Of a stretch of 64,000 bases of DNA, positions 1 to 64,000 are shown piece after piece. Made by a program: the position numbers and the translations under genes. The notes below the pieces were generated by a model. That model made no database searches. It was not told the origin of the DNA and was given only the letters and a program-made list of their open reading frames with translations. The stretch is from Podarcis erhardii. Lineage: Eukaryota. The DNA is taken from assembly GCA_964252035.1 (NCBI GenBank), contig OZ176208.1. One strand, 5' to 3'. Position 1 is the first letter of the stretch; each line of letters begins with the position of its first letter.

Positions 1-150
1 TAACACCCAGCAAACTGAAAATCTGGGGAAAATGCAATTTTATGATCAAATACAAGTAACTGTTCTTATAATGGAGTTTATGTTAACCTTTCATTTGCCA
101 GTGCTTGCTTGCATCTTTTTATATTCACATTGCCATATTGCAAGCTAGTT

Positions 151-151
<1 letters not shown>

Positions 152-186
<35 letters not shown>
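152..186. repeat. (CA)n microsatellite
   Basis: Uninterrupted CA dinucleotide run. Confidence 0.97.
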
Positions 187-187
<1 letters not shown>

Positions 188-2369
188 GGTTGAAAATATA
201 ATGTAAAATACCCTGAGGTTAAATTTCCTCTGACTGAAGTCAGTGAGAAAAATGTCAGTCTTCTCAGTGAAACCCTACAGGCTGCATGTTAATTAATTCT
301 CCAATGCACAATGCCAAACCCTGTGGGAAGATAATTAAAAACTACTTAAAATGGCTTTATTCTATGAGGCAAAATAATAATAATTAAAAAATGACCATGG
401 AACTCCAAACCAACAAATTGTAGACTGCCACTCGTGGGATACAATCCACCAGAACTGTTTTCTTGGACATTTTTCATTCCCAATTAGTTGCATGATGGTA
501 CAGTTTTGCTGCTGCAAAATTTGCATTAATTGCCTTATGGCTTACACCGGTTGTGTGGGAGGCAAAGAATTTCTGTGGAAACTATGGGCAGGGAGGATGG
601 AAGCTAAGATACTGGAGAAGGGGAAACCCAGTAGGATGAATTGGGTTGACAATCAGTATTTCCAAGCAATCCCTGCTGGGTCTCAAGCCTGCTAGTGGCT
701 TTTTGCTTGGATGTCCAAGCATATGAACTCAACCTTTTATCATTTCTCATCATGTTGTTCATTTCAGTTCCTGTGTGAGTTCTGCATTTCTAGGCTGAGC
801 TCTGGTTTCCAAGAGGGTGCTTCATACATTATGCTTCCCAAGGGTCTTCACACATGTGCAGATGCATGTATGAATAGCTGTACATGGGTTGATGTTAAAA
901 AAAAGCAACATGGGGCTACAAAGTGCAGAGTAGAAAATGTTCTAACTTACATGAATGTACCTGCCTTTGATTATATGCAGTTGTATGGTCATGAGATGGT
1001 GTGGGCATGTTGAGAGATTTGTGTCACTTCTTATAACTGATACCATGTATGGACATTATCTAGTTCATTACAGGATGAATTTAGTGGCACAGTCTCTAGA
1101 AAGCATGAATTATTGTAATGTTCCCAACCATTGTTTCTTCCAAACTTCTTGAGTTGTATGTGCTGCTAATATTCCAAAGGTTACTCAGCCTTCTGACAGA
1201 ACAACGCCTTTATGAGTTGTGCTTTTTTTAAAAAAAAATGCACAAAAACTCACTTCTAAAATCAATTTTGAAATGAGGTTAATGAAATGAGCTGTAAAGG
1301 TGTTCCCAAGGATAAGAGGTGATTTAGTATTTTAGAAATCCAAGCATATTTATAATGTATGCAAAAACACAACTGGTGCAAGTCAACTAAATCACTAGCT
1401 ATGAAAAATCAGCATCTGAGGAGATGATAGCATATTTGTCTAAATTACAAAATACTTTGAAATAAAGGGTAGACTCTCACTTTTAGGTCTTTTTTAAAAG
1501 TGGGAATTAAGCATACACTTCATTCTTCATGTGCTTCTTTATTTGCAAATACAGAAGCACCTGCATATTTTTATATTTAAAGGTATCTAGAAAGGTCACA
1601 AATATCTACATTATTACCTTGTCTCATTGATATCAAGAGCTTTAGCACATATTTAATAGATGCATTTGTGACACAAATTTACCCTCAATGAGTCAAATTC
1701 CAGTTGTCATAATTGATCCTGTTATATCTGAAAGCCCTAATCAAGGCACAGTTAGGGTTTATTCACACTTCCTCTTGTCCTGCTGCTTTTCCCTGTGGGA
1801 AACTGTTCTTTAGTGCTCAATCAGAGCAAATGGCAACCAGGTTTTCTGTGGATTGCCATTCCAATTTAGTGCTAAAGAGTGGGTTTCCCCTGGGAAAGGA
1901 GCAAGGCAATGGGGAAACCACTCAGAGCCTTGTCTAGAAAGCATGGGTCAAGTGGACAACCACTTGGATCCATGCTCTCTAGGCATGGGACAAGTGGAAT
2001 TATGGACGAGTCCTTGGTCAAAATTAAGACTACAATCCTATGCTCATATCCTTGTGACATTTCCCATTGAACATAATGGGACTTATTCTTGAATAGACAG
2101 TCACAGTATTGTGCTTCATGTCCCACAGAAGCCATTGGAGGACATCAGCCACACATGTAACTTCTCATTGCTTTCAGTGGGACTTAGGCTGTAACCCTAG
2201 GCAAATTCACTTAAGAACAAGTCCCAGTGCACCCAGATGGACTTGCGTTGGAGTAGCATGCATAAGAGTGCACTATTAGTCATGCAAAATGTCACTGAAT
2301 TGGGCATGAACAAAGCAGACAGATACACCACTTGCATGCAGAGATATCACCCCAAACTGGGAAGAAGTA

Positions 2370-2610
2370 CAGTGGTACCTCGGGTTACATACGCTTCAGG
2401 TTACATGCGCTTCAGGTTACAGACTCCGCTAACCCAGAATATTACCTCGGGTTAAGAACTTTGCTTCCAGATGAGAACAGAAATCGTGCTCCGGCAGTGG
2501 CGCGGCAGTGGGAGGCCCCATTAGCTAAAGTGGTGCTTCAGGTTAAGAACAGTTTCAGGTTAAGAACGGACCTCCGGAATGAATTAAGTATGTAACCAGA
2601 GGTACCACTG
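2370..2610. mobile_element. Tc1/mariner-superfamily (pogo/Tigger-like) MITE, copy 1
   Basis: TIRs CAGTGGTACCTCGGGTTA / TAACCAGAGGTACCACTG, TA on both flanks, internal TTCAGGTTA repeats. A closely similar copy lies at 11494-11735. Confidence 0.9.
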
Positions 2611-3431
2611 TATGGTTAAAGTTCCCTGAAATCAATGGTATTCTGCCAAAGCAAGCATATAGACAACTGCTTTCATGCAGATAATTACATTTAGAAACCG
2701 AGAATAGCTTCAGTCCTCTGCAGGGAACAAAATGGTTGTTTTAGAAGCCAAGTCATGCCAGGGATATTACTAAGGCACAGGGTTTTTTCTGGATAAGGGA
2801 ATGCTGGTTCAGGCCATGCTGGCTACAAGTCATTGGCCTAAATTCGCTTACCCAATTTGAAGGATTCTAGGGGGGAAGCTTGGGTTTCTCAGAAAATTCT
2901 CAAATAATCAGAAAGTCCAAGCTTAGGGAATCTTCACTGTTGTCAGCCATCTCAATCTGCCAGCTTCTCTCTCCCCCACTTTCTCCAGATCACTATATGG
3001 CATGCAGGATGGGAGCACCTGACCATTGGGAGGGATGTAATCTATATCACTGTCAGCACTACTGAAAAGACAATAATGGCAGCCAAAAAGCCCTGATGAG
3101 GACATGCTCTGAACTGAGTTCCCCTGCCGCCCCAGGAAATCTCCCCACCATTTTCTGCTGGAAGTGTGCAGTTGTGCACTTTCATACTTCACACGTAATT
3201 GTGGTATATGTGTAAATATTGCAGCTGTAAATACTGTGAGTGGAATTGACTGCATCTTCCCCAGCCAACAGGATGCTGCTGGAAAGGAGCCTGACAACTG
3301 AGTGAAAAAGAGCGACATGTTCAACCCTGAACATCTGGTTAATGTGGTCTTCAAACAAACTTACAGCAGGCACAAAGGATTGCACCACAGGAATGTGGCT
3401 CTCAAATAGATGTGCCTGAATGTAAAAGCAA

Positions 3432-3650
3432 TCTGAGCTACGTCAGAATGTAAGAAGTCTGCCTAGTCCAGCATCCTGTTTCACTTGGTGGTCAGCCAGA
3501 AGCTTCCGGGAAATCCCACAATCAGGATATGATCACCATTGTTCTTTCCTAGCGATGTTCCACAGTGACTAGCATTTAGCCATGCAGCTTCTGATCCTGC
3601 AGGTAATAGACCATCATTTAAGGACAGTAGCCATTGAGTAACCTTCCATT
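3432..3650 (-). mobile_element. Old degraded CR1-like LINE 3' fragment
   Basis: Motif 'ctagtccagcatcctgtttcacttggtggtcagccaga' resembles the element at 33592-33750, which carries a (TTCTTATG)-type tail. Confidence 0.45.
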
Positions 3651-3661
3651 AATTTGTTCAA

Positions 3662-4113
3662 TCCGTATAGTTAAAACTATGGTTTTCCCAGTAGTGATGT
3701 ATGGAAGTGAAAGCTGGACCATAAAGAAGGCTGATCACTGAAGGATTGATGTTTTTGAATTATGGTGCTGGAGGAGACTCTTGAGAGTCCCATGGACTGC
3801 AAGAAGATCATTCTTAAGGAAATCAGCCCTGAGTGCTCACTGGAAGGACAGATCCTGAAGCTGAGACTTCAATACTTTGGCCACCTCATGAGAAGAGAAG
3901 ACTCCCTGGAAAAGACCCTGATGTTGGGAAAGATTGAGGGCACAAGGAGAAGGGGATAATGGAGGATGAGATGGCTGGACAGTGTTCTTGAAGCTACCAA
4001 CATGAGTTTGACCAAACTGCGGGAGACAGTGGAAGACAGGAGTGCCTGGCGTGCTCTGGACCATGGGGTCATGAAGAGTCAGACACGACTAAATGACTAA
4101 ACAACAACAACAA
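3662..4113 (+). mobile_element. BovB (RTE-clade LINE) 5'-truncated 3' fragment
   Basis: Encodes the RT C-terminal peptide (ILKEISPECSLEGQILKLRLQYFGHLMRREDSLEKTLMLGKIEG) and ends in CCATGGGGTC..GACTAAAC(AAC)n. Three more copies are in the window. Confidence 0.93.
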
Positions 4114-5541
4114 TAATTTGAAAACCACCTGAATCAGGAAGATGAGTCTGGCGGTGGGCAGTAGCGGAGGGCCACACAGAGGAATGATGGAGAGCTCATT
4201 CATCATGGCATTGCATTTTCATTTTATTTTGGGGAGGGTTAGCAGGAACTCAAGAAACAAAATCAACTTGCAACAGGAACAATGATGAAAGCAGGTGTGC
4301 AGGATTCAAAACAAAACAAAACTTGATTTGGATCAGTGTCAGCAAATATCTGGAGAGATGAAAAATTCTGTACACATTTTAGTAACTAATGAGAATTTTA
4401 GTATTTAACAATATATAATTATTAAAGGGCTACATTTCATGCAAGGACATAATCTGAAAAATCTCCTGGGAGTGTTTGGTGCAAGATATTTACTTCCACA
4501 TAAACTTTGTGCATGTAATTTTTTTTTTTTGGGGGGGGGGGATTTGAATTCTGCCCAAGGAATTCATTATACTGTATTGATTTATTGATACAAGAGACAG
4601 AACTAATTTGCATGTGTAAATTAGCAGTAAGAACATTTCTCTTCACTGTGCTATATGGCTGGCAGACTGTTTACTTAAAATCCGTCTTCAGAGCTTTGAG
4701 TTTTGTATTCAAAGCCAAAGATGTCATCTCAGCTTTAGTTACTTGGTGTACATATTTATGTGTGTGAAACTATACAATGAGTCCTAAGGGTTTCCAGGCT
4801 GGATGTTTCTAGTTTTTAGAATATTCAAGTTTCCCCCTTTGGAAGTTCTAGAAGATTTGATGTGACACTTAACATTTTCATAAGCAAAAAAGGCAGACGT
4901 TTCATCTCTTATTTTATTTTCCCAGAATCATCTCATACGCATAATGGTTTTAATACTTTATCTTAGTGGGAGGTGAGCAATAAAATTTCTTCAAAAGGAG
5001 ATAATATATCTGTTTTATGGCTACTCTTTTAATAAAGAATTGGACATTTGGACACTTTTTCAATTCAGAATAAATGGAGTGTATCCAAGGAATAGAGTCT
5101 AAATGAAACTTAATAACCTTGTATTGCATCCCTTTGTCAAATGCAGAGTTTGAGATATTTCAACAAATTTAGTTACCATAAATACATGCCCAGATAACTG
5201 TAGAGAATTCATTTAATACCATTGCCATCAGCAACTGTGGGAGCATTTAGACATAGAGATACAGTAACTACTACACTAACACTTTGATTATGATTGCCTT
5301 CAGATGCGTCACACACACCCAAAAGTACTGATTTGAGAAAATTAAAGCATTATATGGAAATAGGGATGCGGGTGGGCGGGGGGAATAGATTCAGTTCTCA
5401 TTTAAAGGAGAATCTACCTAATTTGTACTTTCTGAGATAACATCAGAACATAGCTATCCTATGAGAGTTTTCAGTTCTTCAAATTTTGTGATACAGTTCT
5501 CTAGCCAAGCAATATATATATACTGGGGTAAGGTAAGATGT

Positions 5542-5909
5542 GGGACGTGGGTGGCGCTGTGGTCTAAACCACTGAGCCTTGGGCTTGCTGATCGGAAGGG
5601 CGGTGGTTCGAATCCCCACGAAGGGGTCAGCTCCCGTTGCTCAGTCCCTGCACCTGCCAACCTAGCAGTTCAAAAGCACGTCAAACTGCAAGTAGATATA
5701 TAGGTACTGCTCCGGTGGGAAGGTAAACAGCGTTTCCATGTGCTGCTCTTGTTTTCCCAGAAGTGGCTTAGTCAGGCTGGCCACGTGAACCGGAGAAACT
5801 GTCTGCCGACAAATGTCGGCTCCCTCGGCCAGTAAAGTGAGATGAGCACCACAACCCCAGAGTCGGTCACAACTGGACTTAACTGTTAGGGGTCCTTTAC
5901 CTTTACCTT
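5542..5909 (+). mobile_element. Sauria SINE (Squam1-type), complete
   Basis: tRNA-like head with B box GGTTCGAATCC and (ACCTTT)n tail. TSD is TAAGGTAAGATGT / TAAGGTAAGGTGT (5529-5541 / 5910-5922). Confidence 0.9.
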
Positions 5910-6638
5910 TAAGGTAAGGTGTTCACAGAAATCCACATTTCAGTGGATTCAGTGAGACATGCATTATATTCGGGAAAATTTCACACTACTTTAACTAAAA
6001 ATGAACAGGAGATGCCTGGAGGAGTTGTGGGTTTCTATCAGATGTTTCTGCCAGAAACATTCAGAATTTTACATTTGATTGTATTGTCTGTAGTTTCAAT
6101 TGGTTCTAAGTGAACACTTATTGATATTACTTTGTGTTATTTTATTGGGATATGGAGGTCCCTTTGTCACACTCTTGTTTTGTGATGATAACTAGATACA
6201 AATAAACTACCTGAATCTGGGAACTGACATTGTCAGGGGCCACCTCTCTGGTCTTAAAGAGAGTGCAGTGCAGGCTGCATTGAAAAGTAAAGATAGTACC
6301 TTCTATTTTAAACTGATCGCAACAAAATCAACTGCTGTAAAAAATAAAATATTGTTTTTATGGTAAACAAGGACACGGTAAATACAAGGGATTTGTCAGC
6401 GGCTTCCCATTTACTGGTGCTAAAGCACTAAAATACCTTACGCCATAGGCCTCCTGGTGCTTGGAATGATGTATACTCCTGACTGCCTCTTTCCACAATG
6501 TGGCTGCAGCTGCAGGAGCAGTCAAGTAAGTGATTGAATGGGTTGGAGGGTATCAGAAGAGTTCTTCTCTGGCTCAGATTAAATGATATCACAGATGAAA
6601 ATTCTGAATCACCAACATTCATATTCCAAATAAAAGAA

Positions 6639-6827
6639 GGGAACTGATGGTAGGTCAGTGGAAGAGCACATGCCCTGAATACAAAAAGTCTTAAGGTTCA
6701 ATCTCCATTATCTCCTGGTAGGACAGGGAGATAATCCTGTCACCCTGAGGAGCAGCTGCAAGACGACATAGGCAATGCTGAGCTTGATGGACCAATGGCC
6801 TGATTCAGTATAAGGCCGTTTCCCATG
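6639..6827 (+). mobile_element. Degraded tRNA-derived SINE (~190 bp) with GATGGACCAATGG-type tail
   Basis: A-box-like 'gtcagtggaagagc', B-box-like 'ggttcaatctcc', tail 'gcttgatggaccaatggcctgattcagtataagg'. Related pieces lie at ~25920-26090 (-), ~36725-37095 (+) and ~56680-56765 (-). Confidence 0.65.
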
Positions 6828-8436
6828 AATTGTGAATATTGACAGCATCGCAACACAATGCTCACCATTTTTCTGATTTTCAACATGAAGCTGTTAAACA
6901 AGGAGGTAGTTGGATGAGCGACCCTGTGCTACTACACATCGCTCATTGTGTCAGTGCATTGTCAGTAGTCTTCACATGACTGTGGATGCCAGTTTGTGAA
7001 GCACTGATAGATTTACATGGTCGTCATTCTAGTAAATTATACATATTCATCGACCTACTTCTGTTCTAGCTCATTAAACCGAGCTGGTTACCACTCTGCT
7101 CCCCTCTGGCTAGGTGTAATTGAGTCCCTGCCTTCTGGCAAGGTGATAATGAAATTCATTGAATAAGTGACAAGTGGGTGGGAAAGAATCTATTTACACC
7201 TATCCAAAGGAGACTTGCCCAATTAACACTTTGCTTAAGGACACTCCCCACTCCCCAAACAGTCAAACTTTTAAAAAAAATTCAGATTAACGGCACTTTC
7301 CTCCCATTCTCTTTGCTGGCATTTGTGCGGCAAGATTGGGAGGAAAGGAAGTGAAGCATTTAACCCCCATCTTTGTATCCAGAGTCTTAGGAAATAAACA
7401 CTTTTGTCGAATCCAAGTAGTTGTCCCATTAAGAAACCATAACCATTCTAAGAGCTCTGCTGAACAAAAATGCGTTTGCAGCTGATTATAAAGCAAAGTG
7501 GAAAACTTTAGAGCGGTATGTACATGAAAGGAAATGCTGGGGCTAAGGACTGAAATGTAGAGTTCTGTGGATTTTGCAAAGATTACGAGAAAAGCTGTCC
7601 TAGGCATCGCCTTCTATTACAGTTTGTACTTGAGAACAGATACTTGGCTGCAAAAATTCAGGCATTCTGCTTCTGCTTGAAAACATGCATGTGTGTATGT
7701 TGGTTGCTGTCTGCCCCTGTAAAAAGAAATGGCAGCTGAAGGAAAGCAACCTTCCACGTATTTTATTTCTTTACTATTTCTTTAAAAAAAAAACACCTTT
7801 CTAAACCGTTTAATACTTGAAAACCACTATGTGGGATACAAAAATAGAACAAAAGCAGGATAATGAAAAGAAAATGTAATAAAAGGAAAAATGGCAGAAA
7901 TAATAATAAAAAAGCAGTGATACAAGAATAAACCTGGTAGAACAGTACTGTATATAACACAGATTAAAACAGGAATTCAGTAATAACAGGGGCAAATCTT
8001 ATGGGTCATGAAAAACCTGAGGAAAAAGATATGTCTTACTCTTTACAAGGCAGTTGAAACAATGATCTGAATCTTTGTGTATGACAGAAGGAAAGGCATT
8101 CTGCATTGCAGGATAAATCATGGAATATGTCCATTTTTGAGTCACTGCCCTGTGATATTCTTTAGAGTGCGGTGCCATGAGTGTCCTGGGGACACATTTC
8201 CATCTCTACCAGGAGACACCAGAGTTTCAGCCTATGACCTTCTGCATGTAGAGAATATGCTCTACTACTGACCTACATTTGTTCCCCAAACCATTCCTCC
8301 TACCATTCATAATAATGCAAAAAACCTGCATAAATTGAGCCTGCCATCCAAAGCTCAAAGCAGCCACCTCTATGTAAAAGATAAAGGACCCCAAAAGTTA
8401 AGTCCAGTCGCAGATGACTCTGGGGTTGTGACGCTC

Positions 8437-8710
8437 TCCGGAACCAAGGAGAAGAGTCGGTGGAAGAAGATTGGAAAAAAATATTAAAGTATATCTTCAA
8501 AAATATTGTAAAATTAAGGACTGTTAGAAAGATGTTGGAAAAAGAAAATTAGGTGGTTTTGGTAGAAATGATATAAAGGATTAAGTAAAAATGAGTTGAT
8601 GAAATTGACGAAAGAGAGGACGTTAAATTATAATATAATATATTAAATTAAATTATTTAAATGAAAATAAGGTTGGAAGGATTTGCTGAAATAACGATTT
8701 GAACTAGAAT
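8437..8710 (+). mobile_element. L1-type LINE 3' fragment (ORF2 end plus part of 3' UTR)
   Basis: GGAGAAGAG..GGTGGAAGAAGATTGGAAAAAA and the following UTR align by eye with the reverse complement of ~46470-46715. No poly(A) tail. Confidence 0.75.
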
Positions 8711-9011
8711 TCGTTCATCCTGCTTTACTGGCAGAGGGAGCCAGTGTTTGTCGGCAGACAGTTTTTCTGAGTCATGTGACCAGCATGACTAAGCCACTTC
8801 TGGCAAACCAGAGCAGCGCATGGAAACACCGTTTACCTTCCCGCCAGAGCGGTACCTATTTATCTACTTTCACTTTGACATGCTTTCGAACTGCTAGGTT
8901 GGCAGGAGCTGGGACAGAGCAACGGGAGCTGACCCTGTCATGGGGATTCGAACCACCGACCTCTCTGATTGGAAAGCCCTAGGCTCAGAGGTTTACACCA
9001 CAGCGCCACCC
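8711..9011 (-). mobile_element. Sauria SINE, 3'-truncated
   Basis: Reverse complement matches the 5542 copy from GGGTGGCGCTG to GCCAGTAAAGC..GATGA. The ACCTTT tail is missing. Confidence 0.88.
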
Positions 9012-9209
9012 AATCTGAATCAGCCATTAAAAGTTGTAGAGAGGAAAAAAATAGAAATTCTTCTGAGTCTACTTGAAAGCATCAAGAGATGAAGATAACT
9101 TGATCTCTATGGAAGTAAGTTCTATAACTTTATATGTCAGTATATACCCTACATCCAGTATATATAAACACTCCTTTGGTTTTGACCTGTGAAAATCAGT
9201 CTAGGTGGA

Positions 9210-9210
<1 letters not shown>

Positions 9211-9256
<46 letters not shown>

Positions 9257-9296
9257 ATCTATCATCTATCATCTATCAATCTATCTATCTATCATC
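9211..9296. repeat. (TCTA)n tetranucleotide microsatellite, degenerate at 3' end
   Basis: Direct reading of the sequence. Confidence 0.95.
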
Positions 9297-10313
9297 TTTT
9301 TATTTATAAAGTCTGCAGATGAGAGAAAAGCTTCAGTGATGAATAAAATAAGCAGGCATAGGATTATGATAATGGTTCAGAGGAAGAAAAACTGTATTTA
9401 GCAATATTAAGAACATAGTAATACCCAGGTCCATTTTTAAACTGCTCCTTTTGTTGCCTGTTAAGATCACAAGCAGGAATGTTGAACGGCAGCTCAAAAT
9501 ATGACCTGCTGTGATTAAAAGACCTTTGCTGAAGGACACATCTATTACTGCCTACATAATATCTGAAAGCTGAAGAGAACCTGACCCCTTGCTCCCCTTT
9601 CTCTTCCCTTTGAGCATTTTTCGCTGCAAGAGGGTTTTTTTGTTTTTAAAAAAAGAGGTATTATTCAAATACATAATAACATTGTCACAAACTTCCCATA
9701 CAATAGGAGAAGGGAAAGAATTTATGAATTCTCCTTATAATGTGTATTTGGTTCATACTATTGAAGAAAAATAAATCCAATGTGATAAAGAGCTCCTGAC
9801 CAGACCCGTAATATGACAAGAAATAGCATACAATAATTTATCCAACGAGTAACTCATGTCCTTTAAAAAAAAAAAGCTTTGTATTATGTAAAAATAAAAA
9901 TTCAAAAAGCATAGACCACTAACGTACAAATAATTTCCAACAGAATAATGGGTTGGATATACAGCCTAATTGTATAGAAAGTAGAGAAACTAAAATAATC
10001 TATTCAAGAATTTGAAATAAAACATTATAAAGAAGGTCAACTACAGGCTGCACATTTAACACAGCAAAGTTGACCAAGAATCTTAAACATTTCAAAAGAA
10101 AACATTACTAAAGGAAGTCATATATAAAATGCACATTTAAAGCAGCATAATTTGCAAGATAATAAAATATTTTTATAAGCAAAGAAATTATCTGCTGCTT
10201 GTTGCTGCCAATCCTGCTCAATTCTATTAGGTGCCCCATTGCTTTTCTTTCCCCCTGAAATGCTGTTTTTGCCTTTTTGTAAGTTCATTGCCAGAGGCAG
10301 CCTATATACACTA

Positions 10314-10405
10314 AGGCTGCGGTCCTAACCAAGGTTTCTCAGAAGTAATTCCCATTGAATTCAGTATGGCTGACACCAAGTGAAATGGGCTTAGAATTGC
10401 AGCCT
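10314..10405. mobile_element. ~90-bp palindromic MITE-like repeat (AGGCTGC...GCAGCCT ends)
   Basis: Short inverted termini with TA/TAA-like flanks and a central 'cccattgaattcagt' core. Degenerate relatives lie near 2185-2275, 11027-11105, 28900-28970, 45870-45956 and 58245-58335. Superfamily (PIF/Harbinger or TcMar) not resolved. Confidence 0.55.
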
Positions 10406-11493
10406 TAATCAACTTCCAACAGTATTTTTTTAGCAATAGAATGGATTGTCCATTATTGTTCCTTTTACGTTGAAAGAAGTGATCTCATTTCTTATCTTTT
10501 GTCTTCCTATGCACACCTCAGTTAAAGTCTGAGATTCTTTTTTAAAGAGGAGGGAGCCATCTGCATTTGACTGCTCATTTTTTAACATCAACCCATCTCC
10601 TAAACCTTTGTTTTAAATGTGTCATTGCCCAACTGTATAAATCACTTTGAGCTTATTTTAGCAATCAAGTGGTGTATAATATTTTATGGAAAAAATATTA
10701 GAAATCAAATGCCCAGCCAATGCCTAACTAAATGTAAAAATCAAACAGATGCACCATTCATTATTGCTCTTTTTCAAGGATTGGAAATGCATTGGCACAA
10801 AAAGGATTTAAAACTGTCAAACCTAAAATTGTGTTTACTACAAATATCTAAAACATAAATTAGCATGAGCATTATGTTTCAGCAGACACATAAACATGGC
10901 CATTCTTTTTGTACAAAATATGCATTTCTGAAATAAAATGTTGCAATAAAGTGAATGATAAGTAGATTACTGAGTCAGTTAGGGTTCAGTTCTGTCTCGT
11001 TAAGCTAGTAAGAGAGGCTGCAATTCTAAGTCCGCTTACCTGAAAATATGTCCCACTGAATTCAATGAAGCCTACTTCTGAGTAAACATTGTTTGATTTG
11101 CAGTCACAGATGGCTTTGTGATGGGCCACTAGCTACTTCATTAACTTTGTTTTTAAGGTGTCACATGACTCTTGGTTCATCTTGCTACAAAAGTCTAAGA
11201 GGGCTACTCCTCTGGAAATTCATTAACTTTGAAACAGATCACAAATGGAAGTTAATTGATCTCTATATGTATATCTGCTGATAGCTGAGATATGTGCAAC
11301 AATGTGCACTATGATTTTTTAAAAAATAATAATAATCTGCATTTCCTATAATTTTTGAAAAACATATTAAGCATTCCATACAAGGACAGTGGACTGGCAT
11401 TCCAATCTTGAAGATGTAAGTTGCAGAAAATCCAACTGATTTCAGCATGCATAACTTTGGTGATTTGCAGTGAAAACTGCCATCATATAAATA

Positions 11494-11735
11494 CAGTGGT
11501 ACCTTGGGTTACATACGCTTCAGGTTACATACGCTTCAGGTTACAGACTCCGCTAACCCAGAAATAGTACCTCGGGTTAAGAACTTTGCTTCAGGATGAG
11601 AACAGAAATTGTGCTCCGGCGGCACGGAAGCAGGAGGAGGCCCCATTAGCTAAAGTGGTGCTTCAGGTTAAGAACAGTTTCAGGTTAAGAATGGACCTCC
11701 GGAACGAATTAAGTTCTTAACCCGAGGTACCACTG
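11494..11735. mobile_element. Tc1/mariner-superfamily (pogo/Tigger-like) MITE, copy 2
   Basis: TIRs CAGTGGTACCTTGGGTTA / TAACCCGAGGTACCACTG, TA flanks, same internal sequence as 2370-2610. Confidence 0.9.
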
Positions 11736-14700
11736 TATGTTGGAAGATATGAGATATTGGACCACAGGATTGTCACTATCTTATTTTTGCTGTATTGATA
11801 AAAGTCAACCAGTAAGGTCACTCAACGAAAAGCTGCAGTAATTACTATTTTTCTGATATATATCTATTTTTATATCTATAGATATCTAGATTTCCATAGT
11901 TCATAGGAACTCATTACCATTGTCATTGCTTCTGGATGCTTAGTTCCACACAAAATAAGCAGGCATGTTAGCAAGTAAGCATTGTTTCCTATTAAAGTGT
12001 GTATTTTCATTATGGCTGTTGCTATAGCACTTTCAGTAGGTGCTATACATAAATACAGAAAGCAGGCTTTGCCTCCAACACCTTGTTCCTTGTATGGATT
12101 TGCCAGAATTACTATTTCATTTCCCCCCTCTCTTTTCAAGATAATATGAGTACCAGCTTTAAACAAGCTTTAATTATCCTTTGTGGAATGTAGATCTTCA
12201 CCGTAATTTAAGACTACAATCAAGGCTGAAGATGATTATTAGCTCTCCAGTGGCACTCGGTGAATATGTTCTTTTCGAAGCCTTCCCATTTGCAAACTAA
12301 TGTGGTTTCTGGTTTGATGTCCAATCCCACAAGCAAAGACCTTGCTTATTAGTTTCGCCTGAATGTGAGGTAACATACCAAAGCTGAACAACACAGTTAG
12401 AGAGGTCAAATTGACACCACCGATTTGTCTTGGTGGATAGGAAGGATGAAATCTGCACATCTTTTTTAGGCTAAACAAAAATATGGACATTTCTTTGGTG
12501 CCATATCTAACAGTTGCTTGTCCATCTTTTGATGGAGGTGATTCTCTCTCACACAGAGAAGTCATGCACCCTCTGTTATACACAGAGATCAGGGCAGGTG
12601 TATGCAACCACCTGATTATAGGAACAATTCCCCCACTCACTCCAAGCCAAATACTTATTTAAGGTGATATTTGAAATCTCTTTTTTTAACCCTAGCCCAA
12701 ATATAGACTGTATACAATCCCTATATAACAAATGCAGGAATGTTTCCTGATGTGAGGGAAAATATCATTTTATTACCTCAAATCCTAATAGAACCAAAAA
12801 GCCACTAAATATTTGATAGTATAAAGGAACATTTTAAATTAACTGTGCTGAACTGGATAGCTTAATGTAAAACTCCAAGAGCATGAAAGTGAATTTATCA
12901 TTATGCATAAGGAAAGAGGTGACTTTTATTTTTAGCTAAGGTGGTGGCCTCATTTGATTTCCGATAGCCATGTTAGGAACTATGCTTGTGAGCATTGTGC
13001 TGCTGTTCATTTAAAAGACACACTATATGCAGTCTTTTAAGAAACATACCACATAGATTTGGTTATCATTGCCAGTCAGGTGCCTATGAGTGAAGAGCAA
13101 TCAAGCAGCCACTCAAGCACACAACTCTGCTTAATTCTACCACTAATCCCTTTTCAATAATCTTGAATAATTTCCTTTATTTATTCTGCACTGGGTGTCT
13201 GGAGACCTAAAGCTCTTCGAGCAGAGAGAAATTATACACACACCACTGACATTTTCAGCAGGAAGGAAGCACTTTATCTACATTCATCTTTTCTTCACAT
13301 CAACCTAAATTCTTTTCAACCTTTGCAGCTGGTACCTGTTTTCACCGAGATACAATATCAAGCTACTTTCTCCCCCTCCCTAGGGAATCAGATATGCATT
13401 ACAGTAAATGTGGTTCATAAGCTCTGGCAGAGTATCTAAAATGTTGAGAAAGCTCCCCAAATATATGATATGCTTCACATGTTTTCTCTCACTTTAAGGA
13501 TATCTCAAAATAAGTGCAAAAATTGTTGTGGATACCATATCACACCAGAGGAGCTGCCAGGGATGCTTTTCCCAATATGGGCTTTCATTTTCACATGCTC
13601 CATATGAATGCATGCAAAATACTCACAGGCACTCAAAATTTTCACTGCTGCATCCACAGCCCCCCCCCCTTCTTCTGCTTCTACCAGTATCCACAAACCT
13701 TACATGGCACAGCTAAAGGGGGGGGGGGACAGTGGTGGCAAAAGCAGCAGTAGCCATTCTCTGTCCATGCCATTTCATCCATTCCTGTGGAAGGAGACTT
13801 GAACTGTACATCTCAGCATCCATAATGTGTCATGTATTTGGGGGTGGGTGGGTGCAAGAAGTAGGTCCTTCTCTGTGTTGGCCCCTTACTTATGGACTGT
13901 GATCCCATGGGAACTTAGGCAGCTTCACCCTCTGATCTCTTTTTTAAAAGATTAGAAGGCACATCTTTTTTGGCGTTTAAATGGGAATGCTGGGGCTGGT
14001 TTAAACCAGTTATATTGTTTGAATGTAATGGCTTTTTAAATTAACGGTTTGGAATATTGTTATGGATTGAGCACTATTTTTTGAATCAATTGTTCTAAAA
14101 AGCCATAAGTAAAATAAATAAAAGTAAATGTAGAATTTCCTTTTTAAAAAGCCCAAAAGCATTTGAAATATGGCAACCCTATCCAAACATATTTTTGCTG
14201 CAATGTGTTCACTATACAACACAGCACACATTTGCACAATCCACATGAGAAGCCTCTGTTTTTCACAGTAATATTTGAATTTGTCCAGGGGGACAGTGGT
14301 CTCTCCGAATATATTCTCATTTGTTTCTTAAAATTAGCCAAAATATTTCCTAAGGTTAAGAACAGCAGTGCCTTTTTCAAATATCTCCCCTACATCCCTG
14401 TGTGCCAGACAGATGCTGCTTTTAGTGCCATTTCCTTTTGAGAGCCTTGTTGGTGGTGGCCCCAGCAATGTAGAATTCCATTATCAGGGAAATTAGCCAT
14501 TACAATTCTTACACTGCAATGTTTAGATGATCAATAAAACATTTACTTTCATATGGTTTTCTGGGATTTAGAACTGTTATGTTTCTTTGTAGGAGCTGCT
14601 GCTAGTTTTTAACTCAAATTGTTTCTCATGTCATTTTAATTGCTTTTCAGTATAAGCTTGCCTTGTGACGAATAAGCAGCCTATATATATTTTTTTAAAA

Positions 14701-15844
14701 AACAGCACAGCAACCATAAATGACAAATTTATGCAGAAAGTAGCTATAAACCTGCAGTATACTTTTTTCAGGTCTCTAACTGTTTTTAATGGTGAAATGG
14801 TGCAGTATAAAATTCCTACCTGACTTTAGTGTAAGTTTTAAAGCATGAAATGTATCATTAATGAGCCATGTGCTAACAGCTGTAAAATATTCCAAGGTGT
14901 GCATTTGAAAATTATTGGTGCTCTTCTGGTGTGATTAATGCATCTAGATATAGCCAGCATTCAAGTATTGCTGCCTGCTAATCTTTCATATGTTGTGATT
15001 TATTGCTATATTTAAGAGAGATGTCTATGATTAAAGTTTTACAAACTCTACATTATGTGGGAAGGAGAGGAGGTAGAAAGTCTTATGTTCATTAGGATGT
15101 ACAATCCAGTGTATATCTGCATCTTCTTAGAGCAAGGATGGCAATGATGGTGCCCTCCTGCTATCTCTGGCCACTGTTCATTCTGGCTGGTGTTGATGGG
15201 ACTTGGAGTTCAATAACACCTGGAGGACAACATGTTGACTATTCTTGAATTAAACACTCCCATAATTTAGGTGGACATAACTTATAATCCACCATAGTTT
15301 ATTCAGTTGGCAAATGGTGCAGTTCCTTAGCAGAAGCTGTGCTTTCTGATAACACTGCATTTTTTTTAAAAAAAATAAAATAAAACCTCTGCTAGTAGCT
15401 ATTACATCCAAAGAATCCATTACTGTAAACAGTATGAAACCATCCAAGAGCCACATGGATAGCTGTGGATCACTGGCAGTTCCTCTCCTCATCTGGTTCA
15501 TTCATGGAATGTCTTTCTCAGATCAGCTGAAGTCATCGACAGGGAAAACAAAACAAAGACACCCACATAGAAGACCCCAAGTACATGTATGGATCTCGTC
15601 TTTTGAGTAATCTGGAGTAGAGTGTATGTATTTGGTGTAATGATAAGTTATTAAGGTGAGCAATACACACATATTCCAGTCATGCAGGGTATTCAACTAG
15701 TTGACCTTCTAACTCTATGGGTCCTTATTTTTGAGAGTCAGTTCTCACAAACTTACTAAATAATTGGGGCAGTAAGTTTCACGTGCTGTTAGCCAAAAGT
15801 GTACAAACAAACAAACAAACAAACAAGAAAGCCATTAGTGATAT

Positions 15845-16089
15845 TATTTCTTCTTTGGCGATCATTCGTAGCTGAGTAAGATTGTCTTCCATAAACATGG
15901 TTTTAACAATGAGTCTGTAAGTGACTGTGGAGGCCAATTCTGGATCCACAGATCCTTCCACAGTGGGGACATTGGTTTCTGGGCAGGAGTTGGTCACGGT
16001 GTGGATTTGCCAAGTGTGCCTTCCTCTTAGCACGTTTCTCCCTTGCGTCTTGAGTTTGAGTGTCTTCAAAGCCCATGACACCTTTGGTA
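15845..16089 (-). mobile_element. RTE-clade LINE 3' fragment (distinct from BovB)
   Basis: Translates to EDTQTQDAREKRAKRK...CPHCGRICGSRIGLHSHLQTH, a typical RTE ORF C-terminus, with a short AAG-type tail. Candidate TSD AGTGATAT (15837-15844 / 16090-16097). Confidence 0.8.
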
Positions 16090-16642
16090 AGTGATATGAA
16101 GCAGTGTACAAAGCACATAGCACAAAGAGCAGAGATGGGGAACTTGTGGGCCAAAGGTGTGAGACTACAACTTCCATGCTCCCAGTGCTCATGCTGGCTG
16201 GAGCTGATGTTGGAGTCCAGCAACAGCTGGAGGGCTGCCGGCTGCCCATACATGCCTTGCAGAGCAGGTTTGAGAAGCTAGGAACAGGTGTAAAGAACTG
16301 AGAATGGACATCCAGGAAAGTAAGCATATAGCATAGAAACAGAAAGTCATGAACCAGCAGTTGGTACAGGCTGCACAAATATTTTACGCTCTTGGTAGCA
16401 CTCAAGATGCATTAATAACCTGGCTTGATGTATCTGTGGCTCCCTCTTCTGGCCAGGAGGTACAAGGAGTGAGGAGTTGACTCCCAAAGTGGTTGTTTTA
16501 TCACTCATGGTGTCTTGCAGGAAGTAATGGAAACAATTTGTTGTTGTTGTTGTTTTAATGGTGCTATATAATTAAACAAGAACAATAACTAACCAATTGG
16601 TTAAAAAATATTGCGCTCATGGAAACATTAGTAGGAAAAGAA

Positions 16643-16700
16643 AACCTTTATGTTGGAAAGGGCATAACCTTTATGTTGGAAAGGGCATAACCTTTATGTT
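16643..16700 (+). repeat. 23-bp tandem repeat (2.5 units) abutting the CR1 5' end
   Basis: AACCTTTATGTTGGAAAGGGCAT twice, followed by AACCTTTATGTT. Confidence 0.9.
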
Positions 16701-17021
16701 ATGGTAGGGCAGCGGCTGAAGAAGGAGCAAAAAGGGTTTTCTCCTGTGTGTGTTTCTTGTGGCTGATTAGCTGCTCTCCCTGTGCAAAGGTCAGAGGGGG
16801 CAGGGTTTCTGTTGAGGTAGGTGATTAGCTGTGGGAGGAGCTTATCAGAGCTTGTAGGGCAGCGGCGCACGCAATTTGATCTATCTTTAGATTTAGGGGA
16901 GCTAGTCTCAAACGTTTGTGGGGGGAGACCTAGGGTTTTTTGGGGGGGAGTTACTTGTCCTGTCTGCACGCTTCTTATGATGGAGGACCACTGTAGCCAG
17001 CCCCAACGACATGTTCTCAAG

Positions 17022-18050
17022 ATGGAGAGTGAGGGAATAGCTGCAGTCGCCTGCGGTTCCTGCACAATGTTTGCCATCTTGCCAAAGGTTGCAGGCAGCT
17101 TTACCTGCAGCAATTGCATGTTGATTGCCCTCTTAAAAGACAAAGTCCAGCAACTGGAGGAACGTGTGGCTACGCTCCAAAGAATTAGAGAGCTGGAGCT
17201 CTTCTTGGAAGCAACAGAGCACACCGTCTCCACCAAGGAGGAGACAGGGGACTCCCCTGAGAAGGAGGCTAGTTCACCAACACAGGAGCCAGATATATGG
17301 AGAAACGTGACTCAAAGAAGTAGGAGGCCCAGGGTTCGCTCTGATTGTTTAGAAATACACAATTGCTTTGAGGTCCTCTCCCCTAGAATGGAAGACGAAG
17401 AGCAGACTCCATTTGAGGATCTCTCCCTCGTTACAGTCGATCAGGTATATGAAGATGAGCAGCAAAGTCAGTCCTCAGGGAATGTGCAGGCGACCTTGGA
17501 ACGGACAGATCACGGAAGAACCCCGACCAAACCGAAGAGGAGGCGTGTAGTGGTGATAGGGGATTCCCTACTGAGGGGAACAGAAGCAGTCATCTGTGGG
17601 CCTGACAAGATGTCTCGGGAAGTGTGCTGTCTCCCTGGGGCTAAGATCCAAGATGTAACTGAACGACTACAAGGAATCATAAAACCCACTGACAAATACC
17701 CCTTCCTCTTGGTTCATGTGGGAACCAATGACACTGCAAGCAATAGCCTCCAGAAGATCAAAAGAGACTATGAGGCTTTGGGCAGGAAATTGAAGCAATT
17801 AAATGCACAAATTGTCATCTCATCTGTCCTCCCAGTTGAACGACGTGGCCCAGGGAGAGAGAGAAAAATAGTGGAAGTGAACAGCTGGCTTCGTAAATGG
17901 TGTAAACAGGAACGGTTTGGATTCTTAGATCACGGACTGCAGTTTCTTGAAGATGGACTTCTGGCAAGCGATGGGCTGCACCTCACAACGGTTGGGAGGA
18001 ATGTTTTTGCCAAAAATCTCAGAAACCTCATAAGGAGGGCTTTAAACTGA
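17022..18050 (+). CDS. CR1 ORF1p: CX2CX14CX2C zinc finger, coiled coil, SGNH/GDSL esterase (342 aa)
   Basis: ATG in AAGATGG context gives [18 protein letters not shown], then a leucine-zipper-like [19 protein letters not shown] blocks GDS, PGA, GTND and DGLH are all present. The track ORF starts at an upstream GTG (16821) that is probably UTR. Confidence 0.92.
18041..18047 (+). promoter_or_regulatory. Candidate -1 programmed ribosomal frameshift slippery heptamer (U UUA AAC)
   Basis: The ORF1 frame reads GCT TTA AAC TGA. The -1 frame reads TTT AAA CTG ACT AAT GTG and is continuous with ORF2. Function is inferred, not shown. Confidence 0.55.
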
Positions 18051-18055
18051 CTAAT

Positions 18056-20977
18056 GTGGGGGAGGAAGACAGTGCTCCTGAAGGTAGGAGTCTATCAATT
18101 GATGAACATGATCATCCAAATGTCATAGACCAAATGGAGCAAACAGCACGCAGACCTAGTGGTGGGAGGAAAAAATCCTTAAATAAGAGACATGGGGGAA
18201 TGATTAATGGACTTCAATGTCTGTACACTAATGCACAAAGCATGGGAAATAAACAAGATGAGCTTGAGCTCTTGGTACAGCAAACTAAATATGACATAAT
18301 AGGCATCACTGAAACCTGGTGGGATAAGTCCCATGACTGGAATGTAATAATGGAGGGTTACAATCTATTTCAGAGAAACAGACCAGACAAGAAAGGAGGA
18401 GGAGTGGCGTTATATGTCAGGGATGTGTATACCTGTGAAGAGATCCAAGATTTAGAACCTCAAAGCCAAAGTGAGAGCATTTGGGACAAAATTAAGGGAG
18501 AGATGAATAACAGGGACCTCATTGTGGGAGTTTACTATAGATCCCCAAGCCAAACGGAGGACATAGATGATGCCTTCCTGGAACAGATGGCCAAGCATGC
18601 AAAAGGAAGGGAGATAGTAGTAATGGGGGACTTCAATTACCCGGATATTTGCTGGATGTCAAACTCAGCCAAGAGCATAAGGTCAAACAGATTCCTCACT
18701 GGCCTTGCAGACAACTTCGTTGTCCAGAAAGTGGGAGAAGCAACAAGAGGAACAGCCATTTTAGATCTAGTCCTAACCAATGTTGATGACCTGGTTAGTG
18801 GGGTAGAAGTGGAAGGATCATTAGGCGCGAGTGATCATGCTCTTCTGAAGTTTACTATACAGCGGAAAGGAGCAGCCAAGCATACTAGGACTCAATTTCT
18901 TGACTTTAAGAAAGCCGACTTCATAAAACTTAGGGAAGTGCTGGGTGAGATCCCATGGACAGTAATACTAAAAGGAAAGGGAGTTCATGATGGCTGGGAG
19001 TTTGTTAAGAGGGAGATAGTAAAAGCACAACTTCAGACAATACCAATGAGACGGAAACATGGAAGGTGCCTAAAGAAGCCAGGGTGGCTATCTAATGAAC
19101 TTTTAACTGAGTTAAGATTAAAAAAGGATGTGTACAAAAAATGGAAAAGGGGGGAAACCACCAAAGAGGAATTCAAACAAATAGCCAGCATGTGTAGACA
19201 CAAAGTCAGAAAAGCTAAAGCACAGAATGAACTCAGGCTTGCTAGAGAGGTTAAAAGCAACAAAAAAGGCTTTTATGGGTATGTTCGTAGCAAAAGGAAG
19301 AACAAAGAAACAGTGGGGTCACTCAGAGGAGCAGATGGTGAAATGCAAACAGGGGACACAGAAAGGGCTGAACTCCTCAATGCCTTCTTTGCCTCAGTCT
19401 TCTCCGATAAAGAAAACAATGCCCGACCTGAAGAATTTGGAGCAAATGATTCAGCAGAGGAAACACAGCCCAGAATAACTAAGGAGATAGTACAAGAATA
19501 CTTGGCTAGTTTAGATGTATTCAAGTCTCCAGGGCCAGATGAACTGCATCCAAGAGTATTAAAAGAACTGGCAGATGTGATCTCAGAACCACTGGCAGTC
19601 ATCTTTGAGAATTCCTGGAGAACAGGCGAAGTCCCGGCAGACTGCAGGAGGGCAAATGTTGTCCCTATTTTCAAAAAGGGGAAAAGAGAGGACCCAAATA
19701 ATTACCGCCCAGTCAGTCTGACATCAATACCAGGGAAGATTCTGGAGCAGATCATTAAGCAAACAGTTTGTGAGCACCTAGAAAGGAATACTGTGATCAC
19801 CAATAGTCAGCATGGATTTCTGAAAAATAAGTCATGTCAGACTAACCTGATCTCGTTTTTTGACAGAATTACAAGCCTGGTAGATGAAGGGAACGCAGTG
19901 GATGTAGCCTACCTTGATTTCAGCAAGGCATTTGACAAGGTGCCCCATGATATTCTTGTAAAGAAGCTGGTAAAATGCGGTCTTGACTATGCTACCACTC
20001 AGTGGATTTGTAACTGGCTGACTGACCGAACCCAAAGGGTGCTCATCAATGGTTCCTCTTCATCCTGGAGAAGAGTGACTAGTGGGATGCCACAGGGTTC
20101 TGTCTTGGGCCCCGTCTTATTCAACATCTTTATCAACAACTTGGATGATGGACTCAAGGGCATCCTGATCAAATTTGCAGATGACACCAAACTGGGAGGG
20201 GTGGCTAACACCCCAGAGGACAGGATCACACTTCAAAACGACCTTGACAGATTAGAGAACTGGGCCAAAACAAACAAGATGAATTTTAATGGGGAGAAAT
20301 GTAAAGTATTGCACTTGGGCAAAAAAAATGAGAGGCACAAATACAAGATGGGTGACACCTGGCTTGAGAGCAGTACATGTGAAAAGGATCTAGGAGTCTT
20401 GGTTGACCACAAACTTGACATGAGCCAACAGTGTGACGCGGCAGCTAAAAAAGCCAATGCAATTCTGGGCTGCATCAATAGGAGTATTGCATCTAGATCA
20501 AGGGAAGTAATAGTGCCACTGTATTCTGCTCTGGTCAGACCTCACCTGGAGTACTGTGTCCAGTTCTGGGCACCACAGTTCAAGAAGGACACTGACAAAC
20601 TGGAACGTGTCCAGAGGAGGGCAACCAAAATGGTCAAAGGCCTGGAAACGATGCCTTATGAAGAACGGCTAAGGGAGCTGGGCATGTTTAGCCTGGAGAA
20701 GAGGAGGTTAAGGGGTGATATGATAGCCATGTTCAAATATATAAAAGGATGTCACATAGAGGAGGGAGAAAGGTTGTTTTCTGCTGCTCCAGAGAAGCGG
20801 ACACGGAGCAATGGTTCCAAACTACAAGAAAAAAGATTCCACCTAAACATTAGGAAGAACTTCCTGACAGTAAGAGCTGTTCGACAGTGGAATTTGCTGC
20901 CAAGGTGTGTGGTGGAGTCTCCTTCTTTGGGGGTCTTTAAGCAGAGGCTTGACAACCATATGTCAGGAGTGCTCTGA
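18056..20977 (+). CDS. CR1 ORF2p: APE endonuclease plus reverse transcriptase
   Basis: APE motifs YTNAQS, ITETWW, VYYRSP, MGDFN and SDH. RT motifs [22 protein letters not shown] and KFADD. Ends [12 protein letters not shown]. The frame is open from 17951, its first ATG is at 18134, and the true start is uncertain. Confidence 0.95.
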
Positions 20978-21944
20978 TGGTGTTTCCTGCTTGGCAGGGG
21001 GTTGGACTCGATGGCCCTTGTGGTCTCTTCCAACTCTATGATTCTATGATTCTATGATTCTAAGTTTGGAAAGTTTTGATTTCAGGTTTGTTTGTTTTTT
21101 AACTTCTATGGCATTCTCTCTCTCCCCCCACCCCCAAAGAAAAAGACCATTACATTTTGACAGAGCTGCAAAATACTTTAATATTTGCAGATGTGCTTTT
21201 CCGAAATGCTGCTGACACTTTTGATGTGGTTGCTTTAATAACGAAAAACAACAGTGCTGGTTGCAAAGCACGAGATGTAACTCTGATGGAGAGTAGAAGA
21301 AAAATGTTTTCATAAAAGAAGCAATCTTAAGGTAACAGCAGTGTCTAAGAACACTGTGACATAGTACATAAATCTTTACAACTCACTTCTTATATCTTAG
21401 GCAGGGAAAGGAAAACCCCATTAAAATCACAACTCTTGCTTAGTATGAAACTCTTCAAAAGGAAAGCTTGACTTTTGAACAGCACAACTATTTGTACCAT
21501 GTACTTCAAAGTTTTAATGTAAATTCTGATTCAGCATTGCATAAATTACTGGCATAAATAGATCAATGTCGGTTGCACGGTGCTTAAAAACAAAAAACAA
21601 AAAAAAGAGTGCTTTCAAAATTTAAAACAGACTCCTTAACCTTGCTTATTCTTTCATACAAAAATAAAATGGGTGATAAACAATGTTCTTGAGTGATTGC
21701 CAATGTGGCAGAAGCTCTGGGACTTCTCCTCCCACCCCCCACAATCCTCTGGAGCAGATGGAGAGGGCATGGGGGGGCTACCCAAGGAGGAAAGGAAAGG
21801 AAGGGGAAGTCCCACAGCATGATCAGAAATCTGCTTGGATTTTGATTTTGTGTTGTAGCCGTCTTCCACGTTTCACGAAACATGCTTCCCTCATAGATCA
21901 ATTGGATGTCACTCATAATTATTATTATTCAGCATTCTCTAAAG

Positions 21945-22080
21945 CAGGCGTAGGCAAACCCGTCCCTCCAGATGTTTTGAGATTACAATTCCCATCATTC
22001 CTGACCACTGGTCCTGTTAGCTAGGGATGATGGGAGTTGTAGTCCCAAAACATCTGGAGCGCCGAGTTTGCCTACGCCTG
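21945..22080. mobile_element. hAT (Charlie-like) palindromic MITE, 136 bp
   Basis: TIRs CAGGCGTAGGCAAAC / GTTTGCCTACGCCTG and 8-bp TSD CTCTAAAG / CTCTAAGG. Degenerate relatives lie near 15125-15240, 16126-16262, 30460-30580, 43915-44050, 49155-49280 and 56040-56115. Confidence 0.88.
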
Positions 22081-24324
22081 CTCTAAGGTGTGCTTTACGT
22101 AAGAAAAACATAGAAAAAGTATAGGTGAGTATTAACAAAAGGAAAATGGTACAGAAAAGGAGATGCAATTGTAGAAAGAATCCAAGAGTAGATACCCTAA
22201 AACCAAGGAAAGGATCTTCAGGAATGTTTTAAGTGTGAGAAGAGAGGAAGCAGTTGGGAGGGACTGATTTCCATATGGGATTCAGAGCCAATTCAGATGT
22301 GCAGGTGCTCACACACTGCAGTCATATCACATGAGTGTACTGCAAACAACATGCTGAGGAGTGCGTATCAAAATATCAACCACGTGTAAAGCTCACAGGG
22401 AATAAGAAAGATGAGAGCCTTATTGGAAACTTTCATTGTTGATGCATGGAAACTGCCCACAGGGCAGCTACGTCTCTCCCTACAATGTCCCTGGAAATGG
22501 AAATGGAACTACACACCTTATGCTATCATTTCCCAGGGGGCAAGTTGAGATATCATTTTCCATTATGTGGTGGCAGGCCAGCAGTGGCAGTTCAGCTGCC
22601 ATCTTGCAGAAAAGAAGAGGTTGAGGAAGAAGAAAGACCATCAATAACCTGCTGGCCACTTCATATTCTATTCAAAACATCCTCACCCCAGGCAGAGTTA
22701 TGCACCTATGAATCAGGTAAAATAATTGAAGGGGAATCGTTTTGGAGCAGGATTTGGGTGGGAGGAAAATATATTGGCTGGAAGTTATTTGAAGAGGAAT
22801 TAACACATTGGGGGTGAACTGGAGATGAGTGCAAATTGGGAGAGGTCAGTAAGGACAGGCAGTAACACACTTGGCAGTGGAGTTGGTACTGCTTACCAAG
22901 AGAGAGGGAGGGGTGCAGTGGTGTGGAGGTTTGTGCTGTGGGGGTGCATTGGTTGGCTCCTCACCACTGCCGCATCCCTCTCTTTCTTCCTCCTGATAGG
23001 TTGGTAGTGCCTCTGCTGCGAAGAGGCCACTGATAATGCACATTAATTAAAGAAATTACTCTGGATGATTGGGTGGGAAATCAGTTGCCTTCTGTGAAAT
23101 TGAAATTCTGATTTTGCATCTATATGTATAAATTAGCACAGGCAAAATTTATGTAAATATCTTGGGGGGGGGTATTTTTAGGGGGGTTGTGGTGTATCCT
23201 CTCATTTGGTGACACATAACTGGCCAGCCCATGCCCATACTTTTCAGGCACAAAAGCACCCTAATGAAGCCTTTGGTATCATGGTGCTAGCATACAGTGT
23301 ACAAATGTATCCTTTTGTTCCTGAGTTCCTTTTATACTGTTACCATATGGAGATCTTGACTGGAATAAAGGAAAATATTTGGCTTGATAGCTATTTAAAA
23401 GATCACAACCCTTCAAGTTGGAATGTAGCCTCAAAACAACTAGAGAGAGGATTACCTGACTTGCATACTATCTCAGACATACAGATTATTTACTAGTGAA
23501 GAATTAAGCTTTTGGCACTCTGTTAAGCTTGTGTTCTTCTGAGACAGTTTCCGGTTTTGATCAAAGTACCAGAAAGCCCTCGGTATACAGCTATGTATGC
23601 TAATGGCAACTCATTCCAAATAACAAACACACTAATCTTCCAAACAGATAGCAACTTTTTAAAAATAGTTCAGATTTATTTTCTCATAAAAGCTGCCAGA
23701 CTGCAGACAAGTTTTGGAGAGGATTGCAGAACATACATCTAAAATCTATTGTGATATTTTAGGCTGAAAGCTTCAATGCACTTATCTGGAATTCAGTCTT
23801 GTTGAACTCAACAGGGGCTTCGTGGTGAGTGGACATGGTGCTCAAATCACGTTGAGATCAGTGGAGTTGGAACAGCTTAATTTTGTGCAAAATTACAGCC
23901 TTAATCTTTGTACTGTAGCAAAATTAATGAGTTTGAAAACAGGGTAATGACCTTATTCATTGACCAAAAAACAAAACAAAAACCCACACCACCCACATGG
24001 AACAGCTTTGAACTCAACTACATTCAACATTAGATGGAGTTGGGTTGTTTTATATAGTAAATAGGGACAGACTGATTTCTTCCAGTATTTGAATCTCTGT
24101 GCCAATATTTACTGGTCTCGGCTACTGGAAATGGCAGGGCTTGGATTATTTTAAGAAGATATGCTGATAACTAGGGGAGAGGTATTAAAAGAAACTAGGA
24201 GCATGCCTACTCGGAGTGTGTACAGACCCAAAGACACACATATGCAGGTTCACTGTAAATTATATTCTTTTACTCCAGTTTTTCTGCTGGTGACTCATAG
24301 TCTGATCCAACCACTGTGGCTTAT

Positions 24325-24480
24325 TACATTTATATTTCACATTTTCCCCAAGGAAAACATTTTCCCTGTTTTATCCACACAGCAACCTTGTCACGTACCA
24401 AGCCTGAGAGATAGCTACTAGCACAAGGTGACTCAGTGGGTTCCATGAATGAGTGGGAATTTGGACCTTGGTTTCCCCAC
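24325..24480 (-). mobile_element. Old MIR/Squam3-like SINE fragment
   Basis: The segment 'aaccttgt..aagcctgagagatagctactagcacaaggtgactcagtg..gaatttggaccttgg' resembles the core of the young copy at 56231-56494. A similar piece lies at ~61380-61495. Confidence 0.5.
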
Positions 24481-24696
24481 CCCATGTCCAAGACTCTACC
24501 ACTACCCTACTGCACCTACCCTGCTAGAACACTAACTTTTGTCAATTACTCCCCTCGCTATATTGTCATTATTTTCATTGCTTACTACTGTTGTTATTTC
24601 TTGCTATATTTCTTGCTACTTCTCTTACTGTACTGCATTCTCTGAATTTTGTGAGGTCATTCTTGCCTGAGGGGGGAAAATGCACAAAATGCCTTA

Positions 24697-24697
<1 letters not shown>

Positions 24698-24733
<36 letters not shown>
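24698..24733. repeat. (TG)n microsatellite
   Basis: Direct reading of the sequence. Confidence 0.96.
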
Positions 24734-24736
<3 letters not shown>

Positions 24737-24985
24737 TTTTATTGAATTTTTTTATAATTCTGTTAAAATATTTCATCTTGATGATATGTTGGATTATGCT
24801 TACACCATCCCAGGCACTTTTAGAAGGAAATGCAGGGTAAGAATACAACAAATAAATAAAATAACAAGAAAATATGTTCAAACATATGTTGGAAATGTAA
24901 AAACAACAACAACAACACCCAGGCAAAAAAAAGTATTGCACAAGTGAATATTTAAAGAGTTTTGTGTATGTGCACAAACTGCTAT

Positions 24986-25440
24986 ATTGAAATACTTTAT
25001 TGTCACTTGTACAACTTGTATACAGTGAGATTACACAAGCACCCCCCACTCAGCTCTCTTAGTCTTAATTCCCCTTGTTTACTGACGCACACCCACCAAA
25101 CCTGAAAGTCAGTTGCCCTGTTGTTATCTTTTCATTCAGCAGCCTAAAAGTGCATGGATAGAAGCTGTTCTTTACCCTGTTGGTGCGACTAATCATGCTT
25201 CTATATCTTCTGCCTGAGGGCAGGAGATCAAGAAAGTGCCAGACAGGGTGTGAATAATCCCTGAGAATTTTCCTCCCTCTCCTGAGGCAAGGTTCTTCCG
25301 CTATTTCATCCAGCGGATTCACGGGACAGCCCATAATATCTTATGCTGTATTCACCACCTTCTGTAGGCACTTCCTATCAGTTGATGTCAAACCAGAGTA
25401 CCACACCGAGATGCGAACACTCTCTATTGTTGTATATAAG
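24986..25440 (-). mobile_element. Rex1/Babar-clade LINE 3' fragment
   Basis: The minus strand reads IESVRISVWYSGLTSTDRKCLQKVVNTA*DIMGCP...LLPSGRRYRSMISRTNRVKNSFYPCTFRLLN, a typical Rex/Babar RT C-terminus. The 3' UTR ends GACAATAAAG. One in-frame stop. Confidence 0.8.
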
Positions 25441-25919
25441 ATACAAAGGGGATGAAACAGAATGTAAAAAAAGTGAAAATGAACAAAATGGGATCAGACT
25501 AATTGCTAGTTTTGAGAGGTCCATAAATGGTACAATTTAGGTTAGATATTTCTCCTTCCTTGAGTATGTCCTTGCTGTTAGCCGTCATACCAACAATATC
25601 AGCTGCACATTGGGGGAATGAGATGTCAGCGCCCACCTCTGTGGCTTAACACCACCCCTTGCTGCCATCAGCACTACCCATTCACTGGCCCTCCCCCTCA
25701 GGGTTTAATCTTGAGAGAGCAAGCCATGTGAGTGATGATCTTACTTCTCGCCGTTGATCTTTGTTTCTGCTAGCATGCTTGGAGAAGGCAAGTGAACAGA
25801 ACGCAACAGTGTTGGAAGCGGGGAGGAGCACAGATGGCATATGCTATGATATGGTGGGGTTCAGCAGGTGTCTGATGATGCCAACTCCTGATGCCAGATC
25901 TACTTACCAGGATGAAAAA

Positions 25920-26090
25920 CACAGGAAAAGGTCATCTTGAGTCGGCCCATCGGCCCATCTAGTATATTGTCTACACTGCCTAGCAGCAGCTTTCCAGGAT
26001 TTCAGACAGGATTCTACCTGGAGGTCCTGGGGGTTCAACCCAGAACCTTTTCCATACAAACCCGATTATCTACTCCTTCCCCATATAGGG
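25920..26090 (-). mobile_element. Degraded tRNA-derived SINE (same family as 6639-6827)
   Basis: 'ggcccatctagtatattgtctacactg' tail and B-box-like 'ggggttcaacccagaacctt' on the reverse strand. Confidence 0.6.
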
Positions 26091-29000
26091 CCCCTGACAT
26101 GAACTGGGGAATTTGGCGAGGGATTTCTGATGTTGAGCAAGTCTACAGCTTGAATTAAACCTATTTCTGATATTGCATTGACATCCAAGATCTGTCACAC
26201 CTGAGCATCTGTGTTGATGTACTGGCACCCTGTACTGGAATATATTGCTGTGGGTCTAAGGAATAGGATATATCTGAAAATGGCTGTGTAGTCTTAGGTT
26301 TAGGCTTTTTGAAGAAACACCATAAACTGACATTTCAAATTCTGTGGATATGTGATATGAGCTACAACTGAGTGACTTATTACACAAGACATGCTATAAG
26401 ACCAATGGTTGCTCAAATATGAAGTAACCTGTTCTAAAATGTCTTTCAATGAACATTTATTGTACTGTTATCTCGTTTCACTGAATACACAACAGGAATC
26501 CTGGATTGTAGGTCACTGGCAACGTGATACAGACATTATCTTATCTGTGAAAGTGGTGGTTTGGAAACCTATCCAAAAGGCAGAGAATAAACAAAGCACT
26601 GCAGCATTAGATGACAAATGAAAAGAAAGAGGGAGTACGGTGTCTGAGAGCACCAAATAAAATGAATTTTATATGCAGCATGGTCAAATTTTAGATTAAC
26701 TATAAACCTGATACTTTATAGCCTTCCCTGGGGATATCCATCCATCCATCCTTGCTCATGCTCAACCACACACTTACACTGTAGTGCTGGTGCCAAGCTG
26801 TTTTTTGCTCTAGGCAAGCCTAAGAACTTGCAACCCTCCCACCTCCCAAATTGCTACCTTCAATTTTCAAAAACTGATGTCTTTTAGAAAAAAAGAAAAG
26901 CACAAAACTTAAAACTGCTAAATTTATTTTAAACTGTAAGAATAGGAAATACAGCAATCTTTTATGATCTTTTCTCAAATATAAAAGAAAATGTTTTAGC
27001 CTGCAAATCATTTTGAATAATCTTGTGACTTGTGATATTAAATTTTAAGACTCTTCAAAGTTTCAATTTCAGGAACATCAAAATCTCACTTTGCACACCT
27101 TTTCTTTTGCAAATTTTGTTACCAATTCCTTCAGGTCAAGGATATAATTGATATGGTTGTCAAGCCAACAAGTCTCTTTTGCAAAGTTGTTGAGTGTATG
27201 TAGATTTTTTATAAACCTGAGCTGTGAGAAATTTCATTCACCACTTGCCAGTGACACAAAGTGTGAGAAGGTTCTTTAGGGCAACAGAAACATTAGGCAC
27301 ATTATCCAGGGGTTTTTGTTGTGGTATGAAGAGATATACTCCTTAGGGTAGCATAGACTTTGGAAGTCTTCGAGCTATTGCTAAGTTCACAGCACAGATC
27401 TTCAGCATCAATATTGTTACATGCTACCCCAGTCTCAGAGCAAGGGTGTGAGATTCCAGGAGTACCATGCGTACTTATCAGGGTCTGTGTTTCCTTTATG
27501 GCCATGAGGCACAGAGGATACTGTAGTGTCTTTAGGATATATAGTTTATTTACACATATATACAACCTAAAGCCTATATGAAGAAGTCTACAATATTACT
27601 CTCCAGGAGGTTTCTGTTCCTCTCTGGACTACAGCCTAGCAGCAAAAAGCCATGTCTCTCTGACCCCTAACTTCCTCCTGTTAGCTTGCATCACTACTGT
27701 TCCTCCCAAGCTTTCATTGTTTCTGCCTTTTATAACACCGGCCAAGGCCCCAATCCTCTGATTGTTGCTAGACCATCACCTCAAAGGAAACTAGGCTGAT
27801 TCCAACACCTTTTACACTTGTTGATTCCATGGGTTTAGGGATGTCTGACACACAGCTCAGCACACAGGGACTGACTTAATTAGCCATCTCACATGCTAAT
27901 TTCATAGAACTAACAGCATCTAACACATGTTTTAAGACAAGCCAGTCTGACATGCCATTTTAACATAAATAAATCCCAACATTTACTAAACCCAGGCATT
28001 TAGTGCCCTCAAACTGATAACAACATCATTGTTTCCATTGTGCATCAATGATTTCTTCAAATTCCCACAGACCCTAAGTACACCTTCAGCAGATTTTTTA
28101 ATTGACACTATACATATAATACAGGAAGCCAAAGAGGGAATTGCATTGTTGTAGCTGTTGGAATCTCTCTTCAACAGATTGTATGGCCATTTTGAATAGT
28201 ACTTTGAATAGAAATACATAGAATTTCTGCTTTTTTGCAGTGCCTCTTCTTGGGCCTCATACTCAAACTGCCGTATCTCATTTTTTAACTTGTTCTGTTT
28301 CAGAGTTTGGTAGTATTTCTCGCTGCTTTGTAGTCTCAGTAGCACCTATCAAAATGTGTTGACAACCTTCATCACACCTGGAGCCCACAAGGTAATTATT
28401 GGTCACTTGCAATCGGCTCGTAGCTGAATTTAAATCATCTTCCTTATTTTGTAGTAGCTTGCTTGTAAAGGTTGACTTCAAAAAGGATGTGTTAGCATGT
28501 AACAAGTTTGTACCACAAACTTGACCTTGCAAATTACACCTATCAGTTAACCACCTTTGGGACAGGAAGTTGCTGAGAAAGGAGGAAAAGGAGAAGGCTT
28601 TGTCTCACCACTCAAATTTCCTGGTCCCCACCCCACCCAAAGTTGATGGACAAATGGTGTGTTTGCATCACGTTATGTGATTGTGTGGGGTGTGGCTCAC
28701 CTGCCCCTCCCAATGTTTTATTCAAGTTGGCATTCCTGAGAAAGGGTACAGTAGGAGGAATGCACACTGGAACACTGACATAGTTTCATTATTCTTTTAA
28801 CTGCAAATTGATACACAAATACGGCAACTCAAAGCTGAAAAAAATGAGGATTGGAGAGAAACTGAAATTGACAGATTCTTCCACCCCTATTGCTATAGAG
28901 CTGCAATCTTACGTAAGTCCCATTAAGCTCAGAATGATTTCTGAATCAATATGCACAGGATCACCCTGTTTAAGGTTAAACAGTATTTGTAGTGGAACAG

Positions 29001-32000
29001 GTACACATGCTGCAAAGAAAATGAAACAATTTATTTCACTCGATCGCCCTCCTATTTATCATCTCATCTTTGCTTGCACATCCAGCTTTGATGCAGTGGC
29101 GTGTGCTAGATTAAGACATTAAAACTAGTCTAATTCCCTGCCAAAAAGCCCTCAGCTGCCAGAAAGAGCTATTTTGTTCAAATACTTTAAGAATCAAAAG
29201 ACTGCTTGTAACTCAGAGAGATGGAATTTGTGACTGGCATAAATAAGTATTGAATCAAACTGTCTTTGACAGCAGTAGAATCCAAACACTAAGCCACCTA
29301 GTAATTGCTGAACCATCAGACTTAACACTGTTTGGTTGATTCAATTTTATGCACAAGTTGGCATGTGTATTATATGCCCGTAGAGAAGTAAAAAGGATTT
29401 AAGCAGATCTGAGATCGCAGGTGAGCTTGAATTCCACTGTGGCTCTACATTAAAGCACACCGCTGTGCTCACAAGGCATAAAAATAGTAAGTCCCATATT
29501 TATTTATGTTTTTATGCTCTGTGCATGTTATGGTAATTGATGGTTTATTCTGCTGTAATAGTATTGGGGATTATTTCTTAGGCTTCTAACAGGGTTCTCA
29601 TTTTAGAATTCAATTCTCAATCTTCTGTGATTCGTAAGTCTTAGTACGTATGTACCACAAAGTCCCTCCAGATTTTCTCACCTTTCTGAGTTTTCAGAAT
29701 AATGCATAATGATGGTTCCCTTTTATTTTGTGGGATTCATAAAATGCATGGCATTCATTTTTGATGCTGCCTTTTTCTTGCCACATCTCCACAAGACTTG
29801 ACCCTTATGGACATGCACGAGACCAACCTTCTCTAAGCTGGTACCATCCAGTCCCAGCCAGCATGTAGCTTTTGTGCTTGTGTAGGCTCCCTGTGTCATC
29901 ACAATTTTCAGTCATGAAGGAAGCTTCTCCATGCATGCAAAAGCCTCCCCACAGGGAACCCCACTGTACCCAGGTTGCTTTCCTTATCTGGCAATATCTG
30001 GAAAGGGCTCTCTGGGGTTGAACCTACCACTAGGCAGCTTTTTATGAAATAAAAATAAATATTTTTAATAACAAATAGAAAATAAATCATTGAGTGTATG
30101 TGCAAAGATATTTGCATATCAGCCCCAGAAGCCAGACTGTCAAATCCCATATATTCCTCTTGGTAACATTCAAGGGAACCACAATTTCACAGTGTCCTGT
30201 GGCTGTGCAGTATCTACTGAGGTTTTGAGTGATTGTAATAAGCTCCACCAGGAACCTACAGTCATATTCTTTTGTTCTTCCATGACTGGGCAGGCAGTAA
30301 TGACAACCACTGCACACAGGGCTCTAGAATGTAGCAAGGCATATAGCTGGTTGGGTGGTTGCACGTAGGGTTCCAGTCAATGAAAGTACAAATTTTATCC
30401 AAGCTCTCTTCATGTTTGTGTGTGAGCTAAGCTATTCTACCAACAAATTTTAGAGCCGGGGTGGCTAACCTACTGTTGCTCAACTCCAGCTTCCACCAGT
30501 CCCAGCCCACATGGCCAATGGTCAAGGATGATGAGAGTTGCAGTCCAACAATATCCAGAGAACACCACATTGTCTACCCCTTTGCTACCTTTTGAATGCA
30601 GATCCTTGTATCACCTCAGCAAAGTGGCCCTAAAATGATGCTACACCTCTGTTATTGGCCAGTGGATCTCCCAAGCCATCTCACAGGGGATCTCCTAAGA
30701 GTTGAGGAGTGGGATGTGAATTGCTTGCTTAAAGATCAAACATTTGACTTTTTTATTTTGTTTATGGTGAATACTTTCTGTAATTGAGCAAAAGGATAGC
30801 TTTGCCTATGATTGAAAACAGTCAATGGGGATGGGGATAATGATTGCTAATTCCAGAGAAGGAGAAATGTTTCAGCAAATAGCTAACCATGAATCTCTCT
30901 GTATTTTTGTCTTCTGTTTAAGTAATCCATTTATCTTCTTTTCTAGGACGAACTGTAGACCTTATCTAGCTCTAGGGACCAGATCTCCTTTCAAGAAAGG
31001 GTGGTGTAATGAGTTTGGGCTGTCTTGATTACTATGAGCAGGCAACCAATGAAGGACTTGAATAGCAGCAAAAATAGTCGTGATAGATGGGAATCTCTTT
31101 CCAGCCTATGGAAGAGAATACCTATCAAAGTTTGAAAGATGACACCCTCTAGCTTAGGGGAAGGGCAGATAAATTGTTTGGAGCCAGATTTCCAGATTGA
31201 ATTTAGAGAGACAGGGGGAAAGTGAAAAGTTTTTAGCTGTGGTTAGCTAAAACTTGGATGCGACCTTGGAGCTGATTGAAACACATTCTCTTTGTGATTG
31301 CAAAGCAAGATCAGAGGCTCTGCTACCTACTTATAAGGGTCTTATTTGCTTCTACTATACTCTCCTTGAATATCTGTCAATATTGTTCTTTTCTAGTGCA
31401 GCCTCATCCTAAAGAACTAAACAATCAACAGTGCTACCAGACTTCTCACTGCTCTGGGAGGTGAGGCTAAAAACAAACACACACCCATAGAAAAATGGAG
31501 CACTCCAAAGTCCTTTCTTCTGTCCTGCCAGTGTAAGTCCAACAGGTTGTTGGATGATACACAAGAATCTCCCTTGGCTTCCTACTCTTCCCTACCGTAG
31601 GAATCTGAACATGGAGGGGAGGAGGTGTTGTGTAGACTCAGGCTGCAATCCCACATTTGGGAATAAGTCCCATTGGACTCGATAGGGTTTCAGAATATTT
31701 TTTTATTTTATAATATTTATATGCCAGTTTTGGGGGCAGAGGTCTGTAAAAGGTGGCTTACAAACAATAGAAAACTACAGTATAAAAATCGGTACTGCTT
31801 AAATCAACGATAAAAAAAGAACTACTCAGGCGAGGCCAGTGAGTACAAAGCAGTCTTTAAGTCTGCAGTATAGCCTGCACCAGCTTTACAGGGAGGGATT
31901 TCAAAAGGTGTGGAGCCACCACAGAAAAATCTCACAATTAGTTGGACTGACCTGCCCAATTAGCCTGATTAGCAAAACAGATAAACAGTAATGTCTCTTC

Positions 32001-33248
32001 ATTTTTTGTTTTGAAAATTACAAGGATTGCTTTAGCAGTGAAAGACTCCATGAAATGCTTCTAGCTCAGAATGCTAGCTCTGCATATAATTGTTATATTT
32101 GCATATACTTTAAGAGAGGTATATTGGCCCAATATATTTGTCTGTTTAGAAGGCCCGATGATGATATATGTATTGTTCATCTTGTCATGTGGATTATTTC
32201 TTCTCCTAGAAAAATGACTAGGATTTCTGCTATCAAATTTATTATGAAAGAGGTAAGACTGCTCCTCTCTTTCGCTACCTAAGAACTAGAATTAACATTG
32301 GACAGGAGATAAGAACATAGAAAATGGAATACTGGGCAAGGGGAGAATCTGCTCCTAAAATAAGGCGATGCAGTATTTTGCTCCTGCAATTGCAGTAATA
32401 CCAACCTCTTTTATATCCAGTTTTGAAAAAAGAAAAGAAAACAGCAGCATCCAAAACTGCTTTATAGAAAATGTAGCTGAGCAGTGCCTTTCCTAATCAC
32501 TGTTCTTAAGGCTGAGCAGCAGAAAAAGGTGAACAAAGAGAAGGTAAAAGAGGAACTGCCAGGCTGGGTATTTGATATACAATCCCAGGCTGCTCAGACC
32601 CAGAATAGAAACTAATTTCAGTGTTTCAGATAGTGTGTCAACACAATAACCCAACTTCTCATTCAACTTTGCTCCTGTGTAAGTAGTAAATAATGGCACA
32701 TGTTTCCTACCCAAACTTATGCTACAACCATAGCACAGTAAACACTGGGATCCTATCTGTATATCACATATAATGCTAAAAATTGTTTACAAATGATACA
32801 GCTGTCTTTAAAAGCTATTGGGCAGTCATCCCGTGCAAAAAAGACTGCTTATCTAGAAGACATTTCAAAGAGCAAGAAGCCTGACATTTTGAAATATTGA
32901 CAGGTGTGGGGATTTTTTTTGTTATTTTTTTGCTTTCTAATTTTGATGGCTTTTCACACGAATTACATACAGCAGCCCACAAAGGTCACCACAGTGTGTA
33001 AAATCTGTTTCTTTTCCAATCCTCACTTTGACGGACTGGTTCTCAGGGATTTGACAGCTTCACTTTAGAAATGAAGATAAAATTGTTCCTCTGTGCCAGG
33101 CTCAGAATATAGAATCAGATAAAGACCCCCTTGCCTCCTTGGCAGCCTAGATGTTAAAATGCTCTGAGCCTATAATCTTAAACTTGGAATAGTTGAGTTA
33201 CTTTGCAAAGAAAGAGACATGTCAGGAAAAGTGTTTCAATGGATAATA

Positions 33249-33392
33249 TGAAGCATAGAAGTGTAGAGATGGAAAGCACCACAAGGTTGATCTAGTCCAA
33301 CCCCCTGCAGTGCAGGAATCTTTTGCCCAACATGGGCCTCGAACCCACAACCCCGTGATTAGAGTCTCATGCTCTACTGACTGAACTACATC
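33249..33392 (-). mobile_element. tRNA-Lys-headed SINE with CR1 3' tail
   Basis: The reverse complement TAGTTCAGTCAGTAGAGCATGAGACTCTAATCACGGGGTTGTGGGTTCGAGGCCCATGTTGGGC resembles vertebrate tRNA-Lys(CTT). It is followed by GCAGGGGGTTGGACTAGAT..TTCCATCTCTACACTTCTATG, which matches the CR1 tail at ~20990-21060. Confidence 0.8.
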
Positions 33393-33591
33393 AGAAACAA
33401 GCAAACCAACCAGAAACACAAAAAGGTTATGTTTTTATTTTTCTCCGTTTACTCTGCAGTTTAGTAGAAATATTTGCATGTGCTTAATTTGTTCTGCTAC
33501 ATTTAAAAAACATGAAAACTGCACTCTTTGGGAATTGGAATGAAAGCTGGTATTGAAATCCCTGTAAGATTATAAGTAATGACTATATAAT

Positions 33592-33750
33592 AACATAAGA
33601 ACACAAGAATATCCTCTGGATCAAGCCAATGGCCCATCTAGTCCAGGATCCTGTTCTCCTAGTGGCTAACCAGATGCCCGTGGGAAGCCATGGAGCAGAT
33701 GATGAAGACAAGAGCACTCTACCTTCCTGTGGTTTCCAGCAACTACTAAG
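33592..33750 (-). mobile_element. Older CR1-lineage LINE 3' fragment
   Basis: The minus strand ends ..GGACTAGATGGGCCATTGGCTTGATCC..TTCTTGTGTTCTTATGTT, an octamer tail variant. Confidence 0.6.
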
Positions 33751-33902
33751 CCCCCCTGATAAATATTTGTAGGTAATAATTGCGACTTATTGAAGGGTAA
33801 GTGCCTGACTTACTATCAGGTCCTTGGGAAACAGGTATTAAAGTATGGAGGTGCAACTCATTACTCCAGCACTTTGAAATAACTGTCTGTATGGACTACA
33901 AG

Positions 33903-34384
33903 AGACATCACCTTGCCAACAAAGGTCCGTATAGTTAAAGCTATGGTTTTCCTAGTAGTGATGTATGGAAGTGAGAGCTGGACCATAAAGAAGGCTAATA
34001 GCCGAAGAATCGATGCTTTTGAATTATGGTGCTGAAGGAGACTCTTGAGAGTCCCATGGACTGCAAGAAGATCAAACGTATCCATTCTGAAGGAAATCAG
34101 CCCTGAGTGCTCACTGGAAGGACAGATCGTGAAGCTGAGGCTCCAATACTTTGGCCACCTCATGAGAAGAGGACTCCCTGGAAAAGACCCTGATGTTGGG
34201 AAAGATGGAGGGCACAAAGAGAAGGGGATGACAAAGGACGAGATGGTTGGATAGTGTTCTCGAAGCTACCAGCATGAGTTTGACTAAACTGCGGGAGGCA
34301 GTGGAAGACAGAAGTGCCTGGCGTGCTCTGATCCATGGGGTCACAAAGAGTCAGACATGACTAAACGACTAAAGAACAACAACA
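33903..34384 (+). mobile_element. BovB 5'-truncated 3' fragment
   Basis: Same sequence family as 3662-4113 with an (AAC)n tail. TSD is ATGGACTACAAG / ATGGACCACAAG (33891-33902 / 34385-34396). Confidence 0.93.
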
Positions 34385-34405
34385 ATGGACCACAAGGTGT
34401 ACTCA

Positions 34406-34682
34406 GAGCCAGTGTAGTGTAGTGTAGTGGTTAAGAGAGGTAGACTCATAATCTGGTGAACCGTGAGCACGTCCCTGCTCCTCGACATGCAGCTGCTGGG
34501 TGACCTTGGGCTAGTCACACTTCTTTGAAGTCTCTCAGCCCCACTCACCTCACAGAGTGTTTGTTGGGGGGGGGAGGAAGGGAAAGGAGATTGTTAGCCG
34601 CTTTGAGATTCCTTAAGCGGAGTGATAAAGTGGGATATCAATCCAAACTCCTCCTCCTCTTCCTCCTCTTCTTCTTCTTCTC
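34406..34682 (+). mobile_element. Squam3 (MIR/Ther1-derived) SINE with (CTT/CCT)n tail
   Basis: Head GAGCCAGTGTAGTGTAGTGGTTAAGAG, CORE-like GGGTGACCTTGGGCTAGTCAC, L2-like end TGTTAGCCGCTTTGAG. A homologous copy lies at 56231-56494. Confidence 0.82.
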
Positions 34683-36304
34683 AGCAGCAGGCCACATGGT
34701 GGTCCAGAGCAATGGTGCTGCCCTCCACCAGTATCACTACAGTTTATGTGGGCAGCGCAGGCAACAGTGAGGTTGGGCTGCACAGACACGGTTCCAGCTT
34801 TACCACTGCCTTGGAGCTGGGTGGCAGAGTGGACCTATTTTCCAGATTTGTCTATTCACTGAAATAGATCCATGGAGCCTGTGCAGCTGAAGCTGCCATT
34901 GCACATTACAAGTATGGATTAAGTATATGATTGGATTTGTGACCATGCCAAGATTCCTCTTGCAGCCTTTTATCAGTGCACACATCAACACCTGTAACAC
35001 AGAGGAGGGTGAAGGATGGAAAACAAGGAATGGTGCTGAAAGCTGTGACAAACTGCACATTCGCAGTACTCTATATAGAATTTGGAAATGAAACATATAA
35101 ATGGAGGCTCTCTAATACATCAGTTCCACTTTAGAAATAAGAACTCCCAAAGTTCAGATTCTATTTATTTATTTACTTCATTAAAGTTATACACTGCTTG
35201 ATTGCGAAAAATACTCAAAGTGGTTTACAAAAATACAAAGGGATAAAATTGAGAAAATTCGTAATCTCTGCTTTGGGGCAGAGATCCAGAGCCCCTCTCA
35301 GCCAAACAAGTAGGAGGGCCTCAAAGTGCAGCAAGGGTGCAGCTTATCATCTAGAGAAGGTTGCTGGAATAGGCAGAATGTAAATATATATATAAAAAAT
35401 AATGAATACATTTAATGGGTTGGGGCAGGCTCAGGTCTAAGTCAAAAATTCTAAAAAGTTTAGAGTCTATTATTATCTAACAGCATCACTGCTTCTACCG
35501 TCAAAAGAACTCCTTTGTTAATGGAAGGTCACTTTTGGGTTCAACCCAGTAAGCTATATTTTCCCATATTTTGTTTCCTCAGCTATCTGGGGTACCAGTA
35601 GAATGGAGATACATTTCAAAAGCATTAAAAATGGTGCACAATGCTGTCCTAATTATATGTAAGTGTGGGGATGGACTACAGCCACCCTCTCTTAGAATAC
35701 CAAATTTTTCAACCCCAGAAAAGTCCAGTGAGCAGCTGGAAGACAAAATAAGCTAATCAAGTAACATGGCAGTTCTATTTATTTTACTCAAGTAATTTAT
35801 ACTACCGTAACATTCCAGAAGCATTAGACTGATAAAGGATCTCTGTTTCTTTCCTTTCCTGTCGTGGTACATTGTGTTACTGAAGGACAACTAAGCTGAA
35901 GTGAGTTGCCAGCCTTCGTGTTACATCTTAATATGTGATGCCTTCCTAACTGCAAATCTCACAGCTAGCATCTCACTACACTGCCCATTGCCTCAGAACA
36001 ACAGAATGTATTTCTGTGCTGAGAAGAGTGCATTCATTTCACTTGGAAAGGACAAAGCACTTATCCTTGATTCCACTCAGCTAGGCTAAGTTAAATTAAA
36101 ACTACTCAAGCATCTCAATAAGTTTTTCCTTCCTGCTCCTTCTTCTAGAAGCATGTTTCCTTATCTTCTGAGGGTGGCCCTGGAATGAGAATTAGAGGAA
36201 TGCTTTATTTGTATATTTGGGGAGGAAAGAAGAAGAAAAAAGAAATACTTTTAGAGTTTCATTCCAGCCCCCTTTAGAGTCACTGATCCTGTGTTTCTAC
36301 TAAG

Positions 36305-36665
36305 GATGGAAGGATCTGTCAATTCCACTTTTTTTTTGGTTTCTCATTTTTCCAATCTTAAATTCACTTCTCCGCATTTCAGCTTCAATGTGCAATTTAA
36401 AAACAAAAATCTAGAGAATTCTTTAGCATATTAGTGCAAATTAATACATTTTACTGATGTATAATTTTTGCAAGCAATTTCTCCTAATTTAATGCATTTT
36501 TTGTATGTCATTTTAACTAATCCATTCATTTTTATGCACATCTTCCCCTAACATGCATTTTTTGCAAACACAACTTGGTTGGGGAAATTGCATTGCAAAA
36601 TTCAGATAAGTGCAAACTTCAGAGGGCTTTTGTGTTTCGGTTCTCGTATCGTTTTGGAACATATG
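36305..36665 (+). repeat. Unclassified ~400-bp interspersed repeat
   Basis: The core 'catt(t)ttg..acattacttg(g)ctggaaaactgcactgcaaaatt' recurs at ~49290-49710 (+), ~50055-50275 (-) and ~59385-59640 (+). Confidence 0.65.
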
Positions 36666-39600
36666 GATTTAATAACACTGAATAGCTCTCCATTCTCTAG
36701 TTTCTGCCCAGTTTGCTGTTCTGAGCTGGAACCCTGGCTCAGTGGTAGGGCACATTCCTTGCATGCAAAAAGTGCCATTCCTGCCATCACTAAAAAAATA
36801 AAACAATTGGGCTGCGTAAACAACAAACATTTAAATAACACGCCTTCACCAAAAGAATCCTGGTAACTTCAGTTTGTTAGGGGTGCTGTGCAGAGTGAAC
36901 TACACTTTCCAGAATTCTTTGGGGGAAGCCTTGTGCTTCAAATGTATGGTGTGTATGGAGCCAGTTGAGAAAATAATCTTGTTAAAAGAATCAGGTAGTA
37001 GCAGGTGGGTAAGAACTCTGAGAGCCTGTAGAGTTCCTGCCAATCAAAGTAGACAATATTGGGCTAGATGGACCAATTATATACTCCCTCCTGACTGGAA
37101 GGAGGAAAAGGAAAAAGCATAGCAGCAAATCACACAATGATGGAACATTCTCTTCTGCAGACAAGGAATGATCCTTTCTGTTTGTATTGGGAGTACAGGC
37201 ATCCTTCCATTTACATGGGGGTTACATTCCAGACTCATGTGTGCATAAGTGAAATCATGGGGAGCACCCTCTAAACACCCTATCTGCTGCTCTCTCTTCA
37301 ATCTGTACCAAAAATACTGTACCCAAAAATATCCACAACTAGAATCAAAGCTCTGGACCTGGCAGGAGGCTAGAGGATGTGGAGAGAAGCGGCTGCTACT
37401 GCTGTGCTACTGCACACACCAGCTGCTAGGTGGGGAGGCTGAGCAGCATAAAGAAAGCCCCGCTGTGCCTCTGGTCTCTTCGGGGCATCCTCCACCCTCA
37501 ATGACAGCCTCTTTAGGCTCCATGGAGGGTCTCCTCATGAGGCACGATATTTCTCCCACCATTTGGATTGCAAAAAGTTGGATTACAAAAAGGGGAATAG
37601 ACACTGGAAGTTTTTAACCATGAGCCTTCAGCACTGCACCCAGAGGAGCAGGGTTTTTTGCCTATGTTTGGATATAATTTGATTCTATTTTGAATCAAGA
37701 TGCACAGATTTTAACCAAAATTGACAGTTTCGAATGCTATAGTGTACCCAACAGCATTGGAATGAAAATATGTATTTTTAAAACACATTAGATTACCCAT
37801 TTATAAATATCATTATTTTCTTTGTTTCTAAGAATTCCAGAGCAATGTCAGGTACTCTTTACTTGCTTAGGAATAGTTTCCTGGGATAGGACATATGGCA
37901 GCATAATGTACACTTGGTACCCAGAGTGGGGGGAAGTGTCAGCAACATGCAAGCTTTGCCCTTTAGAAATGGAGGTAGGTTGGTCCACCAGATCCACACT
38001 TGAGAAATGCTAGGTAATTTCTATAATTTAACATGTTGTATTTCTAACTTTCCATGACACAGACTGATCATCAGTTTCCTGAGCTGGTCAGGTCTGCATT
38101 CCCAAGTAATAAAAAGTTGCATTTTCCTGGGTACATCGTGTGCCTTTCTGTTCTCCTTCCTTCCAGCATCCCTTTAAGTATAATAACTTACAAGATCACA
38201 GACCTCTAAAAGTGATTTGTGTTCCCAGCCCTCAGCTATGTTTTTGATCACTGAACAAATCTGGGTTCTAACTGAGCATCCCCAGTTAAATGTTTTATAA
38301 TCAGGCTGGACCTAGGCTCAGCGCTGTAACTTATGAGCATGTCAAGACTCTCGACACTTGATTCATGCAAGTAAGGAGGATTTATGCCAAATGGCTGAAA
38401 CATAGATCAGCTCAAGCAGTGATGAGAAACATTTGGCCTGCAGGGAAGACTCCGACAGACTCCGCAGAGAAAGTAATATGAATCTAATATTGGTCTGAAT
38501 GAAGGACCAGAATACATTTGCTGATGGCATTACAGAAGGACAATCTGGGAGTACATGTGGAGTTTTTAAAAGGCTGAACTTGAATGAAGAAAGCATGTCA
38601 TGATTTGAAACTTAGTGACATCAGGGGGCAAGATGAGGCTGAGTAAGAAGGGGCGGAATGCCCCTTGATACTTCCTCGGGAGTCCATGGGTTTCCTCAGT
38701 TGCTCCTTCTGTAACCAGCTTGATAGGGCAAATTCACACCGTACATTTAAAGTATTTCCAATGCACATTTAAAACACATGACTCCCTGGATTCCCACAAG
38801 AATCATGGGAACTGTAGTTGCTAAGGGTGCAAGGACCTGTGGCTCTGTGAGGGTGAAACTATAGTTCTCATGATTCTTTGGGGGAAATGATGGGAGTTGA
38901 ATATGCTTTAAATGGATAGTGTCCTCACTATCTTCCTTCCCAAGGAGTTAGCAGTTGTCTAAATTAACATATTATTTATTTACTGTAAGAGCTTTTATAT
39001 TCAATCATTTCCCCAGGGCTTTTAAGAAAAAGAACAAAAATAAATGATAGTATTTTTAAAAAAGCTAAAAGCCACAAAATTATATATGCAACATAAAACA
39101 GTCGGTAGGATTTACATTGTCGCTTAAAAGCTCATGAAAACCAAGGTGTATTTGCTTTGGTGTCAAAAGGATAATAAAGTACATGCCTGCTACAACTCTT
39201 GGCTGTGGGAAGCATTTCACAATTGGGGTGCTACCAGTGAGAAGGCACTGCTATCTGATAATCACCCTTCTCATCTCAGATCATGGGGGCACCTCTACTG
39301 AAAATCTTAATGTAATTTTTGGTAGGTACAAATGGAGACAGGTGCTCTTTCCATGTACCAGGCTCCTAAGTTGTGTGTGTGATCAGCACTATGTCTTCCT
39401 CTTGCTCCTCTTTATTAGTAGGAAATCAACCCTATTTAAGGAAACCATTGTTTGGGGATTCTTAGGTGGTCTCACCAAAAGAAGGGCACAGATTTGCATA
39501 AAATCTATATCTACAGATGAAAATATAGAAATAATTACTTTAATTCCTCTATGTGGATGAACCCTAACATGACTTCCCTCTGGAAGTTGCATCTCACCAT

Positions 39601-40571
39601 AGTGGAGAAGACTGGAGCCAACTTCAGGGGGCTGTGCATGTTTGGGCACCCACAATAATATAATTGTGGGGGCCGGGCACCCACAAAGTCAATGGAAATA
39701 GCCAGGAGAGAAGCATTTGAGTTCTGTCCTCTGCAGCCAGTGAGCAAGGCATCCTTTTCTGGGGGGTGGGGCTTGGGCATAAGTCCCTCCCCACAGAAAA
39801 GGGTGCCTCACTGGCTGTGTGACATCTCATGCACTATGTGCACGCATGAGTGTGTGACGTCGCACAGGTGAGTGGCAGGCACCCACAATCCTGAGGGTGA
39901 GAAGACACCCCTGCTGTGAGCAGGTGACCTGTTTGTCTGCTCAGTCCAGATACAAACTTATTATTGATGGGCCGCTTTAGGGCTCCTGCTCATTCTTCAT
40001 CTCATTTCTTATCTTTATACTGATTTGGGATTAGATATCCCTTCAAATAGTGGGCTGTCTTCTGTAGTGTAGAACACATGGGTATTCTAGGTGCCATAAG
40101 CACAGCTAAATGCTAAGTAGTCCTACTCGTGCTATGACCTCGCATGAGGAGAAAAGAATCCCCAAACAATGACTCCATTGCCTAAACAAAATAAAAAAAT
40201 TCCTTCCAGTAGCACCTTGGAGACCAACTAAGTTTGTTATTGGTATGAGCTTTTGTGTGCATGCACACTTCTTCATATACTAATGACTCCATTGATCATT
40301 CTGGGGAACCCCAGTAACTGACTCCTCTCAATATTACTCCTCAAGAGGCCCACTTGAATCTTTAAAAAGCAATTCAAGGATTGTGCTTAATTCTACATTT
40401 CAGATAACATGCAGGTTACATCTCACATGGTGACATGTGAGTTACTTTCATTAGAGAGTGACAGAAATGGGCTCACAACACAGAATTCATATGCAAATGC
40501 GTCTTGTTGCATCTTGTTGCATCTTGTAGCATAACATCAGCACCATTCTAAAACCAATGAATATAGTCCCA

Positions 40572-40771
40572 NNNNNNNNNNNNNNNNNNNNNNNNNNNNN
40601 NNNNNNNNNNNNNNNNNNNNNNNNNNNNNNNNNNNNNNNNNNNNNNNNNNNNNNNNNNNNNNNNNNNNNNNNNNNNNNNNNNNNNNNNNNNNNNNNNNNN
40701 NNNNNNNNNNNNNNNNNNNNNNNNNNNNNNNNNNNNNNNNNNNNNNNNNNNNNNNNNNNNNNNNNNNNNNN
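40572..40771. other. Assembly gap (200 N)
   Basis: Run of N. A round length suggests a fixed-size placeholder. Confidence 0.99.
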
Positions 40772-41503
40772 CCAAGAGCACATTATAGTCATTGGCATTG
40801 AACAATGTGGGAGGGGCCTGAATGTATTATCCAACCACATGGCTTTACCCTTTTACTGGAGCGAAGCTGCTTTATCATTAGTCAGAGTGAGATGATCACC
40901 TCATTACCAGCAGTGAATTAAGGTCCAACTGCTTATCTGGTTAACTTTTGTACGCAGAATGGGTGGAGATACCATCTAAACCTTTGGCTCAGGCAGCAAA
41001 ATGTTGTGGGCAGCTGAGGTGAACCACAAAATGGTGCTCTCCCTCACCTCTAGGCCAGGGAAGAATTATTAGTAGTGGTTGTAGTAGCATTAATAGTATA
41101 TTTTTTATACGACCTGTCATCTAAAGATCATAGGGTGGTTCACAAGATAAAAACACGAGATAAAAGCACAAAGAAATAGTTAAAACAAAACATTAACATC
41201 AAGAACAAGGAGGGAGTGAAGATCTACATCAGGAAAGAGTATTATGGGTGGGGGGGATGGAGAAGACCAGCAGTGCCTCTTCTTCACTGAGAGGTCACTG
41301 TGGAGGCAGCATTGTGGAGGGCAGCAGATCTGGCCTCCAAGGAGCACATGGAGTGGGTAGCAGCAGTGGGTGATGCATTGCTTAGGTCCTGCTGCCTGAG
41401 ATCGTTGCTTTACCTTGCCTCATGGGTGGCTGGCCCTGCCTGAAAGCATTGTTGGGACGCAACCAGGATATCTCTCTCTATTTGCATTATTTGTTCATCA
41501 TCA

Positions 41504-41808
41504 TCCATTCTTAAGGAAATCAGCCCTGCGTGCTCACTGGAAGGACAGATCCTGAAGCTGAGGCTCCAATACTTTGGCCATCTCATGAGAAGAGAAGACT
41601 CCCTGGAAAAGACCCTGATGCTGGGAAAGATTGAGGACACAAGGAGAAGTGGACGACAGAGGACGAGATGATTGGACAGTGTTCTCAAAGCTACAAACAT
41701 GAGTTTGACCAAACTGTGGGAGGCAGTGGAAGACAGGAGTGCCTGGCGTGCTCTGGTCCATGGGGTCACAAAGAGTTGGACATGACTAAACGACTAAACA
41801 ACAACAAC
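41504..41808 (+). mobile_element. BovB 5'-truncated 3' fragment
   Basis: BovB 3' end with an (AAC)n tail and a perfect 11-bp TSD GTTCATCATCA (41493-41503 / 41809-41819). Confidence 0.93.
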
Positions 41809-43272
41809 GTTCATCATCACACTGTTTTCATTGACTGTTTCCTAAGGTGTTAAAGGCAGAGGAAGGAGGAGTGGGCAGGAATAAAAAGTATGGCACATAT
41901 TTATGTTGTTAAGGATTTGAGAGGGGAAAGGGTCTCTCTAGTGTGACAATTTTCCTACTGAGGAAAATGGCGACCTAAGACAATGGCAGAAGTTTGAGTA
42001 AAGCAGGAGTGGAGGGTCACAGAGGGGGAAAGTGGTGGTTTTTACAGACAGTGAGTTTAGCTATGCTGGAGGAAACCATTCTAAGTTCCATTAAGTGGAA
42101 ATTTTAAAAAAACAAAAATAACAAAATAACAAAAAAAAGCTTCGCTTAAATTTGCCAGCAATTCTAGATTAATCAGCAAAGATTTGGATTTCTACCAACT
42201 GTTCTTCATATCGCATGAGAGCATAGGTGAAGGTACCAGTAAGAAATGCAAAATGATTGCAAACCCAATACTAAGGGAGAAGATATCAAAATGAAAAACC
42301 ATGCATTGCATTCTAAACAAGCACTGGAGATGGACTGGAGAATATCTGGCTTTGTAAAGCAGACCCACAAAAGTTTGAGGAAGCAGTTAACTTGATTTAG
42401 TGCCACTGAGAGATCAATCTGTTCTAATGTATTATTCTGTCACTGTAGATTGGTGGATTGATCACATTTTGACTGGTGCAGCACCTTACTTGCCAACAAA
42501 CACAGGCTAATCTGTCCACTTGGTTTCAACGGAGTACAGTCAGTAGGCACTAACTAGGTCTGATCAATACCAGCCTCAGAGCCTTCCCCCCCCCCACGCC
42601 AAGTAGAACTATTCAGTGCTAATTACATTTTCTGATGTAATTGTTAGAAGTAAAGTAAAATGACAGTTCAATGGCAACAGAATTCAGTAGTGATGGCTCA
42701 AATAGTACACCGTGGTCGAGGACCTATTCTGGCTCTGACTTACCTGGCAGACTGTGATAGTGATTTCATTTAGAAATCACTTTTGATAGACTGCTGTAGA
42801 ACAGGAAAAAGTGATTGTTACCAAGGGGAAGTCTAGGGGGTGGTTCACAGAATTAAGCATGCCCTACAGTTCTTTTTGTTTGACAAAGATCAGTTCAGAC
42901 ACTTGTAATTTATCATTATCAGTCACTGGGTTTATTACTGAGTGAATATATTGCATGCATAACATAAGGAGACACCCATTCCCACCACCCTTCTGAGTAA
43001 TACCCCTCCCCACCTTCTCACTATATAGAAAGGTCCGGTGACTTCTGTTTCAGTGTATCTGAAGAAGTGTGCATGCACACGAAAGCTCATACCTAGAACT
43101 AACTCAGTTGGTCTTTAAGGTGCTACTGGAAGGAATTTTTTTATTTTGTTTTGACCATGGCAGACCAACACGGCTACCTATCTGTATAAGGAGAAAAGGA
43201 GGCAGGCTTACTGAGAAAAGACCCCTTCATCATCATACTACAACCATCTTTTAAAATATGAAGATATATATC

Positions 43273-43391
43273 AGGTAGAGCAATGCGTCAGTGCTTCTGG
43301 CTGTTAACCAGAAGGCTGGTGGTTAAAGCCCACCCAGGGATGGATGGACAGACTAAATGACCCTTGTGGGTTTTTCCAACTCTATGATTCT
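43273..43391 (+). mobile_element. tRNA-Asn-headed SINE-like element with CR1 3' tail
   Basis: GAGCAATGCGTCAGTGCTTCTGGCTGTTAACCAGAAGGCTGGTGGTTAAAGCCCACCCAGGGA resembles vertebrate tRNA-Asn(GTT). It is followed by GACTAAATGACCCTTGTGGG..TTCCAACTCTATGATTCT, the CR1 tail. Confidence 0.72.
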
Positions 43392-45031
43392 TACACTTAA
43401 ATAAAAACACCAACTTACTGTTTTGTTTGCAACCCCCCCCAAAAAAACAACAACAACAACAACAACAACATTAAAAATGATGCACTTTATGTTGCGGATT
43501 AGTTTCACCTACATTAAATCAATGAATCCCAGAGTTGTCCAGGGCTAAAAGACCATTAATTCAATCTTATCCTACAGAGCACAGAATTCCACCCTTATGT
43601 TGGTTTATACACATAGTCTAAGTCAGAGAGCCCTATAGTCCAAGAGTACAGGCCCTATATAATGGTGCAATGGGACCAAGCAGATAGCAATGATTCAAGC
43701 AAGTGAAACAAAAATATACAGTGGAGTTAGCCATGTTCCTGGTGATCAGTGATCAGACAGAGACACGCTATCAGCAAAACTCACCTACCAAGTCATCTGG
43801 AGAGAATTTTTACTTGGAATAAACCTACACCACCTGATATCCATAATAAAGGAGAAGCAAAAGATGAAGAGGAATTAATGATTGTTATTGTGGGATCTAT
43901 CCTACTACTTAAGCCAGGCGTGGAGAACCTACAGCCTTCTGGATGTTGTTGGACTCCGTCAGCTCCATTCAGCGTGGACAATGATCAAGGATTATGGCAG
44001 TTGAAGTAGAACACCTGAAGGGCTACTGGGTCCCCAAATCCCCTGATCTAGGAAATGTTAGGGACTGGACTTTGGCTTTCCAGTAGGAAAGGCTTTGCAA
44101 CTTGCCTCCATTGAGCTACAGCTCCTGGTCCCCAACTCTATGTTCTTTTTTACCAACCAGATTTTTCTATAAAAACCTTCACATGATCTATACCCAGCTT
44201 AAAAATAACATCACACTTCTTGTTTACTTGTCATCTTATTTTTCAGACGCACAACCCCATAAAATGAATTTTCCTTGCATTACTATAAATCACATATTAA
44301 TAAGTAATATCACAGTGAAGTAGAATTAATCATCTTCAGTATTAAGCTGCAATTAATATTAGAGGACTTGATCAGCTCAAACATTCAAAATTCGGCTAGC
44401 TACCTGTAAGCCTGAGTAGTGTCCAATGAATGATTTAGCACTTGGTGAAATCTTTTCTAAATCACCTTTGCATGTAATGAAATTGAAATGTACCCTATTC
44501 AAAGGAGAGAAATAATCATTAATTCCTCAACAGTTGCTGAGAGGAGATCAACAACTGCCACTGCATTTAGGTTCTACTTGTTTTCATGACTATATTGCAA
44601 TTTGAGGACATAAGGAGAGGCAAATCTATCAAATGTATAGTGGTGCATCTGGCATTTCAATTAAAAGATGGATTCAGTTGAGCTACAGTAAAAAGGGTAG
44701 GGGGAGTCCCAGATAACTTTAAGGGAATGTCCACATAACAGCTTCATGTTACTGGTTTTAAGATTTTACACTAAGCTGGAAGGGCAAGAGGCAGAATCTA
44801 TAAAAAGGAGACACTAATGTCTGGGGCGTGGGTAGAGGTTATTTTGTATTTAGTGTTTAGTATTAAGTGATATACAAATAGTTCAAATAAATAAATAAAT
44901 ATAAATAAATAACAACATTCTCCTGCCCAAGCAGCTCTCCTTGTGTGCTTTCTGGTTTCATGATTGATGTACTTGCAGCATGCCTTGAGAACATCAGTGC
45001 CTGAAAATTACAGTTTACTATAAGCCTTTAG

Positions 45032-45398
45032 GGGATGCGGGTGGCGCTGTGGTTTAAACCACTGCGCTGCATGGACCTGCTGATCAGAAGGTCAGCGTTT
45101 TGAGGCCCCGCGATAGGGTGAGCTCCCGTTGTTCGTCCCTGCTCCTGCCAACCTAGCATTTCAAAAGCATGTAGTGCATGTAGATAAATAGGTACCGCTC
45201 TGGCGGGAAGGTAAACGGTGTTTCCGTGCGCTGCTCTGGTTCGCCAGAAGCGGCTTAGTCATTCTGGCCACATGACCCAGAAGCTGTTTTCATGCGCTGC
45301 TCTCGCTTCGCCAGAAGCAGCTTAGTCATGCTGGCCACATGACCCAGAAAAACTGTCTGCGGAAGAGGACAAACGCCGGCTCCCTCAGCCTGTAAAGC
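45032..45398 (+). mobile_element. Sauria SINE with internal tandem duplication, 3'-truncated
   Basis: Head GGGATGCGGGTGGCGCTG. A segment is duplicated at 45227 and 45293 (66-bp period). No ACCTTT tail. Confidence 0.85.
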
Positions 45399-46745
45399 AT
45401 TCTGTCCTTGTACAATCATGGACTCACCATGCAAAGAACAAAAGTCCCCAAAGCATGTGCTATACATAAGACACAAAAACAGGAAGATATTTTACTTGCT
45501 AAAGATATTTCCGGATGCAATGTCACTTTAACAGTTTGGGCTTGAGATGCAATTTGTAATTTACAATACTTCAGTGCAATCCTATGCATGCAGAGCTGGC
45601 TCTGCCATTAGACAGGCTGGGGCAGGCTTAGGCGGCAGAAGCTTCCAAGCTGGCCAAAATCACAGGAGATCTTGTGGAGATCTTGCCCAAAATTAGTGCC
45701 TATGCTGGTGCCGCTTCTCGGACAGCAGTGGAGGCAGAAGGGAAGACAGCAAAACAGTGCTGGGAGCAGCAGTTATGGCAGCACCAGCGGCAGTGGCAGG
45801 GTAGGGCATGGCATGGCATGGCAGCACTTCCCATTTTGCCCCAAGCAATGAAATGGGGTGCACCTTCCCTTTATGCACAATTACTTGGAAGCAAAGACCA
45901 ACCACTAAGTTAATGGGGCTTACTCCCAGGCAACGTGGCACAGGATTGCAGCCTTACTGTATATTTAGATTCCATTCATGTTCTACTCTCATACCCAAGA
46001 GTAAGTTAATTCTGCTTAATAGAATTTACTTGCATGTAAGCATATTTCTCTAGTTTTGTATGTCTCACATTCTGAATTGAAATTGAACTGCTCATGGAAT
46101 GAGTTCAGCTAGTTTATATTTATGGTTGTAAAAACAGACTACATTTATCTAAACCACTGTACTTGAAACCCACTGAGCTTTGACATTTTCTTTTTTTAAA
46201 AAAATAATATTTATTACTTTTAGAACTTACAAAAAGGAAAAAGAAGAAAAAGAAAACAACAACAAAAACAACAAAAAAGGAAAAAAACAATACAATACAA
46301 TATATAATATAAACAATACAAAACACAACATTAACCTAAACAAAACAAAACAAAACAAAAACAATTTAAAAACATACATTGTACCATTTCAGTAGTCTTT
46401 ATTTCATACCCTTGTTTTATCAACCTCCTCTCACCTCCCTTTTTGTATTCCACTTCTATTAATTATTTCAGCAATTCCTTTCCATCTTTCTCTATTTTCT
46501 GTCATATAAATATCTTAACTTATTTTTACCCTTATTTTCCATTAATACTATAATGATTATTTATGCTTAACTATGCTTTCAACTAAAGCCATAAGATTTC
46601 ATTCCAACATTTTTCTAACACTCAGTAATTTTACAATATTTCTATTTCTGAAAATAAACTTTAAAACTTTTTTCCAATCTTCTTCCACCATCTCTTCTCC
46701 CTGGTCTCGGATACTGCCAGTCATTCGTCAATTTCAAATAGTCCA

Positions 46746-47461
46746 TCAACCTGGTGATCTTCTGTCCGAGGCTCTTAACTCTTTTCCAACTCCCTTCTGT
46801 AGGTCCTCTTCATAATTATACATGCACTTTACTTTGTCTTCTACTGATCTTGTTCTTATTTTCCTTCCTTCGATACTGAAGAGCAGATCTCGGGGAAGCT
46901 CCAACCTAGCAATGCTTTTATTCCTTCTCGACAGGTCAACCAAATCTCCATGGTTAAATCTAAAATCCATAAGATATTTCAGGACATGTTTCAAAATTCC
47001 TCCAAATCCAAAGGCCCCCACAGCTCCAATCTCCTCATGACCCAAGTCCAAATCCCAAAAGTCAGTAAATCCCTGCATGAAGGGATCTGTCCAACTTTCC
47101 TTCTCCAGTCCAGGCAGGGCTCCGATCCTCAAAATCTGACTTTTTCTAAAATCAATCATAAAAGGCCTCAACTTATAGTCCTCAATTTGCCTCTGTAAGG
47201 CTGGGACTCCCACTTGTATTACTTTAGGTTCAACAACAGCAACTTTCTCCTTCGCCTTCTCAACAATTTGCCCTGTCAAAGTAGATTCCTGTATCAGATC
47301 CTGAATAATTTCTGTATTGATAGCCACTTTTTGTCCCAAGTTAGTCACTTTTTGTCCCAAGTTATCATTTTAGTAGTCATGACATCTGTCTTCTTGTGGA
47401 GTTGTTCCAACGAGTGACTTATCTTGCATAATGCAATCACTAAAGCTTCTTCTGTCGACAT
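46746..47461 (-). pseudogene. L1 ORF1p-like frame (coiled coil plus degenerate RRM start), one 1-nt frameshift near 47367
   Basis: ATG at 47461 gives MSTEEALVIALCKISHSLEQLHKKTDVMTTK, then shifts into DNLGQKVTNLGQKVAINTEIIQDL. FRKSQILRIGALPGLEKE resembles the L1 ORF1 'RRxNLRIxGLPE' motif. About 238 aa if repaired. Confidence 0.62.
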
Positions 47462-48049
47462 TCTCAAATAGTCCAAGGTCAATCCCTGATTCTCACAGTC
47501 TATTATCTTGCAGCTGGTTCCCCCAGCTCAGCTCTTATAACAGTTTCAAAAGCTCCCTCTAGAGGGAAACAGTTTCTATTTGTGTCAATCCTTTTAAGCA
47601 CAGTTCAAACAGTAAATGTAGTTTCAATTTTCAGTTAATTTTCCTCCTTTTTAAATGCAGAAGAGGACAATGGAAACAATATATCTCTCTTATTTAGCTA
47701 ACTGTCAAGATACGTTCTATTCACAGCCAATGAACTTCAAAACGTCAATCTTACTGGCAGCGCCTTTCCAGGTTCAGAGCGGTGGTGATTTAATTTTCAT
47801 CACTCTCTCCTGCAGGCTTGCACGATCCAAAATTTCCCCCCTCTTCTCCTACTTCCAAGGGGGGTTTAATAGTTTTAATCGATGGAAGTTTAATCCTTTG
47901 CAGAAGACTTCCCAAGACCTTAGCTTGCAGCGTCTTTGCTTCAATCTATTTACAAAAGGGGAAGGCGGACTTCCTGTTTAAAACCTTCCCGTTTCGGTGC
48001 CAAATTAAGACATTTATAGATCCAATTTTCCGTTCTACTCATGGGTAGT

Positions 48050-48367
48050 TGTTTAAAATCGAATTGTCCACAGGAAAAAGTCAGCGCTCTCCGGCAACAG
48101 CAATGCGGCTTCACTCCGTGAAAGAAGCAATCAATTCGAAGCACCATGCCGCTCACCCCACGTCGCTCCGGATCCCCGAAACCGGGTCTCCCCGCGAGTA
48201 GGGGAGGCGCAAAAGGTGCCAGCTGAATCCCAGGTTCACAGGCTTCTCCTGCCTGTGATTTTTAGTGGGTCTCCGCCTTCGCCGTGGAGGCCAGAACCTG
48301 TTTCCACGGACTAAATTCCTCCTGATCAGAGGAATTCCGCCATTGCCAGAGGCGCTAACCCGGAAGT
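48050..48367 (-). promoter_or_regulatory. L1-type internal Pol II promoter region (CpG-rich 5' UTR)
   Basis: High CpG density compared with the rest of the window. ETS-like ACTTCCGG forms the first bases and a YY1-like AATGGCGG lies at 48337-48344 (minus strand). Confidence 0.55.
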
Positions 48368-48752
48368 CTGAGCTTTGACATTTTCAGTGTATCTCACTGG
48401 AAATACAAAAGGACCAATTTATATGGTGTTCCAGTTTAGCGGGGAAAATCGAAGCTTCATCTTTCAGTACTACTGAATCGAGGAATGATTTTCTTTCTTC
48501 ATGCTGACCTGAGTCGGAATAAGGAGGACTTCTTTTGAGTCTCATGGCCCCTCTTATGTTAGAATACAATCTTGTGTAGCCAGTTGACAATGGGCACAGT
48601 CTAGAGATAGTTAGACTTGTGCAACACTACAGCTACTGTATCATTGTCACCAAGACGGCAAGCTGTTTAGATTCTTTCTTACATTAGAAGTCATTTGTGT
48701 GAAGCAACTGACACATGATTTGCCCTAGTTTTAACAATTCTAGTAAATACCT

Positions 48753-49108
48753 GTTGTTGTTTAGTCATTTAGTCGTGTCCAACTCTTCGTGACCCCATGG
48801 ACCAGAGCACGCCAGGCACTCCTGTCTTCCACTGCCTCCCGCAATTTGGTCAAACTCATGCTGGTAGCTTCGAGAACACTATCCAACCATCTCGTCCTCT
48901 GTCGTCCCCTTCTCCTTGTGCCCTCCATCTTTCCCAACATTAGGGTCTTTTTCAGGGAGTCTTCTCTTCTCATGAGGTGGCCAAAGTATTGGAGCCTCAG
49001 CTTCACAATCTGTCCTTCCAGTGAGCACTCAGGGCTGATTTCCTTAAGAATGGATAGGTTTGATCTTCTTGCAGTCCATGGGACTCTCAAGAGTCTCCTC
49101 CAGCACCA
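48753..49108 (-). mobile_element. BovB 5'-truncated 3' fragment
   Basis: Reverse-strand BovB 3' end with a (GTT)n tail and TSD TAAATACCT (48744-48752 / 49109-49117). Confidence 0.93.
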
Positions 49109-49392
49109 TAAATACCTAATTTACCGTTATTTCAGTGAAACTTAGCTATCTCTCCTGCAGGGATAGTCCATGAGATGCCCTCTAGATGTTTTGGACCATA
49201 TCTCCCAGCATCCCTGTTCATTGGGGCATGCTAGCTGGGGCTGGTGGGAGTGGTAGTTCAAACCTTCTGGAGGACACCACTAGCAATGGGTGAATGTGTC
49301 AAGTTTGGTTTTTCAATCTTAAATTTAGTTCTCCGTGTTTCCACATCATATAATCTGCATGAAAATTCAGCAGCCTTTTAGTGCAAATTTCT

Positions 49393-49394
<2 letters not shown>

Positions 49395-49438
<44 letters not shown>
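49395..49438. repeat. (AT)n microsatellite
   Basis: Direct reading of the sequence. Confidence 0.96.
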
Positions 49439-49444
<6 letters not shown>

Positions 49445-50620
49445 ATGATTGAGCCACATATATACCTCCCCCCCACCAGTCTCATGTATTTTCTAGGTTA
49501 TTTTCATTAATATATGCATTCTTATGCATGCTTTACCTCAGTACATGCATTTTTGTACACATTACTTGCCTGGAAAACTGCACTGCAGATGTGAAGGAAG
49601 TGTGAATTTCATAGGAAGGCTGTGCTTCCATTTGCATATTATTTTAGAAAGTACAAATCAGGTCAGTTTGCTTTAAATACAAACTGAATCAAACTTATCC
49701 CATGGCACCTCATTAGCTACCCCATTCTCCTGCTTTCTAACTTTATTTGGGCCTTTGCTTGCATCTGATTATTTAAATGCTATCATACTTTTTGTCTTCT
49801 GCTTTGCAGAGGTAGCTTGACTTCCTTCTACACCAGGTGTCACCATCCTTTCTAGGTCTATGGGCATATTTGGAATGGTTTCACAGCAATCAAGGGAAAT
49901 TTCCTTCAGTAAGGGGCTAACACTGAAGCAACAAGAACCAAGGTAAAGGTGGTCCATGGGACCTCAGTCCTATGTCTTTTGCATCCTGCCCTAGATCTCC
50001 TCCCCTCCTATTTTAAATATAATTTTAAAAGTTCTCTTAGAAGGTTGCTGGAAAGGGTGGTGAACAAATTTAGTTCAGTGTGCATTTAAAGATGACCTTA
50101 CTGAATGCACACTTTTTGAAACAACCCATGAAGAGAAACATAATGAGCATCACCCAAAATTCACACCACTCTGAATTTTGCAGGGCAGTTTTCCAGCCAA
50201 GTAATGTGTGAAAAAGAATGCAAATATTCAGGTAAAATGTGCATATAAAAGCATATATTAGTGGGAAGGTTTTCAGCAGGTGCTTTCTGTTTCAGCTTTT
50301 AAATCCCTGCTGAAAACCTTTCTATTGTGTCAGGTTTATTAAGAATACATCTTTCCATCATAGTTTGCTGATGACTGATTTGCATCATTTTATTTGGTTT
50401 TTATTGAATGGTTTTATGTATAATTGTTGTAAACCACTCTTATTTTTCTTTTTAATAAATAGTGGCATATAAATATTATATAAATACTGTAAATACATTA
50501 AATAACACAGAGAAATGCATTATATTGGGGAACTAGCTTTACAAGAATGTGTGCATTAGGCAAAATTACATACAAATGTGTAGATAAGGAGAATGCTATA
50601 CTAAAATGCTGTTGAATCAT

Positions 50621-50623
<3 letters not shown>

Positions 50624-50685
<62 letters not shown>
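50624..50685. repeat. Compound (TC)n(AC)n microsatellite
   Basis: Direct reading of the sequence. Confidence 0.96.
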
Positions 50686-50689
<4 letters not shown>

Positions 50690-51330
50690 TCTTTTTGGTA
50701 ACTTTCAATGCTCCTAAACAGTCTGGTCAGAATGAATACTGCCCATTCATATGTAGAAGCTTTTTTGAAACACACACACACACATACACACACTAAGGCA
50801 GAAAAGAACTTCAGGAGGAAGTGGTGCTTGATTACAATATGCCCTGGCATTATGGGCTGTACAATTAACATTCCAGAGAAGATAATTGTAGACTTAAGTG
50901 ACATCCTTTCTCTATAGCAGAAACAGAGTGAGGGTAAGAATTGCTTGAAGGCCAGATTATTTAGAAGATTATTCCCTGCAAGTTCATATGACTTTTCCTG
51001 ACCCCCTGGCCCATCAACCACCCCACAAATAGCTAACAACAGACATTTAGAAAATCCTGAACTGGTCTGATTTGTTTATTCCAGTTTTCAGTGCCTGTTC
51101 TTTTAAAATTAAGCATCTACAATGAACATCACATTATTGGAAAAAAGCATTACAGAATGTCCATCCATTTGGATATCAAAACATTTTGAGGAAGAACCAC
51201 TGATTATATTTGGAATTTTAAAAAAAGAAATAGGTTCCAAATTTCTTTTTTTTTTCTCTGTTTGTACGTAAACCTGCTTTTATTCTGAACAATGAAAGTT
51301 TTAGAGTGCATGGTTCATCCTGCCTCTATT

Positions 51331-51896
51331 GTTGTTTTTTTTTATTAAAATTTTTATTATATTTTCAATTTACAGAAAAGAGAAGAAGAATAAAGAAGCG
51401 AGAAAAAAAAGAAAAAAAGAAAGAAAAATAATCCAACTTTCAGAGTACATTTTTAAGTTATTAACTGAACTTCCCCACATCTCCCTCACCCTGCGTTCTT
51501 TACAATAAAACATATCAGCAAATTATTACCTTGTTTCGTGTCTTTTTTACATCTTTCAGAATATTTTAGTTCTAGATTTAAAGTACCTTTTGTCAAGTAT
51601 TTATACCTTAAAATAATAGATATAACAGCTTTAAATTTCAACTTTTCTTACTTATAACGTAGCTTCCTGTTTTCTCAATCTAGTTGCAGGAGCTAAATTT
51701 TCCAAATCATGCAGATTCTTAACATTCATACAACTTATAATGTTTTTGTAAATAGTCCTTAAATTTTTTCCAGTCTTCTTCCATTGTCTCTTCTCCCAAA
51801 TCTCGGATTCTGCCAGTCATTTCAGCCAGTTCCATATAGTCCATCAACTGCGTCTGCCACTCTTCCAGCGTGGGAAGATCTTGTGTCTTCCAATAT
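51331..51896 (-). mobile_element. L1 LINE 3' fragment (ORF2 C-terminus, 3' UTR, A tail)
   Basis: The minus strand encodes YWKTQDLPTLEEWQTQLMDYMELAEMTGRIRDLGEETMEEDWKKFKDYLQKHYKLYEC*, followed by an AT-rich UTR, AATAAA and an A run. Confidence 0.85.
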
Positions 51897-53134
51897 CAAA
51901 TTTCTAGTCTTTTCTCCACTTGGTTCACCCCTCAGATATTAGATTAAATGTGCCCATGGTTGAAGGCATACTGTATCTTCGTATAATGCATTCCATTTCA
52001 CAAATTATTTTTGCAACCAGCAATATACAACCATGCAGCAACCTGCTGCTAAAGATGACTGCCCACCAACAGACCATTAGCTATTCCGCCTTGTGTTCTA
52101 CAGTAAAACATGCTGTGTAGGCGTGATTGCATTGGACGTTATTGGTATATTTGAATGCGAACTACCAAACCATGAAAAATGAGGCATCCATTGGCTATAA
52201 AAATAAATTAGAAGGCCCTGCTTTGCTGGCAAAGCCATTTGAGATCCACAGTTTATAACTATTCATGGTATCATTAACAGATGTCTTTGCTTGTACTGTG
52301 AGGTGTCTTACGATATTGCTGCATCCTACAGTACTTTATATCGAAAATGAATGCAAGCAACTTTGTTTTAGAATATAATAAAATCTGGCCTGATATAGAG
52401 ACCCTATGGGAAATTATACAATAATGTTACCTACATAACTAATTTTCTTCTTATGAAATCATGATTCCCTCTACACTTTTAGAGCTATTCAAAGTATTGT
52501 TTAACATCACCATTTCCATGTTAATATCTCAATAAATCACAGAAATATAATACTTTATGTGAAAAGTGAGACATACCAAGGGAATCATAAGTTTTCTTTT
52601 CTAAATTAAAGTGGAATAAAATGAATGCTGAATGTACTCATGATATTCACTGGCACATAGAAGTTGTACTTCTTTGAGAGCTGAGCTGTAAGCTGCAGTC
52701 AAAAGAAATGTAGCTTTATTACTAGGTATCATGCTACCAGGAATAGAGTAGGTTTCTATTATACTCTAAGGGACAGGCAGAGCACAACTCTCCTTTAATG
52801 ACTATTCAGCCGTTGGGGGGGGGGTGATTCTTGAGCAATCTCTTCAAGAATCCTATAGTCTTCTAAGGTCCCAGTCATTTGAGATATAGAACTCTTGAAT
52901 TATACTATCACGCAAAGAGCATCTTCTAAGAACAAACATTGTCCTAGGAATAAACCTGGTTTCAATTTTCTCTGGGTTTTTATTTTTAATAGATGAAAAA
53001 TATCACTGAAATGAAAACCATTTTAAGTCGTGTTATATTATTATCCTCAATAAATATGGCTTTTTAAATGTGTTTATGGGAGGGTTTTTTGTTTTTGTTT
53101 TCTTATTATGTATTTTGTGTTCTCATTTTGTATT

Positions 53135-53266
53135 TTTATATTGTAAACCACCCTGTGATCTTTGGATGAAGGGCAGTATACAAATTTAAATAAATAAATA
53201 GATTTATATGTTGTGAACCATCCTGTAATCATCAGATGAAGGGCAGTAAGTAAGTAAGTAAGTAAA
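53135..53266 (+). mobile_element. Two tandem L2-like 3' tails
   Basis: TTGT(A/G)AACCA(C/T)CCTGT(G/A)ATC..GATGAAGGGCAGTA occurs twice about 70 bp apart, ending in (TAAA)n and (GTAA)n respectively. Confidence 0.6.
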
Positions 53267-53720
53267 TAGCCTCCACAGTTAATGTGTCAGAGTAAAAGTC
53301 AGCTTTTTTTCAGGGAATGCTGTAAATGAAATATCAACTCAATGTAAAGGGCAAGGGGCAATCTGTAAGATGTTACTGTATATTGTAGGTGCTCCAAAGA
53401 AATTGGCTAAATTTGATAAAACAATCTCAACCCTTTAGGGTTGTCAAATTTGCCACACCCTAGCCCCCTAAGAAGAGCTCCAGTGGTTTGACTCAGGGGT
53501 GGAAGGTGGTAAACACACGAGGATTGATCGACCAATCAGGATGGGGCAGGAAGTACGCTTTATAAGCTGGCTCCATTCCAAACTCTCTGTTCAGTTTCAG
53601 AGTGATAACCTACTTCCCGGAGATCCCATTCTCTATAACAGTAGGACAACTATCATCCTGGGAGTGGGACACAGCTATAAGGGCCTCAAAGACCTAATCC
53701 ACCAAGCTCTCTGCCTCTCT

Positions 53721-54057
53721 TAGACCTCCAAGCCAGACTTAAAACTTGGATGATGCCTTCCTAGAGCAGATTACTAAATATTCAAAAAGGAAAAATATAG
53801 TAGTCTTGGGAGACTTCAACTACCCAAATATCCATTGGAATTAAAACTCTGCCAAGAATGTAAGGCCCAACATATTCCTCCCTTGCCTCGCTGACAATTT
53901 CATTTCCCAGAAGGTGGAAGAAGCAACAAGGGGATCATTTATCTTGGATCTGGTTCTCACCGACAGGGAGTAAATTATCAATGAAGTGGAAATACTGGGA
54001 ACCATCAAAGGAAGAGATCCTGTCCTCTTGAGTTTAATGATACAGAGGCAAGGGAAA
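53721..54057 (+). mobile_element. Degraded CR1 ORF2 endonuclease fragment
   Basis: Aligns by eye to ~18535-18870 (LDDAFLEQ..IVVLGDFNYP..LADNFISQKVEEATRG..ILDLVLT) and contains in-frame stops. Confidence 0.85.
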
Positions 54058-54322
54058 GATTCACTGAGTTTAATGGAATTTACTCCAATGTTTAGAATAG
54101 TCGCAACTTAAGGAGCATGTGCCATTAAACTCAGGTTTACTTTTGAGTAGACATGTATATTTTTGCACTGTGACAAGATGACCAGATTTTGACTTCCCTA
54201 TGAACTTATGCATCTGAAATACTCAACTTTACTAAAACAACTGGAGGTCCACAGACAGCTCATCACACACAAGTAAGCAAAGGTGCTGCAAATGTCTTCC
54301 TTGTCTTCCTCTTCACCTCTCT

Positions 54323-54490
54323 CTCTCTTTTTTTTTTTTAAAAAAATATTTATTAAAATTTTTCAATACAAGTGTAAAAATAATAAACAATATAACATGT
54401 ATCCTAACATAGTTTCATAACTTCTTTGGACTCCCTCGCGTCTCTCGCTCCCACTTACATCATTGTAAATTTTTACCAGCAATTTATCAT
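54323..54490 (-). mobile_element. Short L1-like 3' UTR/poly(A) insertion
   Basis: T run plus AAAAAATATTTATTAAAATTTT similar to the 51331 copy, with a 14-bp TSD CTCTTCACCTCTCT (54309-54322 / 54491-54504). Confidence 0.6.
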
Positions 54491-54669
54491 CTCTTCACCT
54501 CTCTTGTGACATCCAAATACCATTGTCTTGTCAGAACTGTCTTGGTCTGACAGCCTTTTCACCCAACAGTGGTGGGCAGTGTCTCCCACACAGTCACTCA
54601 TTCCCCTACACAAGCATGCTCTCTATTAGCAAGACTTGTAGATTTACTGCAGCATAAGCTTCAAGTCAA

Positions 54670-55005
54670 GGGATGCTGTTGGCGCTGTGGTCTAAACCAC
54701 AGAGTCTAGGGCTTGCCAATCAGAAGGTCGGCAGTTCAAATCCCCATGACGGGGTGAACTCCCGTTGCTCGGTCCCTGCCTAGCAGTTTGAAAGCACGAA
54801 GTGCAAGTAGATAAATAGGTACCGATCTGGCGGGAAGGTAAACGGTGTTTCTGTGCACTGCTCTGGTTCACCAGAAGTGGCTTAGTCATGCAGGCCACAT
54901 GACCCGGAAGCTGTACGCCGGCTCCCTCAGCCAGTAAAGCGAGATGAGCAACCCCAGAGTCATCCGCGACTGGACCTAACAGTCAGGGGTCCCTTTACCT
55001 TTACC
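54670..55005 (+). mobile_element. Sauria SINE, complete (shorter internal variant)
   Basis: Head, body and (ACCTTT)n tail are present, with a perfect 14-bp TSD TAAGCTTCAAGTCA (54655-54668 / 55006-55019). Confidence 0.92.
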
Positions 55006-56230
55006 TAAGCTTCAAGTCAGATAATGTGGACAAAAGTTTACCTCACAGTAAATCCTTAAGACTTTAAGTTGCCACAAGATGTTTTGTTGCATTTGGAAAA
55101 ATTCCACCCTGTGGTATCCTTTCGCTGAAAGACCATGATGCTACGGCAAGGTCATGGGAAGGAGACATATCTTCTTCCGTGCTCCCTATCCATGAAAAAT
55201 CTCTTGTTTGTGGCTTGTCTCATTGATAAAAGGGGTTGTTCAATATTTTCCAGGAAAGAAAGCACCATTTTCATTAAGACATTAATAGGCCTGGGGAGGG
55301 GGGTAAAATCCAGCACTTTGCCTAATGGAACATGAGCACTGCATATGGACTCTGTGTTTGCTGTGTCTTGCATGTCATATTTTTCTCAATGTACTTTTAA
55401 GAGCTATTATTTTCCTCGCTATTCTGTCACTACAACAGCTTTCCTGTGACTTAAAAGAGATGTATTATTTATGCCTCATGTATCTTCAGCGGCAATGACA
55501 ACTAGACCATGTACATTTTGGCTCCCAGACTTTCCCTGGCAAGTGAAGATAAATTTGTGAACCTGCATGAACACACCAGGCTTCCATGAAATTTATAGAA
55601 ATTAATAGGAACCGCCACAAAACATTTGGAAACAGCTTTTCTATTCTAAGAACTGAAAATTAATTCTGTTCTACAGCCTGAAAATTAAAGCAGCATATTT
55701 CTCCATCTGGATTTGAAAATAAGAATTTTGAATAATAGCTTGTTGGGTTCCTTCTTCTGACAGAAGGAAATGTAATTATTCACAGATATATAGGGGTTGT
55801 ATCAAACGGTGGCTTTTTGCAGAAAGCCCTTCCTTCATCCAAGGTTTCTAGTGCAAAGCTGCCATTAGGTACAAATCAGTCCTTCTTATTCAGGTCATGG
55901 AAGTACATTAGGTGTCACAAGGAAGTAAACAAGCAGATATATCCCAGTAGCTGACAATGCTTATACCGGATGGTTAATCTATAAAGTTACTTCAAGTCTT
56001 TGTTCCAACACTATCCAAAAGTGGAAATTGGGTTGAGAACCTGGGGACCCTAGCCCAATAGCCAGAGATGATGGGAATTGCAGTTCAGAAATATTTGGAG
56101 GGCCACAGGTAGCCTATCCTTCATGTAAATGAGCACAATAATCAGTTTTTTGCTACAGAAACATTTAATTAGCTGTAACACATCATGCACTTTTGTAGTT
56201 GTCTAACAGCCCAATGATGCCTGCATAATT

Positions 56231-56494
56231 GAAGAAGAAGAAGAAAAAGAAGAAGAGTCTGCATTTGATATCCCACCTTTCACTCCCCTTCAGGAGTCTC
56301 AAAGCGGCTAACATTCTCCTTTCCCTTCCTCCCCCACAACAAACACTCTCTGGGGGATGAGTGGGGCTGAGAGACTTCAAAGAAGTGTGACTGGCCCAAG
56401 GTCACCCAGCAGCTGCATGTGGAGGAGCGGAGACGCGAACCCGGTTCCCCAGATTACGAGACTACCGCTCTTAACCACTACACCACACTGGCTC
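56231..56494 (-). mobile_element. Squam3 SINE, well preserved, with (CTT)n tail
   Basis: Homologous to 34406-34682, with CpGs retained (GGAGCGGAGACGCGAACCCGG). Confidence 0.85.
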
Positions 56495-59400
56495 TGTGCT
56501 AAAGACAACCAGTTCTTCAGGGATCCTTCCTATGTAAGGGCTACTCACATAAATCAAGAAAGTCTCAGAGGGGAAGAATGATGTCCAATGTTCCTGCGCT
56601 CACAATGCTGAGGAAGGAACAGATAAGGAGTGGGTTCAGTATTTCTGTCCATTACTGTGTGTTGATCCATGCATTTCAAACTGAGGAACATGGGAAGTTG
56701 CCTTACCCAGGGACTGAACCTTAGACCTTCTTCATGCCAAGCAGATGCTCTGACCTTTGAGTAGAGATGTTGCAGAATTGAATCAAAAATTGAAAAAGGA
56801 GCAGGAATCACCACAATTTGCACGTTCAGAGATCAGGAATGGAAATCATGCAAGCGAATACAAGAGGTATTTGCTAGTGGGTTTTTTTGGGGTTTTTTTT
56901 TTTTTTTTGAGTCTGTAAATGTTATGCAAATAATTACATTACTTTTCTCATTGTTTTTGATTATTCCCTTCCATTGAAATGCATAGAAATTGGTCACATC
57001 AGAAAGAAGCATGATGCTTGGCAATCCTACAAGGTCTTTTTTTTAAAAAAAAAATGTCATTGAACCAACGTCTATCTACCCATGGGAAAGTGGCAACAGT
57101 ACCATACTAGTAGGAGATGAAATGACATTTTGTTTCCCAGAAAAAGTACACTGCACAGTTCTACTTAAACCACACAGCTTGTGCTTGCTTAACAACCTAT
57201 TTCTCTCCCATTATATAAAAATTGTCATGCATGCATGTATGCATACGAAGTCCAAAACATGTGCAGCTTGGCTCAAGTTTAAAACCTAATAAGCAAAGAC
57301 AATTATAAAGAGTTAGGTTGCCCTTTTTAAGAACAGCTAAGAAATTTATCATTTTGTTTACACCTTTTAGCCTATACCAACACTAGGCTTGCATAGAGGT
57401 TTTTTTTTTATTAATTCCTCCTGGAAATTCTCACAGACTACAAATTCTAAAAAGATGGCATATTAATGCTGATGTATTTCAGAAACATGGTGTGCAAGTG
57501 TAATAATGTCATTGCAGCAGCCTAATTGGGATCTAATAAAAAGATGCCATTGCAGCTCCACTGATACTCATTTTTCTCATGCTGGCATAAAACCCCAACA
57601 GATTCTTTTTAAGTGCAAGCTCCATGTTGAGAAAATGAAAAACTACCTGGGGGGAAAAGTGAAAAGGAAACCTAGCAGGTCAGATAATGTCTATGGTCTC
57701 ATGCAGTGAAGGATGGTCTATTGGGATAAATGGGAAACTGCCCCACTAACCACAGCCAAAGGATGGATTGGGAAGAGTGGTTTGGACTGGGGAGAATTCC
57801 AGGGGCAAACAGAAAAGTCTAGAGTGCTGCATTAGGCTCCTGGGCCTGAGATTTCCTACCCCAGCATTAGATGATACTGTTACAGCAGTTAAATTAGTCA
57901 TCTAAAAACAAAGCGAGCAGCCTTCCACTTGAAAGCTATTGCGCTGAACTGAGACCTGCCTGAGGAAATGAGGTGGATCAGGAAAAGGTCCAAGGTGTGG
58001 AAGGAGGAGGTAAATTTTCACTAGTTTCTCCATCACCCTCTAGCCGCCAATCTATACAGTTTTGGAGGGATCACCAACCCACCCAGAACACATTTGGGAG
58101 CACAGGGGGCTGCAAGTGGGAGGAAAGGGGAATAGGGTTACAATTCCCTCCCCATCTGTGGGAGCATCCAGTTCATGGAGTTTTGTTCTGTGCAGCTCTC
58201 AGTCCAAGCCATTGTTTTTCCTTATATCCATATGTATGCACATTTAGGCTGCAGTCTTGTACAAATTTATCTGGCAATAAGTCCTGTTGAATGCATTGGG
58301 GCTAACTTCTGAGTCAACATACATAGGATTGCACAATTGATTGCTTAAATGATGAATCAATTAAAATTCATGTAATTATTCCACTATGAGCTTACACTTC
58401 CCTGGAAATAAACACAGTTGGGGTTGCGTGTGTAGCTATGAACAGTAGGAAGACACCAGCAAATTTGACAAAATTTTAGGGTAGCTTTGATATTAAGCAC
58501 CAGGCCTAGGCATTTAGACTTGTTACTGAAAATATACTAAAATCCACCTTCCCTGAAGTGTTTCCATAAAGCATTTTTAAAAGGCAACTGAAAGGAAATA
58601 ACTTTAGTAATTATGAAGTACCTGTTTTCAGAAATGTTATTGTTTACTGCGTCAAAATGCCAGTCTTTATATATTCATTTGGAAATGATTAAATTACTCC
58701 TTTGCCCATTATCTCAGTTAGCTTTCATATGATGAGTTGTGGAATTATTACATCTCAGATTTAATGAGCTCATTTTCTATGATAGCATAGATTATCAGGT
58801 TCCCAGTCTCATCAAACAGCACAACCCATTCAACATTCTACAGATCAAACAGAACTCCATTGTATAAGACGGAGAATGAAAAATATACTTGGAAACACGC
58901 TAACAGATGCACTTCTTTGCATTTTAAAAATTTCATGTTTTTGATCTAAATTCAGTTTTCCATTTTATGAAGATAAATCGCCAGTTAGAAAATGAGCTCG
59001 AGTAAGATTTTCCAGAATAGGGGGGATTCAGCAGCACCACTGCCATGGCTTCCCCTTTGGAAAGAAATAGGGGGCAGAGATACAGTGGGGATAACCTAGA
59101 AGTGATCCGAACTACGGTAGAATTTAGAAGATAGAACATGGGCATTGGCATGGATTTTCACATAAAATGAAAAATAAGGCAGATTTAAAGGATTCTATGG
59201 TGTGGGTGAAATGTTTGGAGGATATTTAAGAGAAATAAAAAGATGCATAGCAGAGTATGGTTTACACTTAAAAAGCAAAAAACCCCTTCACCTTAATTTA
59301 CAAAATATGTGAAAGATCTTATCCAAAGGAAGGCATTTGAGTATGAATTTTTACAGATATACATGTTTGTATGCAAATTTGCCTAACATACACATTTCTT

Positions 59401-60389
59401 GCAAAGCAATTTCCTCTAATATAATTAATTTTTTGTATGTTCTTTTCATTAATATATGCATTTGTCTACACACTTATCCTAGTGTATATATTTTTGTAAA
59501 CATTACTTGACTGAAAAACTGCACTGCAAAATTTGGATAAGTGGGAATTTTGAAGGACGGGTGTGTTTTTATTTCCATCTTTTCCCCAAATGTCCAAATT
59601 AGGTAAGATTGCCTTTAAAGACGAGTTGAATTGAATTTCTGTGAGCAATATGTACCTGGCTGAAGGTGTGAATGTCTTGGGGATGTTGTCCTCAGATGTG
59701 TTGTGCCAAGATTCAAGAAAAAAACAAAGCAGCGGAAAAAATTGTTATACTGTAAAAGTTTATCCCAATTGTCAAGGAAGGCAATGCCAAACAGCAAGAG
59801 GAGAAACACTGTATGGGGTGGGGGTGGGGAAGCATGCCAGTTTAATTTTATTGGACTTCTTATATGAGTCAGGTTTTTCATCTTTACTACTATTGTATAA
59901 AATAGAGTAGCTAGATGCTCTGTCATGTTCTCAGAGATTGCTTTTAAACATCTCTTGGCAGCCATCCATGTGCAAAATCAGTATTACAAGAAATGAAGCA
60001 CCAAGTTACCCCCTCATAAAAATTTAGCAATGCCCCCAGGGAGGCGTTGATGTTATGTGATACACACTTGAAGAACAAACCTGTGTTTTCTCTAGTCACA
60101 TTAGCCCCAGTTTGAAGTGCAGCAAGATTGCAGTTGCAAGATTGTTAGATTCCCAGTGACTCTTTAGTTACACTTGATATGAGAAGCATAAGTCTTTTTC
60201 CAACATTGCATTCCTGAACTTGCATCTCCTGAGTTAGTTGAGGACGTTGGGCAGTATTCATCACACTGGGGGGAAATAGACATCAATCTGAAATACAGAT
60301 CTGGATGAGTTCCTAAGTGAGAGCAGAAAGTCTGCCTATTTTGGACCTCCATCTGGTCTTCCGAATAGGACAAAAGCCCTGTTCTAGCA

Positions 60390-60522
60390 TAAGGTTACCA
60401 GATGTCCCCATTTCCCGGGGACAGTCACTGGATTTACAAATCAGTCCCCTTACAAAATCCTATCATCCCTACTGAAGTTGAAAAGTGTCCCCAGATTCAT
60501 TGAAAAAAATCTGGTAACCTTA
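60390..60522. mobile_element. hAT (Blackjack-like) MITE, 133 bp
   Basis: Perfect 14-bp TIR TAAGGTTACCAGAT / ATCTGGTAACCTTA and perfect 8-bp TSD TTCTAGCA (60382-60389 / 60523-60530). Confidence 0.9.
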
Positions 60523-61494
60523 TTCTAGCATACAAAAGAAGGCAAGAGGGTACAGAGTGGGTGCAGGATTCCTTATTGTGCTGAGGCTTCTGAGTGCATT
60601 CCTCGGAATATGTTTGCAAGCCCCCCTTCAATGTTCTCACTCAATGCAGAAAGGTCATAGGTAAAGTGGGAAAGGATGAGGGCACTGGGGCAGGGACACA
60701 TCCATGCACATCCCTTGCTTCCTCCACACCATTCTCATCATATATCTGTAAATCAAATGGAGAACCCCTGCCGCTGGCCCTTGGGCCAGCATAACAGGCC
60801 CCACAGTTCAGTTCACACATCCTTTGAACGTCTGAACAGGATTAAATGTTTGCCTGGTTTTCACTCAGTTCTGTACTTCTGTAGAGGAACACAGTGCTGG
60901 AACCTTTAACCCCTTGCACAGAGTCAAGGCAACAAGCAAATAGTTGCAAAGGCAGAGAATAAATGAAGGCACACTGAAAGAACTCGGGATTCCCAAGTGC
61001 ACAATGCAAAATTTCTCACTTCACTGAGTTTAATTAGAAATATTATTTTTCCTTATGCAGTTTAGTATAGTTTCAGATTCTAGTCTTCCTTAGATTTTAT
61101 GTCTTTTCTGCACCTTTTAAATACCCAAGGGAAGCATATGGTTTGCAATTCCTAATGTCTAATTGGAAAATATCCGTTATGAGAGCACACTGCGTGACTA
61201 GCATATGATAATCTATTTTATTTGTGAAATTAGAAGACCCTAAAAAGTCAACAGATGGCAGCAGATATTCTTTGAAAAAAGAACAGTTAATCTCTCTCTC
61301 TCTTTCTCTTTCCATTTTAATGTTGCATTGGTGTTTCATTCTTCCTTCAAAGAGCATTTTGCCTTACTGCAATGCCGCAAAGTAGGTTAGGCTGAGAGAC
61401 AGTGATTTTCACAAAGCAACCCTTAGCTTCAGAGCTGAAGAATAATTTGAACCTGGGGTTACTTTGTACAACACACTAGCACTGAACCATAGTG

Positions 61495-61567
61495 GCTCTA
61501 TACAGCTCTATACAGTTACAGTAACTGTATACAGATCTATACAGATAACTCTATACGGTTATCTGTA
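61495..61567. repeat. Low-complexity CTATACAG-module cluster with two perfect inverted repeats
   Basis: TATACAGTTAC-A-GTAACTGTATA (11-bp stem) and TACAGATAAC-TCTATACG-GTTATCTGTA (10-bp stem). Confidence 0.8.
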
Positions 61568-63303
61568 GCAGGTCCAGAAACAACACCTTTCTTGGGAACA
61601 TGCCAGGATACCAGCAGTATGCTAGCACAGCCTACCACAGGCACTTTTCTTAAACAATTTTAAGGAACCCCCCTTAAACCATGCTTTGAAATGACATTGG
61701 ATCCCCATAACTTCCCCCAAAATAGTGTCACTCCAAGGAAATTAAGTAGCAGATCACATATGCTTGCTGGGGATGCCCAGTGCTGATTGGTTGACTGCTG
61801 CTGCTGCTGCTGCTAATTGCCATGGTGCTGCTGCCATGGGCCCACTGACCTCGCTGATGATTCCCTTAAATCTAGATCTTCTCTGCTTTTCTCGAATTTC
61901 AAAGTGACTTTTCCATTCACTTGAGTGCCATGATGCAGGGTACTGCAGTTTCCACAAAATTATCGATGCTGCCGGGCGAGAGCAGATACAGTTGCCCAAT
62001 TCAGCAGGGGAAATTCAGCTACGCAGCTCCACATCTTAGTCTTCAACTGGTCTCCCCTGAATCTGATGAATGAGTCTAGCATAGATGTGCAACCCCATCT
62101 AGGGCCACTAATTTCATGCAAGAAAGCATGTGAAAAGTTTGACCGTTGTCAAGTATGTATAAATAAATTTCCATGCCTCATCATTACTTCAGTATTCTAG
62201 TTGAGGGATAAATGGGTACAGGTTTTCTTTTCACATTATTACTGCTAAATATGTCACCTCCATTTCTGCTGGATATTAGTAAATGCTTCACCCTCAAGAG
62301 AATCTCAGAACCCTCAACTGTAATGACAGGGAGTGTCAAAGTTTTAAAATACTCCCAACCCCCAAATGTTACCTCGCTTCCATTTTTATTGAGGGAATTT
62401 GCCACAGTTTTCATTTCCTTTCCCTTACATCTTCATGCACCCTTGTTTTTTTAAAAAATAAAGTTTTGGAGCTAGGCAAACTGTATTAGATCAGACATCC
62501 CATCTTTTTCTAATAACAGTTCAAAAGATGATTTGTATTGCTGTAATATAATATTTCAGGATTGATTTGTTGAAAGGAAATGGGTTGCATTGCGAAGAAA
62601 TGAACTACACAGTGTTTTGCTCTAACTTTGAATAAGCCCTTTATGCATAAACTAGTGAGAACATGGAATGTGGACAACTGAAATTGTGTGCACAGAACTA
62701 TTTTTTTTTCTTAAATTCCTACTACAATCAGTTTTCATCTCAGCAAAAATTTGCAGCATCTCAAGTCCGCTGTAATTTATTAGAAGGTAATGTACATTTC
62801 AGAGTTTGGCTGTTAAGTTTGTACTTTAAAATCTAGCCACATCATGACAGTCTTTGGGGAAATGTCAAATGTGACTTTCCTCATCCTATGAAAATAGGAT
62901 AAAGAAATGAAAATGCTTTTGCTGGGATGTGCTTTAACAAATCTACACCTCAAAGCAGAATCATGCTGCAGTTGCTTTATTTATATTTTAAATCTTGCAT
63001 TTACATATAAAAATTTATGCATTAAAACGTGTCATTCTCAGATCAACAGAAATCAAATTTTGGCAACCGTGGCAATAACTTTTCACAAACCATGACAATC
63101 GCCCACTCCAGATGATAGCAATATCCTGTGGGAGGAAATGTATACTAAAGCATCATGTAGTGGCCTAATGAAAAGCCCCCCCCCCCCCCGCCAAGGAACC
63201 AAACATTGAATTCAAATTGACCTGGGGTTCTCTCATTTGACTGACTAGCTAAACACTCAGAAGAATGAGTGCATGTTATTTAACAGGCATAAAGACAGCT
63301 ATA

Positions 63304-63598
63304 CCGTATTTTTTCGTGTATAACATGCCCCTGTATATAAAGACGCCCCTATTTTGGGGGACTCCAAATTAAGAAAAATGGGGGGAGATTGCCCAGAGTT
63401 GCTGAGTCGCCAATCACCTGCCCAACTGCCACAGCGACATCCAATCAACACCAGCCGTTGCTGCAGCCAATAGCCGCTGACAATATCTGGGTCGCGGCAG
63501 CAACCAATCCCACGTCCCGCATCTGTGTATAAGATGACCCCCAATTTTAAACACTCTTTTTAAAGAATAAACCTCGTCTTATACAGGGAAAACTATGG
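63304..63598. mobile_element. Tc1/mariner-superfamily (Tc2-like) MITE
   Basis: Imperfect TIRs CCGTATTTTTTCGTGTATAA / TTATACAGGGAAAACTATGG, TA on both flanks, subterminal TATAAGACG motifs. Confidence 0.75.
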
Positions 63599-64000
63599 TA
63601 ATCAATGGTATCTACTGGGGTTGGCACTACTTGCGGAGTTTCTAGTTTGTTGTCACATGCTGAGCCTCTCCCATTTTAGGGGGGTGGAATTAACCTTTAA
63701 CATGGTCAATGTATGCCCCTTGAATTCTGCTGTAAGTGGACGCAGATACAGAAATTCTCTCCATTTGTGTGTTTGCTCTTAGTGAAAGAACAGAATTCTT
63801 TGACACAAACGTAATTTGCATTCATTCACATCATAGTTTTTTAAAATAAAAACCCACGATTATACGTAATTAATGTCGTATTTTTTGACATGTCTCTGTT
63901 TGACATTTCCTAATGCTGTTATCATGAAGTGCCATAGAGGTTTAGAAGCCTGCAGGGAAATAGCTAATTGATGGCCTTTAGCCGCTTCATTTACTTTGGA

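Follow-up and report, generated by a model that had tools for sequence, protein, structure and literature searches.

A conserved slippery heptamer and a probable −1 frameshift at the ORF1-ORF2 junction of an esterase-type CR1 retrotransposon of Podarcis erhardii

The window, a stretch of 64,000 nucleotides (64 kb) of contig OZ176208.1 from Podarcis erhardii (GCA_964252035.1), contains a single intact CR1 LINE at about 16701 to 21062; all features described here lie on the + strand. The 5′ untranslated region spans 16701..17021 with an approximate 5′ boundary, and joints and loose ends of RNA reads cluster in this region, at 16705 to 16886. The ORF1 frame runs from stop to stop over 16821..18050. 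Its in-frame ATGs include 16977/16980 and 17022, and the close homologues begin at the position equivalent to 17022. From there ORF1 (17022..18050) encodes 342 amino acids with a CX2CX14CX2C finger, a coiled coil and an SGNH esterase (PF13472, E = 7e-10; 4c1b, E = 2.6e-23), whose SGNH/GDSL domain (17541..18035) has its GDS, GTND and DGLH motifs all intact. The ORF2 frame (17951..20977) is the −1 frame relative to ORF1. It encodes an APE-type endonuclease (EN; 18218..18838; PF03372) and a reverse transcriptase (RT) domain (19676..20326; PF00078, E = 4e-34), and it ends at 20977. The EN Asn codon at 18230 to 18232 aligns to residue 14 of the L1 endonuclease, as assigned from the 8sp5 alignment row (profile position 52 to chain position 13). 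The 3′ untranslated region (20978..21062) terminates in ATTCTATG octamer repeats, which we take to be a CR1-type tail.

Judged by its architecture and homologues, the element appears to be a CR1 LINE with an esterase ORF1 (CR1_7, type IVB). An ORF1 with zinc finger, coiled coil and SGNH esterase, an ORF2 with APE endonuclease and RT, the 3′ octamer tail and a dispersed high-copy family are all present. In CR1 subgroup 7, ORF1 of type IVB consists of zinc finger, leucine zipper and esterase (PMC4120745), and this ORF1 architecture together with an EN/RT ORF2 is shared with the window element; the word frameshift does not occur in that survey of 448 elements. The closest named proteins, among the homologues listed, are from Podarcis muralis. 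The family of the window element has 1337 candidates in the genome, 40 of which were scored and found to be 99 to 100% alike; the family is young.

ORF1 ends with GCT TTA AAC TGA. The heptamer TTTAAAC at 18041..18047 thus stands in X XXY YYZ phase (U UUA AAC) and adjoins the stop codon TGA (18048..18050), which occupies the equivalent place in 19 of the 24 junctions compared below; in the ORF2 frame the same letters read TTT AAA CTG. U UUA AAC is the slip heptamer of coronavirus ORF1a/1b. The initial annotation had read this site as a −1 fusion signal, and its coordinates for the heptamer, the phase and the −1 position of ORF2 were all correct. So were its statements that the first ATG in the ORF2 frame lies at 18134 and that the ATG at 18054 is in the ORF1 frame, where it closes at TAG 18126. 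In addition, three further out-of-frame ATGs (18102, 18108 and 18120) lie ahead of 18134, and the ORF2 frame has another ATG at 18200. UAAUG at 18052 to 18056 was considered as a SART1-type signal and rejected; its stop is not in frame with ORF1, nor is its AUG in frame with ORF2. Between the slip site and the endonuclease the −1 frame forms an open linker of 57 codons (18047..18217), with the two in-frame ATGs and, ahead of them, the four out-of-frame ones. The proposed fusion of about 1318 amino acids has this length if ORF1 starts at ATG 17022 (342 amino acids of ORF1 plus 976 of the −1 frame); a start at ATG 16977 gives 1333 amino acids.

The initial annotation had suggested asking whether the heptamer and its phase are kept among relatives beyond what the encoded amino acids require. 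A metagenome scan gave 65 loci, 25 of them with a usable ORF1 end and 22 including the junction. Fourteen junctions were placed by homology leaving out the last four residues, and eight, with nearby indels or longer tails, by eye. The exact heptamer was present in 13 of the 14 homology-placed junctions and in 19 of all 22. Adding the window and one copy of an older CR1 family of the same genome (family B) brought the exact heptamers to 21 of 24; T TTA was present in all 24. Single linkage at 72% sorted the 24 junctions into 13 clusters, each with an exact-heptamer member, and these 13 lineages, which are not fully independent because they share ancestry, are about 50 to 72% identical upstream of the heptamer. 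From background codon frequencies in 11 of these ORF1 tails (third-position T, 386/1572; TTA, 18/165 Leu; AAC, 18/50 Asn), the heptamer is expected by chance at about 0.01 per lineage (0.25 x 0.11 x 0.36). Synonymous sites flanking the heptamer vary freely; TTA and AAC do not. Thus, the heptamer is conserved at the DNA level, exact in 21 of 24 junctions versus about 1% expected per lineage, and its phase is conserved across the relatives as well. Most of the metagenome loci are bird-type, as inferred from similarity, and four (L100, L104, L114 and L115) come from a distant family with 31 to 35% identity to the esterase query.

The protein ends can be followed more widely. Among the 120 ORF1 homologues listed of 377, 81 end in LN, and RALN is very common among the amniote ends, in line with the initial annotation. 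Hosts named among the homologues are lizards, a snake, turtles, birds and poison frogs, and also a ray. The best 150 of 14050 representatives at 50% identity included 78 with a DGxH motif, 69 of which have a tail of 20 to 50 amino acids after it; 48 of these tails end in LN, 5 in GN and 1 in KN (21/69 not LN). The LN ends fall at four tail lengths (26, 27, 32 and 39 amino acids), so that the place of LN is tied to the stop rather than to the fold. The alignment to the solved ZfL2-1 esterase stops short of the terminal LN residues. An amino acid that has no T-ending codon stands ahead of terminal LN in 3 of 133 cases, and ahead of internal Leu in 174 of 935. The next commonest end is QGN (6/150), SKN occurring once; GN is preceded by Q in all 6 cases, and the single KN by S. 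A G GGA AAC heptamer would be translated as GN and an A AAA AAC heptamer as KN, and such heptamers are predicted from the protein for these families. Viral and GTDB scans with both alignments gave no matches, and hence no DNA of the QGN or SKN families.

Of the 19 junctions that reach EN, 13 have an open −1 frame all the way from the slip site; the 6 broken ones are decayed copies, and 5 further contigs end early. The linker varies from 34 to about 95 codons, and many stork ORF2 gene models read FKL followed by about 95 open codons to EN. A conserved ORF2 start codon near the ORF1 stop was not found across the compared lineages. In seven bird-type junctions an in-frame ATG lies at −1 codon 5, 5 nt after the stop; elsewhere it lies at other places. 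An in-frame AUG ahead of the EN Asn is missing from L097, L100 and L104 and from 16 of 24 family-B copies, and 9 of the 11 AUGs in 30 family-B copies sit at two CpG-type positions. The residue equivalent to this Asn is needed in Zorro3, where N17A falls below 5% (PMC1965478). Both the open −1 frame and the lack of an AUG common to the lineages, for which the initial annotation had wanted a comparison, were thus observed. We also looked for an intact natural in-frame ORF1-ORF2 fusion and saw none among 13 longer matches, which is a weak test.

A bare heptamer slips poorly. The stems that had been drawn downstream of the site by hand can pair, but none of 5 segments folds better than its shuffles (z = −0.19 to +0.69). 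Local minimum free energies at the junctions gave z = −1.74 to +1.24 over 19 rows (L067 excluded), RNAalifold on 11 junctions gave 0 consensus pairs and no covariation, and a search for simple H-type pseudoknots, as the initial annotation had recommended, remained at shuffle level overall, only 2 rows (L083 and L079) beating all 20 shuffles, with differing geometries. Thus, a coronavirus-like structural stimulator was not borne out, and the hairpin or pseudoknot 5 to 9 nt downstream of the heptamer that marks canonical −1 frameshifting was not found at these junctions. What we did find, and what is new relative to the initial annotation, is a run GGGGG at 18058..18062, 10 nt past the heptamer (+11 to +15). 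It is exact in 19 of 22 junctions, and its three central G are present in all 22. The Gly codon within it is always GGG (22/22, versus 64/169 of background Gly codons), and the run extends into flanking codons that encode differing amino acids. The run is a candidate, and likely, linear stimulator. A distant pairing partner was also sought for it in the window and in 6 loci that lack the 3′ end, and the best duplex did not exceed those of shuffled sequences. Since no partner was found, the run is probably bound by a protein where the mRNA enters the ribosome.

Within the P. erhardii genome the heptamer was intact in 69 of 69 loci of the window family (L032, which has no junction, was excluded) and in 49 of the 49 EN-selected loci, of 56, that span the junction; these copies partly overlap the 69. 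ATG 18134 was retained in 68, ATG 18200 in 67 and the out-of-frame ATG 18054 in 64 of the 69, but such retention is no sign of selection because the copies are too young and too little diverged. Own-genome searches with distant queries returned mainly this young family. The site recurs in two older CR1 families of the same genome, B and C. A pattern search with a TAA or TAG stop gave 33 matches versus 1 in the reversed control, most of them family B. In 30 family-B copies collected by linker and EN DNA, with the heptamer kept out of the query, the heptamer was intact in 15 of the 24 that span the junction, and the remainder were mostly one change away. Selection on it after insertion was considered and rejected, since 15 of 24 is about what neutral decay predicts at about 10% divergence; the count shows that the master element already had the site, and no more than that. 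Two copies of family C were recovered with an EN query taken from a different family, both with heptamer and TGA; in the sole readable copy, L227, EN is in the −1 frame and the G run follows the heptamer after 7 nt instead of 10 nt.

The layout of heptamer, stop and G run in 13 lineages makes it likely that EN and RT are made by a −1 slip. Of the features of canonical −1 programmed frameshifting, the heptamer in zero-frame phase, a conserved open −1 frame leading into a domain, and retention of the heptamer beyond amino acid need were all found. The fusion reading of the initial annotation thus passes the comparative tests, and its structural stimulator is not supported. We consider it probable, on comparative sequence evidence, that a programmed −1 frameshift at U UUA AAC yields an ORF1-ORF2 fusion of about 1318 amino acids beside abundant ORF1p. 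Most ribosomes would stop at UGA 18048 and release ORF1p. In a minority, both tRNAs would slip one base back (from UUA/AAC to UUU/AAA), probably stimulated by the GGGGG run 10 nt downstream, and these ribosomes would read through the open linker into EN and RT, giving the fusion at a low ratio to ORF1p.

Counted against a frameshift were the in-frame ATGs 18134 and 18200 upstream of EN in the window family, the ATG 5 nt after the stop in the seven bird-type junctions, the lack of a conserved hairpin or pseudoknot, the 7-nt spacing in L227, the 21 of 69 tails without LN, and the fact that G GGA AAC and A AAA AAC come from protein only. Several of these points would suit termination at UGA 18048 followed by a restart of ORF2 at an AUG or a near-cognate codon (GTG 18056, ATG 18134 or ATG 18200), with heptamer, stop and G5 acting as a signal for termination or 40S retention and ORF2p made as a separate protein. 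Start codons are at hand in the window family and at −1 codon 5 in seven junctions, no structural stimulator was found, and L1 ORF2 has been described as using AUG-independent initiation (PMC5009743, PMC1965478). However, no start codon is common to the lineages, four out-of-frame ATGs precede 18134, and a restart leaves unexplained both why the letters ahead of the stop match X XXY YYZ exactly, in phase with ORF2, and why the linker is open from the heptamer onward. We regard reinitiation as unlikely.

The heptamer might also be incidental, if a C-terminal Leu-Asn were conserved in the protein and its codons simply inherited; common ancestry of the lineages and the frequency of RALN in amniotes would fit. 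Against this stand TTA and AAC staying fixed next to varying synonymous sites, LN at four tail lengths beyond the part matched to the ZfL2-1 esterase, and a G run that is always GGG for Gly and spills into flanking codons, and it is therefore very improbable. Just as improbable is a correction in the RNA, with splicing, editing or polymerase slippage bringing ORF2 into frame at the junction; no evidence in its favour was seen. In four raw RNA runs of a related species (6 to 12% of each; all 30 bins covered; about 40 to 50 reads deep at the junction), no joint or indel was listed at 18030 to 18140, among the best-supported rows at a threshold of 4 in 100. These reads, which may stem from passively transcribed copies, argue against splicing or RNA slippage and say nothing on translation.

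The predicted −1 frameshift resembles the gag-pol arrangement of retroviruses and LTR retrotransposons, which share a structural or RNP ORF that closes with an X XXY YYZ heptamer, the enzymes in the −1 frame and a fusion that would be made at a low ratio. Unlike gag-pol and coronaviruses, CR1 is an APE-type LINE without a protease and without a hairpin or pseudoknot at 5 to 9 nt, with G5 at 10 nt instead. With mammalian L1 and silkworm SART1 it has in common a bicistronic LINE RNA and a low ORF2 output. Translation of SART1 ORF2 has been explained by reinitiation, giving a separate protein. In L1, too, ORF2 has been explained by reinitiation giving separate proteins (PMC5009743, PMC1965478), its initiation being ascribed to a mechanism described as unknown (PMC5009743), which also covers the −1 heptamer sites of gag-pol. 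In the Dictyostelium elements TRE5-A and TRE3-A, likewise APE-type non-LTR elements, a −1 frameshift is stated to be necessary for ORF2 (PMC5911963), but they belong to another clade and host, and the passage concerned gives neither slip site nor experiment; for Paramecium LINEs a +1 shift or readthrough has been suggested (PMC5405496). The closest likeness in the stimulator is the −2/−1 frameshift of PRRSV nsp2, which has no obvious downstream structure and uses a C-rich motif at a 10-nt spacer that works at 9 to 11 nt (PMC4937337). The CR1 junctions likewise have a short, linear, homopolymer-rich motif without structure at 10 nt (19/22; L227, at 7 nt, is the exception), but the PRRSV motif is C-rich and bound by PCBP and nsp1beta, whereas that of CR1 is G-rich and a candidate protein site. 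A report of a CR1 frameshift was not found in the open-access full-text literature, including passages of PMC5408684, PMC6609765 and PMC11835228; in the text searched, PMC3905857 does not mention a frameshift and PMC5009743 does not mention CR1. Haas, Kajikawa and Repbase were outside this scope and may mention one.

How ORF2 of LINEs is translated is a long-open question that is usually answered from L1, by reinitiation. It is conceivable, albeit doubtful, that esterase-type CR1s as a whole, which include the dominant LINEs of birds and reptiles and relatives in frogs and cartilaginous fish, make an uncleaved fusion by an ancient −1 frameshift whose stimulator is a protein-bound G5 (bound by ORF1p or a host G-run binder), as a mirror image of the C-rich signal of PRRSV, and whose slip site has been swapped between lineages among U UUA AAC, G GGA AAC and A AAA AAC. 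If the frameshift is real, a very widespread LINE group would have a second, retrovirus-like solution for ORF2, and a structure-free G-run stimulator would join the few known protein-stimulated frameshifts. It would also explain why CR1 ORF2 annotations begin at erratic methionines or past the catalytic Asn. CR1 ORF2p would then be a fusion with the multimerizing, membrane-binding domains of ORF1, which would offer a route to cis-preference and a fixed stoichiometry.

A third, old CR1 family of the Podarcis erhardii genome carries the heptamer TTTAAAC together with TGA (L226:1077 and L227:1285); in L227, the one readable copy, a G run lies 7 nt downstream of the heptamer. Family B (G000, loci L136-L195) is likewise an older CR1 family, with 509 candidates and copies that are approximately 85 to 93% alike, and no in-frame ATG before the endonuclease that was common to its copies (L136-L195) was found. 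In the window, TAATG at 18052-18056 is similar to the stop-start signal of SART1, but a signal of this type was rejected, since both codons lie outside the useful frames.

The 5' end of the CR1 element is flanked by a 17-nt direct repeat (window 16661-16700), whose copies lie at 16661-16677 and 16684-16700. RNA reads jumped back by 146 to 150 nt at window 16705-16855 in all four RNA runs of a related species, which suggests that other CR1 copies have a 5' UTR built of tandem monomers. Just upstream of the CR1 element, frames with a CPHCGRICGSRIGLHSH-type motif at their end were seen at 15779-16411 on the minus strand; this stretch resembles a LINE of the RTE/BovB type in its 3' portion.

Among the ORF1 homologues, P0039, labelled as an SGNH hydrolase of Klebsiella pneumoniae, shares 60% identity with the CR1 ORF1 of the window and ends in RALN; it is probably vertebrate DNA inside a bacterial assembly. 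Distant esterase ORF1s have a QGN or SKN C terminus (P0330, P0331, P0338, P0365, P0367, and P0360), and for these, alternative slip sites are predicted.
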